Below are positions 1-64,000 of a DNA stretch of 64,000 nt, in pieces. The notes below the pieces were generated by a model. That model saw only the letters and a list, made by a program, of their open reading frames with translations, made no database searches and was not told the origin of the DNA. How positions within the stretch are numbered: the stretch's first letter is position 1; every line of letters starts with the position of its first letter. The translations under genes and the position numbers were made by a program. The stretch covers positions 744,001 to 808,000 of the forward strand of contig NW_027191405.1 in assembly GCF_041146345.1 (NCBI RefSeq). Direction: 5' to 3'. This DNA comes from Neodothiora populina (Eukaryota).

Positions 1-612
1 GGGAGATGCAGTGTATCGAAGCGGAAGAAGAAGTCTATTTCCCATCAACATCCAGAATCTTGAATTCCCAGACAGATAGATTCCCTCCATTTCGCAAAAT
101 CGTTTTTCTATCAATGTCCAGTCTACCAATTTGCTGTTCGGTATTTATATCGCGAGACACGCACGAACGAACCTCTCTGTTGCTCTTTTACGAGGAACTC
201 TGGGTGGTCGATCTCGAATTCGCTTATCTTTGTCACTTTTGCATGATGGACGAATGGATGGATAGGTGACATCTTGTCATGAAAAGGAGTTGGTGGGAGG
301 AAGGGGCTGTAATATGCGGATTGCTTGAATGAAAAACTAGAAAAGGGAAGTAAAACAATACTCTCATCTGGTCTCTCTCTCTTTCTCCACGTTCTCTACT
401 TTCTCCCTCTTCTTCTATGCGTCAAAATTGGCGAGTCTCGGTGACTGTCATGTCAAGTCAAAAATGCAACCACCAACGACAGCGATAGCGTTTTCCTTCG
501 AGTCCAGGTTCCTTGTCTCTTTTGTCTCGGGCTTTGCTCATCATATCTTTCTCTCGTCTCTCTCTTTCGAGTAAATTTCATCTCGGCTTATTCGCGGTCG
601 TCCGTCGGTCGC

Positions 613-1851
613 TTAGACGTATTGCGACAACCAGCGGATACCCTCGCCGTAGCCCTGTCTCATGACCACAGAGCACATGAAGACCTCGATGGGGCGGATA
701 TTCTCGAGTTGGACCTTGCCCTTGCCGGTGGTCGAGTAGAGACCGAGCTCGTGTCTGAGTTGGTCCTCGGAGACGGCGTTGGGGTCTGTGGACGATGTCC
801 ATCAGCGAATATTTCTCTTTTGATAGGAACCAGAGAATACTTACGGTCGATCTTGTTGCCCAGGATGAGGAATGGGGTCTTGGCTAGATCTTCCATTGAC
901 AGAACTGTGGATATATCATCAGTAAGACATTGTGATGCCAACCAAGTCGGCAAAAACATACGAGCGTCGAGCTCAGCCTTGCTCTCGGCGAATCGCTCGG
1001 GGTCCTTTGCGTCGACAAGGAACACGATTCCAGAGACCTCGGGGAAGTACTGCATGACCTGTCAGTTCCAAGCGTCATAAAGTCAACAAAATCCGGGCTC
1101 CGGGTGCGTCACTGACATCCTTCCACAATCGTCGTGCCTGCTGATGACCTGTCCGACTCTTAGCTACACATGCCGATAGCAAATGGTTATTGCTGCTGCC
1201 ATACCGCCCAAGTCAAAGGTTGTGAAACGGACAGAGCCAATGCTGAGCTCCTCGGAGGCTGAAAGTAGTCAGCTAGTGCACTTGAGCATCGTCTTTCGTA
1301 TACACATACTAGGGTGAAGGGTGGGATTCAAGACGGCACTAGGTTACTGTTAGTCTACGACGCTTGATGTCGTCGAGCGCTGGAGGATTCGCGTACACTC
1401 TGTCGTTCTAAAAGTGGAAAATGTCAGCTCAGATGTGGCCAACGAGGCAACATTCGAGAATAATTCCGACATACCTTGAGCATGTGAAGAAGCTAACGGA
1501 GAAGGTCAGCATTCCGATTCGACTACCATTCGTGTGTCCATGAAACAAAAACGCACAGTGGTCTTTCCTGCATTGTCCAGACCCAGGAACAAGAGTTTCT
1601 GTGCAACCGCATTCCGTTAGCCTCACTCCCTCTTTTTGTTATAGACGGATGCTCATCGGTTTGGCTCGTACTGCGTGCTTATTCAGGAGGCCAAGACTGG
1701 CGAGAGTGTCCCAGACTGTTTTGGATCTGCTGTCAGCGCACGTGGTCCATTTGTAGAGGGGTGGCTCCTCTCGTGTTTTGGTATTTCCAAGGGCGCGGGA
1801 GGGGACGAGAAAGCCGATGAGAGTTCACGTACACCAGTCGATAATCCACAT
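613..1851 (-). CDS. SAR1: Small COPII coat GTPase Sar1 (11 exons)
   Basis: Spliced by hand: [45 protein letters not shown]...[20 protein letters not shown]...GNKID...[15 protein letters not shown]. All 10 introns are GT-AG. Confidence 0.97.
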
Positions 1852-2844
1852 GTTGAAGGTTGTCTATTGATTGCTTTTGTTTTCTGTTGTGAGTTGACTG
1901 TGTCTTTTAGTTGTTGGGATGGGATTTCGTAGGTTGTTGTGATAGTGTTGGTGGCTGTATTGGTATGAGCTGATATGGCTTTGGGATGGGATGCTATGGG
2001 GAACGTGGAAGATTATCGCTGGCGTCACAGAGCACTCGATGCCAAGACCGTCGCCCACCATGACACTTACCTCCGTACAACCTACAAATGTACTGTGCAT
2101 TTATGAACCGCAGCATTTCGGGGAGTTCACACATTCCTTCAACTTCATCTTATCTGTAGCTCTTCCACACGGCCTTTTATATGTAGCAACTGCTTTCATG
2201 CTGAAGAATGGATTTGTACTATTCAGGGTGGTTGAGTTGATCACTGAATATAGATTATCCAGTAAAATGTCATGATTCTACTTGTAGGGTATAGCATTGT
2301 CAACCGATACCGTCAGGGTCATTATGCTTGTAAACAAAGACACCCACTTCACAGCATTCTCTTGCAGTGACGTGCAAAAGTAAGAGGTTTCGCACATGAC
2401 ACTACATGATGAGAAGCATCAAGGGAAGTCAAAAGCAATTGGAACAATAATGCCTCTCTTATTTCGTAAAGTAGTGCGTGTAGCTCAATAACGGTAAACC
2501 ATGGTCCCAAGTGACCCAAGTCAATCGTTTCGTGAAAACTCCAACAATGCCCATGCCATCGAAATGGCCCCGATCCATATGCCATAGGGGTATTTAGAAA
2601 CGGATGACCGGAAGAAAAACACGAAACAATCCCATGGTATATATCCCTGGTGAGAGCATGAGCCCTTGCACCTTCCGGTCCAAGCAAAAATATAAAGTGA
2701 ACGGCGTATCTACAAGAAGGTTCAGAAGAAGAGAAGAATAGGATCATCCCTTATGACTGAAAGTCGGCCCACCAGCCGACTTGACATGGCCAACGTCACA
2801 TCATAGTCGTATGCGCGTGTACCCATGCCGTCATAAGATGAGGT

Positions 2845-2875
2845 AGAAGAAGAAGAAGAAGAAGAAGAAGAAGAA
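2845..2875. repeat. (GAA)n microsatellite
   Basis: About 10 consecutive GAA units. Confidence 0.9.
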
Positions 2876-2994
2876 AATAAAGTCTTTTCGTCGATCGGCA
2901 TAGCTATGATAGCGACCAGCAGGAACCATACGGAGCCTGTAGAAAGTCGATGCTGATCGACGGCGCTACCAAAGCGCGATCAAGACGAATGTAT

Positions 2995-5346
2995 TTAGTA
3001 TGAGAGCATATGCTCCTTTTTGCCTTTGTAGGCTGCAAGCTCGAGGCCTACTTCTCTCATCCTCTCTGCTCCCTTGCCTGGCTTGGGTCGCTTATGCTCA
3101 CGATCCTTGCCGTTTCGGTTGCAGTGCTTTTGGTAGAGTTTCTCTCGGCGACGTTGACGCTTTTTCTCGAGACCCTTGACGATATCAATGGCTCCACGAG
3201 CGTTTACAGGCAACACCTCGTCGAATTCGGAGCTTGATAGAGAGAAAGGCGCTCTACCGAGTTTGATGACGCTCTCCACTCGTGGCAACGACGCAGTGTG
3301 AGTTGGCTGAGGTCGTTGTGCCAGAGTAGCTCGAGGCGTGAAGCTGATGCCTTGGCCTGGAGTAGCCTCGAAGGAGATGCGGCGGGAGGGAGGCGGGGAA
3401 GCGACACGGCGGGAGGGCGGTGCTGGAGACTTCCTGCCCTTGGGCGAAGTATGGCCGAAGAGGCGGCGAGGCGGAGGCGGAGATCGAGACGTGCGCTTGG
3501 ATGCTGGGGGTGATTTGGTCTTGGTGCGCTTGATCGGCGCTGGAGACTTGAGAGTAGTGCGCTTTGTGGGTGGAGGAGGAGAGCGATGGACTAAACGCTT
3601 CGCAGGTGGAGGTGAACGCATGCGCAGAGGGGGTGATGGTGTCTTCCTCCTAGCACCGGCCACTGATGGTTGACGACCACGTCTGTCAGAGTCCTCGTTG
3701 TGGAGATCGATCTTGCCGTGCAGGAAATAAGGATGGTCGCTCTCGTCGACCTTCCTGTGCTCGCCATCGCTGTCGTCTTCGTCATCGTCCTCTTCGTCCA
3801 TCTCGGGATCGGAGGTGGGGAATGTGGGATCGATATCTTGAGGTCTTGCCTTGTATCTGGCAGCCTTTCTCTGTTCGATACAAGAGATGTATGCCTGCTC
3901 CAGAGGCCTGTCTTCGTCGAGCGTTCCGCACACAAAGTCGGTGCTGTCTGGAAGATCTGGAGTCACTGGGCGACGGATCTTCATGGCCTTGGTCTTGCGC
4001 TTGACCTTTCCCTGGGGTGGACGGCTTTGCAGGTGTTCGGCGCTGTCCGACTCCAACGAGGACTGTGAGTTGACTCTGTGTCGAGGTGACAAGCGAAGGT
4101 TGTCGAGATGCTCCATCGAGGTAGCTGCAGTCGATCTGCCCGCGGTCCACCATTCGTTGTCACTATCATCGCCTTCACTGTCGGACACGGCGAAGCCATC
4201 CTCGTCGTCAGTCTGGAAGCCTGCGTCGGAGACCTCATCGCCAGACGCGCCGGACTCGGCCTCTTCCTCGTCTTCCTCGTCTTCCTCGTCCTCATCATCC
4301 TCGTCAACCTCATCATCGACATCGAGATCATCGTCTTCGAAGTCGTCATCTTCGAGTGCCTCCTCCTCGACTTCCTCGCCGATTCGTCTGATAATGGTCT
4401 CTTTGATAAGAGTGTCGTTTACGGTGAGGCGGTTGCGGTGACAAGTGGATTCCTCGAGCCACTGCTCAGCTTCGGTGGCGATGGGTCCAAATTCATGGAA
4501 GCGACGCTCCTCGGCAGGAATGTCTTGGTTGTCGTCACTGTATTTGCGTCTGCGAATGATCGTCGAGGGTACCTTGCGAAGACTCTTTGGAGAGTCGTTC
4601 TTGACAGTGGAATCAGAGCCGCGGTGCGCTTTGTGGATGGGCTTTGGAGAAGGTGGAGGGCGTTGCGCTCTTTTCACCGGTGCCGGACTCGTGTTCCTAG
4701 GTATCTTGATGTTCTGCAGAGATGGGGCGGAGGGCGCGGTGGGGCGCGCAGGGCAGGCAAAAGTGATAAGGCACTTGCGCTTTGGCGGTTCAGGGGATTT
4801 TTGTTCCGACGCCTCCTTTGACTGCTCTTTAATGGGCTTTGGTTCGTTCGGCTGCTTTCCACAGGCGAAGGTAATGCATCGACGGCGTCCAAGACCTGCT
4901 TCGACGATCTTCTCGGGACCTTCTGCGATACCTTCTGCGGCGATGGTAGGCTCTTTGGAAAGAGGCTTCTCTAGAGCCGGTACAGGTTCGCGTAAGACTG
5001 TCGCTGGGAATGGCGGGCTCGGGGTGCTATCTCGGGTTCCAGGGCTGGTCAAGTCATTGTCGCTAGTCAAGGAAGCGGTCGAGGCAACACTTGGGTTGCT
5101 CCACGTGGACATGCCGCGCACGACGGCGCGGGCACGATGATGCTCATCCTCGGTGTGGTCCGGTTCGGGAGAATGCAGTTGACGAGTCAGGAGCGACTCT
5201 CTACGTGCAAATGCCGGAGGAAGGTGTTTGGTGAAGGCAGTGTCGATGGTCTGCGTCTGGTGTCTGATGGCGAAGTACTCGCTTCTTTCCGGTGGCTCTT
5301 CTACGTCGCCACAAGGCTCACCAGCCATGTCGATGTTGTGGTCCAT
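2995..5346 (-). CDS. Conserved fungal low-complexity protein (DUF2457/'extensin-like' family)
   Basis: 783-aa single ORF. Motifs RFHEF, LPDSTDFVCGTLDEDRPLE, PQDIDPTFPTSDPE and RGAIDIVKGLEKKRQRR, with acidic and SPPP tracts. Family name is from recall. Confidence 0.8.
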   Translation of the reverse strand: MDHNIDMAGEPCGDVEEPPERSEYFAIRHQTQTIDTAFTKHLPPAFARRESLLTRQLHSPEPDHTEDEHHRARAVVRGMSTWSNPSVASTASLTSDNDLTSPGTRDSTPSPPFPATVLREPVPALEKPLSKEPTIAAEGIAEGPEKIVEAGLGRRRCITFACGKQPNEPKPIKEQSKEASEQKSPEPPKRKCLITFACPARPTAPSAPSLQNIKIPRNTSPAPVKRAQRPPPSPKPIHKAHRGSDSTVKNDSPKSLRKVPSTIIRRRKYSDDNQDIPAEERRFHEFGPIATEAEQWLEESTCHRNRLTVNDTLIKETIIRRIGEEVEEEALEDDDFEDDDLDVDDEVDEDDEDEEDEEDEEEAESGASGDEVSDAGFQTDDEDGFAVSDSEGDDSDNEWWTAGRSTAATSMEHLDNLRLSPRHRVNSQSSLESDSAEHLQSRPPQGKVKRKTKAMKIRRPVTPDLPDSTDFVCGTLDEDRPLEQAYISCIEQRKAARYKARPQDIDPTFPTSDPEMDEEDDDEDDSDGEHRKVDESDHPYFLHGKIDLHNEDSDRRGRQPSVAGARRKTPSPPLRMRSPPPAKRLVHRSPPPPTKRTTLKSPAPIKRTKTKSPPASKRTSRSPPPPRRLFGHTSPKGRKSPAPPSRRVASPPPSRRISFEATPGQGISFTPRATLAQRPQPTHTASLPRVESVIKLGRAPFSLSSSEFDEVLPVNARGAIDIVKGLEKKRQRRREKLYQKHCNRNGKDREHKRPKPGKGAERMREVGLELAAYKGKKEHMLSY

Positions 5347-6098
5347 GGCGGGTGATGGTGGTGTTTGCTGTGATAGTTACTGGGAGGGTGGACGTCGACC
5401 TCTTGTATGATGTCGAAGCAATTCGTAAGCAACGATGCAATAGTCCTTGGTCGGTAGCGTTCGGTGGCTGTCGGCGCAGATGCGACTAGAGGCCAAAAAG
5501 ATATGTCGAAGGCGACTGAGCTACACTAGGTACAGACAGTGTCTGGAGTATGTAAATCGCAAGAAGCGGATTTGACCCGAAGGCCTAATATTGTTATAAG
5601 AGCAAATCAGGCATGATTGTATCCGGGAGTAATGCAGATCGAAGCCGTAATGATGGTTTGTGAAAAAGAGACTGCGCCAAGGCAGTTGGGTATGATTTCA
5701 GTGACCTCAGCCACAGATGGGAAGGTGGAAGAAGCGCAGAAACTGGGTTGTTGGTTTTGAGGGACGCTGCTGCTGATCAAGCCCGGACGTCTGAGTCGGG
5801 TGGTCGAAGGGTGGCGAAGACGTCGAGGCTGTGAATCAGAAATGATCTCCCCAATCACAGCTCACGTGGACTGGCCCAATAATGAAGTGGAAGTCAAGAT
5901 GGGAGAGTGGAGAGGACAAAGCTATGGAGCAGAGATGAATGAAAACGAAAAGGAAGACGGCGCGAGTTTGGAGGGAGCAAATGGGCAAACGGGTGTGCGA
6001 AAGCACGAGTAACGAATCCGAAAAGTGCGGGTGTGGGTGTGGACCGGTCTTTACGCCAAAAAGAATGCGCTGCGGTGCACTGCGTCTGTGAAGCCTGT

Positions 6099-6125
6099 TA
6101 AGCCTAAGCCTAAGCCTAAGCCTAA
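6099..6125. repeat. (TAAGCC)4 hexamer repeat
   Basis: taagcctaagcctaagcctaagcctaa in intergenic DNA. Confidence 0.8.
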
Positions 6126-8993
6126 TTGTGCCTTTGTAATTATGAGCCTATGAGGGGATTTGCGCTCTGATCAAGTTTGGAAAGCTTGGGAAAAAAAAAG
6201 GTTCACACTCTCTCTCGTGTCGTGCCTCTTTCTCCTCCTCCTTCTCACACGCTCACACGCACATTTCATTCGCACGGACCGCTTTTCCCGCACACTTTGC
6301 TGACCGCTCGCTGCTGCGACGCCGCGACGCTGCCCGGCTGGCTGCCCACCCGCTGCTCACCCACTCCTGTCAAACCAAGCCTCGATTCGCACAGTTTTTA
6401 CAGAGAAAAAGAGGCGTTACCGATCCAGTGATCACCGCTGTGCCTGCAGATGCTCGTCCCTCGTATCAAGTACTCATTATTGCTACACCGGTGTATACAC
6501 CCAAGGTCAGCACCTAGCCTGTGTATACCTTACTTGTTCTCTACGTACTGTGTTTCTATGCATGGGGGATCATCATTGCTCTCAACCATTACCCATCTTC
6601 TAATGTCATCGAATTGACCCCCCTGTGCTTGTGTTTTGGTTTGACTCCCCCGACATCGTGACCTCCCCGCTCATAAAGCCTCTAAGGTCGCGCTCAGGCT
6701 TGTTACAGTTCATCGCGTAGATCCACCTCTAAATCACCGACGTCATTCCCCTAACGGCGCCGTGGGCCAAACCGTGATTTTATGGTATTGGACAGTAACC
6801 ACCACTGCAGGTGAGCAATTGGCCCTAATGTGCTGGCTGGCTTTACTGCACACTACTCAGCGACCCTTCATATTACTCACTAGCGCTGCTGTTATGCGAT
6901 CGAGTGATGGGTTATGCTGCCTCACACTCGTCACAGGCCGGCTGATGCACCTCTCAATCCTCGGGTATAGCGGGACGCCTCGGGGAATTTTGTCTCTTTG
7001 TGCCTTGTTGGTCACTCACTGAGCGCGGCCCCAACGACGCCTGCCGAACGGCTGAACCCCTTCGGACATGTTGTCCTGCATTGCAGCCTGTGCAGCTTCC
7101 GGCCCTGCGGCATTTTCTCGCAGCCACTCAGCGCACTGCGGGTGCAAATGGAAGCATCGTAACCCCCCAGACGACGACGCATGCACACCTAACCAACATT
7201 TGATTAGAATCCCACAATCTTATCCCCTTCGAACCCAGCATGGAACAGCTCTCCTTGGCGGCAAATCTCACCAAATGAACTGCCATTTCCCCCGCATAAC
7301 AAATCCAAGCACTACACCGCTTGGACTCTGAGATCGTAAAATAGACACTGCCCGTTAGACGAACGTTAGTAGCCGCCTCCAGCTCTTTACCGCTTTTCAC
7401 TATCTGGCCTCAAGTGCCAATGTCTCTCTTTCCGATGGTAACATTGTTGTGCTGGTTGTTGTTACATCCCAGCGAAAATCAACGGCCATTCCGCAGAGCC
7501 GAGCAACCACAAGACCTAGCCTTTGACATGACCGACATGATGCCTCGCATACGATACATCTGTCCTCGTGCTCTTCAAAGAGTGCATGAAACGTGGGGGG
7601 GTTTGCCCCTTAGGGTGTTGGCTGCATGACAGCCAAAACACCGCTTGCGCAGACCACTGACCACCATATCAGATGCTAGCCAAAAGTACAGTAAATCATC
7701 ACAGCCATCAGCGCTCGACCCCCACAATCTTGATCGCGTTTTAGTGCGAGTCCTCGGATGTGCATGTAAGATTAGGCCTAGCCCAAGGTAATAGAGCGAT
7801 AGAGAGCTATGTCGCAAAAACTGGCCCTTGATTATTTACAAGTATCACGTTGTTCACGTGCTACACAGATAAATCCATTAGTTCGGGCCTTTGGTGAGGT
7901 TGTGATTCGACCAGACAACTGTCCTGGTGTTGAGCATACTGTACGCGCTCCCCAAGCATGTACCTTCGTATCTCCGCTCGGCCTTTCAACGTTCACTGTA
8001 TCTTGGGCTTTCATCTCACATCAAAACAGACGCGGCGTCTAAAGATCGTCATCGATGTGGAAGATGCACATCAGACATATGGTATGTACAGTATAGGAAC
8101 GTCGACCGCGGCATGAGCTCGCGTCTTTGACTCGTCTGACTCCTCTTTGCCTACTGTGCATGGATGAACAGCTGATGCGAGAAGTGAAGCTCCTTGGACA
8201 TCCGACCCGCTTCGTCAGATGAGGTGAGTGTCGCCTTCTCTTGCATGCAAGTTTACAGCGGTCACAAGGGTACTGTACACTCGAGATGCCGACGTCACGT
8301 ATTATGTGTATCCTAAGATACCGAAGTGCTTGTATCATGGCGATGACTGCAAGCATTGTCTGCTCAGAATTAGGCTACGGAGTTACCTTTATCACGGTCA
8401 ACGGAAGATTCACAGCACTACGGGAAAAAGTGGAATGCTGTTGCATGCTCTCTGATCATTGAGCACTGACGGCGATCCAGAGCTGTCACGACCCAGTCGC
8501 TTCGCTTGAAGCCCCTTATATATTGCGCATGATGCCTCGGGGCCGGGTCCTTGGTGTAGAGACAGAACAGACCGGCTCGTAACTGGCTCCTGGGCTGCGA
8601 TCCGGGCATATCTGCCCAACCACGAGGACGGATGACAGTACGGAGTATTCCTTATTGCAAAACAGTGTAACGTGCAAGTTAGGGTCCAGCTGTTTCATGT
8701 CCCAGCATTCACCAGTATGTTTTATGAGTCGCACCGTGCTACCATGTTACAACATCATCGCCGCTCAGCATTGCGATACTGCAAGATAAGCCATACTTGG
8801 AACAAGAGACTCTGCATTACCAAGTTTCGCCCCCTTCCCCTGGTAAATCTCGCGTGATGGTGCGACTGATCTAATACGCTTCTACATGGTAAGTTGTACG
8901 ATGTGGGCAGTGCTTCCCAGACGATCTCCTTTCTCGTATCTTGCAAGCTCCCCTGCATGTCCGGCATGTCACAACTTCGTCCACTGTATTTTA

Positions 8994-9830
8994 TCAAACA
9001 GTAGGACATCTATTCTCTTTCCCTATCTCACTCTCTTCCTTCACAACCCGCAGAGCAGGCACCTGCATATCCTGCATCATTAGGACATCCAAGCGATCAG
9101 ATAGAGTGTCCACTCTATCGATCAAGTCCATGAGGACCTGAGTCATCGGCCTCAACCTCTTTGTCACCGTTACAGCAATGCGGGTGTCAATATCTTGGGC
9201 GGACTCTGCCTGACTAGCGACCACGCTGTACTTCCTCGAGATCGGCCTCTCGGTCGTGTGAGGAATTGACTGACGTGTCGCTGTTCTGGGAGTCATGTCA
9301 GAGCTGTGTTGGTTGCCACTGGTCCTCGGCCTACGCAGGGCTTTTTTTATCACTTTCTCGAAGACCTGGACGTGTCTGGTATCATGGACTGGACATCTGA
9401 ACAGGCCCATCCGGATCGCAGCACTTATGATATGCGTAAGTTTCGCTGACATGTCGCCCGCCAGGAACTTGTCACACACGACATAGAAGATGGCACTCGC
9501 CAGAGGTCGATTGTATGAGTTACTGATGGACACTTGATGACCGGTGGGCGCAGCTATCACACCCTGGGACAGAAGGGCTGATAGGTACGGGGCGTCCGAG
9601 AAGCTACATTCTTGCTCATGGACTTGTGCAGTGAGGCGTAGGTAAAAGCATTGCGGACAGCCCTGATCGCTGTCGCCATGGCCAGCCTGTTCAGCTGTGC
9701 CTTTGCTTGGTGCATGCATTGCCAAAAAGTAGCTGTGTCCTTGCAAGTCCGGATATTTGATCTCGTATGGTGAACTTTGCAGGTAAAAGGCATGTGTGCC
9801 TAATCCGTGTGTATTACACTCAATAACCAT
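8994..9830 (-). CDS. Hypothetical orphan protein (278 aa)
   Basis: Only long ORF in a ~5.7-kb gap. Contains CPQC and CPVH motifs and a heptad-like C-terminal helix. No family recognised. Confidence 0.4.
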   Translation of the reverse strand: MVIECNTHGLGTHAFYLQSSPYEIKYPDLQGHSYFLAMHAPSKGTAEQAGHGDSDQGCPQCFYLRLTAQVHEQECSFSDAPYLSALLSQGVIAAPTGHQVSISNSYNRPLASAIFYVVCDKFLAGDMSAKLTHIISAAIRMGLFRCPVHDTRHVQVFEKVIKKALRRPRTSGNQHSSDMTPRTATRQSIPHTTERPISRKYSVVASQAESAQDIDTRIAVTVTKRLRPMTQVLMDLIDRVDTLSDRLDVLMMQDMQVPALRVVKEESEIGKENRCPTV

Positions 9831-11063
9831 GTATTGGTAAGAACTGCAGACTCGACACTATTAAGCGCTTCTTCTACTCCTTCCTACCTCCTGCTCGCAT
9901 GTTTTGTTATGAAGATGAGCACAAAGTACTTACATGTACCGTACCAAGCGTATAACGGTGCCCCTGCGTACAGTACAGTACACTGGTAGATCTACCTCTG
10001 GAGTACGCACAGCCTGTGCTCACTAAGACTGACGGGTCTTTAAGTCGTCTTCGTTCCTCGTATGGGCACCGTTATTGGATTGTAGAAGAGTAGTGGATGC
10101 GTTGTAGTGGCTTAAGTGGGTATTGGTCGTTGCATATCAGACTGCTTGCGCGAGTCCTCGTTTACACTGTGTGTACATATTATTTGTCTATGCCATATAA
10201 TTATGGCCCTTTCATAAGACAAGAGAACCAGTAAACGACTCTGCGCTACCATCGCTGATTGCTCGCATCTTATTCTATCGAACCTATTGTGCAAAGGAAG
10301 AAGTCCATCTCACACACCACCTCCACCTTCGCGATCCAGGGCTCACTAACCAAGCTAGTTTCAACTGGCCGAACAAGTCAACACTGTAACATCAGCATTG
10401 TTGAACCATGCCATGCTCCAGCTACATGATAGCAATGTTATCCGAGTAAAACAACGAATGACATGTACACAACACAACACCGGCCTCTAACCCCCTGCGC
10501 GAACGAGGATCTCGATACAACCCACAATGCGGACATATGTGCTTATAGAACGTAGTGGTACATCACGAGACCTCGAAAAGCGTGTTTCATCAGACGAAAC
10601 GGTACGTCTTGTTTCTTGGGTCCAGGGACTGGTCTACAGTACAAGTCACATGAAAACAGCAACTCAGATTACTGTCTTTAGCAACGATGAATGTAACGGA
10701 AAAGGGGGGCGGTGACAAGAGAGAGTAGAAACGAGACAGGGTCGCCATAGGGTATGGACGCTTCACCGCCGGAGACAGAATGAACGGGCGTCAGGCCGGG
10801 ACTCGAAGAGCTCGGACCAAGTGAGGTGGGCGAGAAGATGTGATGGGTGTCGATGCCGTTTCGGCCCTGTATCGGCGGGGTGGGCTCACTCTGTTCGCCC
10901 TACCGACGATTCAAGAATAGTCACGAGTCACTAGACAAGTCGTATGCTCGACTTGTGAGTTACTTAGTGGTTTCCGGTAATTGTTCTTTTCCAGGTAAGC
11001 TCCCAGGAAGAAGGGGAACGACAGACTCGAACTGGAGACTGAAGAGAACAAAAGAAAATAGAT

Positions 11064-12229
11064 ATGGCTCCCAAATACCTTACCGGCGATAAGGCCGGAA
11101 TTGACGAGTTCCTTTCGAGATTCGATGTATGATATGACCCATTCTTCATGAAGTGTCGAGGGCATGAAGTGCTGATCTGTGGAATCGCAGGTGTTTCTAT
11201 TCGACTGCGATGGTACGCTTGACCTCTCATCCGCTCTGTAGCAGGATGGTATAATCCCGATATCACATGATTGCAGTACCGCGACTCTGCCATGTGCAAC
11301 GAAAGACAAGAAACATTGGTTGACGTTATGAGAAGGATAGGCGTCCTATGGTCTGGCGATCACCTCCTCCCAAGCACGGCGGAAACGCTCGAGATGCTGA
11401 GGAGCAAAGGCAAGCAGCTCGTCTTCGTCACCAACAACAGCACAAAATCGCGCGAGGACTACAAGAAGAAGTTTGACAAGATGGGCATACCATGCAAAGT
11501 GGTAGGTTGTTGACTGCTTGTGCAGCAAGACAAAACGACTCAGGGATCTAACATACGAGGGAACAGGAGGAAGTCTTCGGATCAGCGTACAGCGCCGCCA
11601 TCTACATTTCACGAATCCTCAAGCCGCAAGCTCCCAAGAACAAGGTGTTTGTGCTAGGTGAGAGCGGTATCGAGCAGGAACTGGCGACGGAGAATGTGCC
11701 ATACTGCGGCGGCACAGACCCCAGCCTCCGTAGGGACATGGAGCCGGAGGACTACACCAACATCGCCAATGGCAGCATGCTGGATCCCGAAGTCGGCGTG
11801 GTGCTTACCGGGCTCGACTTCCACGTCAACTACCTCAAGCTGAGTCTCGCGTTCGCCTACCTCAGGAACGGAGCGACTTTTCTGGCTACAAACACTGATT
11901 CCACGCTGCCCAACTCGCACACGCTTTTCCCTGGCGCTGGTTCCGTCGGAGCACCACTCGTCAAGGCTATTGGACGCGAAGCATTGGCACTGGGCAAGCC
12001 CAGCCAGGCGATGATGGATGCGATCGAGGGCAAATTCCAATTCGACCGTAGCAGGACGTGCATGGTCGGAGATAGACTCAATACGGATATCCAATTCGGT
12101 ATTGAGGGCAAGCTCGGAGGCACGCTTGCCGTGCTCACCGGTGTCAGCAGGAAGGAGGACTTCCTCGCCGAGGACGCACCGACTGTGCCTACTGCTTATC
12201 TTGACAAGCTAGGTGATCTTATGGGTTAG
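11064..12229 (+). CDS. PHO13: HAD-IIA 4-nitrophenylphosphatase / phosphoglycolate phosphatase (4 exons)
   Basis: MAPKYLTGD...; motif I FLFDCDGVLW across an intron, [14 protein letters not shown] and [13 protein letters not shown]. Confidence 0.92.
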
Positions 12230-12384
12230 AGTAGAGGGGACAAGGAGACGATAGAGGATTGTGGATAGACGCTTGTGGATAGACGTCGATACAATTGTCT
12301 ATACAATGTTTTATGCAAGTACTTGTGTCCTAGACGGATACTTATACAAGGGTGCACGGCCTTTATGCAGCCAAAGTCCATTTG

Positions 12385-12406
12385 TCGCGCGACGCGTCCC
12401 CCGCGT
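12385..12406 (+). promoter_or_regulatory. MCB (MBF) element cluster upstream of primase
   Basis: tcgcgcgACGCGTcccccgcgt; perfect ACGCGT at 12392-12397, ~126 nt before the PRI2 ATG. Typical of G1/S replication genes. Confidence 0.65.
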
Positions 12407-12522
12407 CTCCTTCCATTTACGTGAACCTTTCTTGCACTCATTCCACCTACTTTACTTATACCATTCCCAATTGCTCTCTTGAACATATTCAACATCCTAA
12501 ATACACAAAGGAAAATACAACC

Positions 12523-14177
12523 ATGTTGGCGGCAAGGCCCATAAACCGCATAGACTCGAAACGGCGGACAATCATCGATCCTCGAAAGAAACAGTTCGCC
12601 AAAGCACAATGGCAGGAACACGACTACAAGCATCGCATGAACTTTTACACTCTGCCTCCTACCGGCGACGTGACACTCGAGCAGTTTGAGGAATGGGCCA
12701 TCGCGAGACTGAAGGGTTTGTGGTGTTGTTTTCATCACCGAAACCAGAGACAGAAAGACTGACACGAAAACCAGTGCTCGCCGAACTCGAAGCATGCCAA
12801 TTCCGCAACCGCAGTCCGGAAGAAACGACAGAGCACATGCGCCCCATCCTGGCCAAATACCTTCCTCTGTCGCAGAACTCATCACGCGCATCAGATATCG
12901 ATGTCGAGCGAAAGAGAGATCACTACTCCCACTGGACCCTCAGGCTCGCCTTCTCCACCACCGAGGATCTCCGAAAACGCTTCGCCAGACTCGAGACTCA
13001 GCTCTTTCGCTTGCGTCTGCTTCAGGATGACTCGAGAGAGCGAAAGGCGTTCATCGGTGACTTGAAGCTCGAGTGGGATAGTGTCTCGGACGAGGAGAAG
13101 AGCAGGATCGGAGAGCAACTCCGGGCGGCGACAGGACTCTGGAAGGGCGAAGAGGAGGATTGGTTCAAAGTGGACTGGGAGCAAGTCCCTGAGCTGGTGG
13201 AGCAGAGGAAAGTCTTGTTGAAGATGGGCAAGGCTTTTGTTCATGTCAGAGAACAACTGAGCATGGTCGTTGGTGAATTCAGCAGACAGCTTGAGGCCGG
13301 CCTCGAGGTGAGTTTCCGTCTCCATCCAATTCCCTTTCCTCGATGATCAAAAAACACACTGACACGAAAGCAACCACAGCTCTCAGCCCGTGCTCTCCCT
13401 CGCATGGACGAAGACAACCGCCTGTCCCCGATCCTGACCCATCTCTCCAAGTCCTTCACAGCACCAGACGCAGCCTACAGCGCCGACGCATCCTCGATCG
13501 GCGACACGACAGCAATAAACGCAAACACAATCGACGCCTTGTCCGTGCATTTCCCCCTCTGCATGCGCAACCTGCACCGCGAGCTGCGCAAAAACTCGCA
13601 CCTCAAACACTACGGCCGTCTGCAATACACGCTCTTCCTCAAAGGCATCGGCATGGACCTGAACGAATGCATCGTCTTCTGGCGACAAGCCTTCAAGCTG
13701 ATGACCGAAGACAAGTTCAAAAAGGAATACCTGTACAACATCCGGCACGCCTACGGCGACGTCGGGGGGGACTCGAACCGGCGCGGCCGCGGATACACGC
13801 CCTACTCGTGCCAGAAACTGCTGACCGACGCCACCGCCTCGGCATCAGGCCAGTCCCACGGATGCCCGTACCGCACCTTCTCGCCCGAGAACCTCGTCGC
13901 TCTCCTCCAAGCCACCGGCGTCTCGGACCGCGAAGTCCTCAAGGGCGTGCGCGAAGACGTCGCGCGCCAGCGCTACCACATCGCGTGTAATCGCGTCTTC
14001 GACTCCACCCACGCCAGAGAGCTGAAGAAGGTCAAGGACGGCAACCTGTGGCCGCTTAGTGAGCTCGACACCATCTTGCATCCGAATACTTATTTCAAGA
14101 GGAGCTGGCAGCTGGAGAGGATCGAGAAGGGCGTCATGGGGTTGCCGGATGGGGGGGGCGCCGAGACTTCTTTTTGA
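12523..14177 (+). CDS. PRI2: DNA primase large subunit (3 exons)
   Basis: HRMNFY..PP.G..TLEQFEEWAI.RL, RDHYSHWTLRLAF, and the Fe-S domain HFPLCM, HLKHYGRLQY, YSCQK, HGCPYR, HIAC. Confidence 0.96.
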
Positions 14178-14619
14178 GGGGGCTTGTGGTTGCGTGGGTT
14201 TGGTTCTATGGAGGTTTTGCGTTTTGCCGTGATCTTGTGAGGAACAAGGGGGTCGTAGCCTCTGGGCTTTTTGTTGGAATGACGGGACCGCTTCAGGCAG
14301 AGAGGGAAAGGAGTTTTTGTGGGACTTTCTGGGTTGCTGAAATGCCTGAAATAAGAACGAGAGACTCTCCTCGGCAATGGCGTTTAACGGAACGCGTACA
14401 AGGGCGTGTCTTTTAGGACTCAGCGCAGCGCAGCAACGATAGGGTTAGACAGTAGTAGGTCGCATACCAATGAATAATCGACAACAACACGACGGTGACT
14501 ATGACCTCCTTCATTCACCTCCCCAACCCAATGAGGCAAGTTGCCAGAGCCAGGTACGAATTGAATACTGTCACAGAAGTGTATCAGCTTATGTTTGTCC
14601 CATTATCCACACCCTTAAG

Positions 14620-16556
14620 TCATGATGCGCCAGTGTGGTCTGACACTCTCCCACCAGGACTCGCTTTACCCCTTCTACTCGCCCTCTGCTCTCGCTCCTT
14701 TTGGCTAGACGCCCTAGAGGCCTCCCTGAGCCATCCTTGCTGGAAGGTGCCCTGTCGTCGGTCCCTTCGCACAACCTCGCTCGGCTTCATCGTCGCTCTA
14801 GGTATACCTGTGCCGCTCTGATAGGGCGCGAGACCGGCCAGTGTCCCTCTTCGTGTGGCCGTAGATGGATCGATTCGAGGTGCGTCCACTGACGGGATAC
14901 TATCGGAGACGAGAGACGCTCGAGACCTCGACGGGTGGCGTGAAGGTTCTGCGGCAGGCAATGCTGCTGTGGAAAACAATGGCGTGAGGTCGTGACTGCT
15001 CAGTACTTCGCTTGGTAGGCGTATCATGTTCGAAGACATCGCTGACTGCTCTCTTGAAGACGAACCAGGATTAATATTGTCTTTTTCATCGACCACACCA
15101 GACGCTAAGGACGAAGCGGACTGGCCTAATACAGACACTGTTGGCAGCATTGCGGAAGGAAGACACGGTGGAGTGTTCGCCCTTGATGCTGGGGGCGTAG
15201 TCAAAAAGTCTCCTGGCATCTGTGAGGACCGTCTCGAAGGCTGGACGAGAGAAGATTCAAACTTCGGCTCTGCGCTCGTTTGTACCTCATCTTTCAGTGA
15301 AGCTGGCTTCACCTTTGATTGTTCAGTGTCTATAGGTCTGGACACTGGGCCGAGGCCAAGGTCATCCGCAGTAGCATGGATGGAATCAAGTAGTTGTGGG
15401 ACGGAAGGACGGAGCATAGTTGGATCCGCATCTAGTACCACCAAGTGCTTGCCCTCAGCCTCACGCTTAATTGCAGGCGTGCCTTCGATTTCAGAGTCCG
15501 GAAAGGCTGCCACTGCCTCGGAGACTCTAGCAAGATCATGAGAAAGCTCCTCCAACCGTTCCGGACTCGAGACGCCATCCTGGAGATTGGTGACAACCTT
15601 ATCAAGAGTACCTCGATGTTCGATGATGATTGCATCCAACATGACGCCCAAGTCAGCGGTAACAATTGAAGGGTATTCTTCTAGTTCAAGGCCTGTTACA
15701 GATGCCCCTGGTAAACAGAACATTTGATGATCGTATGTGACGCCTATCAGTGCATTTGGCGTAGGATCATACTCGGAGATTGGGGTGCCAGGTTCTGTGA
15801 TTGTCGAGCTTGGCCCAGAGTTCGTATGCTCGGAACTGCTCTCATCGTCGTTCTGTTTCGCTGTCTCACGCTTTATGATTTCTTGCTCGGCAAGACAATC
15901 AGGACATGGCTCTAGGGAGACTACAAACCTGCTCGTTCAGCAACACTTCAACATCAACCAGTTACTCAATCTTCTGACAGCGCAGATTTGACGCACCAGA
16001 GACAGGCTTTTCTTGTGTGCTGGCTGAGCTAGCTCCCGTTTCAAGAGTGCACCCATGCCGTGGACATATAACGCGATCCCTAGGGACGTCGGGCTCAGAT
16101 ATAGGCTGGCGGTACTCCTCTAGTCCACCCTCGAACCGCGAAGGTAGTCCAGATCGATGTCGGGTCGGTAGAGGATAATGTAGATATGTCTCAGGCTGAC
16201 GATCCCCGCCCCGTCGGTTGTATGAACGAGCGCTTCCAGCCGTTGGAGTCGCCAGGTCCGGGCTGCTGCTGATTCCTTCAGCAGGAATTGATTTCTGGGT
16301 CGCACTCGAGGCCCCGGCAAGATTGTTGATTAGCCGCACACGATCCGCAACCTTACTACGCCCAAGACCGTGTTTTCGAGGGGAATCAGGACTGTCAGAT
16401 GTGGTGACGGCGGAAGATGCGGTGTTTGTAGCCTTCTAGGCGTACCCTGAGTTTCCCTGCGTGGTAGATGAGTTGGTCGCGCTTGTGGAATCCGGACGAT
16501 TTGATGAGAGACTTCGTCCTGCGAAGGAGTCCAGAACCTGGGGCATTCGTCGTCAT
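14620..16556 (-). CDS. Hypothetical fungal protein, mostly disordered (probably 3 exons; start uncertain, 16546 or 16556)
   Basis: Intron 15996-15921 (GTGCGT..TAG) joins the 125-aa and 367-aa ORFs in frame. A candidate intron 16445-16392 removes an in-frame TAG. CPRH...CPDC motif. Confidence 0.6.
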
Positions 16557-16885
16557 TGAGCAGGCTGGAGAAGTTGCGTGATCTACCAATATCAATAGAA
16601 TGGGAATAATGAAAGAGAATGGACGTATTTCAGGCGGACGCTGGAAGAGAAATATTGAAATAAGAGACCGAGTGAATGATACTAATGGGTTCATGGCATT
16701 CTGTGGACGTAGCACATCGCCGGGTCGCTCCTTCTCACCTTGACCAGCTTACACAGGTAGCAGATCATTTTGTGCGGTCAAGTCAATTTCACAGACACAG
16801 TCTGGACATAAAATGGAAAAGGCGTCAACCGCTGAGAAGCCTGTTTTTGACTTATGATACATTTACGACGGAGACACAAGGTATC

Positions 16886-16893
16886 TATTTACA
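16886..16893 (-). promoter_or_regulatory. Puf3-type element UGUAAAUA in the ATP16 3'UTR
   Basis: TGTAAATA 8 nt after the stop codon of a nuclear-encoded mitochondrial gene. Matches UGUAHAUA. Confidence 0.5.
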
Positions 16894-16900
16894 CATGCAC

Positions 16901-17826
16901 CTACTTGAGGTGGGCCTGGAGGCTCTCCAAAACCTGTCAAGGGGTCAGTATCGGAGGGTTTTGTACAACCAAGAGATGGCGATGGCATACCTCGAGCTCA
17001 ATCTTGGCCTCGGCGATGTCCTGCTCACTGCCGCTGCCGCTGGCAATCTTCTGTGCCTCGGCGATCTGGCTTCTCACGGCCTGGTGGGACGAGTTAGCGA
17101 TTCATCACACACGAAGGGGGGCTCTTCCGGAAAAGTTGAGCTGTACCTCGGGGCTGAAGTCCTCGAGAGGGTAACCCTCAACGGCGTTGATGCTGAGCTT
17201 GGAACCGGGCTGGACAGTTGCGAATCCTCCGGAGACTGAGAGGGAAAAGTCAGTCATTCGTTCTACACAAAAGCCGCCCGCAGTGCTCTACACGTTGCGA
17301 TCCTGCTCTTCTTTCTTGATCTGTTCCTCCAGATGCAAAGTTGTGTGACGTACGGAAGAACTGTTTGCTGCCGGCGGACTCCTCAATGACCTCAACAAGA
17401 CCGGGCTTGAGCTGCTCAATGGAGGGAACGTGGCTGGCGAGGACACCCATGTCACCGGACTCGGCGGGGATGTTGACCTGAACGCTGTTGTCGATTGTCA
17501 GTAAAAGATGGGTCGTATCAGCGGCGAAGCTGTGATTTGCGCAAGAGTCGGAGGTTCGGAGGGGAGGTGTCGTACACATCCTGGGACTTGTAGATGGCCT
17601 GGTCACCGGTTCGGTCAGCTCTTTCCTGTTCAGATATCCTCGTATCTCTCTGCCATATCTCTTCAATTGACAGTCACGGATGCTTGTCGCGTACCTGGTG
17701 AGGAAGAGCGAGGGAGAGCTTGATCTTGTCAGAGGCAACGTCGGCGTAGCCTCTTCGTGCCAGGGGAGCGGCGAAAGCGGTAGGGCGAGCCCTGATGGCT
17801 GCGCGAGCGACACGGAAGGAGTTCAT
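16901..17826 (-). CDS. ATP16: Mitochondrial F1 ATP synthase delta subunit (6 exons)
   Basis: Presequence MNSFRVARAAIRARP...RRGYA, then KIKLSLALPHQ, QVNIPAESGDMGVLASHVPSIEQLKPG, SGGFATVQP, EAKIELEVLESLQAHLK*. Confidence 0.96.
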
Positions 17827-19492
17827 GATTGGCGACTGGTATGAGGATGGTCAATTGCAGTGTCGGATTCCTGGCGGCTTCAAATGTCCAAACGTTGTTA
17901 CACTCTCCCTCTGAACTTGACCAGCAGCTGCTTGCGAGCCGGATCTTGCCGTTCAGACTTTCCGGCCTTGGCGTTGACCTTACCGTACCTACCTTAACTT
18001 ACGGCACCTACCTTACTTTACTGGACAGTACTGTTTCTTACCTGACTTTTATCTCGCATCAACTGCTGTGGAAGCGATCATGCAGTGCAGTACAATATAG
18101 TAATATGTGACAACGCTTGCCACCTTAGTTGTCCTTGCTATCCGACTGTGGTAGCTTCGAGTCTTGTCCATGTCCCCGAGCTGCCTATCTTATCTGCTAC
18201 AGAATGCCAGTGCTTGGCCTCGAACAACCGCCAGGCAAAAGTGCACAGCAATGCCTCTTCTAACGCAGATTATCACTACACCAGGCGCTTGACATACGAG
18301 AGCGGCGTGAGGTACTCATTGATATCTGATTTCCATCGTGTCGAATATGACGTGCCAAGCTCATCCCATATTGTATCTCAGAACTTTGACATCGCTGCGA
18401 ACGGTTGTCGGATTCATAAAAACCCGAAATCTCAATGGTGCTCATACGTTCATACCGCAGCTCCACCAGTCTAGAGTCGTCAGTAAAAACGCCTTCAGAC
18501 CTCACGACCTCTCGACCAAGAGCCGGACAACAAGATTCACTTGTAGGCTTGTTGAGCACTTCGCAGGCAACACCACAGATTGATCGGCCGGATACTGGCT
18601 TCTGCGATCAATACACTGCCTATCTCCGATATCCAGCGGTAAGTCTTATAGGACGTCTACCTGTTATCGGACGTCGCTCCGGCTCTGTGAATAGCTTGTT
18701 GTCCTTTTCTCGCTTATTAGTGAAGCACATGTGTAACTTACTATATCCCGCACCTCCAAGTTCATGCAGAACCGATGCCGCTCGGTCCTTCTGATTTTGG
18801 GAGGACAGCCAAGTCATCTTGCCAGTGAGCAACCGCGGAGCACCCCATTCCAGGTCTAATCTGACGAATGTGGCCAAAAGGTTTGCTTGTGACTGAGCAA
18901 GGTAGTGGATAGACGTCTCATCAATACATCGATCGTCTTGGGAACTTTTTATTGGTCAGAAGATCAAGCACCCGAGAATATCTGTACGACTTTCATGCAA
19001 GAATCCCGGGACCGTCATACCCGCCATCATAAAAGTCCAGACACCATGCTTCTGGGAGCCTAATCATCGTTCTACGGAGGCAGACTCCTCGTGGCCCTGA
19101 TAGCCGCGATAAGCTTGCTGAGCGCTGCAATTGACATCCAGATCGTAGAGGAATGGTTCACAAGCGTAACCAGCATGGTCTTTCTTGCAATCGAGAGCCA
19201 GTAATGGACTAGGGCCAGATGACATGTCCGCCTATCTTCTTCCTACACGCATCAGCCTGACAACGACGGCATGTACCATCTATCAGTTTTTCCTTGACGG
19301 CGATGCGGCTACGTGCTTCATTACTCGAGCTCCATCCACTCTTGTTTGCTCCGTTATGGTCCAGAAATCTGCGTGTACACCATTTCGAGTCTCAATCGAG
19401 GTATAAAATCGCGCTCATTGATCGCCTGAGACGCAGATAACCCCACCTCGGAAGCAGCCATCCTTTTCGTAATACTGACTGGAATTTATCCC

Positions 19493-20638
19493 ATGACATT
19501 TGTCCAAAGGTGCTACTGGCTACCGATAATGCTATTGATGCAATGGTTGCATGTCTTGCTTCCTTGCAAGCCATTTTTCAAGTTTTCAGTCCTCTCGTTA
19601 CAGGTGCAAGTGGGTATAAAATGCAGCATTCCATTGCAAGGTCGGGTCGGTCTTTCGAACTGGAAGTTGAACGTGAACCAGAAGGACATAGCAGGCTTCC
19701 CCTTCGCTACAGTCTTTGACACATTGGAAGCGCAGCCAGACCACAGTCAGAACACCAGCCTTACAACGGGTCTGTTTTGGTCGCGGGCAAAGCTCGTTAC
19801 ATGAGTACTAATATCCTTGACAGGAAGCGAAGCCAGCACTGACGTGGATTTGACTTTGACCAAAGGAGAAGGTGACTTTGAGATCACCAAATCGTTGCAT
19901 CTAGTGAACATGGACATCCTCGTCCGTAGCCCTGAGGTGTCTCGTCAAGCCGCCCCCGATTTTCTCAATCGCGTGGCCATGGATGGCCGCGTTGACAGTT
20001 TCCGCAACAGTGCTCAAGAGAACTGGAAACGAAGATCAGGAGATGAGCAAGCAGAGTACGACCTGTCACCGCGGCTCCCTGCTCCACCTGGCTACGTGTT
20101 GTACCAGGCTCATATCAAACTCAAACCGTCTGCCTGGCTACCCGGGCACCACCTACCGGCCTTCTCGATCATCGATGGTCGACGATATGCGCGCGAGGAA
20201 GACATGCTGATCCCTTCGGCTACAGCAAAGAGGAACAAGGGCAGCAACAGCGCCAAAGCCTATCGCTGCCCATCAGGGGACGACGAACCATGGGCAGCGG
20301 CAATCGTTCATCAAGCTAACATCAAGGAGTACGTGTATACCGGGAACGCAGAGATGGATCTGAAGGCGCTGAGGGCATACCTGGAACGACTGACCAAGGC
20401 GATTGGCACATTGGATGCCTATGTGCCAGGTGACAGGGCGGCAGCGGCCAATCGATGGGTCACGAGGCACCACATCGAGGAGGTGAGAGACGACGTGAGG
20501 GAAGAGGTGCAGGCGGTGCTCACAGAAGTCGACGATCCCAACGAAGAGGGCTATGTCAGCTTCGATGAGTTTGACATGGGTCTGCCACCGCTCCCTAGAC
20601 GGAGGCCAAAGGGGTATGTATGGAGGTGCAGGATTTGA
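19493..20638 (+). CDS. Hypothetical protein or 3' part of a decaying gene
   Basis: 273-aa ORF joined in frame to an upstream ORF by an intron at ~19770-19822 (GTCTGT..CTAAT..CAG). Sequence further 5' is stop-ridden. Confidence 0.45.
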
Positions 20639-21140
20639 GAAGATGGCGGGGAAAAGGTCTTGGACACGGCAGTCTGTTCCTCTTTTTCTTCTCTTTATCC
20701 GAGAACAGGTGTTTGCTTCTGACCTAGGGTTTATTCTCATGACTTTTCGGCTGGTTTATGATGCGTGCTGCTGATCTGCGTGTGGGGATGATCCGATAGC
20801 TTTCTTACGGTGGATATCAAAAGAAGTTGTGTGTTTGTTGTTCTTCAGCCATACTTGGCCAATCAATTGCAAAAAGCTATGATATGCAGTGACGGTAGCT
20901 GTCCGCCAGAGGGGGTGTATTATAGCAAGATGAGTCCATGTACCGGAAACCCCCATCTCGCTCCGTTCTGACCTTGCTGATCCTCTTGTTTGCCCCATTT
21001 TCCCCGAAACGCCAACGCTTGTTTTATCGAATGTATTGTTCTTTGCTCATGTAGTGGTGCCTTGCAGCATCGTTCTTCCGTCAAGTGGGTGTAGCTGTAG
21101 CCGTGTCCGTTGCGCGGTCGCTCGGCATCTGCATCGAGTT

Positions 21141-21632
21141 CTACTCGTCTGCAAGCCCGCTGCCGTCGCGACTGCGATGGAAGCAGCAAGTCAGTACGCG
21201 GCCGTATGCGATTGATATTTCTCTCCAGGCAGAAAGCGGACTCACGGGATATATCTAGCACCAGCACCCTCGATAGTCGCAATGATCTCTTCAGGCAACT
21301 ACAGTCCAACAACATCAGCAAGCAATCCCCGACCGGCGCAAAAAGACCAAACCCACAATGCCAGTGACCTTGACAGCGTAAACGCCCGGCACATAGCCCT
21401 CGAGGCGCTGCCACCTGGCGACCCAGCTAGAGGTGGGATCCGACAGCGTGATGAGGCCCTCGTAGACCTGACTCGTGCACTCCTGGATCGAGTCCTCGTG
21501 GCCCGCGAGTTCGAGGAACTCTTCGCAGTTCGGACAGCCCTCGCGGCGGAAGCGCGACGACGGCATCACGATGCTGCAGACCATGCAGGCGCGCAGTTGG
21601 CGGTGTTGGCCTGGGGGCACGTAGTTGGACAT
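21141..21632 (-). CDS. SPT4: Transcription elongation factor Spt4 (3 exons)
   Basis: RACMVC...GCPNC zinc finger, [26 protein letters not shown]..., YIPRDG. Confidence 0.96.
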
Positions 21633-22143
21633 TCTTTTGGGTAGTAGTGGCGGGGTCCGGGGTGTTGTATTTAAGTCGAGGAGTCGATCGAGAGGTGTGT
21701 GGTGATGCAGTGGTGGAGACGATTATAGGCGGACAGGTGAGGTGGTGGTATTTATCGAAGAGCACTCTGTATTGGAGGATGGTGGATGAGGAATGATGGC
21801 CGCTTAGACTTGCTAGAGGAAAGATCAGTCACAGTGATCTTATCAGATTGTAGATTCAGATCGTCGCCTTCTCCTTCTGGAGCATTTGTACTTTGTACAG
21901 CAGATCGTCTGTGCTTTCGGCATCAGATAACAACTTTGACATGTCGCTTTCCATCAATTCCCATTATTCCACAGCATTCTGCCTCAACTTTATCCTGTCT
22001 AGAATACATATATCTTCTCGGCTTCGAAGATCCGGACAGCAGTTTGTTTTGTGTCCCTACAGATACGAAAAGACCCGTCGATATATATCAATAAGTTGGT
22101 CGGAGATCCGGATATCAGATTGCGCTTCGAATCACATTCCAAA

Positions 22144-23820
22144 ATGGCCACTCCAGAGGCCGTAGAGCTCAAGAACAAGGGCAACGAGGCCTTCAAGAAC
22201 CATGACTGGCCCACCGCCATTGACTTCTACACGAAAGCCATAGAGAAATACGACAAGGAGCCCTCCTTTTACACCAACAGGGCCCAGGTCAGTAGCTGAA
22301 TGAATGCGGCGAGAGCACGCGACCATATCCCCGAAAAGTCCACGAAACTCATCAGTCCCCCACCCGCTCTAGGCCAACATCAAACTCGAAGCCTACGGCT
22401 ATGCCGTGGCTGATGCGACCAAAGCCATAGAGCTAGACTCCAACTTTGTCAAGGCGAGTCGAGACTTGCGACCCTTTTGTGTATCCCCCACTTCTGACCT
22501 GTGAAGGCCTATTACCGGAGAGCAGTCGCCAACACTGCAATCTTAAGACACGCCGATGCAATCCACGACTGGAAGGTTGTTGTCAAGAAGCAGCCCAACG
22601 ACAAGACGGCCAAGTTACAGCACGATGCGTGCCAGAAGGTCGTCAAGCGCGATGCTTTCCTCAAGGCCATCGAGGTCTCCGACGCCCCTTCTGCCCTCGA
22701 AGGTCTAGACCTGGACAACATGGTGGTGGATGACAGCTACGACGGTATGAAACTAGGTGACAAGATGACGCAAGAGTTCGTCGACGACATGATCCAGAGA
22801 TTCAAGGACGGCAAGGCCATCCACAAGAAATACGTCTACCAAATCCTCGTCGCCGTCACGAACATAGTGTACGAGGAACCCACCATGGTCGAGGTGCAGG
22901 TGGAGAAGGATCGCCAATTGACCGTGTGCGGAGATACTCACGGTAGGCTAGCTGCATCAACATTGACAAGGACAAAGCATGGAACTGACATGCCCCAAAC
23001 AGGCCAATTCTTCGATCTGTTGAACATCTTCAAGCTCAATGGCTTCCCCAGCCGAGACCACGCATACCTGTTCAACGGTGACTTTGTCGACAGAGGCAGC
23101 TGGTCCTGCGAGGTCGCGCTTTTGTTGTACGCCTACAAGTGGCTGTACCCGCAATCCATGTTCCTGAACCGCGGCAACCACGAGACGGACGACATGAACC
23201 GAATGTACGGTTTTGAGGGCGAGTGCAGACACAAGTACAACGAGCGCATCTTCAAGATCTTCTCCGAGTCCTTCTCTGCTCTTCCTCTGGCCACTCTTAT
23301 CGGCGACAAGTACTTTGTGCTTCATGGCGGTCTCTTTTCCGACGACAAGATCTCTCTGGACGACGTGAGAAAGCTCGACAGGCACAACCAGCGCCAGCCC
23401 GGTCAGGAGGGATTGATGATGGAGATGCTCTGGACGGACCCGCAGACCATGCCCGGCAGAGGGCCCAGCAAGCGCGGTGTCGGCCTGCAGTTCGGACCCG
23501 ACGTCACCAAGCGATTCTGCGAGAACAACGGCCTCGAGGCCATCATCCGAAGTCACGAAGTCAGAATGGAGGGATACGAGGTTGAGCACGACGGACGCTG
23601 CATCACCGTCTTCTCCGCCCCGAGATACTGCGACAGCACGGAGAACAAGGGAGCGTACATCAACATCAAGAACGATCTCAAGCTCGACTTCCACAAGTTC
23701 GACGCTGTGCCGCATCCCGACATCAAGCCCATGGTGAGTGACGATTATTGAATGCACGTTGTCTGATACTAATGTATTCGACAGGCCTACGCTAACAGTG
23801 CACTCACTGGCATGATGTAA
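22144..23820 (+). CDS. PPT1: Ser/Thr protein phosphatase 5 (TPR + PPP domain; 5 exons)
   Basis: N-terminal TPRs (LKNKGNEAF, NRAQANIKLE, KAYYRRA), then GDTHGQ, GDFVDRG, RGNHE, SAPRYCD and C-terminal PMAYANS. Confidence 0.96.
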
Positions 23821-24943
23821 ACGACGACATGGCGACAACGTACCTAGCGACCGGGAAAAAATTAAGTAGTGTTCTCAAAAGTCTCCACTCGATCATAATC
23901 GAACATCTGAGTGTCAGGTTCGCGAGATATAGAGCGGCATATCTTTGACCCCACAGAAACCGACACTCACGTCCTATGTTCCCCTCCCGCTCTCGGTGCT
24001 TCCCGAATCTACACGTCTCGATCTCCAAGAAAGAAGACCTTGTCAGGGTGAGAATCGCGACATGGTTACTGAAAGAGACTCAATATAGGCATCTGGATAG
24101 ATGAACATGGAAGATGGCAGTGAACCAGTGGAGCGTTTGTCTTTGGAAGTAGACCTAGCTCACGACGGGTACACGAAGCCGTGTTTCTGATTGATGTTAT
24201 GATCACATCACGCAGCGGATACAGCTCAGGTAGCTACACGGTACGTATGATGAAATGTGCAGCGGCGACGCAAGATGGATCGAGGACGAGAAACAGGGTT
24301 CGCAGGTATGAAAGTGTAAAACATAGATATATATGGCAACCTTATGATGGCCAACGACCCGAGACTATTTGTTGTGCTTGCTGCACACGTGGAGGAACGG
24401 GAAGTAGACTCCGTTATACATGTGCCCTGCTTGAACCGTAGAATAAGGTACCTTGAACACAGAAGGTAGATTCAAAAGCAGAGGGAGTGGGTAGGTGGAA
24501 AACAAGAAGCAGCAAGTTTACGCGAAGAGATGCACAGATGCTCTTCCTCAAGCCACGCGGGCATGTTGTCGCGGCTAACTGGACCCTGATGGAATCTCCG
24601 AAGTCTAATGTCCGTATTCCTATTCCACCTTTCGAACCTCCGAACCACGCATATGCTTGTTGGAAACATTCCGTCAAATCAGTAGACGAGTGCCTAATTC
24701 CCTGGGCTAGGAGGAGCTTTAATCGGGTTTGAGATCAACAGAAACAAGAGAATAAAGACTGAGAAGATCCACCAATACACTCACTTCGCGCTCATGCGCC
24801 CATGAAGCTTCAACCATTCCAGAACTGCATACACGCACATCCACCCATCAGGAGCCAATACCAAAATTAATCTTCAACATAAACCTCCCTTAGCACCGGT
24901 ATCCCGGGTGGCCCGTGGCCGAGGGACGGCAAGAAGAGGCACG

Positions 24944-27077
24944 ATGCAATTCCCCAAGCTCACGCCGCTGCAATCGCGATTCGCCGTCTCTCTCACTGCC
25001 TCTGTCGTGCTGGTCCTGATATATTTCTTCCTATGGAGTCCTAAATTCGCATATGCTGCTGAAATTGTCGCTGGTGGGTCGCCGTCTGAGTTTTTGGGAT
25101 CAATACGTGGGAGTGAGGATCACAATTGGGCGCGGATAGAGGATGAGGTGGAGGGACTGGATGACGATGACGACGACGACGACGACGATGAAAGCGATGC
25201 AGGAGGAGAAACTATAGCATTTGGTGATGAGTCACATGATGACCAGTTCGTGTTGTTGCAGGAAAGAGACGAGTTGGATGCTGGTACAATCCAATCAAGT
25301 AATGTCCCTGGCCAACTCAACATCAATCCCGGTCAACTGCAGATCTGGAGGTTCACCAATGCATCGCTATGGGCGAATAAAACCGATCCGGGCCCTGGTC
25401 TGCCGAGTAACAACTACTTGTTCGAGGATGGAGAAGACGACAACGACGACTTTTTTCAGGAGGAAGTTGAAGGCGCGAGATGCCGAGGAAGAACAGAACG
25501 GATTGTTCAAGAGACAAGAACGCGAGTCCCGGCAGATCTACATCTCAATCAATACCTGTCTACAGCCTGGATGGAATGGATCTGTCGACCAGGATCGTGC
25601 ACCTCCTCAGCTGAAGCTCTACGTGTCCAACGATACCTCTAACAAAAGACCCGGACCCAGAGTCACCAACGGCACGCAGGTTGAGATTACCTTGGACGCG
25701 GGTTTCGCAAACTACACGATGAACGCCACGGGAGATGTCTTCATGTCTGTCTCGGCCGAAGATCTGCCCACCAACTTTACTGGGGTGTGGAATTATGAAC
25801 TTGCTGTCTCGATCGAAGACTACTACCACAGAACCTTCGCGACCACTTTTCTGCATCTCGTCGACACAGACACCTACAACGCTCTCCTCGTCACCGACAA
25901 CCTCACCCAGGCCAGCGCTGGTGATGACGTCTACAAGAAATGGATGAACCTCACAACACCCTTTACTCTTTTTGCCCAAAGCAACAAAGACAGGTCCATC
26001 TGGGGCGTGGAGAACAGCTACTGTGGTCTCAAGACGAGTCCGGCTCAGATCATGGCCAACACGAACGACGCAGGAGGTGTGACGGACGCAGTCCAGATGG
26101 GCATGATCACTCGTGGACTAGGCAACAAGCCGAAGCAGCAGTTTTACATCAAAGGACTGAACGCGAGTACGGACTATAAAGTCTATCTCGCCATGCAGGG
26201 CAACTCGACCAGTTCCGGACCAGGTGTCGTCGGCGGCGGTGGTCAAGTGTGGGCACCGACCCCGCTGAAAACCAAACAGGACGGCAACTGCCAGCTGATT
26301 TTCAACCTGACCTTCTGCAGCGAGGTCGCCTACGCCGTGCCCTCGAACCCCTACACCTTCCCATCCATCGACTCCCTATCCGCAGTCTACGACTCGTACG
26401 CGGGCCAGCTCTACCAAAACTTCAACTACTCCCTGCAACAAGTGCCATGCAACACGACCTCATCAGCGCAATACTCACTCGCCAAAACGTGCGACGACTG
26501 CGCCGCAGCATACAAACAATGGCTGTGCGCAGTAACAATGCCGCGCTGCGAAGACTTCTCTTCCACGCTCCCCTGGCTGCAACCGCGCAACATGGCGCAA
26601 CGCTTCATAAACGCCACAGCCAGCACGACCTTCGCCAACGCGTCGGAGCAACAAGCGGCCTTCCTCCCCTCGGCCCTCCTCTCAGACCCCTACATCCCCA
26701 TGGCCTCAGCGCCGCGCGACTCGCTCGCCTTCTCGCAGTCTTATGCTTCCGTCTTCGCCTCGAACTCCTCCCGCAACCCCGCCATCATCGACCAACAAGT
26801 CGAGCCAGGCCCGTACAAGGAAGTCCTCCCGTGCGCAGACCTGTGCTACTCGCTTGTCCAGTCGTGTCCCGCGAGTCTCGGCTTCGCGTGTCCGACGCCT
26901 GGAAAGGGGCTGGAGGTCGATTATGGGCGCCGCAGCGAGGGCGCCGATTTGAGTTGTAGTTATCTTGGCGCTGTGTATTACCTTAATGCCGCTTCGCCTG
27001 GGGCTCGGGCGGAGCTGGTGAGCGTGCTCGTTGCGGGCGCTGTGGCGGCGCTGGTCGCGGTGGGCGGGGTCGGGTGA
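24944..27077 (+). CDS. MID1: Mid1 calcium channel regulatory subunit (frameshift at T6, 25451-25456)
   Basis: MQFPKLTPLQSRFA N-terminus with TM segment, IYISINTCLQP, NCQLIFNLTFCSEVAYAVPSNP, CDDCAAAYKQWLCAVTMPRC, PGPYKEVLPC..LCYSLVQSCP. Split over two frames. Confidence 0.9.
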
Positions 27078-27944
27078 TTGCTGGTTTCTTTTGATTGGGG
27101 GGTGTTTTATGGCGTTTTCATTTCTCTCTTCGTCTTGGATGGAAGGACTGCATAGATTATCTTCTGGAAATTCCAAAAGCAAGCGGCCAAGCAAGCGAAG
27201 CGAAGCATTTTGTCCCGTTTTACTCTGTTCTGATCTTCTCCATTTTCTTCTCTGTTTCGTTCACAATCTATCGTAGTGTATCTCTCTACCCTTGGTCCTG
27301 TCTCCGATACAGCTACTTTACTGTGCAACCTCCTACGCTACACAAGCATGGTCTCGATTACTTACCTACCTACATACCTTATCATATTCACCTTAGTCTA
27401 GTCACAGTACGGTGGCCCAAAGACAGACAGACAGGGTGACCACCCCTTTCCCTTAGCATCACCTCGAGCCCCCTACACAAGATACTGTACCTATACACAA
27501 GATACCTATCCATACAGAACGTCAACGCCACAGCTGTAGGCCCAGCCCAGCACATTAAGTGCATACAATGCAGTGATTAGTCTGTCTGTCTGTCTGCGCA
27601 GTGCAGACCCCTGTCGGATTTTCTGTATCGACTAAACTCAACTTTTCTACGTCCTGTCCTGTCCTGTTTTATTTCACCGAGCCGACATCCCCAGAGCCGT
27701 CAATTCCATCGAAACTCAACTTTGGAAAATGAATATTTTGGGTCTCGGTTCCTGGCGAACGAGAGCTTTGTCTAGCGGAAATCAACCTTAAGTTGGGGAG
27801 AACGAGAGTGATAAGGTAATGTTAAGGTAATGCTGTCTGTCTACTGTGCTTTCTTCGTATATCAGGAAACATATCAGGTGGTACATACGAGAAGAAACAC
27901 AAGGTGTGTGATGAGCAGAAGTAAGATATCGAGCAATATAGCTC

Positions 27945-28163
27945 CTAGGCAAGACATGTATGAAAGAGAAATAGCAAGCAGTTCAAAGTCATCATAAATG
28001 CAATCGAAACAAATACCTTCTCCACCCGGCTGCTCTGCTCTTCCCCTTCTGCACAGCCCGTCAGTACTTGTACAAGTAGCACAACCAATGACACGATGGA
28101 TGCAATCAAATCAAAGATCTCGTTCACCCGGCCGCTCTCCTTTTCTCCCGTAACACTGTTCAT
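27945..28163 (-). CDS. Putative small 2-TM protein built from a 34-aa duplication
   Basis: 72-aa ORF with two aligned halves GE..S.RV...F..IA....L..LL....T..A. Confidence 0.4.
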   Translation of the reverse strand: MNSVTGEKESGRVNEIFDLIASIVSLVVLLVQVLTGCAEGEEQSSRVEKVFVSIAFMMTLNCLLFLFHTCLA

Positions 28164-28209
28164 CGGTCGCTCACTCGCATATTATGACATCAAAAATCAC
28201 AATGGGAGC

Positions 28210-29046
28210 TCAATAGAACCATGACACCGAAGAAGACGCGTCGTCATAATCATAATCCTCAGACCCAATTGCGGATGGTGCATAGAAAACATCATCGGGT
28301 ATCTCTGGAGGATAATTTCCACGCCTGTAATCTTCATCTCCAAAAGACCCAACCTCCACTACTCTTGCAGTCCGGCTCTGACCGTAGTCGTCAAAACCCT
28401 GCAAGCGATTATTGATGGCATAGAGAACATCCGGCTGCAACCCGTAGGCTCTGTCACTGTGCGCGTACAGAGAGTTCAGCATGATTTGGATGGGCTGCCA
28501 CAGTTGGTCAAACGCCTCTCCTTCAGGAAGCACACGAGGCATGCTGGTGTCGGGAAATCTCACTGGTGCAAGGTTCTCCGTTCGCATGTGGTTGTAGCGC
28601 TCGAATGCATGGAGGTGATCTCGCATGCTATAAAGACACTCCAAAAGATGCACTCTGTCTCCGTGACGATTTAGATACATGTGACTGAGTAATTCCTGAA
28701 TCGGATTCCAGTATGAAACAAAGCTTTCTGGTCCTGGAAGCACCTCAGGACGCGACGATCCAATATCTTGTCTACTGTATGGTTCCACATTTGCTCCTCT
28801 GGAAGGGCGAGAAGACCCATAGTCTTGTGTGCTGTATGGTTCCAGATTTGCTCCTCGAGCAGACCGAGAAGACCCATAGTCTTGTGTGCTGTATGGTTCC
28901 ACATTCTCAAGTCTGACAGGCCGGCCATTGATAGTTACATGCATGGCTGGTCTCCGTTCACCGTGTGCGTCCTCGGAATATGTGTACTGATCAACACTAT
29001 TATCGCAAAATCCGCCGTAACGAAATTGCACTACTGTCGACTGCAA
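28210..29046 (-). CDS. Orphan repeat protein (first downstream ATG 28944; in-frame ATG 29196 lies upstream of a TAG)
   Basis: Three 19-aa tandem repeats and two 70-aa repeats in one open frame. Confidence 0.6.
   Translation of the reverse strand: MQSTVVQFRYGGFCDNSVDQYTYSEDAHGERRPAMHVTINGRPVRLENVEPYSTQDYGSSRSARGANLEPYSTQDYGSSRPSRGANVEPYSRQDIGSSRPEVLPGPESFVSYWNPIQELLSHMYLNRHGDRVHLLECLYSMRDHLHAFERYNHMRTENLAPVRFPDTSMPRVLPEGEAFDQLWQPIQIMLNSLYAHSDRAYGLQPDVLYAINNRLQGFDDYGQSRTARVVEVGSFGDEDYRRGNYPPEIPDDVFYAPSAIGSEDYDYDDASSSVSWFY
28750..28905. repeat. 57-nt tandem repeat, ~2.7 copies (coding)
   Basis: Unit includes gagaagacccatagtcttgtgtgctgtatggttcca; encodes N(V/L)EPYSTQDYGSSR..RGA. Confidence 0.9.
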
Positions 29047-29359
29047 GTGTCTATCTTCGTTGTGACGACCATTATTCAGGTTGGTAGTATAGCATACGTT
29101 CCGGTCAGGAGCGCCTCGTAGACTTGGCTAATCGTGGCTGCGGCGCAGACGCCGCTCACTTCTTGGATCTCTTGGATCAGAATATCGAGTAGGCATATTC
29201 GTAGTTTCTGTGCCTTACTATGCTGTTAGAGGCAACAAAAATTCGAGGAGTCCCGGCGAAGTGGATGTTGATGTCCACTGAAAAGTATGCTCGAGTGTTG
29301 GAGAAACCACAGAGGACTCGCGGGACATACTCTAGACGCACCCTTGGCGCATGAGCAGC

Positions 29360-30464
29360 TCAGAAGACCTCTTCCGTGACACGTCTGCCGTACCACAGAG
29401 ACAACTCATCTTCGCCTGTGTTTGCTTCCTCGTCGTCATACATGTAGAAGCTTGTGAGTTTCATCGAGTCCTCGTCGTCCTCTACGGTAGGCCAGGTCAC
29501 CTTTGCGCCAGATTTAGAATCCAGCAAATCCTTTGTTGTAGACCAACTGTAACGACACTCAGTACCCCAGCCAAAGTGCGGATCCATGTTGTGCTTTAGC
29601 CAGCTAGAGCAACGAGCATCACTAGGATAACCGGAGCCCCAGCCAGCTGCCGGGTGCTCAGGAAGCGCCTTCTTTGCACGAGCATCGTCACGAGCTACAG
29701 CTTCCTTGAAGTTGTCGTACTCAACGTCAAGCGCAGCATCTCTGCTTACCTTGGCGCAAACACTCGCTGCGGATACACAAGGATACAAAGAATCAGCCTT
29801 TTTGGCAACAGTGATGTTGACCGTGGGGAAGATGCGCTCGAGCTTCCTCTGATAAGTAGCCGGCTGACCGATGGTGTCGATGTAGATTTCCTTGACATTG
29901 ACACCCTGGGCAAAGACCTGCTTGATCAGATCGATCGTGGCGTCCATTGCCTGGGCATTCAGATTGTACATCGCTGTGGGTCTCAATTGGGCAGATGATA
30001 TGTCCCTTGCTGACATGACGCGAGTCGCCCAGCCACAAGAACGAAAGAGATCCGTTCCCGGGGTGCAGATGGCCTGCATCAAGGATGAACGGAATGCTGG
30101 AGTGAGAACTTTGGAGTCGTCAAAGTGATGAGTGTCTGCCAGTAGAGAGCGGTGCATTGATATGGGCAAATAGTACAAGCCATACACCATAGGTCCTATG
30201 ATGCTCAGATCAGGAACAGTACAAGTCAGTGGCAGAGGCACACCACATACCTAACACAGGGCCTCTTCCAGCTTCGTCAACACCCAGAACACACTCGGTA
30301 GACATGTCTGCCTTGACCACTTCTGGCACATCGGACATGTGAGTGTAAGATGTGCCAGCCAATATTGGCTCTTTCTTGACTGAAGGAGGCACAAAAACAT
30401 TGTCGATTGGGGTTTCCTGGGCGATGTCCTGAGACTCGTTGACTTCTTCCATTGGTTCGTCCAT
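29360..30464 (-). CDS. RNH201: Ribonuclease H2 catalytic subunit A (2 exons)
   Basis: LGVDEAGRGPVLGPMVY, DDSKVL, YIDTIG, KKADSLYPCVSAASVCAKV, GSGYPSD. Confidence 0.95.
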
Positions 30465-30892
30465 GATGTTTTCTCGTGAAATCAAATACTGATCAGATCT
30501 CAATGGTATTCTAGATGTGAAGGCAGTGTGAGATATTAATGTTGCGAGAAGACGCGCGCAGGCGTGATGGTAGCGCGCTTGCCGTGAATACGCCGACATA
30601 ATACCCGATTAGGAAGTGGGATGGTGCAGCGTACTGTACGGCAGGAAGTAAACATAAGCCAAGAATCCCCACAAACAACGCCGCAGACACAACAGAAACG
30701 ACGTGCGTTCCTTCCATTTCCATCAACTGTGACAAACACGCGGCTATATCGACACCTACATACTCAACGACAACACAGTTCCATCGTCCCATATATTTAC
30801 TCTCATACAATCTAGCTCTATTAACGCGCCAGCCCTTGTGGTTGCTCATTACAGATTTGTGCCGCCATTGGATACCCGCCACACGCCACGGC
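30465..30892. promoter_or_regulatory. Divergent promoter shared by RNH201 and MIF2, with MCB-like CGCG cores
   Basis: Head-to-head ATGs 428 nt apart; ACGCG cores near 30552, 30738 and 30824. Confidence 0.45.
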
Positions 30893-33800
30893 ATGGCGTC
30901 AACAAGATTGACCCCCGGTCGGCGACGACACAATAATCTGAAAGAAAACATGTATTTTGAACCAGGAAAGCAGGGACGGTACGCGCCATACACTTGATCA
31001 AGCGAAGCAAGAAAGCTGGGAAGGAGCGCAAGCGATTCTGACTTCGGTGGTGACAGACGAACGGGCATCACCCTCAAAGATACAGGCGTACGCGACGAAT
31101 ACGGCCTCGAGCCCGTCAGCGGCATCTTCTCTTCGCCGATACCAACACCTCAGCGCTCTTCACAGCGTAAGCGCGGAAACGCTAGTGTAGAGGTCGAAAA
31201 TGGTAAATATCAGACATCCAGGAACTCTGTGCTGACTTGGCCTCGCTTCATCGATGGCTATATATTGTGAATGGCTAACATTGACATGTTGCTATAGCTG
31301 CTGCCACACAGACTACCGAGACTCTCAACTTGCGCAAGACACCTCATCTCCCACCGAAGACGCAGACTCCCAGACACACCAATATAGGTGGTTCTCCTGT
31401 ACGACATTCTTCTGTGCGACCCGGATCGCGCCATACTTCTCCACAGCGACCTTTGTCGGCTCAGCCAGACCGGGCGAATCGGAAACTTGACTTCACTAAG
31501 AATGCAAGCAACGTAAGGACGAGCGTCGAACAAAGCCCCAGTCCATTCAAACCAAGACCTGGCAAGGGCCGTAAAAGCATCTTTGAATTCGATGATTCTC
31601 CGGCCAAGAGGACGGGCGATGCTCGGAGTGATTCGGTTGAGCTTGAGAGGACCGTACAGGAAGCACAAGAAGCCATCGATAGCATGATTAGAGATGCGCC
31701 AGAGTCAGAACAGATTGAAATTGATACTACTGCTGTTCAGGTACAGCTCTCCGACAAACAGAACTCTTCAGCCTATCCGCATTCGCCTTCGGACGGCCCA
31801 TCTTCAAATCAGAAACGCAAACGAGGAAACCCCAGGACTTCTCAGATTGGCAAAGTAGAGTCAACGCTCCAGCCCGAACCCGATCAGAAGCGTCGGAAAT
31901 CATACGCTCGGGAAGCACCATCTGAGCCGACTAACATCGATGAGACGCTCGCCGAGACGACAGTGAACGAGCCGGAGGAGACAGAATATACGACCGTCGG
32001 AGCCACAGCCATCGACGAAACTCACGCGGATCATACCGAATACACAATTGCGAATCATACCGCCTATACAGCCGCAGACCCTACAGAATACACTACTGCA
32101 GAGCCAGAGCAAACCATTGTCGACCTTACCCAATATGCAGCGACCGAGCAGAGTGAACTTACCGAACAGTCGATCGAAGATACCGCGATGCCTGATGAGT
32201 CCATGGCCGAGACCGAGTTACCGATCGAATCACCGACGGTCACCAAGGCGAAGAAAATTCAACAGTCACACTCTCCACAACGAGTTCTATCCAGGCATCA
32301 ATCGGAGGACGATGACAGAAGTGTTGAAGATTTTGTGCCACCCCCCGAATCCGACCATGAGCCGGAGCCGGTACAAGAAAAGGCGCAACCGAAGCCGGGC
32401 AAGCGTGGACCACCCGCCAAGGCAGCATCACAAAAGAAGAAGTCACAACAGCCGAAGAAACCTGTCGAGGATCCGGGTTCAGACGATTCGCAAGGCAACA
32501 AACGAAAGGGTCCGAAATCCATAGTGACTCTACGTGCTGGGACACCCCAGGAAGAAGACGGAGCAACACAGACGCGATCAGGACGAACATCTATCAAACC
32601 GCTCAAATATTGGTGCAACGAGTCTTTCATATGGCGCCATGGCGAAGTTGACGGTGTGGTCCGCGCAGAACCGCTCGACGAGCCGAAGCAACCTTCACGA
32701 GCGCGAGGCAGACCGAAGAAGAAGTCCAAGGAACTGTCATCGATCAAGGAAGACGAGGAAGAGGCAGACGAAGATCTGTTACCTGAAGCCTGGGAAGACG
32801 AACTGGGTGTGATTAATGGGCGTGTCAGAACTTGGGACGCAGAGGTAGGGGCCGGCAACCCCGACGACGAGGTCCACGAAGGTAAGCGCGTTTGCAGCTC
32901 TACTCATGATTTGAACGATCTCACTGACGGCGTTCTAGATATTGCATTCGCATCGACGGCGATCGCTACGCGCGACGTACAAGGCTCAGCTTTTCGCTAC
33001 GCCAAAGTCATGACGATGCCCTTTTTCGGGGCAGGCATGGTCGAGGTACCTCCAGAAGGCTTCAAGCGAATCAAAAACTCGCGGAAGATGCAGATGATAT
33101 TCTTTGTGCACGAAGGCAAAGTCACGGTCGAGGTTGGAGACATCAAATTTGGCATGTCCAAAGGCGGCGTTTGGCAGGTCCCAAGAGGTATGTTGCAACA
33201 CGTCATTATTTTGTATTTTGCTTTTTTCCTTTGCGCTGCACCTCCCCTCTTATTCGCAATGTATCACTATTCCTGGTCAACGTTCCTTTAACCACCGACT
33301 TGAAAGGCGGTGTCTCACCGCCACGACGACGACAACGAACCTCAGGTGCGCAAAGCGGGAGCTGGCTCCTGTGACACGGGAGTGGTTGCAGATTGCCTGT
33401 TTGGTGCAGCTCGTGTCTCATCGAACTGCACCGAACCTCAGAATTTGTGCGACAATCCGGGGTACGGAGAAATCATTGCGAACGAAGGTTCATCGTTCGA
33501 CCGACCCACCTCATCCGCACGCAAGCATGCATGCGTGCATGTCCTGTACTATGCAGGGCGACCAAGAATACGTGGCTCCAACGGATTGGTTCCGAGATTC
33601 TGGAGCCGTGGTTCTCAGCGACTTTTCTCCGGCCTATTTGCAATTACCGGACGCTGCACGTTGCTGGGCGCTGAGTCGGGTATTGCCCCTTACCACCCCG
33701 TGAGATCCCGTCCAACCTTAACGGAGCGTCCTCTTCGTCTGGATTCGGTGGTAATTTCTCATGTCGCCTACAGCTGTCCAACCTGCGTAAACGGGCGGGG

Positions 33801-34045
33801 CAGCGGAGGGGGTTGCCCGACCGGAATCACGTTTGACCCTCGCACATCTTTTCCGTTTTCTATACTATTTCCCCTTTCGGCTTTAGCTCAGGTCTGTGCG
33901 GACTTCCAATGCTGACCCTATACTCCGTACACTAGGTAATAACTACGCCATCCTGAACGAAAGCAAGCGCCACGTCGCCAAGATTTTCTTTGCACAGGGC
34001 TGTGAGCTGGAGGCTGGTGTGTACGACGCGGGACCCTCTGCTTGA
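30893..34045 (+). CDS. MIF2: Inner kinetochore protein Mif2/CENP-C (5 exons)
   Basis: Mif2_N GRRTGITLKDTGVRDEYGLEP...IFSSP; CENP-C motif TRSGRTSIKPLKYW.NE; cupin domain KNSRKMQMIFFVHEGKV...WQVPR|GNNYAILNE...IFFAQG completed by the exon at 33936. Confidence 0.93.
33291..33819 (+). ncRNA. Candidate structured intronic RNA element of unknown class in the last MIF2 intron
   Basis: At least 10 helices found by eye, enclosed by accaccga(33291-98)/tcggtggt(33745-52). Several G-U pairs favour the + strand. Confidence 0.6.
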
Positions 34046-35630
34046 ATAACAAATGCCACCACTGTGGCTCCTAGCCACCACCACCGCTATAGGCAGGCAA
34101 ATAGCGGCACTATAATATGTTCTATTACACTTTTATGACGTTAAAGGTTTTTTTCTCCCTGTGGCCGACCCGGAAATATATCTAGTCAAGTATTAGGCAC
34201 TGATTACTCCGAATACACCCGCTTATATGTTCACTCTTCCGACGAGTCATTCTGGATGCTTGTAACGGACCGAATCGAAAGTCCACCGCGGGTTGAGAAG
34301 TAGTCTTGCTATAGTGTGCTCCCCTTTCCCCATCTGCCACCAAGACAATGTGCCGGACCAAGCAACGCTTCACGATCGGCAATGACTCGTCGTATGACCA
34401 TTGTCCCATTGAGGAAGAGCAGCGACCTCATAGCTGTCGGATGCGGGAACCCATGCACTTCTTGGTAAAGCCGTTTGGTCAATGAGATTAAGTACATCGC
34501 AGAGATCAGAAATCGAAGCTAAACCACTCGCCCGCAAGGAAACTCTACTTGGCGACATTGTGACCAAGTCTCTGTCGGTCGCCGCGGGACCTACGCACAC
34601 CCACACGCTTGTACATAGCAACAGTAGTTCTTGTGTCCCCTTCTTAGTGTCCTTGGATTGCGACATAATTTGTAAAGCAGAGAGACCAAGGGTCCCGTTC
34701 ACGAGCAAGGTCGGCAGTACCATACTTCGTCACAGATACCGTACCGTCCTTTTCCTTCTTCAACAAGAGGGTGTGGAGAAAGTCTTTCGTGCGTACTGTA
34801 ATCATTTCGTAGATACAATGGCTCTTGCTGCCAATCTTACTCGATAATTCATGTGGCTATGGTACAGTACAACGGCCTGGCTCTGGTCGACTGATCTTCT
34901 AGTTCATCTGCGAAGAAGGTAGCATTGTACGCGGCTTTTTTCCCTGTCTTTGGATCGATGTAAGATACATGTTGGTGATCAGAAGACGCTTTAGGGAGGG
35001 ACCGTCGATCTTGTGGTTTCGTCGCTAAGCTTATTTCTTGTTCGATCGGGCTTCGTAGTCACTCGGACGTTCTCTCGTGTAGTTATACCTACTTCGAATA
35101 ATAAGGTAGGGAATCCCCCCTTTGACCCTTTCTTGAAGTGCATACAGTACATGTATGCATACTGCATTTGTACACCCTCTTGTTTTGCCCTACTTAGCCT
35201 CCTTAACTTCGATGGCGCTTACTAGTGCTCTAGCATACCACGTGTCTCGAAGAGCTTGACTGTCACAAGGTTGGTGGCACTATGTGTGCTGTTAGCGCTA
35301 TTGTTATCATAGATGATCAGTTTTGAGTTCTCGCAAACAACAAAACTTTCCACACAACCACACACACACACATGGACGCCACTCTCGAATCTGGTCCTCC
35401 TGTGGCCTACTTGGTTCTGCAAACTATCCTTGATGATACTGCAAATTCGTGCTATTTGCGCCATCCGGTTTGAACCATTGATTAGCACTCTTTGCTCCTC
35501 TTTGGTCCTTGATTCTCGCGAACTGCTGTAATCCCCAGCCTCCCGTATACACACATGTACTCACACACTTACCTGGGATCTGTACATCCGCGATCACCCT
35601 CCAATGTCTGTCTTAACATCTCATCGCAGC

Positions 35631-37168
35631 TTAGAACTCCCCATCGTCATCACTGCCGAATTCATCCACAACTTCAAAGTCGCCTACTTCGATGCGCTCC
35701 GGTCTCACAAACACACCGCTATTGGGCGCACACTCGAAGTAGCGTGTCTTCTTTCCCTCAGAACCCGCCCCCGCAATGCTACCGTCGTTCTTGCCCGTTG
35801 GTTCATCAAGGGCAACCCCGATCCATTGGCCCAATCCAGGGATCTCGGTGACCTCGCCTATGTACTTGACGGTTCCCCTACGTGCGTCTGTAGAGGCGGG
35901 GAGGAGTTGGCAACGAGCGCCAATCTTGATGCCTGTTAGGGGAAACCAAATAAGTCAGCCAGTTATTCATTCACCGAAATGAGCAGCCAGGTGAATGTAG
36001 GGTAAGCTTAGCGAGCAAGCATTGAAATGTGTGGAAGCAGTATAGAACCGTTCGTGGTCGCGCTTGGTGATCTTGATAAGAACTTTGTGGTGAGGCTCGT
36101 TCGGACGGTCACGATGGAGATGCATGGGTCCGACACGTGGATATCAATGCAGCTAGGCAGAAATCAATCTGTACACTGTAGAGTGCGATGACTGCTTTGC
36201 GTATTTGGAGATACATACCCCTTTCTTCGATTTCTCGCTGGACGGCGGCAATCTTCTTCTGCTCGATCGAGGGAGCATTTGGGTTGAAACGGCCAATTTT
36301 ATGAGCTCGCTTGTAGGCCAGGACACTATCGGTACGAGACTCATACTCGTCGGCTGGCATTTCATATTTCTGGATTCCCGATACGTCGTTATAGTTTTGC
36401 CGCAGACCTGGCGGACGGGTATCTGAAACCTAAGTTTGCATAGGGCCATCAGTATCATCGCAAGTGTGAAGTAAAGTTGCTGTTGATAATGGACAGTGCT
36501 CATGCATCTGATAGACAAGGATCGATCGCCGTACAACATCATGCCAGGCGGAATCGTGCGCCACAGCTGCCATGTCGTGCTTGTCTTCTGCATGATGTGG
36601 TGGTCGGTCTTCGTGAATCCCGTCTTGTGCCGACTGTGAAACTCAGCCGAGAGGGGGACATATATCCTATCATTCATATTCGACAAGCATCAAGATAGTG
36701 TCCGTCGTATGTGTTGAACCTAGAAGATAGCCAAGGTCTGAGGTTGGCGAGCCGTCTCAACAGCAAGGCATAGAAGCCGACATGTTACTTTGCCCTGGAG
36801 TTTCAACATCCCTGACTCCACGTTTGTACTCATTTCAACGTATCTCCATCCGCATGTAGGCTATGCATGTGTGGGAATTTGGAGTGCATGGATCAATCAT
36901 GGAAAGGCATAGAATCAGCACTCACATGAATTTCCGCATAAGCTTGTAGTGGATAATTGTTCAGCTGCACACTGGCTTCATTTTCTGATTGTAGGGGCTG
37001 AGCAGGCCATGATGAAACCTTCAATGATAGGCTCTGAGCAGATGCAGGTATGCCTGTGATAGGCTCCAATCGATCTTTGAGATGGGCGATCGTCCACGAG
37101 GGGGAGATCCGACGCTCCGACCGTGCGTTCTCCGATATAATAAGAAGGGGAATGTCCTGGGCCGACAT
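35631..37168 (-). CDS. TBCB: Tubulin folding cofactor B (Alp11/Alf1; UBL + CAP-Gly; 3 exons)
   Basis: SERRISPSWTIAHLKDRLEPITGIP; VSDTRPP; YESRTDSVLAYKR..KIGRF; CAP-Gly RGTVKYIG, WIGVALDEPTGKNDGS, RYFEC...GVFVRP. Confidence 0.93.
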
Positions 37169-38496
37169 GGTTTGGTGGTTGGTGACGAGGTGGGAGATCA
37201 AAGCCGACACGAACAATAAAAGTTGCACACCTAGGTGAGACGGGCTTACTCGTCCAGCTCAAGCGGCTTTTCTCCGGAGGTTTGGAAGTATTTCTCCGCA
37301 AGGTTCTGAACTTCTGAAATCTTTGGTGATAGACGAGCCGTGTGAGCCCTTGCTGCACTCTGAGATAGGTCAAGAATTACGACCATGTGTCGGTCTGGTG
37401 TATTCGAGACAACATCACTTTGATCCAGGGGGATCATCATGGACAATGCGTTGCTACTTTGAAGAAGATGGGGTGCACCTGCCTTCCACAAGGCACAGAG
37501 TCACCGAGATGCCGGTGGTCCGTCAGCGAACGATGTGTTCAACTTCGCTCCTTACCTTGCCTTAGCTTGTGATCCATCTTCGCGGGGCCGAACGTTGTCA
37601 GAGGAGGGTGCACTTAGGATATTCATGACTTGGTGTGTGATAACCTACAATACAGTAATAAATGCGGCTCAGAGTCTTGGCTACCTTACCGTTATGCGGC
37701 TTGCTAATTAGGTACCTTACCCTTACCTTATCTTCCTCAAGCTCACACGGCCTTCCAACCTATTTCCATTTTGAACTTCTACTGTATCTTTATACTTTTT
37801 GCACTTCGACCTCGATCGAGGGAAGGATCACAGATATACTTGTCGATCGGTAACGCGGTAAAATGGCTATTTTGACAGTCCGTGCTTCAGTTGTCGCTGT
37901 CCTCGAGGCCGCAAGATCCGTAATAATTGCCCACGATCAGATACTGGTGAAGACTACTTGCGGCGATCCATACGCCGGCTGTTCTGAACTGCTCCATGAC
38001 TTGAGGATATGCGCCTACTGAATCAGTCGAATATACCATTGACGGAAGGGCTGGAAACATAAGCGACAAGTGATGCTATAGGAGCCGCCTCGTCAACCAG
38101 GAATGTGAGACAATTGCGGAGTGGCCGAGCGCTTCCTTGGTGTCGGACGAATGCTTACCTATTTCACGGGCTCGCCATGGCACACGCGGAAGCGCAGCGG
38201 ACATAGATGTTTGACCGAACTTTGCGGAAAACGTGAGCAGGTGTTCGGCGCTGGGCTGGTACCTTATCATTTACCCTTATGTAGCGCAATACTTCGCATG
38301 TGGTGCAGCTGATGATGAGACGCCGCGATGTCATTGGGTATTCCCGCCGTACTAATGAAGGGGCAACGTCATCGTCCCTTGTAGATTGCCTTTAGCAATA
38401 ACGTGGCCTTGCGACGCGTACAGTAGTGCGAACGCACGTCAGGATGGGGGCGGACGATCGGGACAACGATCAAATGTGGTCAGCAGGCCTACTACA

Positions 38497-38497
<1 letters not shown>

Positions 38498-38529
<32 letters not shown>
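38498..38529. repeat. (CA)n microsatellite
   Basis: About 16 CA units. Confidence 0.95.
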
Positions 38530-38532
<3 letters not shown>

Positions 38533-40356
38533 GAGGCCAGATCAGATGAGAAGTAGTAGTTCGACTGCGCACCAGTGTTGCACAGCAGCAGATAACCACA
38601 TTCATCTCAGGTATTTCTCCGTCAATGAGGTGCCTATATGTCGCCGGATAAGTTTCACCGTGCCGAAACTTGATTCAAGCTTCATTCTCAATGGAAGGTG
38701 CCTGTGCGCGAGGACCGCTCGGTACAGCAGCCTTGTCAAGTCAAGTGTGCAAGCATGAGCTTCACACGACGCAGGCCTGGAGTTAAACATGAACCAAAGG
38801 TAGTGTAATAGCACGTCCTGCCACTGTCCCGGGCCAGATTGACTTTCTACGCCACCAACCGTTACCTGTCAGTCTGGACCACACAACTCTGCCTTACGGC
38901 GACTTTCACCGTGAAAATCCCGCTGTGCATCATCATTCGCCTTATGATCCCAGCAAGTTGTCCTGTGGCTGAGAGTGAGGTTCAGCGGCGCAGCAGTAAT
39001 ACCGACATGTGTGTGACCCTGATGATGTCCGATTAGCATCTCTCGAGCGAGAAGTGGAACCACACGGCAGCCTGTCAATTGCAGAGATTGATGTGGTAAT
39101 TAATAAGGTGATTGCTCGGCTCTAACAGCATGATCACCTGGGGGTACCGCATAATGACACAATTACGCGGATCATGGTTCGTGAGGTTCGGCTTTCACAG
39201 CGTCGATACGTCCTACGTCCTACGTCAGCTGCGGTCCTGTGGTATGTTATATCCACACCGCTCATGAATGCGTGGGAATGATGCTTCGCGAATCCCCCAC
39301 AGTAAGGTACACATCCATCACATCCGACAATGTCATTGTCACTTGAATGTCGAAGGAACCCGTTGTGACTACGAAGCGAATGGCGGCATTGGTGCAACAC
39401 CCAAATTCTTGGAAGAGCCTCATGTGCAAAAGCAAAGCACCATCTCCGCTGGTGAGTATAGATCGACCGCTAAAATCTGCGTCCCTGGCCAGCTGTTCTA
39501 GCATGGCGCGAGCTAATATCCTTGTCTTCCAGACCTTTTACCTGGTCGCATAGTGTGGCCCCGTCTTCTGTCGCAAATAGTCCGTCTAGCTGGTTTACCC
39601 ATGATCCACCCGGCGCGCACCTACTGTACATTGTTACCATCGCCGCAACGTTTATTTTAGTGGCTACCCCTACTTAGTGCCCGGCCTGTCACCATGTATT
39701 GGTTATCAACCGCTTCATTCCTTGCCCACTTGACTATTGGTACTCGCTCTCAGCGCACGTTTGACGGCAGATAATTGAAAAGTTTATGAGGTCCCCTTTC
39801 CACGTCCCAAGGTTGTTTCTTCCGTCGCACTTACTCTGGGAGTATCCGTCTGGCGCCAACCTAGTCGGAATTCGACTGTGGTAGGGGTCTTTCGCCTTCG
39901 TACATACGGTCGGGAATACCTTAAGTACCTTGTATGTCTGGTTCTAGCGAGTCATCTCACAACTCGGCGGCTCTCGATCTAGACAGTGCTCGTCCTTAAA
40001 GAGGCCAAGCATACCCTTTCTCAAGCCGATCGTTCACTCCATAGTTACTCATTCACTTCCTACCACTCTTTACGAAAGTTATTGCTTCACCCACGGCAAA
40101 CTTGGAAGATCAACATTGACCTTCCGCCTTGTCGACTCGAGCATCGCTTTTGATTCAAATAACTGCATCGATCTGTGGCGAGAGGCCTCACTTCGATAGT
40201 CTGACTGACACAGACTGTCGACTGATACTAGAGGGCCAGAAGCTCCAGGACCCTTATCTTTTACGACAGTGTCGTAGAGTACAAGTCGAAGCTTGTGCAT
40301 TTCCTTGTTTTTGGCTATTGATATCCCAACTCATTCCGGAAATCACTACCACCAAC

Positions 40357-41582
40357 ATGGATATCTCATCTCTTCTGGAGGGGGCTCCCCCAAAGAGCCC
40401 CTCTCCCAGTAACTTGAGCTCAACCTCCCAGAGTTCACAGAATGGACGTAAGCGAAAATTAGAGGTGGAGTCGAGATCAAATACGCTTGCACCAATGACA
40501 AGCACGATACTCCAGCCTGCATTTGCACCCAATGAACACTCATACAAAAGCTTACCTCGTCGCTTTCACCCTTCGAGCTACTCACAATCACAATATGCTC
40601 CTGCTTCTCAGGGGAGTTACCACCCTCAACAAACAGGGTTCAGCCACGTCCCAGCAATGGCGAGCCACGATCGTGGTCCTCCACTGCCGTCACTACAGCA
40701 TAGTCTTGGCAATGGCTCGTTACCTCCCAGCAAACGTCTGGCAGCGCACAGCACGAATACAGGCGAGTCACCAGTCAAGAAGAAGCAATCCAAATGGAGT
40801 CCAGAAGAGGACGCCGCGATCATTGAACTTCGAGGAAATGGAATGAAATGGGAGGATATATCGAAGCACTTGACTGGACGCAGTGCAATAAGCTGCCGTT
40901 TGCGTTTCCAGAATTACCTTGAACGACGATCCGAGTGGGACGATGAGAAAAAGAACAAGCTCGCAAGGCTCTATGAACGGTGGGTTATTTCTGATGCACC
41001 AGCTTCCTCCTTTGAATGTCTTGAAACTGATGATTTATCCACAGCTTCAAGAAAGACATGTGGGAGAAAATTGCAAAGGAGATGCAACTACCTTGGCGAG
41101 CTGCCGAAGCAATGCATTGGCAGATCGGAGAGGTAGAGATGGCAAGCCGCGCCAACGTGCCAGTCTTTCATCTTGCAAACCCTACATCGCATTCGTCCTC
41201 GCAACACCCACCCCAGCCACCTCCAACGCAGATTTACAGCTATCCTACACCGGCGTCGGTAGCTGGTACTGAGCGTGGCAGCACCAGTGTCTCGCCATCT
41301 GGCCAAAACATCCAGTATCACTTGCAATCCACATTACCATCGACACACAACCACACCTTACCGCAGATGTCAAATTCGATATCGCCTGGCACATGTCAGG
41401 CTCGCCGGAACAGTGCATCTTCGACGACCGATGGGGACAACAGAACGCGAGCTGACAGTACGCGGGATACCAAGCACTTTCCCATCTCGAGTGACTACAG
41501 CCAAGACTCATCGCGCCAGTACAGTAATAAGCGTTATTTGAGCCCGACTGGGGACAGGCTAGCTGGGTTCGAGAGCAGCTGA
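40357..41582 (+). CDS. Myb DNA-binding domain transcription factor (2 exons)
   Basis: KWSPEEDAAIIELRGNGMKWEDISKHLTGRSAISCRLRFQNYLE...LYER|FKKDMWEKIAKEMQLPWRAAEAMHW; intron 40980-41044. Confidence 0.9.
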
Positions 41583-42798
41583 CGTCAAGCCCAACATGCT
41601 GCTCCATTAAGTTTTGCGCGGAAGCTAAGAGCATACTGAATAAACATCGAAGCAAGGACATGATACGATTTTCTACCACATTGCTTGTTGCGAAGCAGTC
41701 AGCTTTGACTCGGCACATTTCAGGCGTTGAATATTTTGGAATGGCTGGGTCTGGGACCACGATATGTGGGTTGACTTTGCTTGAAGCTACGGCTCTACAC
41801 GCGGCGTTGCTCCATAACATTTTCTCCACGGAAGGAGTTATGATTATATTGCTGGAGACATGCACACCGCAGGGGGATACATCTGGGACATATATGCAGC
41901 AGTCGTAACATCATTCAATTTAATGAGCTCAATTGAGCCATCCCGCACAGATTCGATACTATTTCTCACGCTAATGACCAAGAAGACCACTTCGTCCTGT
42001 CTGCCGATGGCATTCCATCGAGTATTTCATACCATAGCGGTTCGCCAAATCACACCTCCTATACCTGTTCAGCGAATGGCGTATTGGAGGAGACGGTCAC
42101 GTAATCATACCGCTAACAATCCTTTCAACGAATGGCTCGTGGGATCAGCGCCGGAGAGCTGTTATTGGACCACCCAAGACGAACCCACTCCAGACTACGG
42201 ATTCGACTCCGAATGATCAATATTTCGAGCCTCTGACGACGCTGGTAGAGGCGCAATCTCGGTAGTCAAAAAATTACCATGACCCAGATCTTTGCCGCTT
42301 TATCGCCTTTGCCCGAGATGCAGAAGTGGGTTGAATATTGGTCATGCCATGCATGAACGCTGGACCTGTTATGCTGCTTAAACCTGCCGCCGGAGGAAGT
42401 TCCATAGTTTCCCAAGTCTTAGATAGTAGTCCCTTGGAGACGTTAGCTTTCCTTGTCCCTTTTCAGCCTTATACCCGTGCCCGCTCGTCCGTATCCGAAG
42501 CCCGCGAGATTTTGTACTGGTTCATTGCTGGGAGAAGCTCAGAGTCTTGGCTTTATTTGTCACCACCGACGTCTCTCCACCATCAAGATGTTTTGGCCTC
42601 GCCACATTGTACTGCTGTAGCATCTGCAGTAATTGTGACACAGACTATCCTGGCCTTCTCTACTATACAACTTTCTTTGGCACTTAAATTGTGATCGGTA
42701 TCAAATAAAGCTCGATGAGATTAGCCCGTCGTTGACTACAGAAGCTCAATCTACCACCTAGTGGTAGCATCGAACTGACAATTCGTCATTTATCCTAG

Positions 42799-44669
42799 AT
42801 GCCTACCCTATCGATAGTCAACTTCAATATCGTGTGTGCCACATTAGGCGGTTTCATCACAATCTTTGGACTGGTGTCTTATCTATTGAAGGAGCAATTC
42901 TATCTTTCTGAGGCCTGTATGTCTCAAGCTTCGCGATATTGCTCAATTGTAACGTACTAATACCAGATTTCCTAGTGATCTCACTCATTGCCGGTCTAAT
43001 ATTTTCTCCCCATGGCACTAATTTTATAAAACCTCTGGATTATGCAGCTGGTAGCGAGGAGAACCTTGAGACAATTACTTTGTATTTCACGAGATTGGTC
43101 CTCGGAGTTCAACTTGTTCTAGCTGGAGTTCAATTACCTAGCAAGTACCTTCAGAAAGAATGGAAATCATTAGCGCTATTGCTCGGGCCAGGCATGTGCA
43201 CCATGTGGATGTCGACGTCTTTACTGGTATGGGCACTCGTGCCTAACATCAGCATTCTCTTCGCTCTAGCTATTGGAGCATGTGTCACCCCCACTGACCC
43301 TGTCCTAAGCAACTCGATTGTGAAGGGCAAATTTGCCGACAAAAATATACCAGGAGAACTCCAGAAGATCATTATAGCTGAGTCAGGCGCGAATGATGGG
43401 TTGGGTTATCCATTTCTTTTTCTACCTCTATTCTTGATCAAATACATCGGCGACGGTGGTGCTGGTCAAACAGGTGGAGCCGGAAAAGCTATAGGTTACT
43501 GGTTCGGAGAGACTTGGGGCTATGAAATCCTTCTAAGTATCGTTTACGGCGCAGTCGTAGGTTGGATAGCTAAGGACCTCCTGCATTTTGCCGAGAAGCG
43601 CAAGTATGTTGACCGAGAGAGTTTTCTTGTCTTTGCAATCACGCTTGCAGCACGTAATCCGTCTTTCCCGTCATTCGTATATGATCTAACGATTGCTCAG
43701 CTCTTCATAGTCGGTACTGCCGGTATGGTAGGCAGTGACGATGTTCTGGCATGCTTCATTGCTGGAAATGCCTTCACGTGGGAGTGAGTGATATCTGGGC
43801 GTAGGACTTGTCTACTCGTGCTAATTATCGATAGCGACTGGTTCCGACTGGAGACCCTCGATGACTCTCTCCAACCCACAATTGATATGCTTCTAAATGT
43901 TGCAATCTTCATCTGGTTCGGTGCAATAACCCCGTGGTATCAATTTGTACACAACGACTCGATTCCAATCTATCGCCTGATCCCTCTCGGAATCCTGGTC
44001 CTTCTCTTCCGACGTTTGCCTATTGTCTTCGCCCTCCACAAGAAGATCCACCAGATCGAGGAACCCAAACAAGCACTCTTCGTGGGATTCTTTGGACCAA
44101 TCGGCGTCAGCGCCATCTTCTACCTCTACGTATCTCGTGAGTTCCTTCGCGGTATAACCGTAGACGGTGTCCAGCGCGAAGACGCCGCTCGTCTCTCCGA
44201 AGCAATGTTCATCGTCATATGGTTCCTCACAATCTGCAGCATCGTGGTCCACGGCCTCAGCATACCGCTAGGAAAGCTAGGCTTTCACCTTCCTCGCACG
44301 ATCTCCGCCGCCATATCAACCGAGCAAATTTTCCCGAACCGCGATAGCGAAGAGCCGTCCCCTGTGGAACTCGGTCCCGTGGCAGCAGATGCAGATCAGG
44401 GCAGAACGACCCGATTCCGACGTCTTCGGACCAGCTTCACTACTGCCAACAAATCTCTGCCAACCTCTGTACTCCGCTTCGGTCAGCACAACCGTCGTAA
44501 TGTACAGACCACTGCTGTTGGCCAGACGTCCATCCAGCTCGGGAAAAGAGGAATCTCACCACCTCTTATCGGACCTCCACAGCATCCAAGGCGGATAGAC
44601 CATGTCATCGCCGCACAAGGCGCATCGTCCAGTAACTCGTCCACAGTCCAAAGCGGACCCAGCGAGTAA
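42799..44669 (+). CDS. Plasma-membrane Na+(K+)/H+ antiporter, CPA1 Nha1/Sod2-related (4 exons)
   Basis: KEQFYLSEA, ACVTPTDPVL, ESGANDGLGYPF, GSDDVLACF, FVGFFGPIGV, SIVVHG and many TM segments. Confidence 0.92.
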
Positions 44670-45498
44670 ATCGCAGCAGGTCACCCTGAGTGATTCGACC
44701 TTCGAAGTTCCAGTGAGAAGTCCAGTTAGTGGAGAGGCCCAGCCGTTGTCATCTAGCAAGCATGGAACAACATCATCGACCACGTTACTGACCACGGAGA
44801 CAAGAGAGAGTGTGTAATGCAGCACTATCATACACGTCTCGTTCATGTCACACTTACATCGGGCTAGAAATAGCCGTCGATCTTCATATCACTGTTGTTG
44901 CACAATCTGCATGAAGGGGTCCCCTTTCAACCCTATTTGTGGGATCAAGCAATAGGAACAGCACAATAGCAGAATAAAGGACCCTCGAAATATGAGAAAA
45001 GAAAGGAAAGCTCGGGAATGACAATCGCAGAAGTCGACACCTCGCAGTTCCGGCTGGGGCTGGAGCGCAGAAATGACACATGCAACTTTTTCCAAGTGTG
45101 GAGAGGAAGTCGATATGAGCAATCATTGGACGATCAGAAGTCAGCTTGCAAGGAAGTTCAGAGCGGGCGGAATCCCTGGCCGATCGATTTGTATGGCTAG
45201 GAATGAGCGCTTTTTTTTGGGATTCTCATGTATACATAGAGCACGCGGTAGATCGCCCTAATGATAGTTTTTGACATGTATAGATTGTACAATTTGCCCC
45301 CCTATATTTCAAGCAGACGTTGTCGCAAACGGCTCGAGCACCGAGTGTTTCCAATAGTCCCGCCAGTTCTTAAAACACCTTTCGCTATGCTTTTGGATAT
45401 ATTTCCTCTTCTCTCGCCGTTGTTTTGTTCACCAGATAATACAGATTTCTTTTTTTCCTTAACACTTTTCAACGCCTTCAAAGAGCACCGACCAGCCT

Positions 45499-48400
45499 TC
45501 ATTCTTCCCTTGGGAACTCATCTTCAAGCTTCAGGGCGGCCTTGACGTTCATGGAGAGCAGTTCCTGGATGAGCAGCTTAGCGGCATAAGGCATAGTCAT
45601 GCGCACGACGCCCCTGGAGCTCTGGCAGCTCTGACACCAGTTCTGATAGCCCATCATGCCGCACGTCTCGCAGACGTCGACTTCGTGCGCGTCGGAGCTC
45701 AGCATCAGACGTTCGAGCAGCAGCTGCGAGGCGCCGTATGCGATCAGACAGTCGCGCTCCATCTCTCCTAGACGCAGACCGCCCTGTCTTGAGCGACCTT
45801 CTGTCGGTTGCCGGGTCAGGATGGCGCGCGGTCCCGTGGCGCGAGAGTGCATCTTGTCCTGGACCATGTGCTTCAGTTTTTGGTAGTAGATGGGTCCCAT
45901 GAAGACGTAGGCGGGTAGGGCCTCGCCCGTGATGCCAGATGTCAGGTAGTCTTTGCCGGAATAGCTGAATCCGTGGGAGATGAGTATGTCGCCCATGTCT
46001 TCGACTTTGGAGCCGCCGAAGGCTGTGCCGTACTCGTGGCCTCCGCGAAGGACTCCGGCTTTGCCACTGACGAGCTCGATCATCTTGCCGACTGTCATTC
46101 GAGAAGGGAAACCGTGAGGGTTCATGATGATGTCCGGACAGATACCCATGTCGTTGAAAGGCATGTCTGCTTGCTCTGCTAAGAGACCCACAACACCCTT
46201 TTGTCCGTGACGAGAGGAGAATTTGTCTCCCAGTTCGGGACGACGAGTCTGTCGTGTTTGGATCTTGATGATCGGCGTGTTGCTTTCATTGGCACTGATG
46301 AGCACCTTGTCTGCATAAGCTGGATCTGGTAGCTTGTAGGACATGTGTTGCGGTGCCCATTCTTGAGTCGCTCCGCCAGTGAGGTTCGTGACAGGTGCTT
46401 CTTTGAGCATGTAGCAATCTCCACTGTCAAGCTCAGCACCGACTTCAACCAAGCCGTCCTGACCGAGCTTCGAGTGCCTGGGGTTGTTGCGATCCCGGTC
46501 ACCGATACGATCTTGGGATCCGTTCGGATACGCTTTGAGCGGCATGCTGACTTTCTTAAAGACTTGGCAACGACCAAAGCCTCGATCACAAGAGCCTTTG
46601 TTCAGCACGAGTGCATCCTCAATATCGTAACCTGAGTAGGACATCACAGCAACCATCGCGTTTTGTCCTGCCGGCAGCTTATCGTACTTGATAAGCTCAA
46701 TCGTCCGGGTCTTGACCATTGGCTTCTGCGGGTATACCAAGAGATAGAGGATTGTATCGATACGCGTAAGTTGATTGTACGCAATGGCGCCGATTGCTTG
46801 TTTACCCATAGCGCATTGGTACGTATTACGAGGAGACTGGTTATGGTGAGGGTAAGGGATCAATCCAGCGACGGCACCGAGAATGGTGAAAGGCTCGATT
46901 TCCAGATGTGTTGTGTTTGTGTTGATGTCGTGTTCGTAAACGGCTATATTACAGTCGTTCTCTTCGTTGACATCGAGATATTCGACTAAGCCACGGGATA
47001 GGAAATCGTCGAACTCGAGAGTGCCTTTTCGGAGCGATTCGAGATATCTAGCCGTGACCTTGGATTTGCCATTCTCGACGACAATCAGAGGCCGAACGAT
47101 TCGACCTTCGTCCGTTGCGATGTGTACGCCGTGGTGATGGTGATTGATGTAAATCGAGACGAATTCTGAAATTCTTCCCATACGGCGGAAGCGTCTGAAG
47201 CCGATCAGGAATCGCTTTGGCTCTCGAGTCAGGGCAATAGGCGTTCCGTTCAGGAATACGATATAGGAGCCTTCTGTGTACAATTCTTCTCCACTCGCAG
47301 ATGTGACATCCTCGGCTCCGAGTACAAAAATCATCTTTCGGACTGGCTCATCCTCGTCAAGGGTAGTGATATGGGTCATCAAAGCCAAATTCTTGACCAA
47401 ACCACATGCTTCTCCCTCAGGGGTATCGGAAGTGCACAGCATACCGAATTGCGATGGCTGCAGCGCACGGGGACCAGACACTTTTCGAGTCTTCTCGAAC
47501 TGACTGGATATTCTGGTCATCATACCGAGCGCGGCTACGTAGGACAATCGACTGAGGACATGGGTAACGCCTGCTCTGTCCATTCTGAAACGCTTCAATG
47601 TCCAGTTTCCGGTCGATATAGCACGTTCGAGACCTTGCGTGATGCGTGATTCGTGCGTAGATACCCAGTCAGCAGGGTTGAACGCGCGCGTCCGGTTTGG
47701 CTTTCGTAATATCTTGTCCCAGCTCTGCTTGACCAGCTTGTTGAAGTCCTTGAAAAGATCCTCAAACAGGAGGGACATCATCGAGCCCGAAAGCTCCAAG
47801 CGTTTGTTACCAAGGTAGTCCCTGTCGTCCACCATCTTAGGATCGGCCATGGCCATCAAGACTCTTCGGACCATGAAGGACACGTATAAGGCCTTGGGCC
47901 TGAAGTTCATCGCCTTGACTGTGACGTGGGGGACAATGGTGTTAGCGAGCTTGTCAACCGCATTTTGCTTGTTAGTCTTCTTCGGTGCGCCATACTGGCC
48001 AAACTTTTCCGGTCTGAGTCGAGCACCGACGTATTCCAGAGCTTGCTCCTGCGTGAAAACTCCAGCACGGGCAGACTCCTCTAGATTCACAGCGAAGTCG
48101 TCTTGATAAGCAGCATTGGGTCCAGCAGCAAGAGACAATATCTCGTGATCCGACTGTACACCCATTGCCCGAAGAGCAATTGCCACAGGTATGTCTTCCA
48201 TTAAAGAGTTGTGCTTCAAGACGATTAAGCCTTTCTTGAGCAAGACATATGTTTTCGTTTTGACGTTTGCCGTGTGACTGGTTACAGAAGCCTGGATGAT
48301 TCCTTTCATTGACTCGACAATTACACGATTTTTACTGAGCTGCTCCTGCACCAGGATGACTTTTTCTTGTCCGCGGACGACGAAGTATCCACCAGGATCA

Positions 48401-49143
48401 ATAGCGCACTCGTTCAGAAGACCCATCTCTCCTTCCGGTCGGTTGTACAGCACGCATTTGTTACTTCGAAGCATGACAGGCATTCTACCGATGTAAACAT
48501 TACGCTCCATCTTGATACCGGTCTGGGATCGGCACTCAAAATCAACATAGATTGGAGCAGCATATGTCAGGTCGCGTAATCGGCACTCGTTAGGTGTGAT
48601 CATAGGTCCTGGTAGACGAGCGATTCTGTCTTCCGTGCGCTCAGGCTTTCCCACTCTGATGTCAGTGTATCTGATGAACATGTTAGGGTCAACATCGCTG
48701 TGGACCCTGTCGTTGGCCTTCAAGATGGACTTGAGCTCGGTGTCAACGAAAAAGTTGTACGAGTCCAAATGTTGCTTGATGAGCCCTTTGACTTTGAGGA
48801 ATGCAGGCAGAAGATTCCATTTGTCCCTTGCAGTGTCGATGGGATCAGTAAGACCTTTGTCATAGTAAAAAGGCTCTAGCAGAGTGTCCATGGGGTCAGT
48901 GCTATGGGAATGTCGCCGCTTGCGAAGCGGAGGATGTCCGGTCTCTCCATTCTGCGTCACACCTGTCTGCTCTGCAAGCGTTTCTGCTTGAGATTTTCCA
49001 GTTGTTGATTTTCTCCGGGATGCCTACATGAAAGTCAGCGCGCCACCACTTCACGAATTTTCTGAACATGTTCCGATGAGCAGCGGACTTACCTTGGAAG
49101 CATCCGTGGAGGCCTCCTTCTCCTTCCGCACCTTGGGCGGCAT
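45499..49143 (-). CDS. RET1: RNA polymerase III second-largest subunit (2 exons)
   Basis: DKWNLLPAFLKVKGL, FEKTRKVSGPRALQ, TPEGEACGL, GDKFSSRHGQKG, MNPHGFPSRMTVG, GGLRLGEMERD. Short first exon MPPKVRKEK. Confidence 0.97.
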
Positions 49144-50937
49144 GTTGTGAGGCACTGGGTTATCAGGGTTGCGCAGCACCGGTCGCGCCAATGATCATTC
49201 ACTTGCCGGGTTCTTTCGACGGTGTGATCCAAGCTGGCAAATGTTTGATATCGATACCGGCGGCAAAGTCACGGGATGAATCAAGATGTGGGGAAGAAAG
49301 TTGTTCTGCATGCGCCACTAAGAATTACCACATGCGTTACTGGAGCAGAATGGACTTTTAGGCGCAGGCGGTGAGCGAGCTCTCTGCCGTCTTTGGAGGG
49401 GTAGAAGATGACGTTTATCCCGAAGGACCGAAGGGAACTTTTTCGCTGTCTACCGATATCGTGCGCGAGGTGTAGCCAGAGATTGTTACGATTCAGGAGA
49501 GTGAATTAGTATCAAAAGTCAAGACGAAATGCCTCATTCGAAAAGGCGGTCAAGTGTTTATGGTGGAATTTTGCCTTTCACATTGGCTTTAGCGTGTTAT
49601 GTCCGAGAGAGAAGCAAGCCAACGCTCGGCCCGCCGCTAGCCCCATCCTCGGCAGGGGTTTCTCGACCTGCCTGTCCAGGCGCCATCTTCTCGAGCAATT
49701 GCCGAATGGACTGGACCGCGATGCCTACGTGTAAGGTGCCCATTATTCGTGAGTCACCTCCTGTGCTAGGTATGCATCCCACGGACGGTAAAGACGCTAT
49801 GTAGGGCTGGGTCGTGACGTGCTTAGCAATGTGGTTCGCACAGCGGAGAGTGAACGGAGATGGCGTCCGGCAATCCTCGACCGCCGCACGAGTATGCTCT
49901 GTCTCGCCCGCCCGTTATCGACACAGCTACAGTACATCTCTCGGTATCGCACAAGTGCTTGTACCAGCAGTGTAGGTGAAACCCAGGTAGATCAGATCTC
50001 AGCGAGTGGTGGCTGGGACAAAGCGTTGTGTGCTTAGCTTAGTATACTGTACTCCGTGCTCTGCGGATATGGTGGTTGATCGATGGACTAAAGGTGATCG
50101 CCCTTTGCGTCATCTCGCAATGGTTATATGGAGCGTGTCACGTCAAAGACCACGAGTAGATAGAGGTGCCATATAATGAACACGGTGAGAGCGGAGTACT
50201 CTTGTACAAGTACCAAGCGAAGATGGCCAGTAGGCTAAATATCGCGACGTTTCGATCGACGTGCAGTGCAGTACGGTATTGTACCTGTACACAGACATGG
50301 ATAAGCTACGGTACATGGTACTCGGTGTCCGTTGCTGTATTCTGGAAGCCCGGCATACTGCATTCAATAGACAGCAAGCAGCAAGCAAGCATCCAGTGAA
50401 GTACTGCATGCTCGACAATCACACAGATTGATTCAACAGAAGGAAACAGTGTTGTTTAAATCACTCGTGATCGGGAGGTGTTGCACGCGAGGCTGGAGTC
50501 CAAGCTCGCGACAAAGCAGAGCCAACGACGCTTTGAAGCTTGACGCTTGACGCTCGACGCTTATCCACCGCGAACTCTACACCATTAACCAGTGCAGACC
50601 ATTACGGAGACACGCCTGCATTGCTGGACCCTTTATCCTTTACCCTTTCTCCACACTGCCCTGCCTGCCTGCCTGCCTGCCTGCGCCTTCACTGCTAGCA
50701 TTGCTACCCTACCGAGCCTACCTACCTATCTAAGGTACCCTGCGAACTACAACTACCACCCGCCTCGCTCTCTCTCTCCCTCCCACCCTCCTCCTCCTCC
50801 TCTCCCTCCTCTCTTGTACACTGCTGGTTCGTGTATGAGTGGGTCTGTATTTGTATTGTACAGCTCGGCCTAGGGCTCGGTCGTGCGTTTCCTCCCTCGG
50901 GTCTCTTGTCCGCCTATAGAGAAGCAGTAGCAACGAC

Positions 50938-50963
50938 AGTAGCAGCAGCAGCAGCAGCAGCAG
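50938..50963. repeat. (CAG)n repeat in the microsatellite-rich leader of the Pumilio gene
   Basis: agcagcagca...; nearby (GCCT)n, (CCT)n and (GACTAC)n tracts. Confidence 0.85.
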
Positions 50964-51090
50964 CGGCGAGGCGCCCTGCATCCCTCGCTTTCCTCCACGA
51001 CTACGACTACGACTACCTCCTCCTTCCTCTGATCAGAGCCAAGATTGCCTGCTTCACGAGCACACAAAAATCCATACTCTTCTGACGAGT

Positions 51091-54000
51091 ATGGCATTCT
51101 CCAAAGGCCCACCCGAGCGGCCGGAGAGTCTTCTGTTCCGGCCGCAGCCTTCGCCGCGAGAAGAGTCGCCCTTCCCGACTTTCACCTCCCCCTTGTCGCC
51201 TCTCCGAACCCTGAGCAGCAGAGTCAATGCCAGCACTCTGGTCACATCGCCTGACTCTCGCGGTAGTCTCCAGAGAAGGTTCACCACCAATGCTCTCCCG
51301 ACTCTTTCTCCCCTAGGACAACAGAGGCGCGCCGCCGCAGAGCCCAAAGACTATGTTTCGCCGGTAAGCTGATGATTTTCCCATTCGAGAAGAGACGGGA
51401 GTGGGGATGAGGATACTAGCGACGGTCCAACATGGTTCCCAAAGTTCCAGTGATCAAGGCTTGTCCAGTGAACGGCCGAAATATCATGCGCGGGACAGAC
51501 CAAGGATGCTGGGATATGGAACTTTTCCTTGCGAGAGAGCGACGTAGGCTGACGCATCTTTTTCTTTTCGTAGGGTTTCAAGAAAATCACTCCGGTAAGC
51601 CAAAGACATTCTTCTTCTTCTTCTTCTTCTTCTCTGTTGCAACCCGTATGGTGTAGGCACCTAGCTCGTGTCATGTGCCCGCGCTTCATCGAGGGTTTCT
51701 CTCAACACACTCTTCCGATGGGTCCTCATGCCGAGTCAGCGATGGGTTCTGGGAGCGAGACCTTGTTTACCTCAGTCCTGTAATCTTAGGTTATGCCCAA
51801 TATGGAAACTGACAAACAGCAGTCCGAAAGAAAGGCCCGTCAATACGAGGAACTGCTGGCTCAACAACGCCGTATACAGGCACAGATGGCACTCATCGAC
51901 CCTGAAACCCGTCTTGCCGTCGAGGAGCACCAGCGATTAGAACAGGACATCAGTCTATTTACTTCCGGCCATCAGAGCGAGCCCACCACTCCTCCTGACT
52001 ACTATAGCTCACTCAGCCGCCCCAGCTCGAATCGTTTCTCTTCAGCCAGCTTGGCATCCCCTCCAGGCATCCACACTCGTCCAGCACATTCTGTATCACA
52101 ATTCACCTCCCCCCAAGCCGCCTTCGTGCGCCCATTTACCTCGCACGCATCATCCACCATTCCTTCTCAATCAGTACCTGCATCTCGCCGCGGCTCTGAC
52201 GAAGAAGAGGAAGATTACGCATACGGCTTTGCAGATCTAAACCACCGCTCAGCTGCCAAGTAAGTCTACACATCCTTTTATTGGTCATTCGGCCGTGAGG
52301 CTTGACCATTATACCTCAATCGCATCGTGAAATCTCCACCTCACCTGCACCTGTTTACAATTGATTCTGCTCACTTTGCACCCTTGGGAGAGTCATTGTT
52401 GCCTTGCGAGACCCAGCCGCACGGTTCTTCCGGATCACCTTCACTTGCCGCACCGTGTGAATGGTCCATCACTCTTTGTTCCTTCTGATTCTCTATACTG
52501 ACCACGATCCTTTCCCGCACTTATCTCGCACTTCGTCATCGTTGCACTGTCAGATCAACGTCGCTTACCTCGGCCTTGTAGCCTTAATCGCAACTCTATG
52601 CCCGTCAAGATGGCCGACTTGTCTTCCATGTTGGGTACTGTCAACACCGCCAGTTTCCTGTTTGGCGACGATGATGACCACAAGCAGCCTGCTCAAATGC
52701 AGCCTCAGGCTCAGACCAATCCTACCTCCTCTCCCGAGGCCAATACATTCTTGCAGCTTCACACCAACGATGACAAGTTTCCTATTCTTGTTCGTCGTGA
52801 AGGTGATGCCAAGGGCCAGCAGCCATACGGCTCCGCTGCTGCAGAACTGACGATCAACGGTGAGAATCAGCCAATGCTGGACCGAGCCACCGCTCAGCGT
52901 CATCGTCAAAGTTTGCCACCTTCGGCTATGCGCCACGCTGGCAACGCTGCTGGAGACGGACCCATGTCACCCCTGAACGGCATCTTGACTGACTTCAACA
53001 CCGCAAAAAACACTGCTGCTAACAGGCGTTCTCTTGAGGTCAAGTTCACTGGCGTTGGAGAAACGAAGCGACCTGGCTTGCTCGCGTCTCCTCAGCATGG
53101 CTCGTCCAATGGATTGCCAAAACTGCAGTCTTCGTACTCAACCAACGACATCCCCACTTTGAAGAGCACCAACGCCATCGCATTCCATAACGATTTTCAG
53201 GCCACCACCATGCAGACACCTCGTGGTGATCTCACCTCTCCTGAGCGTCAGACATTGGCTCTGAACAATCTTGGAACTCTCGGCATGAGCCATCTCGCTA
53301 GCCCGGGCCATCGACAGGCCCAGGAAGTCCCGGGCACTGCTACCACTCAGTCGGAAGAGCCGAGCCCCGGGTACCTCGCGCAGCGCTCTGTACTGCAGCC
53401 AAGCGCGATGCCATTCGGTCCGCCTGTCCCTGCTGTAGGCCAAGAGGCACACAATAACAATGTTGGCACTGCTACCCCACCCTCTGCGAATCCGTATGGT
53501 GCTCCCGCTTACTATGGAGGCTACGGTATGCCTATGCTCAACGCAGCCTTCAACAACATGTACGTTGGAAACAATCAACCTCCATGGGCAGCCGGCCCGC
53601 CCCAGGCAGGACAGATGCCGATCTACCAGGGTGCCTTCAATGGATTCAATCAGTTCCCCCAGCAGCAGGCTCCTCGCTTCCCAGAAAACACTACTCGAGC
53701 TGTTCAGCAGCGTCGTGGCAACAACAGCAGCAGCAGCAACAGTGAAGAGAACACTCGTTTTGCTAACGTCAAGCTCGAGTCTCTCTCTGGTGAGATCCAT
53801 GGCCTTTGCAAGGACCAGCATGGCTGTCGTTATCTGCAGAAGAAATTGGAAGAGCGAGTGCCTGAGCAGGTTCAGCTGATCTTTGACGAAACCTCACCTC
53901 ACGTCATTGAGCTGATGACCGACCCATTCGGAAATTATTTGTGCCAGAAGCTGCTTGAGTACGCAACGGATGACCAGCGTACCGTCCTCATCAGGAACGC

Positions 54001-55067
54001 AGCCCCTCAGATGGTCAAGATTGCCCTCAGCCAGCATGGTACACGCGCTCTGCAGAAGATGATTGAGTCTGTGGACACTCGTGAACAGATCCAGATCATC
54101 ATCGATGCCTTGAAGTACGAGGTGGTCCATCTCATCCAGGACTTGAACGGCAATCACGTCATCCAGAAGTGTCTCAATCACCTCTCTCCAGAGGATGCGC
54201 AGTTCATCTTCGATGCTGTTGGCACCCACTGTGTCACTGTCGGCACTCACCGTCATGGCTGCTGTGTCCTTCAACGCTGTATCGACCACGCTTCTGGTGT
54301 CCAGAAGGGCCAGCTCATTCAGCACATCACAGCCAATGCCTTCTCTCTCGTCCAGGATCCATTTGGCAACTATGTCGTACAGTATATCCGTATGTTTTCC
54401 TCCCTCCTGCACTTATCATCTGTATGCTGACATCATCGCAGTCGATCTTGGTGAACCTGCGTTCTCCGAGCCACTGTGTCTGGGCTTCGCTGGCAATGTA
54501 GCAATTCTGTCCAAGCAGAAGTTCAGCTCCAACGTCATCGAAAAGTGTATTCGCACTGCCGGGCCAGATTCAAAGCGTGCTCTTGTCAATGAGATCATGG
54601 ACCCAAGCGAGCTCGAGAAGCTCCTGCGCGATTCATTCGCCAACTACGTTGTCCAGACTGCCATGGACTATGCGGATGAGGAAAGTAAGGCTCGCCTCGT
54701 CGACAACATCCGCCCCATCATCCCCGCCATACGCCACACCCCTTACGGCCGCCGCATTCAGGGCAAGATCCAAGACTATGACACTCGCCTCGCCGGAGGC
54801 AATGGCCAGGTCGGCCCCGGCCGTGCGACTAACGGCGCTTTTCCTCGCTCCGTAGGTGGCAATGCCATGGCTGGCTACACCTCCCCTACAGCCAACTTCG
54901 GCAATGGCAACAATTATGGCGCCAATGTCGTTCCTTCAAACACCAACCGCGGCAATGGCGTCTCTTCACTCAACATGTTGGCGCAGCCTCACCAACCCGC
55001 CGGCTTCAATCAAGGGTTCTCTAATGTCGGCCGCGTGCCTCGTTCCACTGGCGTGAGCAATTACTAA
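51091..55067 (+). CDS. Pumilio/PUF RNA-binding protein, Puf4/Mpt5-like (5 exons)
   Basis: PUF repeats CKDQHGCRYLQKKLE, DPFGNYLCQK, QHGTRALQK, DLNGNHVIQK, HRHGCCVLQR, DPFGNYVVQY, QKFSSNVIEK, DSFANYVVQT. N-terminus LQRRFTTN. Confidence 0.92.
51609..51632. repeat. (TTC)n intronic microsatellite
   Basis: About 8 TTC units just downstream of the micro-exon donor. Confidence 0.85.
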
Positions 55068-56264
55068 ATGCTTGTGCCATTCGAATGACGGCGGCCGTTG
55101 TACCAGTAAGGACCGAGTCGCCAATCGCGAACGATCCGCCTCATATCGCAGCACACCAATTCCGGGAAATTCCCTCATGATACTACTTGCTCACGAAGAC
55201 ACGATACCATTCACGGCCGAATGTTCCAATAGACGTCGTCGAAGGGGCCATTGCATCAGATGGCGCACATGATCACTATTTCACTTCTTCCAGGGCAGCT
55301 TTGCATCAGCGACGGCAGTCACTTTGCCTGCGTGTAGCAGCCTCAATACCGTTGCTTCCGCGCTTTATTCCTGTCCTTCAGTCGATTCCCTAGCACATTT
55401 TCCACTACTTGCGACATTACACATTCGCATTCCACTTTCCCCACTGTGTAAACCTTGCCCCACGCTTCACATCGTCCAGTCGAAATGAACCAAAGCATTT
55501 TCGCTTATGGAGAAGACGTCGGAGATGCTGCATACACCAATTTCCTTTTGTTCCCTCGGCTCAACTAGAGCTCGACGATACATTGCTTCCAAGGATCAAA
55601 TCAAGGTCACGACTTGGGTAACCCATGACACATTATGCAGCTGGATAACTTTTCTGGATGCTTTTCTAGCATAGTGTACCCGAGTGGGTTTAGGTAGCAA
55701 TTGGAAAGTCTTTCATGGTCTCTTCTTTTTTTTTCGTAGCGACCTTTGTTCCATGTGCCAGTCATGGAATACAGGCTGAGATGAGTCCTAAATGCAATGC
55801 ATTATGTATACACTAAACAGATGTGATTCATGGAGCAGGAAGTGATGGATAATTACTGTCTTGTTCTATATAACATTACGGCCTACCAGTCTTAGCGTTA
55901 TGTGGGGGAACGCTGCTGTGTGTAAGCGGGCCTTAGGTGGAAGGAACGGGACTTGCCGGTGGGAGTTTGGGGTCGATGCGCCTGCTTCACTTTATGGAAC
56001 ATTAAACCATCGCAAAAGCACACCCACTTCACAACTAGAGATACAGTAGCCTGAGACGACTCTGTTTATCATATCGAGCACTCGCGTCATCAAGCCTCTT
56101 GAGCCTACTGGAGTGCTGAAGCAATAAAAAGATACATTGTACTGCGACAAGGCGAGGCCGCGAGAACAGAGCTACCCAGCTCATTCACATCTTTCCTCTT
56201 CACAACAAGTCGCAGACCATCTTGACTGAGAGAACACATCAGGATCGGCATATCATCAGCAACC

Positions 56265-58123
56265 ATGTCCGCAGTAGCGAATGGAACGCCAGCCAAGGCT
56301 CGCAAGCTCAGCAAGAACGAGTTTCGCCGCAGACAGAAAAGGGACAGAAAGGAACGCGGAGTGAGTCGATTGCGCCGTGGAACGCCAGACCATGTTCTAA
56401 TGTAGAATTACAGGAATCGGTAACACCCTCAATAGCAGAGTCTACGGACGTGTCAGATGCGGAAACCCCGAAACCAGCACCCGCCGCCAAGGCTGACACC
56501 GATGGTCGTGAGGGAACCGCTCAACTCGACACAAAGGACGATGCCGCCCAGAACGACGAGCCCCCCGAAGAAGAAGAATTCTCTCTGCCCGAAGACGACC
56601 CTCTATACGCGCAATTCTCCGGTATCCTTGCGAGATTCAACCAGCAGAAACGAGACGACGCGGCCAAGGAGGATGTGAAGCCGGAGATTTTCTACGATGA
56701 CGACAATGATGAGATCCCTGATGAAGACGAGGAGGCAAAACCCACGCTGTCGAAAAAGAAGAAGAAGGCAATGAACCAGCTGTCGATTGCTGAGTTGAAG
56801 GCGATTGTGCGGAAGCCGGAGCTCGTCGAGTGGACCGACGTTAATGCCTCGGATCCTCGCTTACTTGTCGCCATCAAGTCCCAGCGTAACGTGGTACCCG
56901 TCCCCTCACACTGGTCGCTCAAGCGCGAATATCTATCTTCGAAGCGTGGCATAGAGAAGCCAGCCTTCGCTCTACCGAAATTTATACAAGACACTGGAAT
57001 AGCGGAGATGCGAGACACGGTGCTGGAGAAACAGGCCGAGCAGACGCTCAAACAAAAACAGCGCGAAAGAGTGCAGGGCAAGATGGGAAAGCTTGATATT
57101 GATTACCAGAAACTGTACGAAGCCTTCTTCCGCCACCAGACCAAGCCCAACCTCACGCGCTACGGCGAGGTCTACTACGAAGGCAAGGAGTGGGAGACCA
57201 ATCTGCGTCACCTCAGGCCCGGCGAGCTCAGTGAGGAATTACGCGAAGCACTGAACATGCCGCCCGGCGCACCGCCGCCATGGCTGATTCATCAGCAACG
57301 TTTCGGTCCACCACCTTCTTATCCCGGTCTCAAGATCCCTGGCCTGAATGCTCCGCCACCGCCTGGCTCGGCTTGGGGCTTCCACCCAGGAGGATACGGC
57401 AAGCCTCCAGTCGATGACTTCAACCGCCCTCTCTACGGTGGAGACATCTTTGGTGTCGAAGCACAAGGCCAAGAAGAGGATGCTCCTACCGGTGTGCCCG
57501 TGGAAAAGAGCCTATGGGGAGAATTGCAAGAGCGCGAAGAAGAGGAGGAAGAGGAAGAGGAGGAAAGCGATGAGGACGAGGACGAGGACGAAGATGGCGA
57601 GGACTCAAAAGCTGGACTCGAGACGCCAATCGGACATGCTAGCGGACTGGCTTCAGCGGCTCCTACTGACATGGGCGGGGTCGAGAGTGTAGGTGGAGAC
57701 TTTATACTCCGGAAGTCGACTCGCGGCACCGACACCGAAGAGCCTTCGGCGCCTAGGTCCGCTTATCAGGTCCTCCCGGAGCAGAACATCCGTTCGCAAG
57801 GATTCTTCGGTGGCGAGAGAGCGTATGATCTCAAGGCTGCGCAGCAGAACATACCTGTGCTCGGTCAGGATAACGGCAGCAGGAAGCGTAAGGTTGGAGA
57901 TGTTGACGTCAGTGTCGATGTCGATTCGCTGGAAAGAGATGATCGCTTAAGCAAAGAAGAGGTGCAGAGGCAGTTTGAGGCTCAACGACAAGCACAGGCC
58001 GAGGGTCAATGGAAGGGCAGGGTGGATCAGGAAGATTTGAGCCAGATGATCGAGCAAGAGAGCAGGAAGCGTCTGAAGAAAGACCAGGAGAAGCGCGAGG
58101 AGAGAAGAGGCGGTCGGCGTTGA
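56265..58123 (+). CDS. SF3B2: Splicing factor 3B subunit 2 (SAP145/Cus1; 2 exons)
   Basis: VPVPSHWSLKREYLSSKRGIEKP, KMGKLDIDYQKLYEAFF; PSP domain PGELSEELREAL...PPPWL...RFGPPPSYP. Confidence 0.95.
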
Positions 58124-58974
58124 GTTGATGCCGGTCAAGAGAAGACGCTATCCCGCGCTCTCAAGGTTCACTCCATCGAAGTAGAGTCGCATCTCCACGG
58201 ATTTTTCACTGCGCTTACCTGACTGGAATTGGTAAATCGATGCTCTCCGGCAACCCTCTGGGACTTTTCCAAAAAGCATGGAGATGATTCCTTAGCTAGG
58301 AATGCGAGAGGGAAGGCATGTGCATCAGAAGAAGACTGCCAGCCAAAAAAAGAATCAGAAGTGACAAAGATACCCCTTATACGAGCCACGGATATTTCAG
58401 GATATTTCAGGTTGCAACGTCCACTTCAGACACAGTAGCTGTTAGTGTTTGCTGAGGTCCATCTAACTATAGGAACAGTGAAGGATAAGCAGCCGCGCGA
58501 GAACAAGCAGCGGATCACATGTGTGACATTTCGCTCACCCCACAGCTTCCTGAGGCCGCCATGAGTGAAGAAGCATAATCTGTTCTACTGCTACTAACCA
58601 CTACTCTAATTCTAAGTGTCACAGGGAGATGCAGCCATGGAAAAAGGTCGAGCATGGAGAGGCTCAGCCTGATCAGTCCACTGACCAACCGACCATGGCA
58701 CGTGCCACACACACAAGCGTCGGCGAAATGGCCGGTAAACCTCCGACCCTCCGATGGGAGAACCTTATGACAGTTGCTGCCAAGCAAAACCTGTCATTTT
58801 GTCCAGGGTGGAGTGCAAACACGAACATACCAGACCGTCTTCACAACATGGAACCATGAATCTCCACATTTGATCAATCACAGTCAATATTCAGCAGTTG
58901 ATCTGCTTGAGCATCAGATCTCTCCTTGCAGCATCCGGGTCGAGTATACAGCACATCATTACTCACCGCCCAGG

Positions 58975-61005
58975 ATGGATCGAGACCGTGAGCGTGACAG
59001 GAGGTAACACTAAAACTTTCCTTTCCCTATGCGCCTGAGTGGTCGCACCTCCAGCCAACAATCACAACAAGACAAGCCTGCAGACGGCAGCATTCAACAC
59101 TTCTGGCTGTCGAGTGAACTCTGCTGACTGAAACAAACACAGACCTTTCCCCAGAGAAGACCAATATGGAACCAGCAGAGGACAATCGTACCGTCCCAAT
59201 CGGTCACCAATCCCGACAGACACCTACCGCGCTCCTCGCTCGCCAGTCCGAGGTGGTCCCTTCATAGACTCGTACCGTGCTCCAATCCGTGGCCGCACTC
59301 GATCTCCACCGCCTTTCCGCCGCAGGTCTCGCAGTCCTCCACATTTCCCCCCAAGAGGAGGAGACAGCTACAGAGGAAGAGCTCGGTCGCCCATACCACC
59401 ACGAAGAGAGTTTGACAGAGACGCGAGCTACAGGCCCCCTCCTCGCAACTTTAGAGATGGCCCAACTTTCGGCAACAGATCTCCACTCAGAGCACCGCCG
59501 CGCGACCGCTCGCCCTTGCCGTTGAAGCGTGGCAGAGACATTTCCCCGGCTGGTAGCCGCGGCCGACGATCACCACCTCCTCCTGCTAAGCGAGAGAGAC
59601 TGGCATCACCCCAGCGATCGAGATACAATGCCTACCCGACATCGAGAGAGGCCAGCCCGCCACGTGGAAGACCTTATTCTCCTGGCCCTGGTCCCGGTCC
59701 CGCTGGGCCAAGAAGGTTGACACCACCAAGAGGTGTTACTCGAGGCTACCGTCCTGCATCGCGATCCCCACTGCGGAGAAACGAACACAACGATCCTCGA
59801 AAGGTTGAGTGGAGGCGCCGCTCTCCGTCCCCGCAACGTCAAAACAGGCCTGACTTGATCACCGGCGAGACCTCTGGCACACAGTCTGTCACTAGTTCGA
59901 GGCGTTCATCGCCCCCAATACATCCTAGCAGACTTGCTGTCATTGAGCCAGAAGACCGGGTCTCGAGGCCACCTCCGCTCGGTCCGCGCGAAGATGCGCC
60001 GCCTCGTCCCATGTACCGAGCTCGATCGCCGCCCCAACACCGTCCGCGATCTCCCGCCCCCATGCGTGCGAGATCACCTCCACCATCCCGTCAACGCTCT
60101 CCGCCTCCGATGATTGCTCGCTCCCCCCTCCAGCCAGATCTCCACCCGGGAAACGTGAATCGCCCCCTCCCCGCGAACGAGACGTCCCGCCGACCGGCCC
60201 TCGCATCCCTCCAACGGGACCGGCAGGTTATGATAGTGGCAACCGTGGCGGACCTAGCTATAAGGATGCGCTCCCGGCGCGTGCGCCTCCTACTGGTCCG
60301 GGAGGCTCGCGCTCTTATGCTCAGACCGCAACGGACGCTCCAATCCCTACTGGCCCAAGACCCAGTGCTATTTCACCGCCAACGCAACCTCGCGGAGCTC
60401 CACCTCCAGGTCGCGGTGGCTACAGAGGTGACTACCAAAGTCGCGGGCGTGGTGGACCTTATGGAGCAACATCATGGCGGGGTGGTCGTGGCGGCGGTGC
60501 ACCCCCATCCCCTTTCATTCGCGACCAAGAGTTTACTTCCGGGCCACCACCTGGACCGCCACTCGGTCCGCGCAGCTCATTCTCACAAGGCCCTGGCTTC
60601 CGTCCTAATGCAGCGCCGCCGAGCACAAATTTCCAGCGCACCTCACGCTTTGGACCGAACAACGGACCGATACCTTCTGGACCCAGGGCGGACATGGCTG
60701 CACCTAGTGGATTCAACGAGAATGGAAGGAAGCCTTCGAATCCCCACCTAGCTGATTTACCAAGGATCATTGAAGGTGGTCAGAAGGCACCGGACCTATA
60801 TGACCGCTCACGCGTGGATAGGTTAGAGAATGAAGCAGAGAGCCTGAGGAGAGCGATTGACGAAAAGCAAATGAAGAAGCGAAAGGGGCTGAGAGAGTGG
60901 GAGAGAATGGGGCGTGAGAGTGAAGCTGCAGCATTCAGGGCGCAGCTCGCAGAGGATGGAGCCAGAGCACTTGCGGGCGAGGGCGAGGGTGGTGCAGCAT
61001 TCTAG
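58975..61005 (+). CDS. Arg/Ser/Pro-rich (SRRM-like) fungal protein (frameshift at C6, 60123-60128)
   Basis: MDRDRERDRR exon, many RSPPP repeats, SRRSSPPIHPSRL, PPTGP repeats, C-terminal HLADLP..IEGG...LREWER...ESE. Confidence 0.75.
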
Positions 61006-61666
61006 TGATTTGCGCATCCACACCATGCTCTACTCTGCTTGACTGGCCGGCTTCATGACTTTCTTGTTTCAGGCACACAATACCCAACAAAATCCTAGAT
61101 GATGAATGACAAGAGTTATTAATGAGCTGTTGTACGTGTGTTGGCCTGTCTACTATGGGCGGAGAGGGGGGTATTCAGGATACCGTAGATGCCATACCCC
61201 GACACGAGCTCAAGCGCAGCGCAACGCAGCGCAGCGCAGCAGCTGCTGACGAGATAAGAGAGAGACGGCCTCGATAGGATAAGGTAGCCTCTCTGGACAT
61301 GCGTGTGGCCAGAACTTGATGGTTCGCGCGTGGAACGTGCATGCTTCCCGCGGTTGACTCGTACCGTACTGTACCTAACGTGCTAATTAAGGCAAGTCCA
61401 AGTCCAAGGTATGGATTTCGTACTGTCACTGCAACGGTTGTTTGCCGAGCTGCATGCACAGCTCTCCCACCTCTCGAAATCTTTTGGCGCCCCACCTTCC
61501 GAACTTTACATTAATCTACTCCAACCGCCAAGTCCCACTTCGCAAAGATCCTTCACCTCTTCCTCCATTTTCGAAAAAGACTCGCGCCAACAAGCTTCAC
61601 AAAACTCCACTATAACACCAAAAATCATCTAGGAAAATCTCCCACATTTCTATACCTCTATCAAAA

Positions 61667-62753
61667 ATGGACTCTTACGGAGCTGCTCCCACCGGCGGCC
61701 GCGCCTGCTACAACTGTACGTAGCCGAACTTGTCGCTTTCCTCACTCCACTCGCACAGATGGGGTATTCGTCGGTCGTCGAATCTCTTGTCGCCCCCCAA
61801 TCGCGCACATTGACTTGACCATACCGTCGGATCCCATCAACGCAGAACCTTGCAGCTCGATCATTGCTATCACTCAGCATGTGCTAACAAGACTCATAGG
61901 CGGCGAGACCACTCACCAGGCTCGCGAGTGCCCTACCAAGGGAAACCCCACCTGCTACAAGTTCGTTTCATCTATTGAGAGACACATGGCTGCACTCCAG
62001 TCGTACTGACAAGTTATCTTCCAGCTGCGGTGAGCAGGGTCACTTGTCCCGCGAGTGCCAGAACCCCCAGAAGGAGAAGACCTGCTACCAATGTCAGTAA
62101 CAACCCCTTCGTCTTTTTCTTTTCTTGATTACACTCTGGAGCCCAACATCGGACACGTCACCATCTTCAGCCATCGCTTGCTGCCTACCCACCCTCGCCA
62201 ATCGCTTCGACAACTAGCAATCAATACATGGCCTCACATATTCGTTTGACTTTCACAAAAATATTGTACTGACGGTTCGTGTTTCAGGTGGTGAGGTCGG
62301 TCACGTTTCGCGTGAGTGCCCCAAGTCTGCCGGCGGTGCTGGTGGCTTCGGTGGCCAGAGCGGTGGTCAAGAGTGCTACAAGTGCGGCAAGGTCGGTCAC
62401 ATCGCCCGTAACTGCCAGCAAGGCGGTCAAGGTGGCCAAGGTGGCTACGGTGGCGGTTACGGTGGTGGCTACGGCGGTGCCCAGGGTGGCTTCGGTGGCC
62501 AGCAACGCCAACAGACCTGCTACTCCTGCGGTGGTTTCGGCCACATGAGGTGAGTGAGGTTCTGCTCCTTTCAAGACTCGTCGCAATATACTGACCCTTT
62601 ATCTCTAGCCGTGACTGCACCCAGGGCCAGAAGTGCTACAACTGCGGTGAGGTCGGTCACTTGTCTCGTGACTGCCCCTCCGAGGCCAGCAACGAGCGCG
62701 TCTGCTACAAGTGCAAGCAGCCCGGACACGTTCAGGCCGCCTGCCCCAACTAA
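61667..62753 (+). CDS. GIS2: CCHC zinc-knuckle RNA-binding protein (Gis2/Byr3/CNBP; 5 exons)
   Basis: Seven CX2CX4HX4C knuckles after splicing, with Gly-rich linkers; ends [16 protein letters not shown]. Confidence 0.93.
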
Positions 62754-63152
62754 ATCACCTTATCATGACGACCTTTCACCAGACGAAAATTTCAATTCGC
62801 CATCCATTTTCCATTATGCGACATGAACGACAATGAGTATCAGCATTCGACACGAACACAAGTCATGCACAGGGACACCATGCGGGAGAGATCTATTCAC
62901 TTCTTGTATGCAATTCTTTGGCGTACTTTTCGGGACTTTTGAATGGAGAGAGAAATTAGGAAGTGGTTGAGTCAGTAAGGTGGAAGAACGGTATCGGTTT
63001 TTTATTTTCTTCATGTCGGTGCGCAAAATACTTCACCTCTTTGCGCGCCATTTTCTTCGATTTTCTCACCATGCGCGCTTCGAATCGAAAATGAGCTTCT
63101 GTAATGTCAAGATTGCAAAGGCTTTGATCGCGATCTTCTTTGCGCATGCACA

Positions 63153-63169
63153 CCCCCCCCCCCCCCCCC
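63153..63169. repeat. Poly-C tract (~17 nt)
   Basis: Homopolymer downstream of GIS2. Confidence 0.9.
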
Positions 63170-64000
63170 ATCATCTGGAGCATTTCAATTTGGAACAAAA
63201 AGTTGGACTTGGTCGGTCTCTAGGGCTTTTTTATCGTACACGTTCTTGTGCGTATATAAACAGCCGGAAGTTTAGTTGTAGCCGTGACGAGCAGGATTAT
63301 ACCCCATCGGCGAGAACAAAATTCTAAGATTTGAACTGGATAGTACTGTTGCCTCTTATGATTTCGTTTTTTTTTTCGCTTTTCTGTTGCTCCATTGATC
63401 GACACACTATAGGTCGTGTACCCGAACTTGGGACTTGACCTGGGCTCGCCCATAGATATGGCTGAGATGAAGTCATCTTTCGCTTATATGAGCCAGAGTG
63501 AATGGGATTCAAGCTCGCCCAATCTATCTAAGGTATGTTCCACATGGCCGCCCAATGTACAGTACAGTACAGTACAACTGCAAGCGGTTCATCTATTTTC
63601 TCATAGTAATCTCACTCCATCCGCACTAAATGCAATACACGCTGTGCTATGTTTCCCGCTCGCACCTGATGATGCTTAGAGAAGAAGCTACCTTACTTAC
63701 CTACCACCACATTTTGCCGCTGCTAACACCAAAAGAAGGGCTCATTGTCGTCGTCGTCGCGCGGCCGTCTGTCCGCCGCCACCGACGTCGTCATGTCACT
63801 GTGGAAAAGGCGCACGGGCAGGGCAGCTGTGCACGTGCACTAGACTGATGGGCAACTAACAGGCGGCGACCGGCCACCATTGGGCTCTTTGGCGATGTCG
63901 GGGCTAGCTAGGTTGGTAGTGACCTTTCCTCTCGTTGAAACGGACGGCGCTTGTTGGTTGCTCGTCTGCGAGAAGGGTCATACTGTAAAGGTCACCCAGC

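What the first reader, a model, noticed from the sequence alone, without database searches (positions are those of the whole stretch)
33188..33935. 748-nt intron in the CENP-C cupin domain carries a large, nested RNA structure of unknown class
Seen: the intron (GTATGT 33188 ... GCTGAC ... CTAG 33935) is about ten times the typical 50-90 nt introns here. An outer helix accaccga(33291-98)/tcggtggt(33745-52) closes nested long-range helices gcggga(33355)/tcccgt(33706) and cggggt(33458)/accccg(33695). Local hairpins inside: ggcggtg/caccgcc (33306-22), ctcctgt/acgggag (33366-82), gtttggtgcag/ctgcaccgaac (33399-436, within gttgca/tgcgac), cgaacga/tcgttcg (33479-99), gcacgca/tgcgtgc (33517-38), gtcctgta/tgcagggc (33541-59), tggctcca/tggagccg (33573-608) and tccgg/ccgga. 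A further hairpin, gggcagc/gttgccc (33798-818), lies downstream. GTGTCTCA recurs at two hairpin tips. I found no RNase P/MRP, snRNA, hammerhead or telomerase-template signature. Known: the cupin mediates CENP-C dimerisation, and CENP-C proteins are reported to bind RNA. Inference: a cis-regulatory splicing element (possibly autoregulatory or meiotic) or an intron-released ncRNA.
Basis: partly seen in the sequence, partly recalled or inferred. Interest (0 to 1): 0.9.

Follow-up and report, generated by a model that had tools for sequence, protein, structure and literature searches.

The report
Long CENP-C intron with conserved motif
The last intron of a fungal kinetochore gene (CENP-C/Mif2) is really ten times the usual length and is full of small hairpins, but it is not one large folded RNA; relatives keep only its length and a short sequence motif, which hints at an unstudied splicing signal.

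Summary
The 748-nt intron (33188-33935, GT..AG) is real: a contig from the source sample joins the exons exactly. Its local hairpins are real and unusually dense: 5 perfect stems of 7 bp or more, the highest density in the 64-kb window. The three long-range helices that would make a "nested" fold occur at chance frequency and have base-pair probability 0.00. Fold energy beats shuffles on both strands (z -3.2 and -3.7). Against GC-matched windows of this DNA it ranks only 6 of 425. Rfam finds nothing.

The protein matches a Neodothiora populina record. In 79 related loci from metagenomes the intron sits at the same codon position. It is 45-78 nt in distant fungi and 200-660 nt in 33 loci, including rows grouping with Aureobasidium and Cladosporium. 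The interiors are unalignable between lineages, and the closest relative lacks nearly all of the window's hairpins. An 8-mer, UGUGCGAC, survives on the sense strand in 8 of 20 lineages and only in the long introns.

Best reading: an anciently expanded intron with a small conserved cis-acting core. It is not a new class of RNA. Its function is unproven.

The parts
30950..34045 (+). CENP-C/Mif2 gene (ATG 30950, stop 34043-34045), with four introns: 30979-31056, 31203-31297, 32882-32938 and 33188-33935
   Evidence: Alignment with the 705-aa protein P0001, which carries PF15624 and PF11699. Sequence. The last two introns are confirmed by the spliced contig.
33188..33935 (+). 748-nt phase-1 spliceosomal intron that splits the cupin between VPR-G and NNYAILNES. 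It has GTATGT at the 5' end, the branch site GCTGAC at 33911-33916 and AG at 33934-33935.
   Evidence: The same position is occupied in 66 of the 67 related loci in which both exons were found.
33306..33322 (+). Hairpin H1, GGCGGTG-TCT-CACCGCC. The GCGGTG(T) element recurs in related long introns.
   Evidence: Base-pair probability 0.99. The pattern GCGGT..ACCGC is found in the window, in 4 Aureobasidium-like introns and in 6 Cladosporium-like introns. GGCGGTGT is shared with L015 and L056.
33385..33453 (+). Candidate helix H2, GTTGCA (33385-33390) with TGCGAC (33448-33453), enclosing the 11-bp hairpin 33399-33436
   Evidence: The same arm pair occurs in L015 and in 5 Cladosporium-like introns. 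Its third pair is U.G in most, C-G in L049 and U-A in L047. In the window its base-pair probability is only 0.06, and a covariance model built from the relatives does not recover it.
33446..33453 (+). Conserved sense-strand 8-mer TGTGCGAC (UGUGCGAC in RNA)
   Evidence: The 9-mer TTGTGCGAC that contains it occurs once in the 64-kb window. The 8-mer is present in 8 of 20 intron lineages, against a maximum of 6 for any 8-mer in 200 dinucleotide shuffles. Twenty of 31 matches in the 79 loci lie on the + strand inside this intron. It is present exactly in 11 of 16 distinct related introns of 377 nt or more, and in 0 of 35 of 316 nt or less.
33366..33608 (+). Lineage-specific local hairpins: 33366-33382, 33399-33436, 33479-33499, 33517-33538, 33541-33559 and 33573-33608
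   Evidence: Base-pair probabilities 0.62-0.99. No counterparts in L015.

Best explanation
This is an old spliceosomal intron at a fixed position in the CENP-C cupin. In an ancestor of a large part of the Dothideomycetes it grew from about 50 nt to several hundred nt and has mostly stayed long since. Most of the interior is fast-evolving spacer. In this species the spacer happens to be packed with short, thermodynamically stable local hairpins. It does not fold into one conserved, nested RNA. What is conserved is small: the sense-strand motif UGUGCGAC and a nearby GCGGUG(U) element, both often placed in or beside hairpins, and both resembling 5' splice sites (G|GUGNG.., GUGCGA). I infer that these act on the pre-mRNA as a cis-acting signal that influences how, or how efficiently, this long intron is removed. 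It could be a bound or masked pseudo-5' splice site, or a protein-binding site. Such a signal would limit or tune the output of full-length, dimerisation-competent CENP-C. Shown here: splicing, position, length distribution, hairpin density, lack of a global fold, and motif conservation. Inferred: that the motif acts at the RNA level, and that it affects splicing.
For: Splicing is exact. The intron position is shared, and its length is 45-78 nt in 29 loci, 99-121 nt in 4 and 200-660 nt in 33; one locus has no intron (67 loci with both exons). Loci with long introns group with named Aureobasidium, Cladosporium and Teratosphaeria/Hortaea proteins. Truncated loci whose introns run beyond the contig group with Zasmidium and Zymoseptoria. 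The interiors give no blastn, nhmmer or tblastx match between lineages.

The motif TGTGCGAC is in 8 of 20 lineages, against a shuffle maximum of 6 in 200 trials. Twenty of 31 matches in about 330 kb of loci lie on the sense strand of this intron. It occurs only in introns of 377 nt or more: exact in 11 of 16, within one mismatch in 14 of 16, against 0 of 35 shorter ones. Anchors in the same order are shared with the closest relative: GGCGGTGT, GTGGTTGCA, TTGTGCGAC and AATACGTGGC. That pair shares 13 words of 8 nt or more, against a null mean of 4.7 and maximum of 12.

Consensus folding of two lineage alignments is better than column shuffles on the sense strand (z -3.0 and -3.6) and less so on the antisense strand (z -1.7 in both). 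The U.G pair in H2 works only in the sense RNA.
Against: No experiment or RNA data bears on function. The motif's predicted pairing partners differ from species to species, and in the window its pairing probability equals the intron average of 0.60. A covariance model of the relatives' H2 hairpin does not find the window's H2 (8.4 bits, E 3.3). Structure conservation indices are low (0.45 and 0.25), and compensatory pairs are not clearly above shuffled alignments: 23 against a mean of 14 and maximum of 22, and 5 against a mean of 10.7. Some fairly close relatives have only 61-63 nt at this site (L003, L006), so the long interior is dispensable in some lineages. Two Aureobasidium-like introns (L013, L020) lack the motif. 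Identity between two Aureobasidium-like introns (30-75% per 40 nt) is only modestly above that of their 3' flank (32-60%). The motif was found by searching, so its strand bias could equally reflect an oriented DNA site.
Confidence: 0.5

Rival explanations
1. Neutral long intron. An ancient expansion simply has not yet been deleted. The hairpins arise from mutational processes such as small palindromic duplications or template switching. The 8-mer is a leftover or a by-product, and nothing here has a function.
For: The interior turns over completely between lineages. Some lineages are down to 61-121 nt. Hairpin richness is specific to this species: 6.7 per kb here against 1.80 per kb in orthologous long introns and 1.23 per kb in their surroundings. 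Fold energy is not an outlier against the genome background. Folding brings the 5' splice site and the branch point no closer than random interiors do: 10-12 steps against 17.4 +/- 8.1 and 15.6 +/- 4.6.
Against: Introns of 400-750 nt persist in lineages so diverged that their sequences no longer align, in genomes whose other introns in this gene are 57-95 nt. An exact 8-mer kept in 8 of 20 otherwise unalignable lineages, on one strand only, is not expected from neutral decay.
Confidence: 0.25
2. DNA-level element. The conserved motif is an oriented binding site for a transcription or chromatin factor inside the gene, and the hairpins are incidental.
For: The hairpins are perfect palindromes that fold equally well on both strands. 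The motif has no consistent RNA pairing context.
Against: The strand bias of the motif and the better sense-strand consensus folding lean towards RNA. No known site was matched; I only recalled candidate sites and tested none.
Confidence: 0.12
3. One reading: the intron forms one large nested RNA fold of a new class and may be released as a stable non-coding RNA.
For: Fold energy is 3 sd better than shuffles. There are many stable local hairpins. No known family explains it.
Against: The closing helices have probability 0.00 and occur at chance frequency. The antisense strand folds as well. The hairpins are not conserved in the closest relative. Structure conservation indices in relatives are low. 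No block of 10-20 nt is conserved across orders, as a snoRNA or another trans-acting RNA would show.
Confidence: 0.06
4. A mobile-element relic: an introner-like element or MITE that inserted here.
For: The intron is longer than regular introns and has a stable predicted fold, as described for introner-like elements (PMC3609843, passages read). The organism belongs to the class in which those elements were found.
Against: The intron position is ancient and shared with fungi that have a 45-78-nt intron there. There is no second copy in the 64-kb window. Only one record of the genome-like run X1 lay on the stretch at 80% likeness or more. Anchors inside the GC-rich core are shared with relatives. 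There are no terminal inverted repeats beyond chance 8-mers. An insertion into the pre-existing intron in a distant ancestor cannot be excluded.
Confidence: 0.05

Closest known systems
Long structured introns of budding yeast, where intron folding aids splicing and some conserved intronic structures regulate their host gene (recalled from the literature; no paper on this was read here)
   Same: A spliceosomal intron far longer than the genome norm, with stable local structure between the 5' splice site and the branch point. Folding reduces the 721-nt separation to about 10-12 steps.
   Different: The shortening is no better than for shuffled interiors. No specific pairing between the 5' splice site region and the branch point region is conserved. 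The host is a kinetochore gene. No regulatory protein is known.
Introner-like elements of Dothideomycetes (PMC3609843, passages read)
   Same: Same fungal class. Longer than regular introns. Lower predicted folding energy than shuffles.
   Different: Those elements occur in hundreds of near-identical copies, are about twice the normal intron length, and mark newly gained intron positions. This intron is single-copy as far as could be tested, about ten times the normal length, and sits at an ancient position.
Conserved alternative or 'poison' splice signals used for dosage control by unproductive splicing (general principle, recalled)
   Same: Short conserved sequences that resemble 5' splice sites inside an otherwise unconserved intron. 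Retaining the intron, or using an internal donor, would hit a stop codon after 34 codons (33289-33291).
   Different: No alternative isoform was seen; the one RNA-like contig shows only the productive splice. This link is inference.

Membership tests
Introner-like element (ILE) | Many near-identical copies in the same genome | tested here: not met
   There is no other copy in the 64-kb window. Only 1 record of the genome-like run X1 lay on the 1801-nt stretch at 80% likeness or more. No whole genome was available, so the test is incomplete.
Introner-like element (ILE) | Marks a recently gained intron position | tested here: not met
   The same phase-1 position is occupied in 66 of the 67 related loci with both exons, including distant ones with 45-78-nt introns.
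Introner-like element (ILE) | Longer than regular introns, with a stable predicted fold | tested here: met
   748 nt against 57-95 nt for the gene's other introns. z -3.2 against shuffles.
Any Rfam family (snoRNA, RNase P/MRP, snRNA, riboswitch, ribozyme and others) | A covariance-model match | tested here: not met
   0 matches at E up to 10 in 32800-34400. 0 at gathering score in the whole window. 0 at gathering score in 20 related loci.
Intron-hosted snoRNA | Box C/D or H/ACA motifs and a guide segment conserved across species | tested here: inconclusive
   There is no Rfam match and no block longer than about 10 nt shared between lineages. I saw no TGATGA by eye in the intron. No dedicated snoRNA finder was run.
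MITE or other DNA transposon | Terminal inverted repeats with a target-site duplication, and multiple copies | tested here: not met
   Only 8-nt inverted repeats at chance frequency. Single copy. Anchors inside the core are shared with relatives.
Conserved structured RNA (by RNAz-like criteria) | A consensus fold better than shuffled alignments, a high structure conservation index, and covariation | tested here: inconclusive
   On two alignments of relatives, z is -3.0 and -3.6 on the sense strand against -1.7 on the antisense strand. However, the structure conservation index is 0.45 and 0.25, and compensatory pairs are not clearly above shuffles (raw counts). The window's own sequence cannot be aligned to either set.
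Stwintron or nested intron | An internal intron that interrupts a splice signal of the outer intron | not tested
   I only inspected by eye for internal donor, branch and acceptor sets. Two CTCAG|GT sites (33341 and 33887) are about what chance gives by my arithmetic.
tRNA or tRNA-like gene | A cloverleaf found by ARAGORN | tested here: not met
   0 genes in 33000-34200.

The most novel reading that the evidence does not exclude
The last intron of CENP-C carries a cis-acting RNA signal conserved across much of the Dothideomycetes. It consists of UGUGCGAC with a GCGGUG element, presented by variable hairpins, and it has kept this intron 5-10 times longer than normal over a long evolutionary span. 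The signal would gate productive splicing of the exon that completes the dimerisation cupin, which would set the dosage of the kinetochore scaffold. Such a post-transcriptional control of a centromere protein has not been described in fungi.
Probability: 0.2. Interest if true: 0.7.

Novelty: new variant of a known kind. Interest (0 to 1): 0.4.

Why it matters
CENP-C dosage matters for building kinetochores, and the exon after this intron completes the domain through which the protein dimerises. Fungi in this class have very short introns and tend to lose excess intron sequence. An intron that stays several hundred nucleotides long in several orders and keeps one short strand-specific motif is therefore a concrete, cheap target for mutation in tractable relatives such as Aureobasidium or Zymoseptoria. 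It could reveal splicing-level control of a centromere protein. If the test is negative, the case becomes a clean example of how a hairpin-rich intron can look like a designed RNA without being one. A practical point also follows: several public protein models of this gene mishandle the intron.

Tried and rejected
- Whole-genome search for copies: no genome is held for this window.
- Earlier notes of this scan: nothing relevant.
- RNA evidence: no RNA holder was listed. Run X2, labelled 'DNA?', holds the spliced form and so behaves like RNA. No intron-derived contig was seen in X2, and the tool warns that a hole proves nothing.
- Runs X3 and X4 (another organism label and study) hold pieces 100% identical to 33648-33823, 33457-33532 and 33525-33634, with unlike flanks. 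I first read this as a mosaic. The break points coincide with CCGG sites and a GCATGC site in the sequence, so I take them to be restriction-fragment libraries with chimeric joins. I drew no biological conclusion from them.
- Between-lineage searches with blastn, nhmmer and tblastx gave nothing for the window's intron.
- Coding potential: the + strand has a 203-codon open frame and 300 nt without any stop triplet. Stretches like this occur elsewhere in the window (342, 288 and 284 nt), and no peptide-level conservation exists.
- A covariance model (R1) of the relatives' H2 hairpin failed to recover the window's H2. A MAFFT alignment that included L015 misplaced its 3' arm, so I did not use it.
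- The recursive-splicing, pseudo-branch-point, RFX, Whi3 and Pol III box ideas were considered from memory only. I dropped them for lack of consistent spacing or of enrichment above chance.
- The bacterial promoter and terminator scan is irrelevant here and empty.
- Literature: a search for 'Mif2', 'intron' and 'Dothideomycetes' listed nothing on this intron (listing and abstract starts only). A second search failed on term syntax and was not repeated.
Full report
WHAT IS THERE

The window carries a CENP-C/Mif2 gene on the + strand, from ATG 30950 to the stop at 34043-34045. Its best database match is a 705-aa protein named 'hypothetical protein AAFC00_005251 [Neodothiora populina]' with Pfam PF15624 and PF11699. 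In the alignment it is identical to the window's translation apart from the 57-nt intron that I read through. That alignment and the sequence give four introns: 30979-31056 (78 nt), 31203-31297 (95 nt), 32882-32938 (57 nt) and 33188-33935 (748 nt).

The 748-nt intron begins with GTATGT. Its branch site GCTGAC lies at 33911-33916, and it ends with AG at 33934-33935. It splits the cupin in phase 1, between VPR-G and NNYAILNES. A 2506-nt contig of run X2 comes from the same sample as the probable source run.

CHECK OF THE STRUCTURE CLAIM

RNAfold gives -251.6 kcal/mol with z -3.2 for the sense strand, and -258.8 kcal/mol with z -3.7 for the antisense strand (20 shuffles each). The excess stability is therefore a property of the DNA palindromes and not of one strand.

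I compared the intron with 425 overlapping 300-nt windows of the same 64 kb, after regressing MFE on GC. The best intron window (33301-33600) ranks 6th on the + strand (z -1.97) and 41st on the - strand. That is high, but it is not an outlier.

The density of short perfect hairpins does stand out. The intron has 5 stems of 7 bp or more with loops of 3-30 nt, against 80 in the whole window (1.25 per kb). Every 350-nt window with 4 or more such stems lies at 33201-33401. Only 1 of 300 mononucleotide shuffles of the intron reaches 5.

The three long-range helices that make the architecture 'nested' have probability 0.00 and contribute no pair to the MFE. The helix gttgca/tgcgac has 0.06, and gggcagc/gttgccc has 0.00. 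Perfect 8-9-nt inverted repeats are common in this stretch: one search lists seven such pairs among the 25 shown.

Folding reduces the 721-nt separation of the 5' splice site and the branch point to 10 steps in the MFE and 11.9 steps in sampled structures. Shuffled interiors give 17.4 +/- 8.1 and 15.6 +/- 4.6 steps, so this compaction is generic.

Rfam gives no match at E up to 10 around the intron, none at gathering score in the whole window, and none in 20 related loci. ARAGORN finds no tRNA.

COPY NUMBER

No second copy exists in the window. Only one record of the genome-like run X1 lay on the 1801-nt stretch at 80% likeness or more. No whole genome was available.

Two runs under another organism label hold pieces that are 100% identical to parts of the intron but have foreign flanks. 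The break points coincide with CCGG and GCATGC sites in the sequence. I read these as restriction-fragment libraries and draw nothing further from them.

ORTHOLOGOUS INTRONS

A profile of 26 CENP-C proteins found 79 loci in metagenome contigs. Twelve of them lack the downstream exon, mostly because the contig ends too soon. In the other 67, both cupin exons are present:

| Intron at this position | Loci |
|---|---|
| none (L034) | 1 |
| 45-78 nt | 29 |
| 99-121 nt | 4 |
| 200-660 nt | 33 |

In four of the short cases my extracted boundaries are off by a few bases, because they do not end in AG.

On an 82-residue tree with many unresolved forks, the long introns sit with named Aureobasidium, Cladosporium and Teratosphaeria/Hortaea proteins. 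Truncated loci whose introns run on past the contig end sit with Zasmidium and Zymoseptoria. Most of the short introns lie in the other half of the tree. However, L003 (61 nt) and L006 (63 nt) lie among the long ones.

Several public protein models read into or through this intron after VPRG. This independently shows the same junction (GGT ATG TT.. read as G-M-F or G-M-L).

CONSERVATION OF THE INTERIOR

The window's intron has no blastn, nhmmer or tblastx match to any other long intron. The closest relative, L015, is 88% identical in the cupin exon and has a 506-nt intron. It aligns only at short anchors. The two share 13 words of 8 nt or more, against a null mean of 4.7 and a maximum of 12. 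Four of these lie in the same order: GGCGGTGT, GTGGTTGCA, TTGTGCGAC and AATACGTGGC. The other hairpins of the window have no counterpart there.

Orthologous long introns hold 1.80 perfect hairpins per kb, against 1.23 per kb in the rest of their loci. The window's 6.7 per kb is therefore a peculiarity of its own lineage.

Within two lineages I could align the introns. The Aureobasidium-like set has 4 sequences and the Cladosporium-like set has 6. Their consensus folds beat column-shuffled alignments on the sense strand (z -3.0 and -3.6) more than on the antisense strand (z -1.7 in both). However, the structure conservation indices are low (0.45 and 0.25). Compensatory pairs are not clearly above the shuffles: 23 against a mean of 14 and a maximum of 22, and 5 against a mean of 10.7. 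Identity between two Aureobasidium-like introns is 30-75% per 40 nt, against 32-60% in their 3' flank.

THE CONSERVED CORE

An unbiased count of 8-mers across lineages picks out TGTGCGAC. It is present in 8 of 20 intron lineages, while in 200 dinucleotide shuffles no 8-mer reached more than 6.

In the 79 loci it occurs 31 times, and 20 of those lie on the sense strand inside this intron. In the 64-kb window the 9-mer TTGTGCGAC that contains it occurs once, at 33445-33453.

Among distinct related introns it tracks length:

| Intron length | Exact match | Within one mismatch |
|---|---|---|
| 377 nt or more (16 introns) | 11 | 14 |
| 316 nt or less (35 introns) | 0 | 0 |

A second element, GCGGTG(T), forms the 5' arm of a hairpin with CACCGC. 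The hairpin occurs in the window (33306-33322, probability 0.99), in the Aureobasidium-like set and in the Cladosporium-like set, with loops of 3 to about 45 nt. In the Cladosporium-like set and some other relatives, GCGGTG abuts the 8-mer directly.

In the window, in L015 and in 5 Cladosporium-like introns, the 8-mer can pair with an upstream GGTTGCA. The third pair of that helix is U.G in most, C-G in L049 and U-A in L047, and a U.G pair fits only the sense RNA.

This helix is weakly supported otherwise. Its probability in the window is 0.06. Predicted partners of the motif differ between species. A covariance model built from the Cladosporium-like hairpins scores the window region at only 8.4 bits, E 3.3.

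Both conserved elements resemble 5' splice sites (G|GUGNG.., GUGCGA; compare the real donors GTGCGT, GTGAGA and GTCAGT listed). That resemblance is my reading, not a test.

INTERPRETATION

The shared position, the shared anchors and the restriction of the motif to long versions indicate that the long state is homologous and old. The other introns of this gene are 57-95 nt. A complete turnover of the interior, combined with retention of length and of one strand-specific 8-mer, is best explained by a small cis-acting signal embedded in spacer sequence. I think it most likely acts on the pre-mRNA during removal of this intron, but that step is inferred.

The rivals are a neutral leftover, an oriented DNA site, a released structured RNA, and a mobile-element relic. 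They are listed with their evidence in the Rival explanations section.

Introner-like elements were described in this fungal class as being present in hundreds of copies and about twice as long as regular introns (PMC3609843, passages read). They do not fit, because this intron is single-copy as far as could be tested and sits at an ancient position.

VERDICT

The 'large nested RNA structure of unknown class' is not supported.

I found no paper on it in one full-text search (listing only).

I rate the finding as a new variant of a known kind, namely a long structured fungal intron with a conserved cis element, with interest 0.4.

Noticed in passing
related proteins P0004, P0060, P0048, P0027, P0011: Several public CENP-C protein models of Dothideomycetes mishandle this intron. 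P0004 (Aureobasidium subglaciale) ends inside the intron after VPRG. P0060 (Cladosporium fusiforme) reads about 107 residues of intron in frame before NNYSITNES. P0048, P0027 and P0011 also carry intron-derived residues.
   Followed up: partly
window 34230-35630: About 1.4 kb lies between the end of the CENP-C transcript contig (34230) and the convergent gene with a CAP-Gly domain (ORFs 35631-35954 and 36109-36429 on the - strand, which look like tubulin-folding cofactor B). It has no long ORF and no Rfam match.
   Followed up: no
window 33457-33823; runs X3 and X4: Two small runs under another organism label hold pieces 100% identical to the intron with foreign flanks. The break points fall at CCGG and GCATGC sites, so these look like restriction-based reduced-representation libraries with chimeric joins. 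Given how fast this intron evolves, the same or a nearly identical strain must be in those samples.
   Followed up: partly
L009, L010, L060 introns: A different repeated motif, (G)TCGGTGAGAGAA, occurs once in L009, twice in L010 (plus a GCGGTGAGAGAA variant) and as TCGGTGAGGGAG in L060. It too resembles a 5' splice site.
   Followed up: no
window 33373-33672 and many related long introns: The + strand has 300 nt without any TAA, TAG or TGA. Many orthologous long introns have open frames of 100-175 codons on both strands, with no peptide-level similarity between lineages. This is probably compositional.
   Followed up: partly
window 29360-30250 (-): The upstream neighbour on the - strand looks like a ribonuclease H2 catalytic subunit, judged by eye from the ORF translation. 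It was not searched.
   Followed up: no
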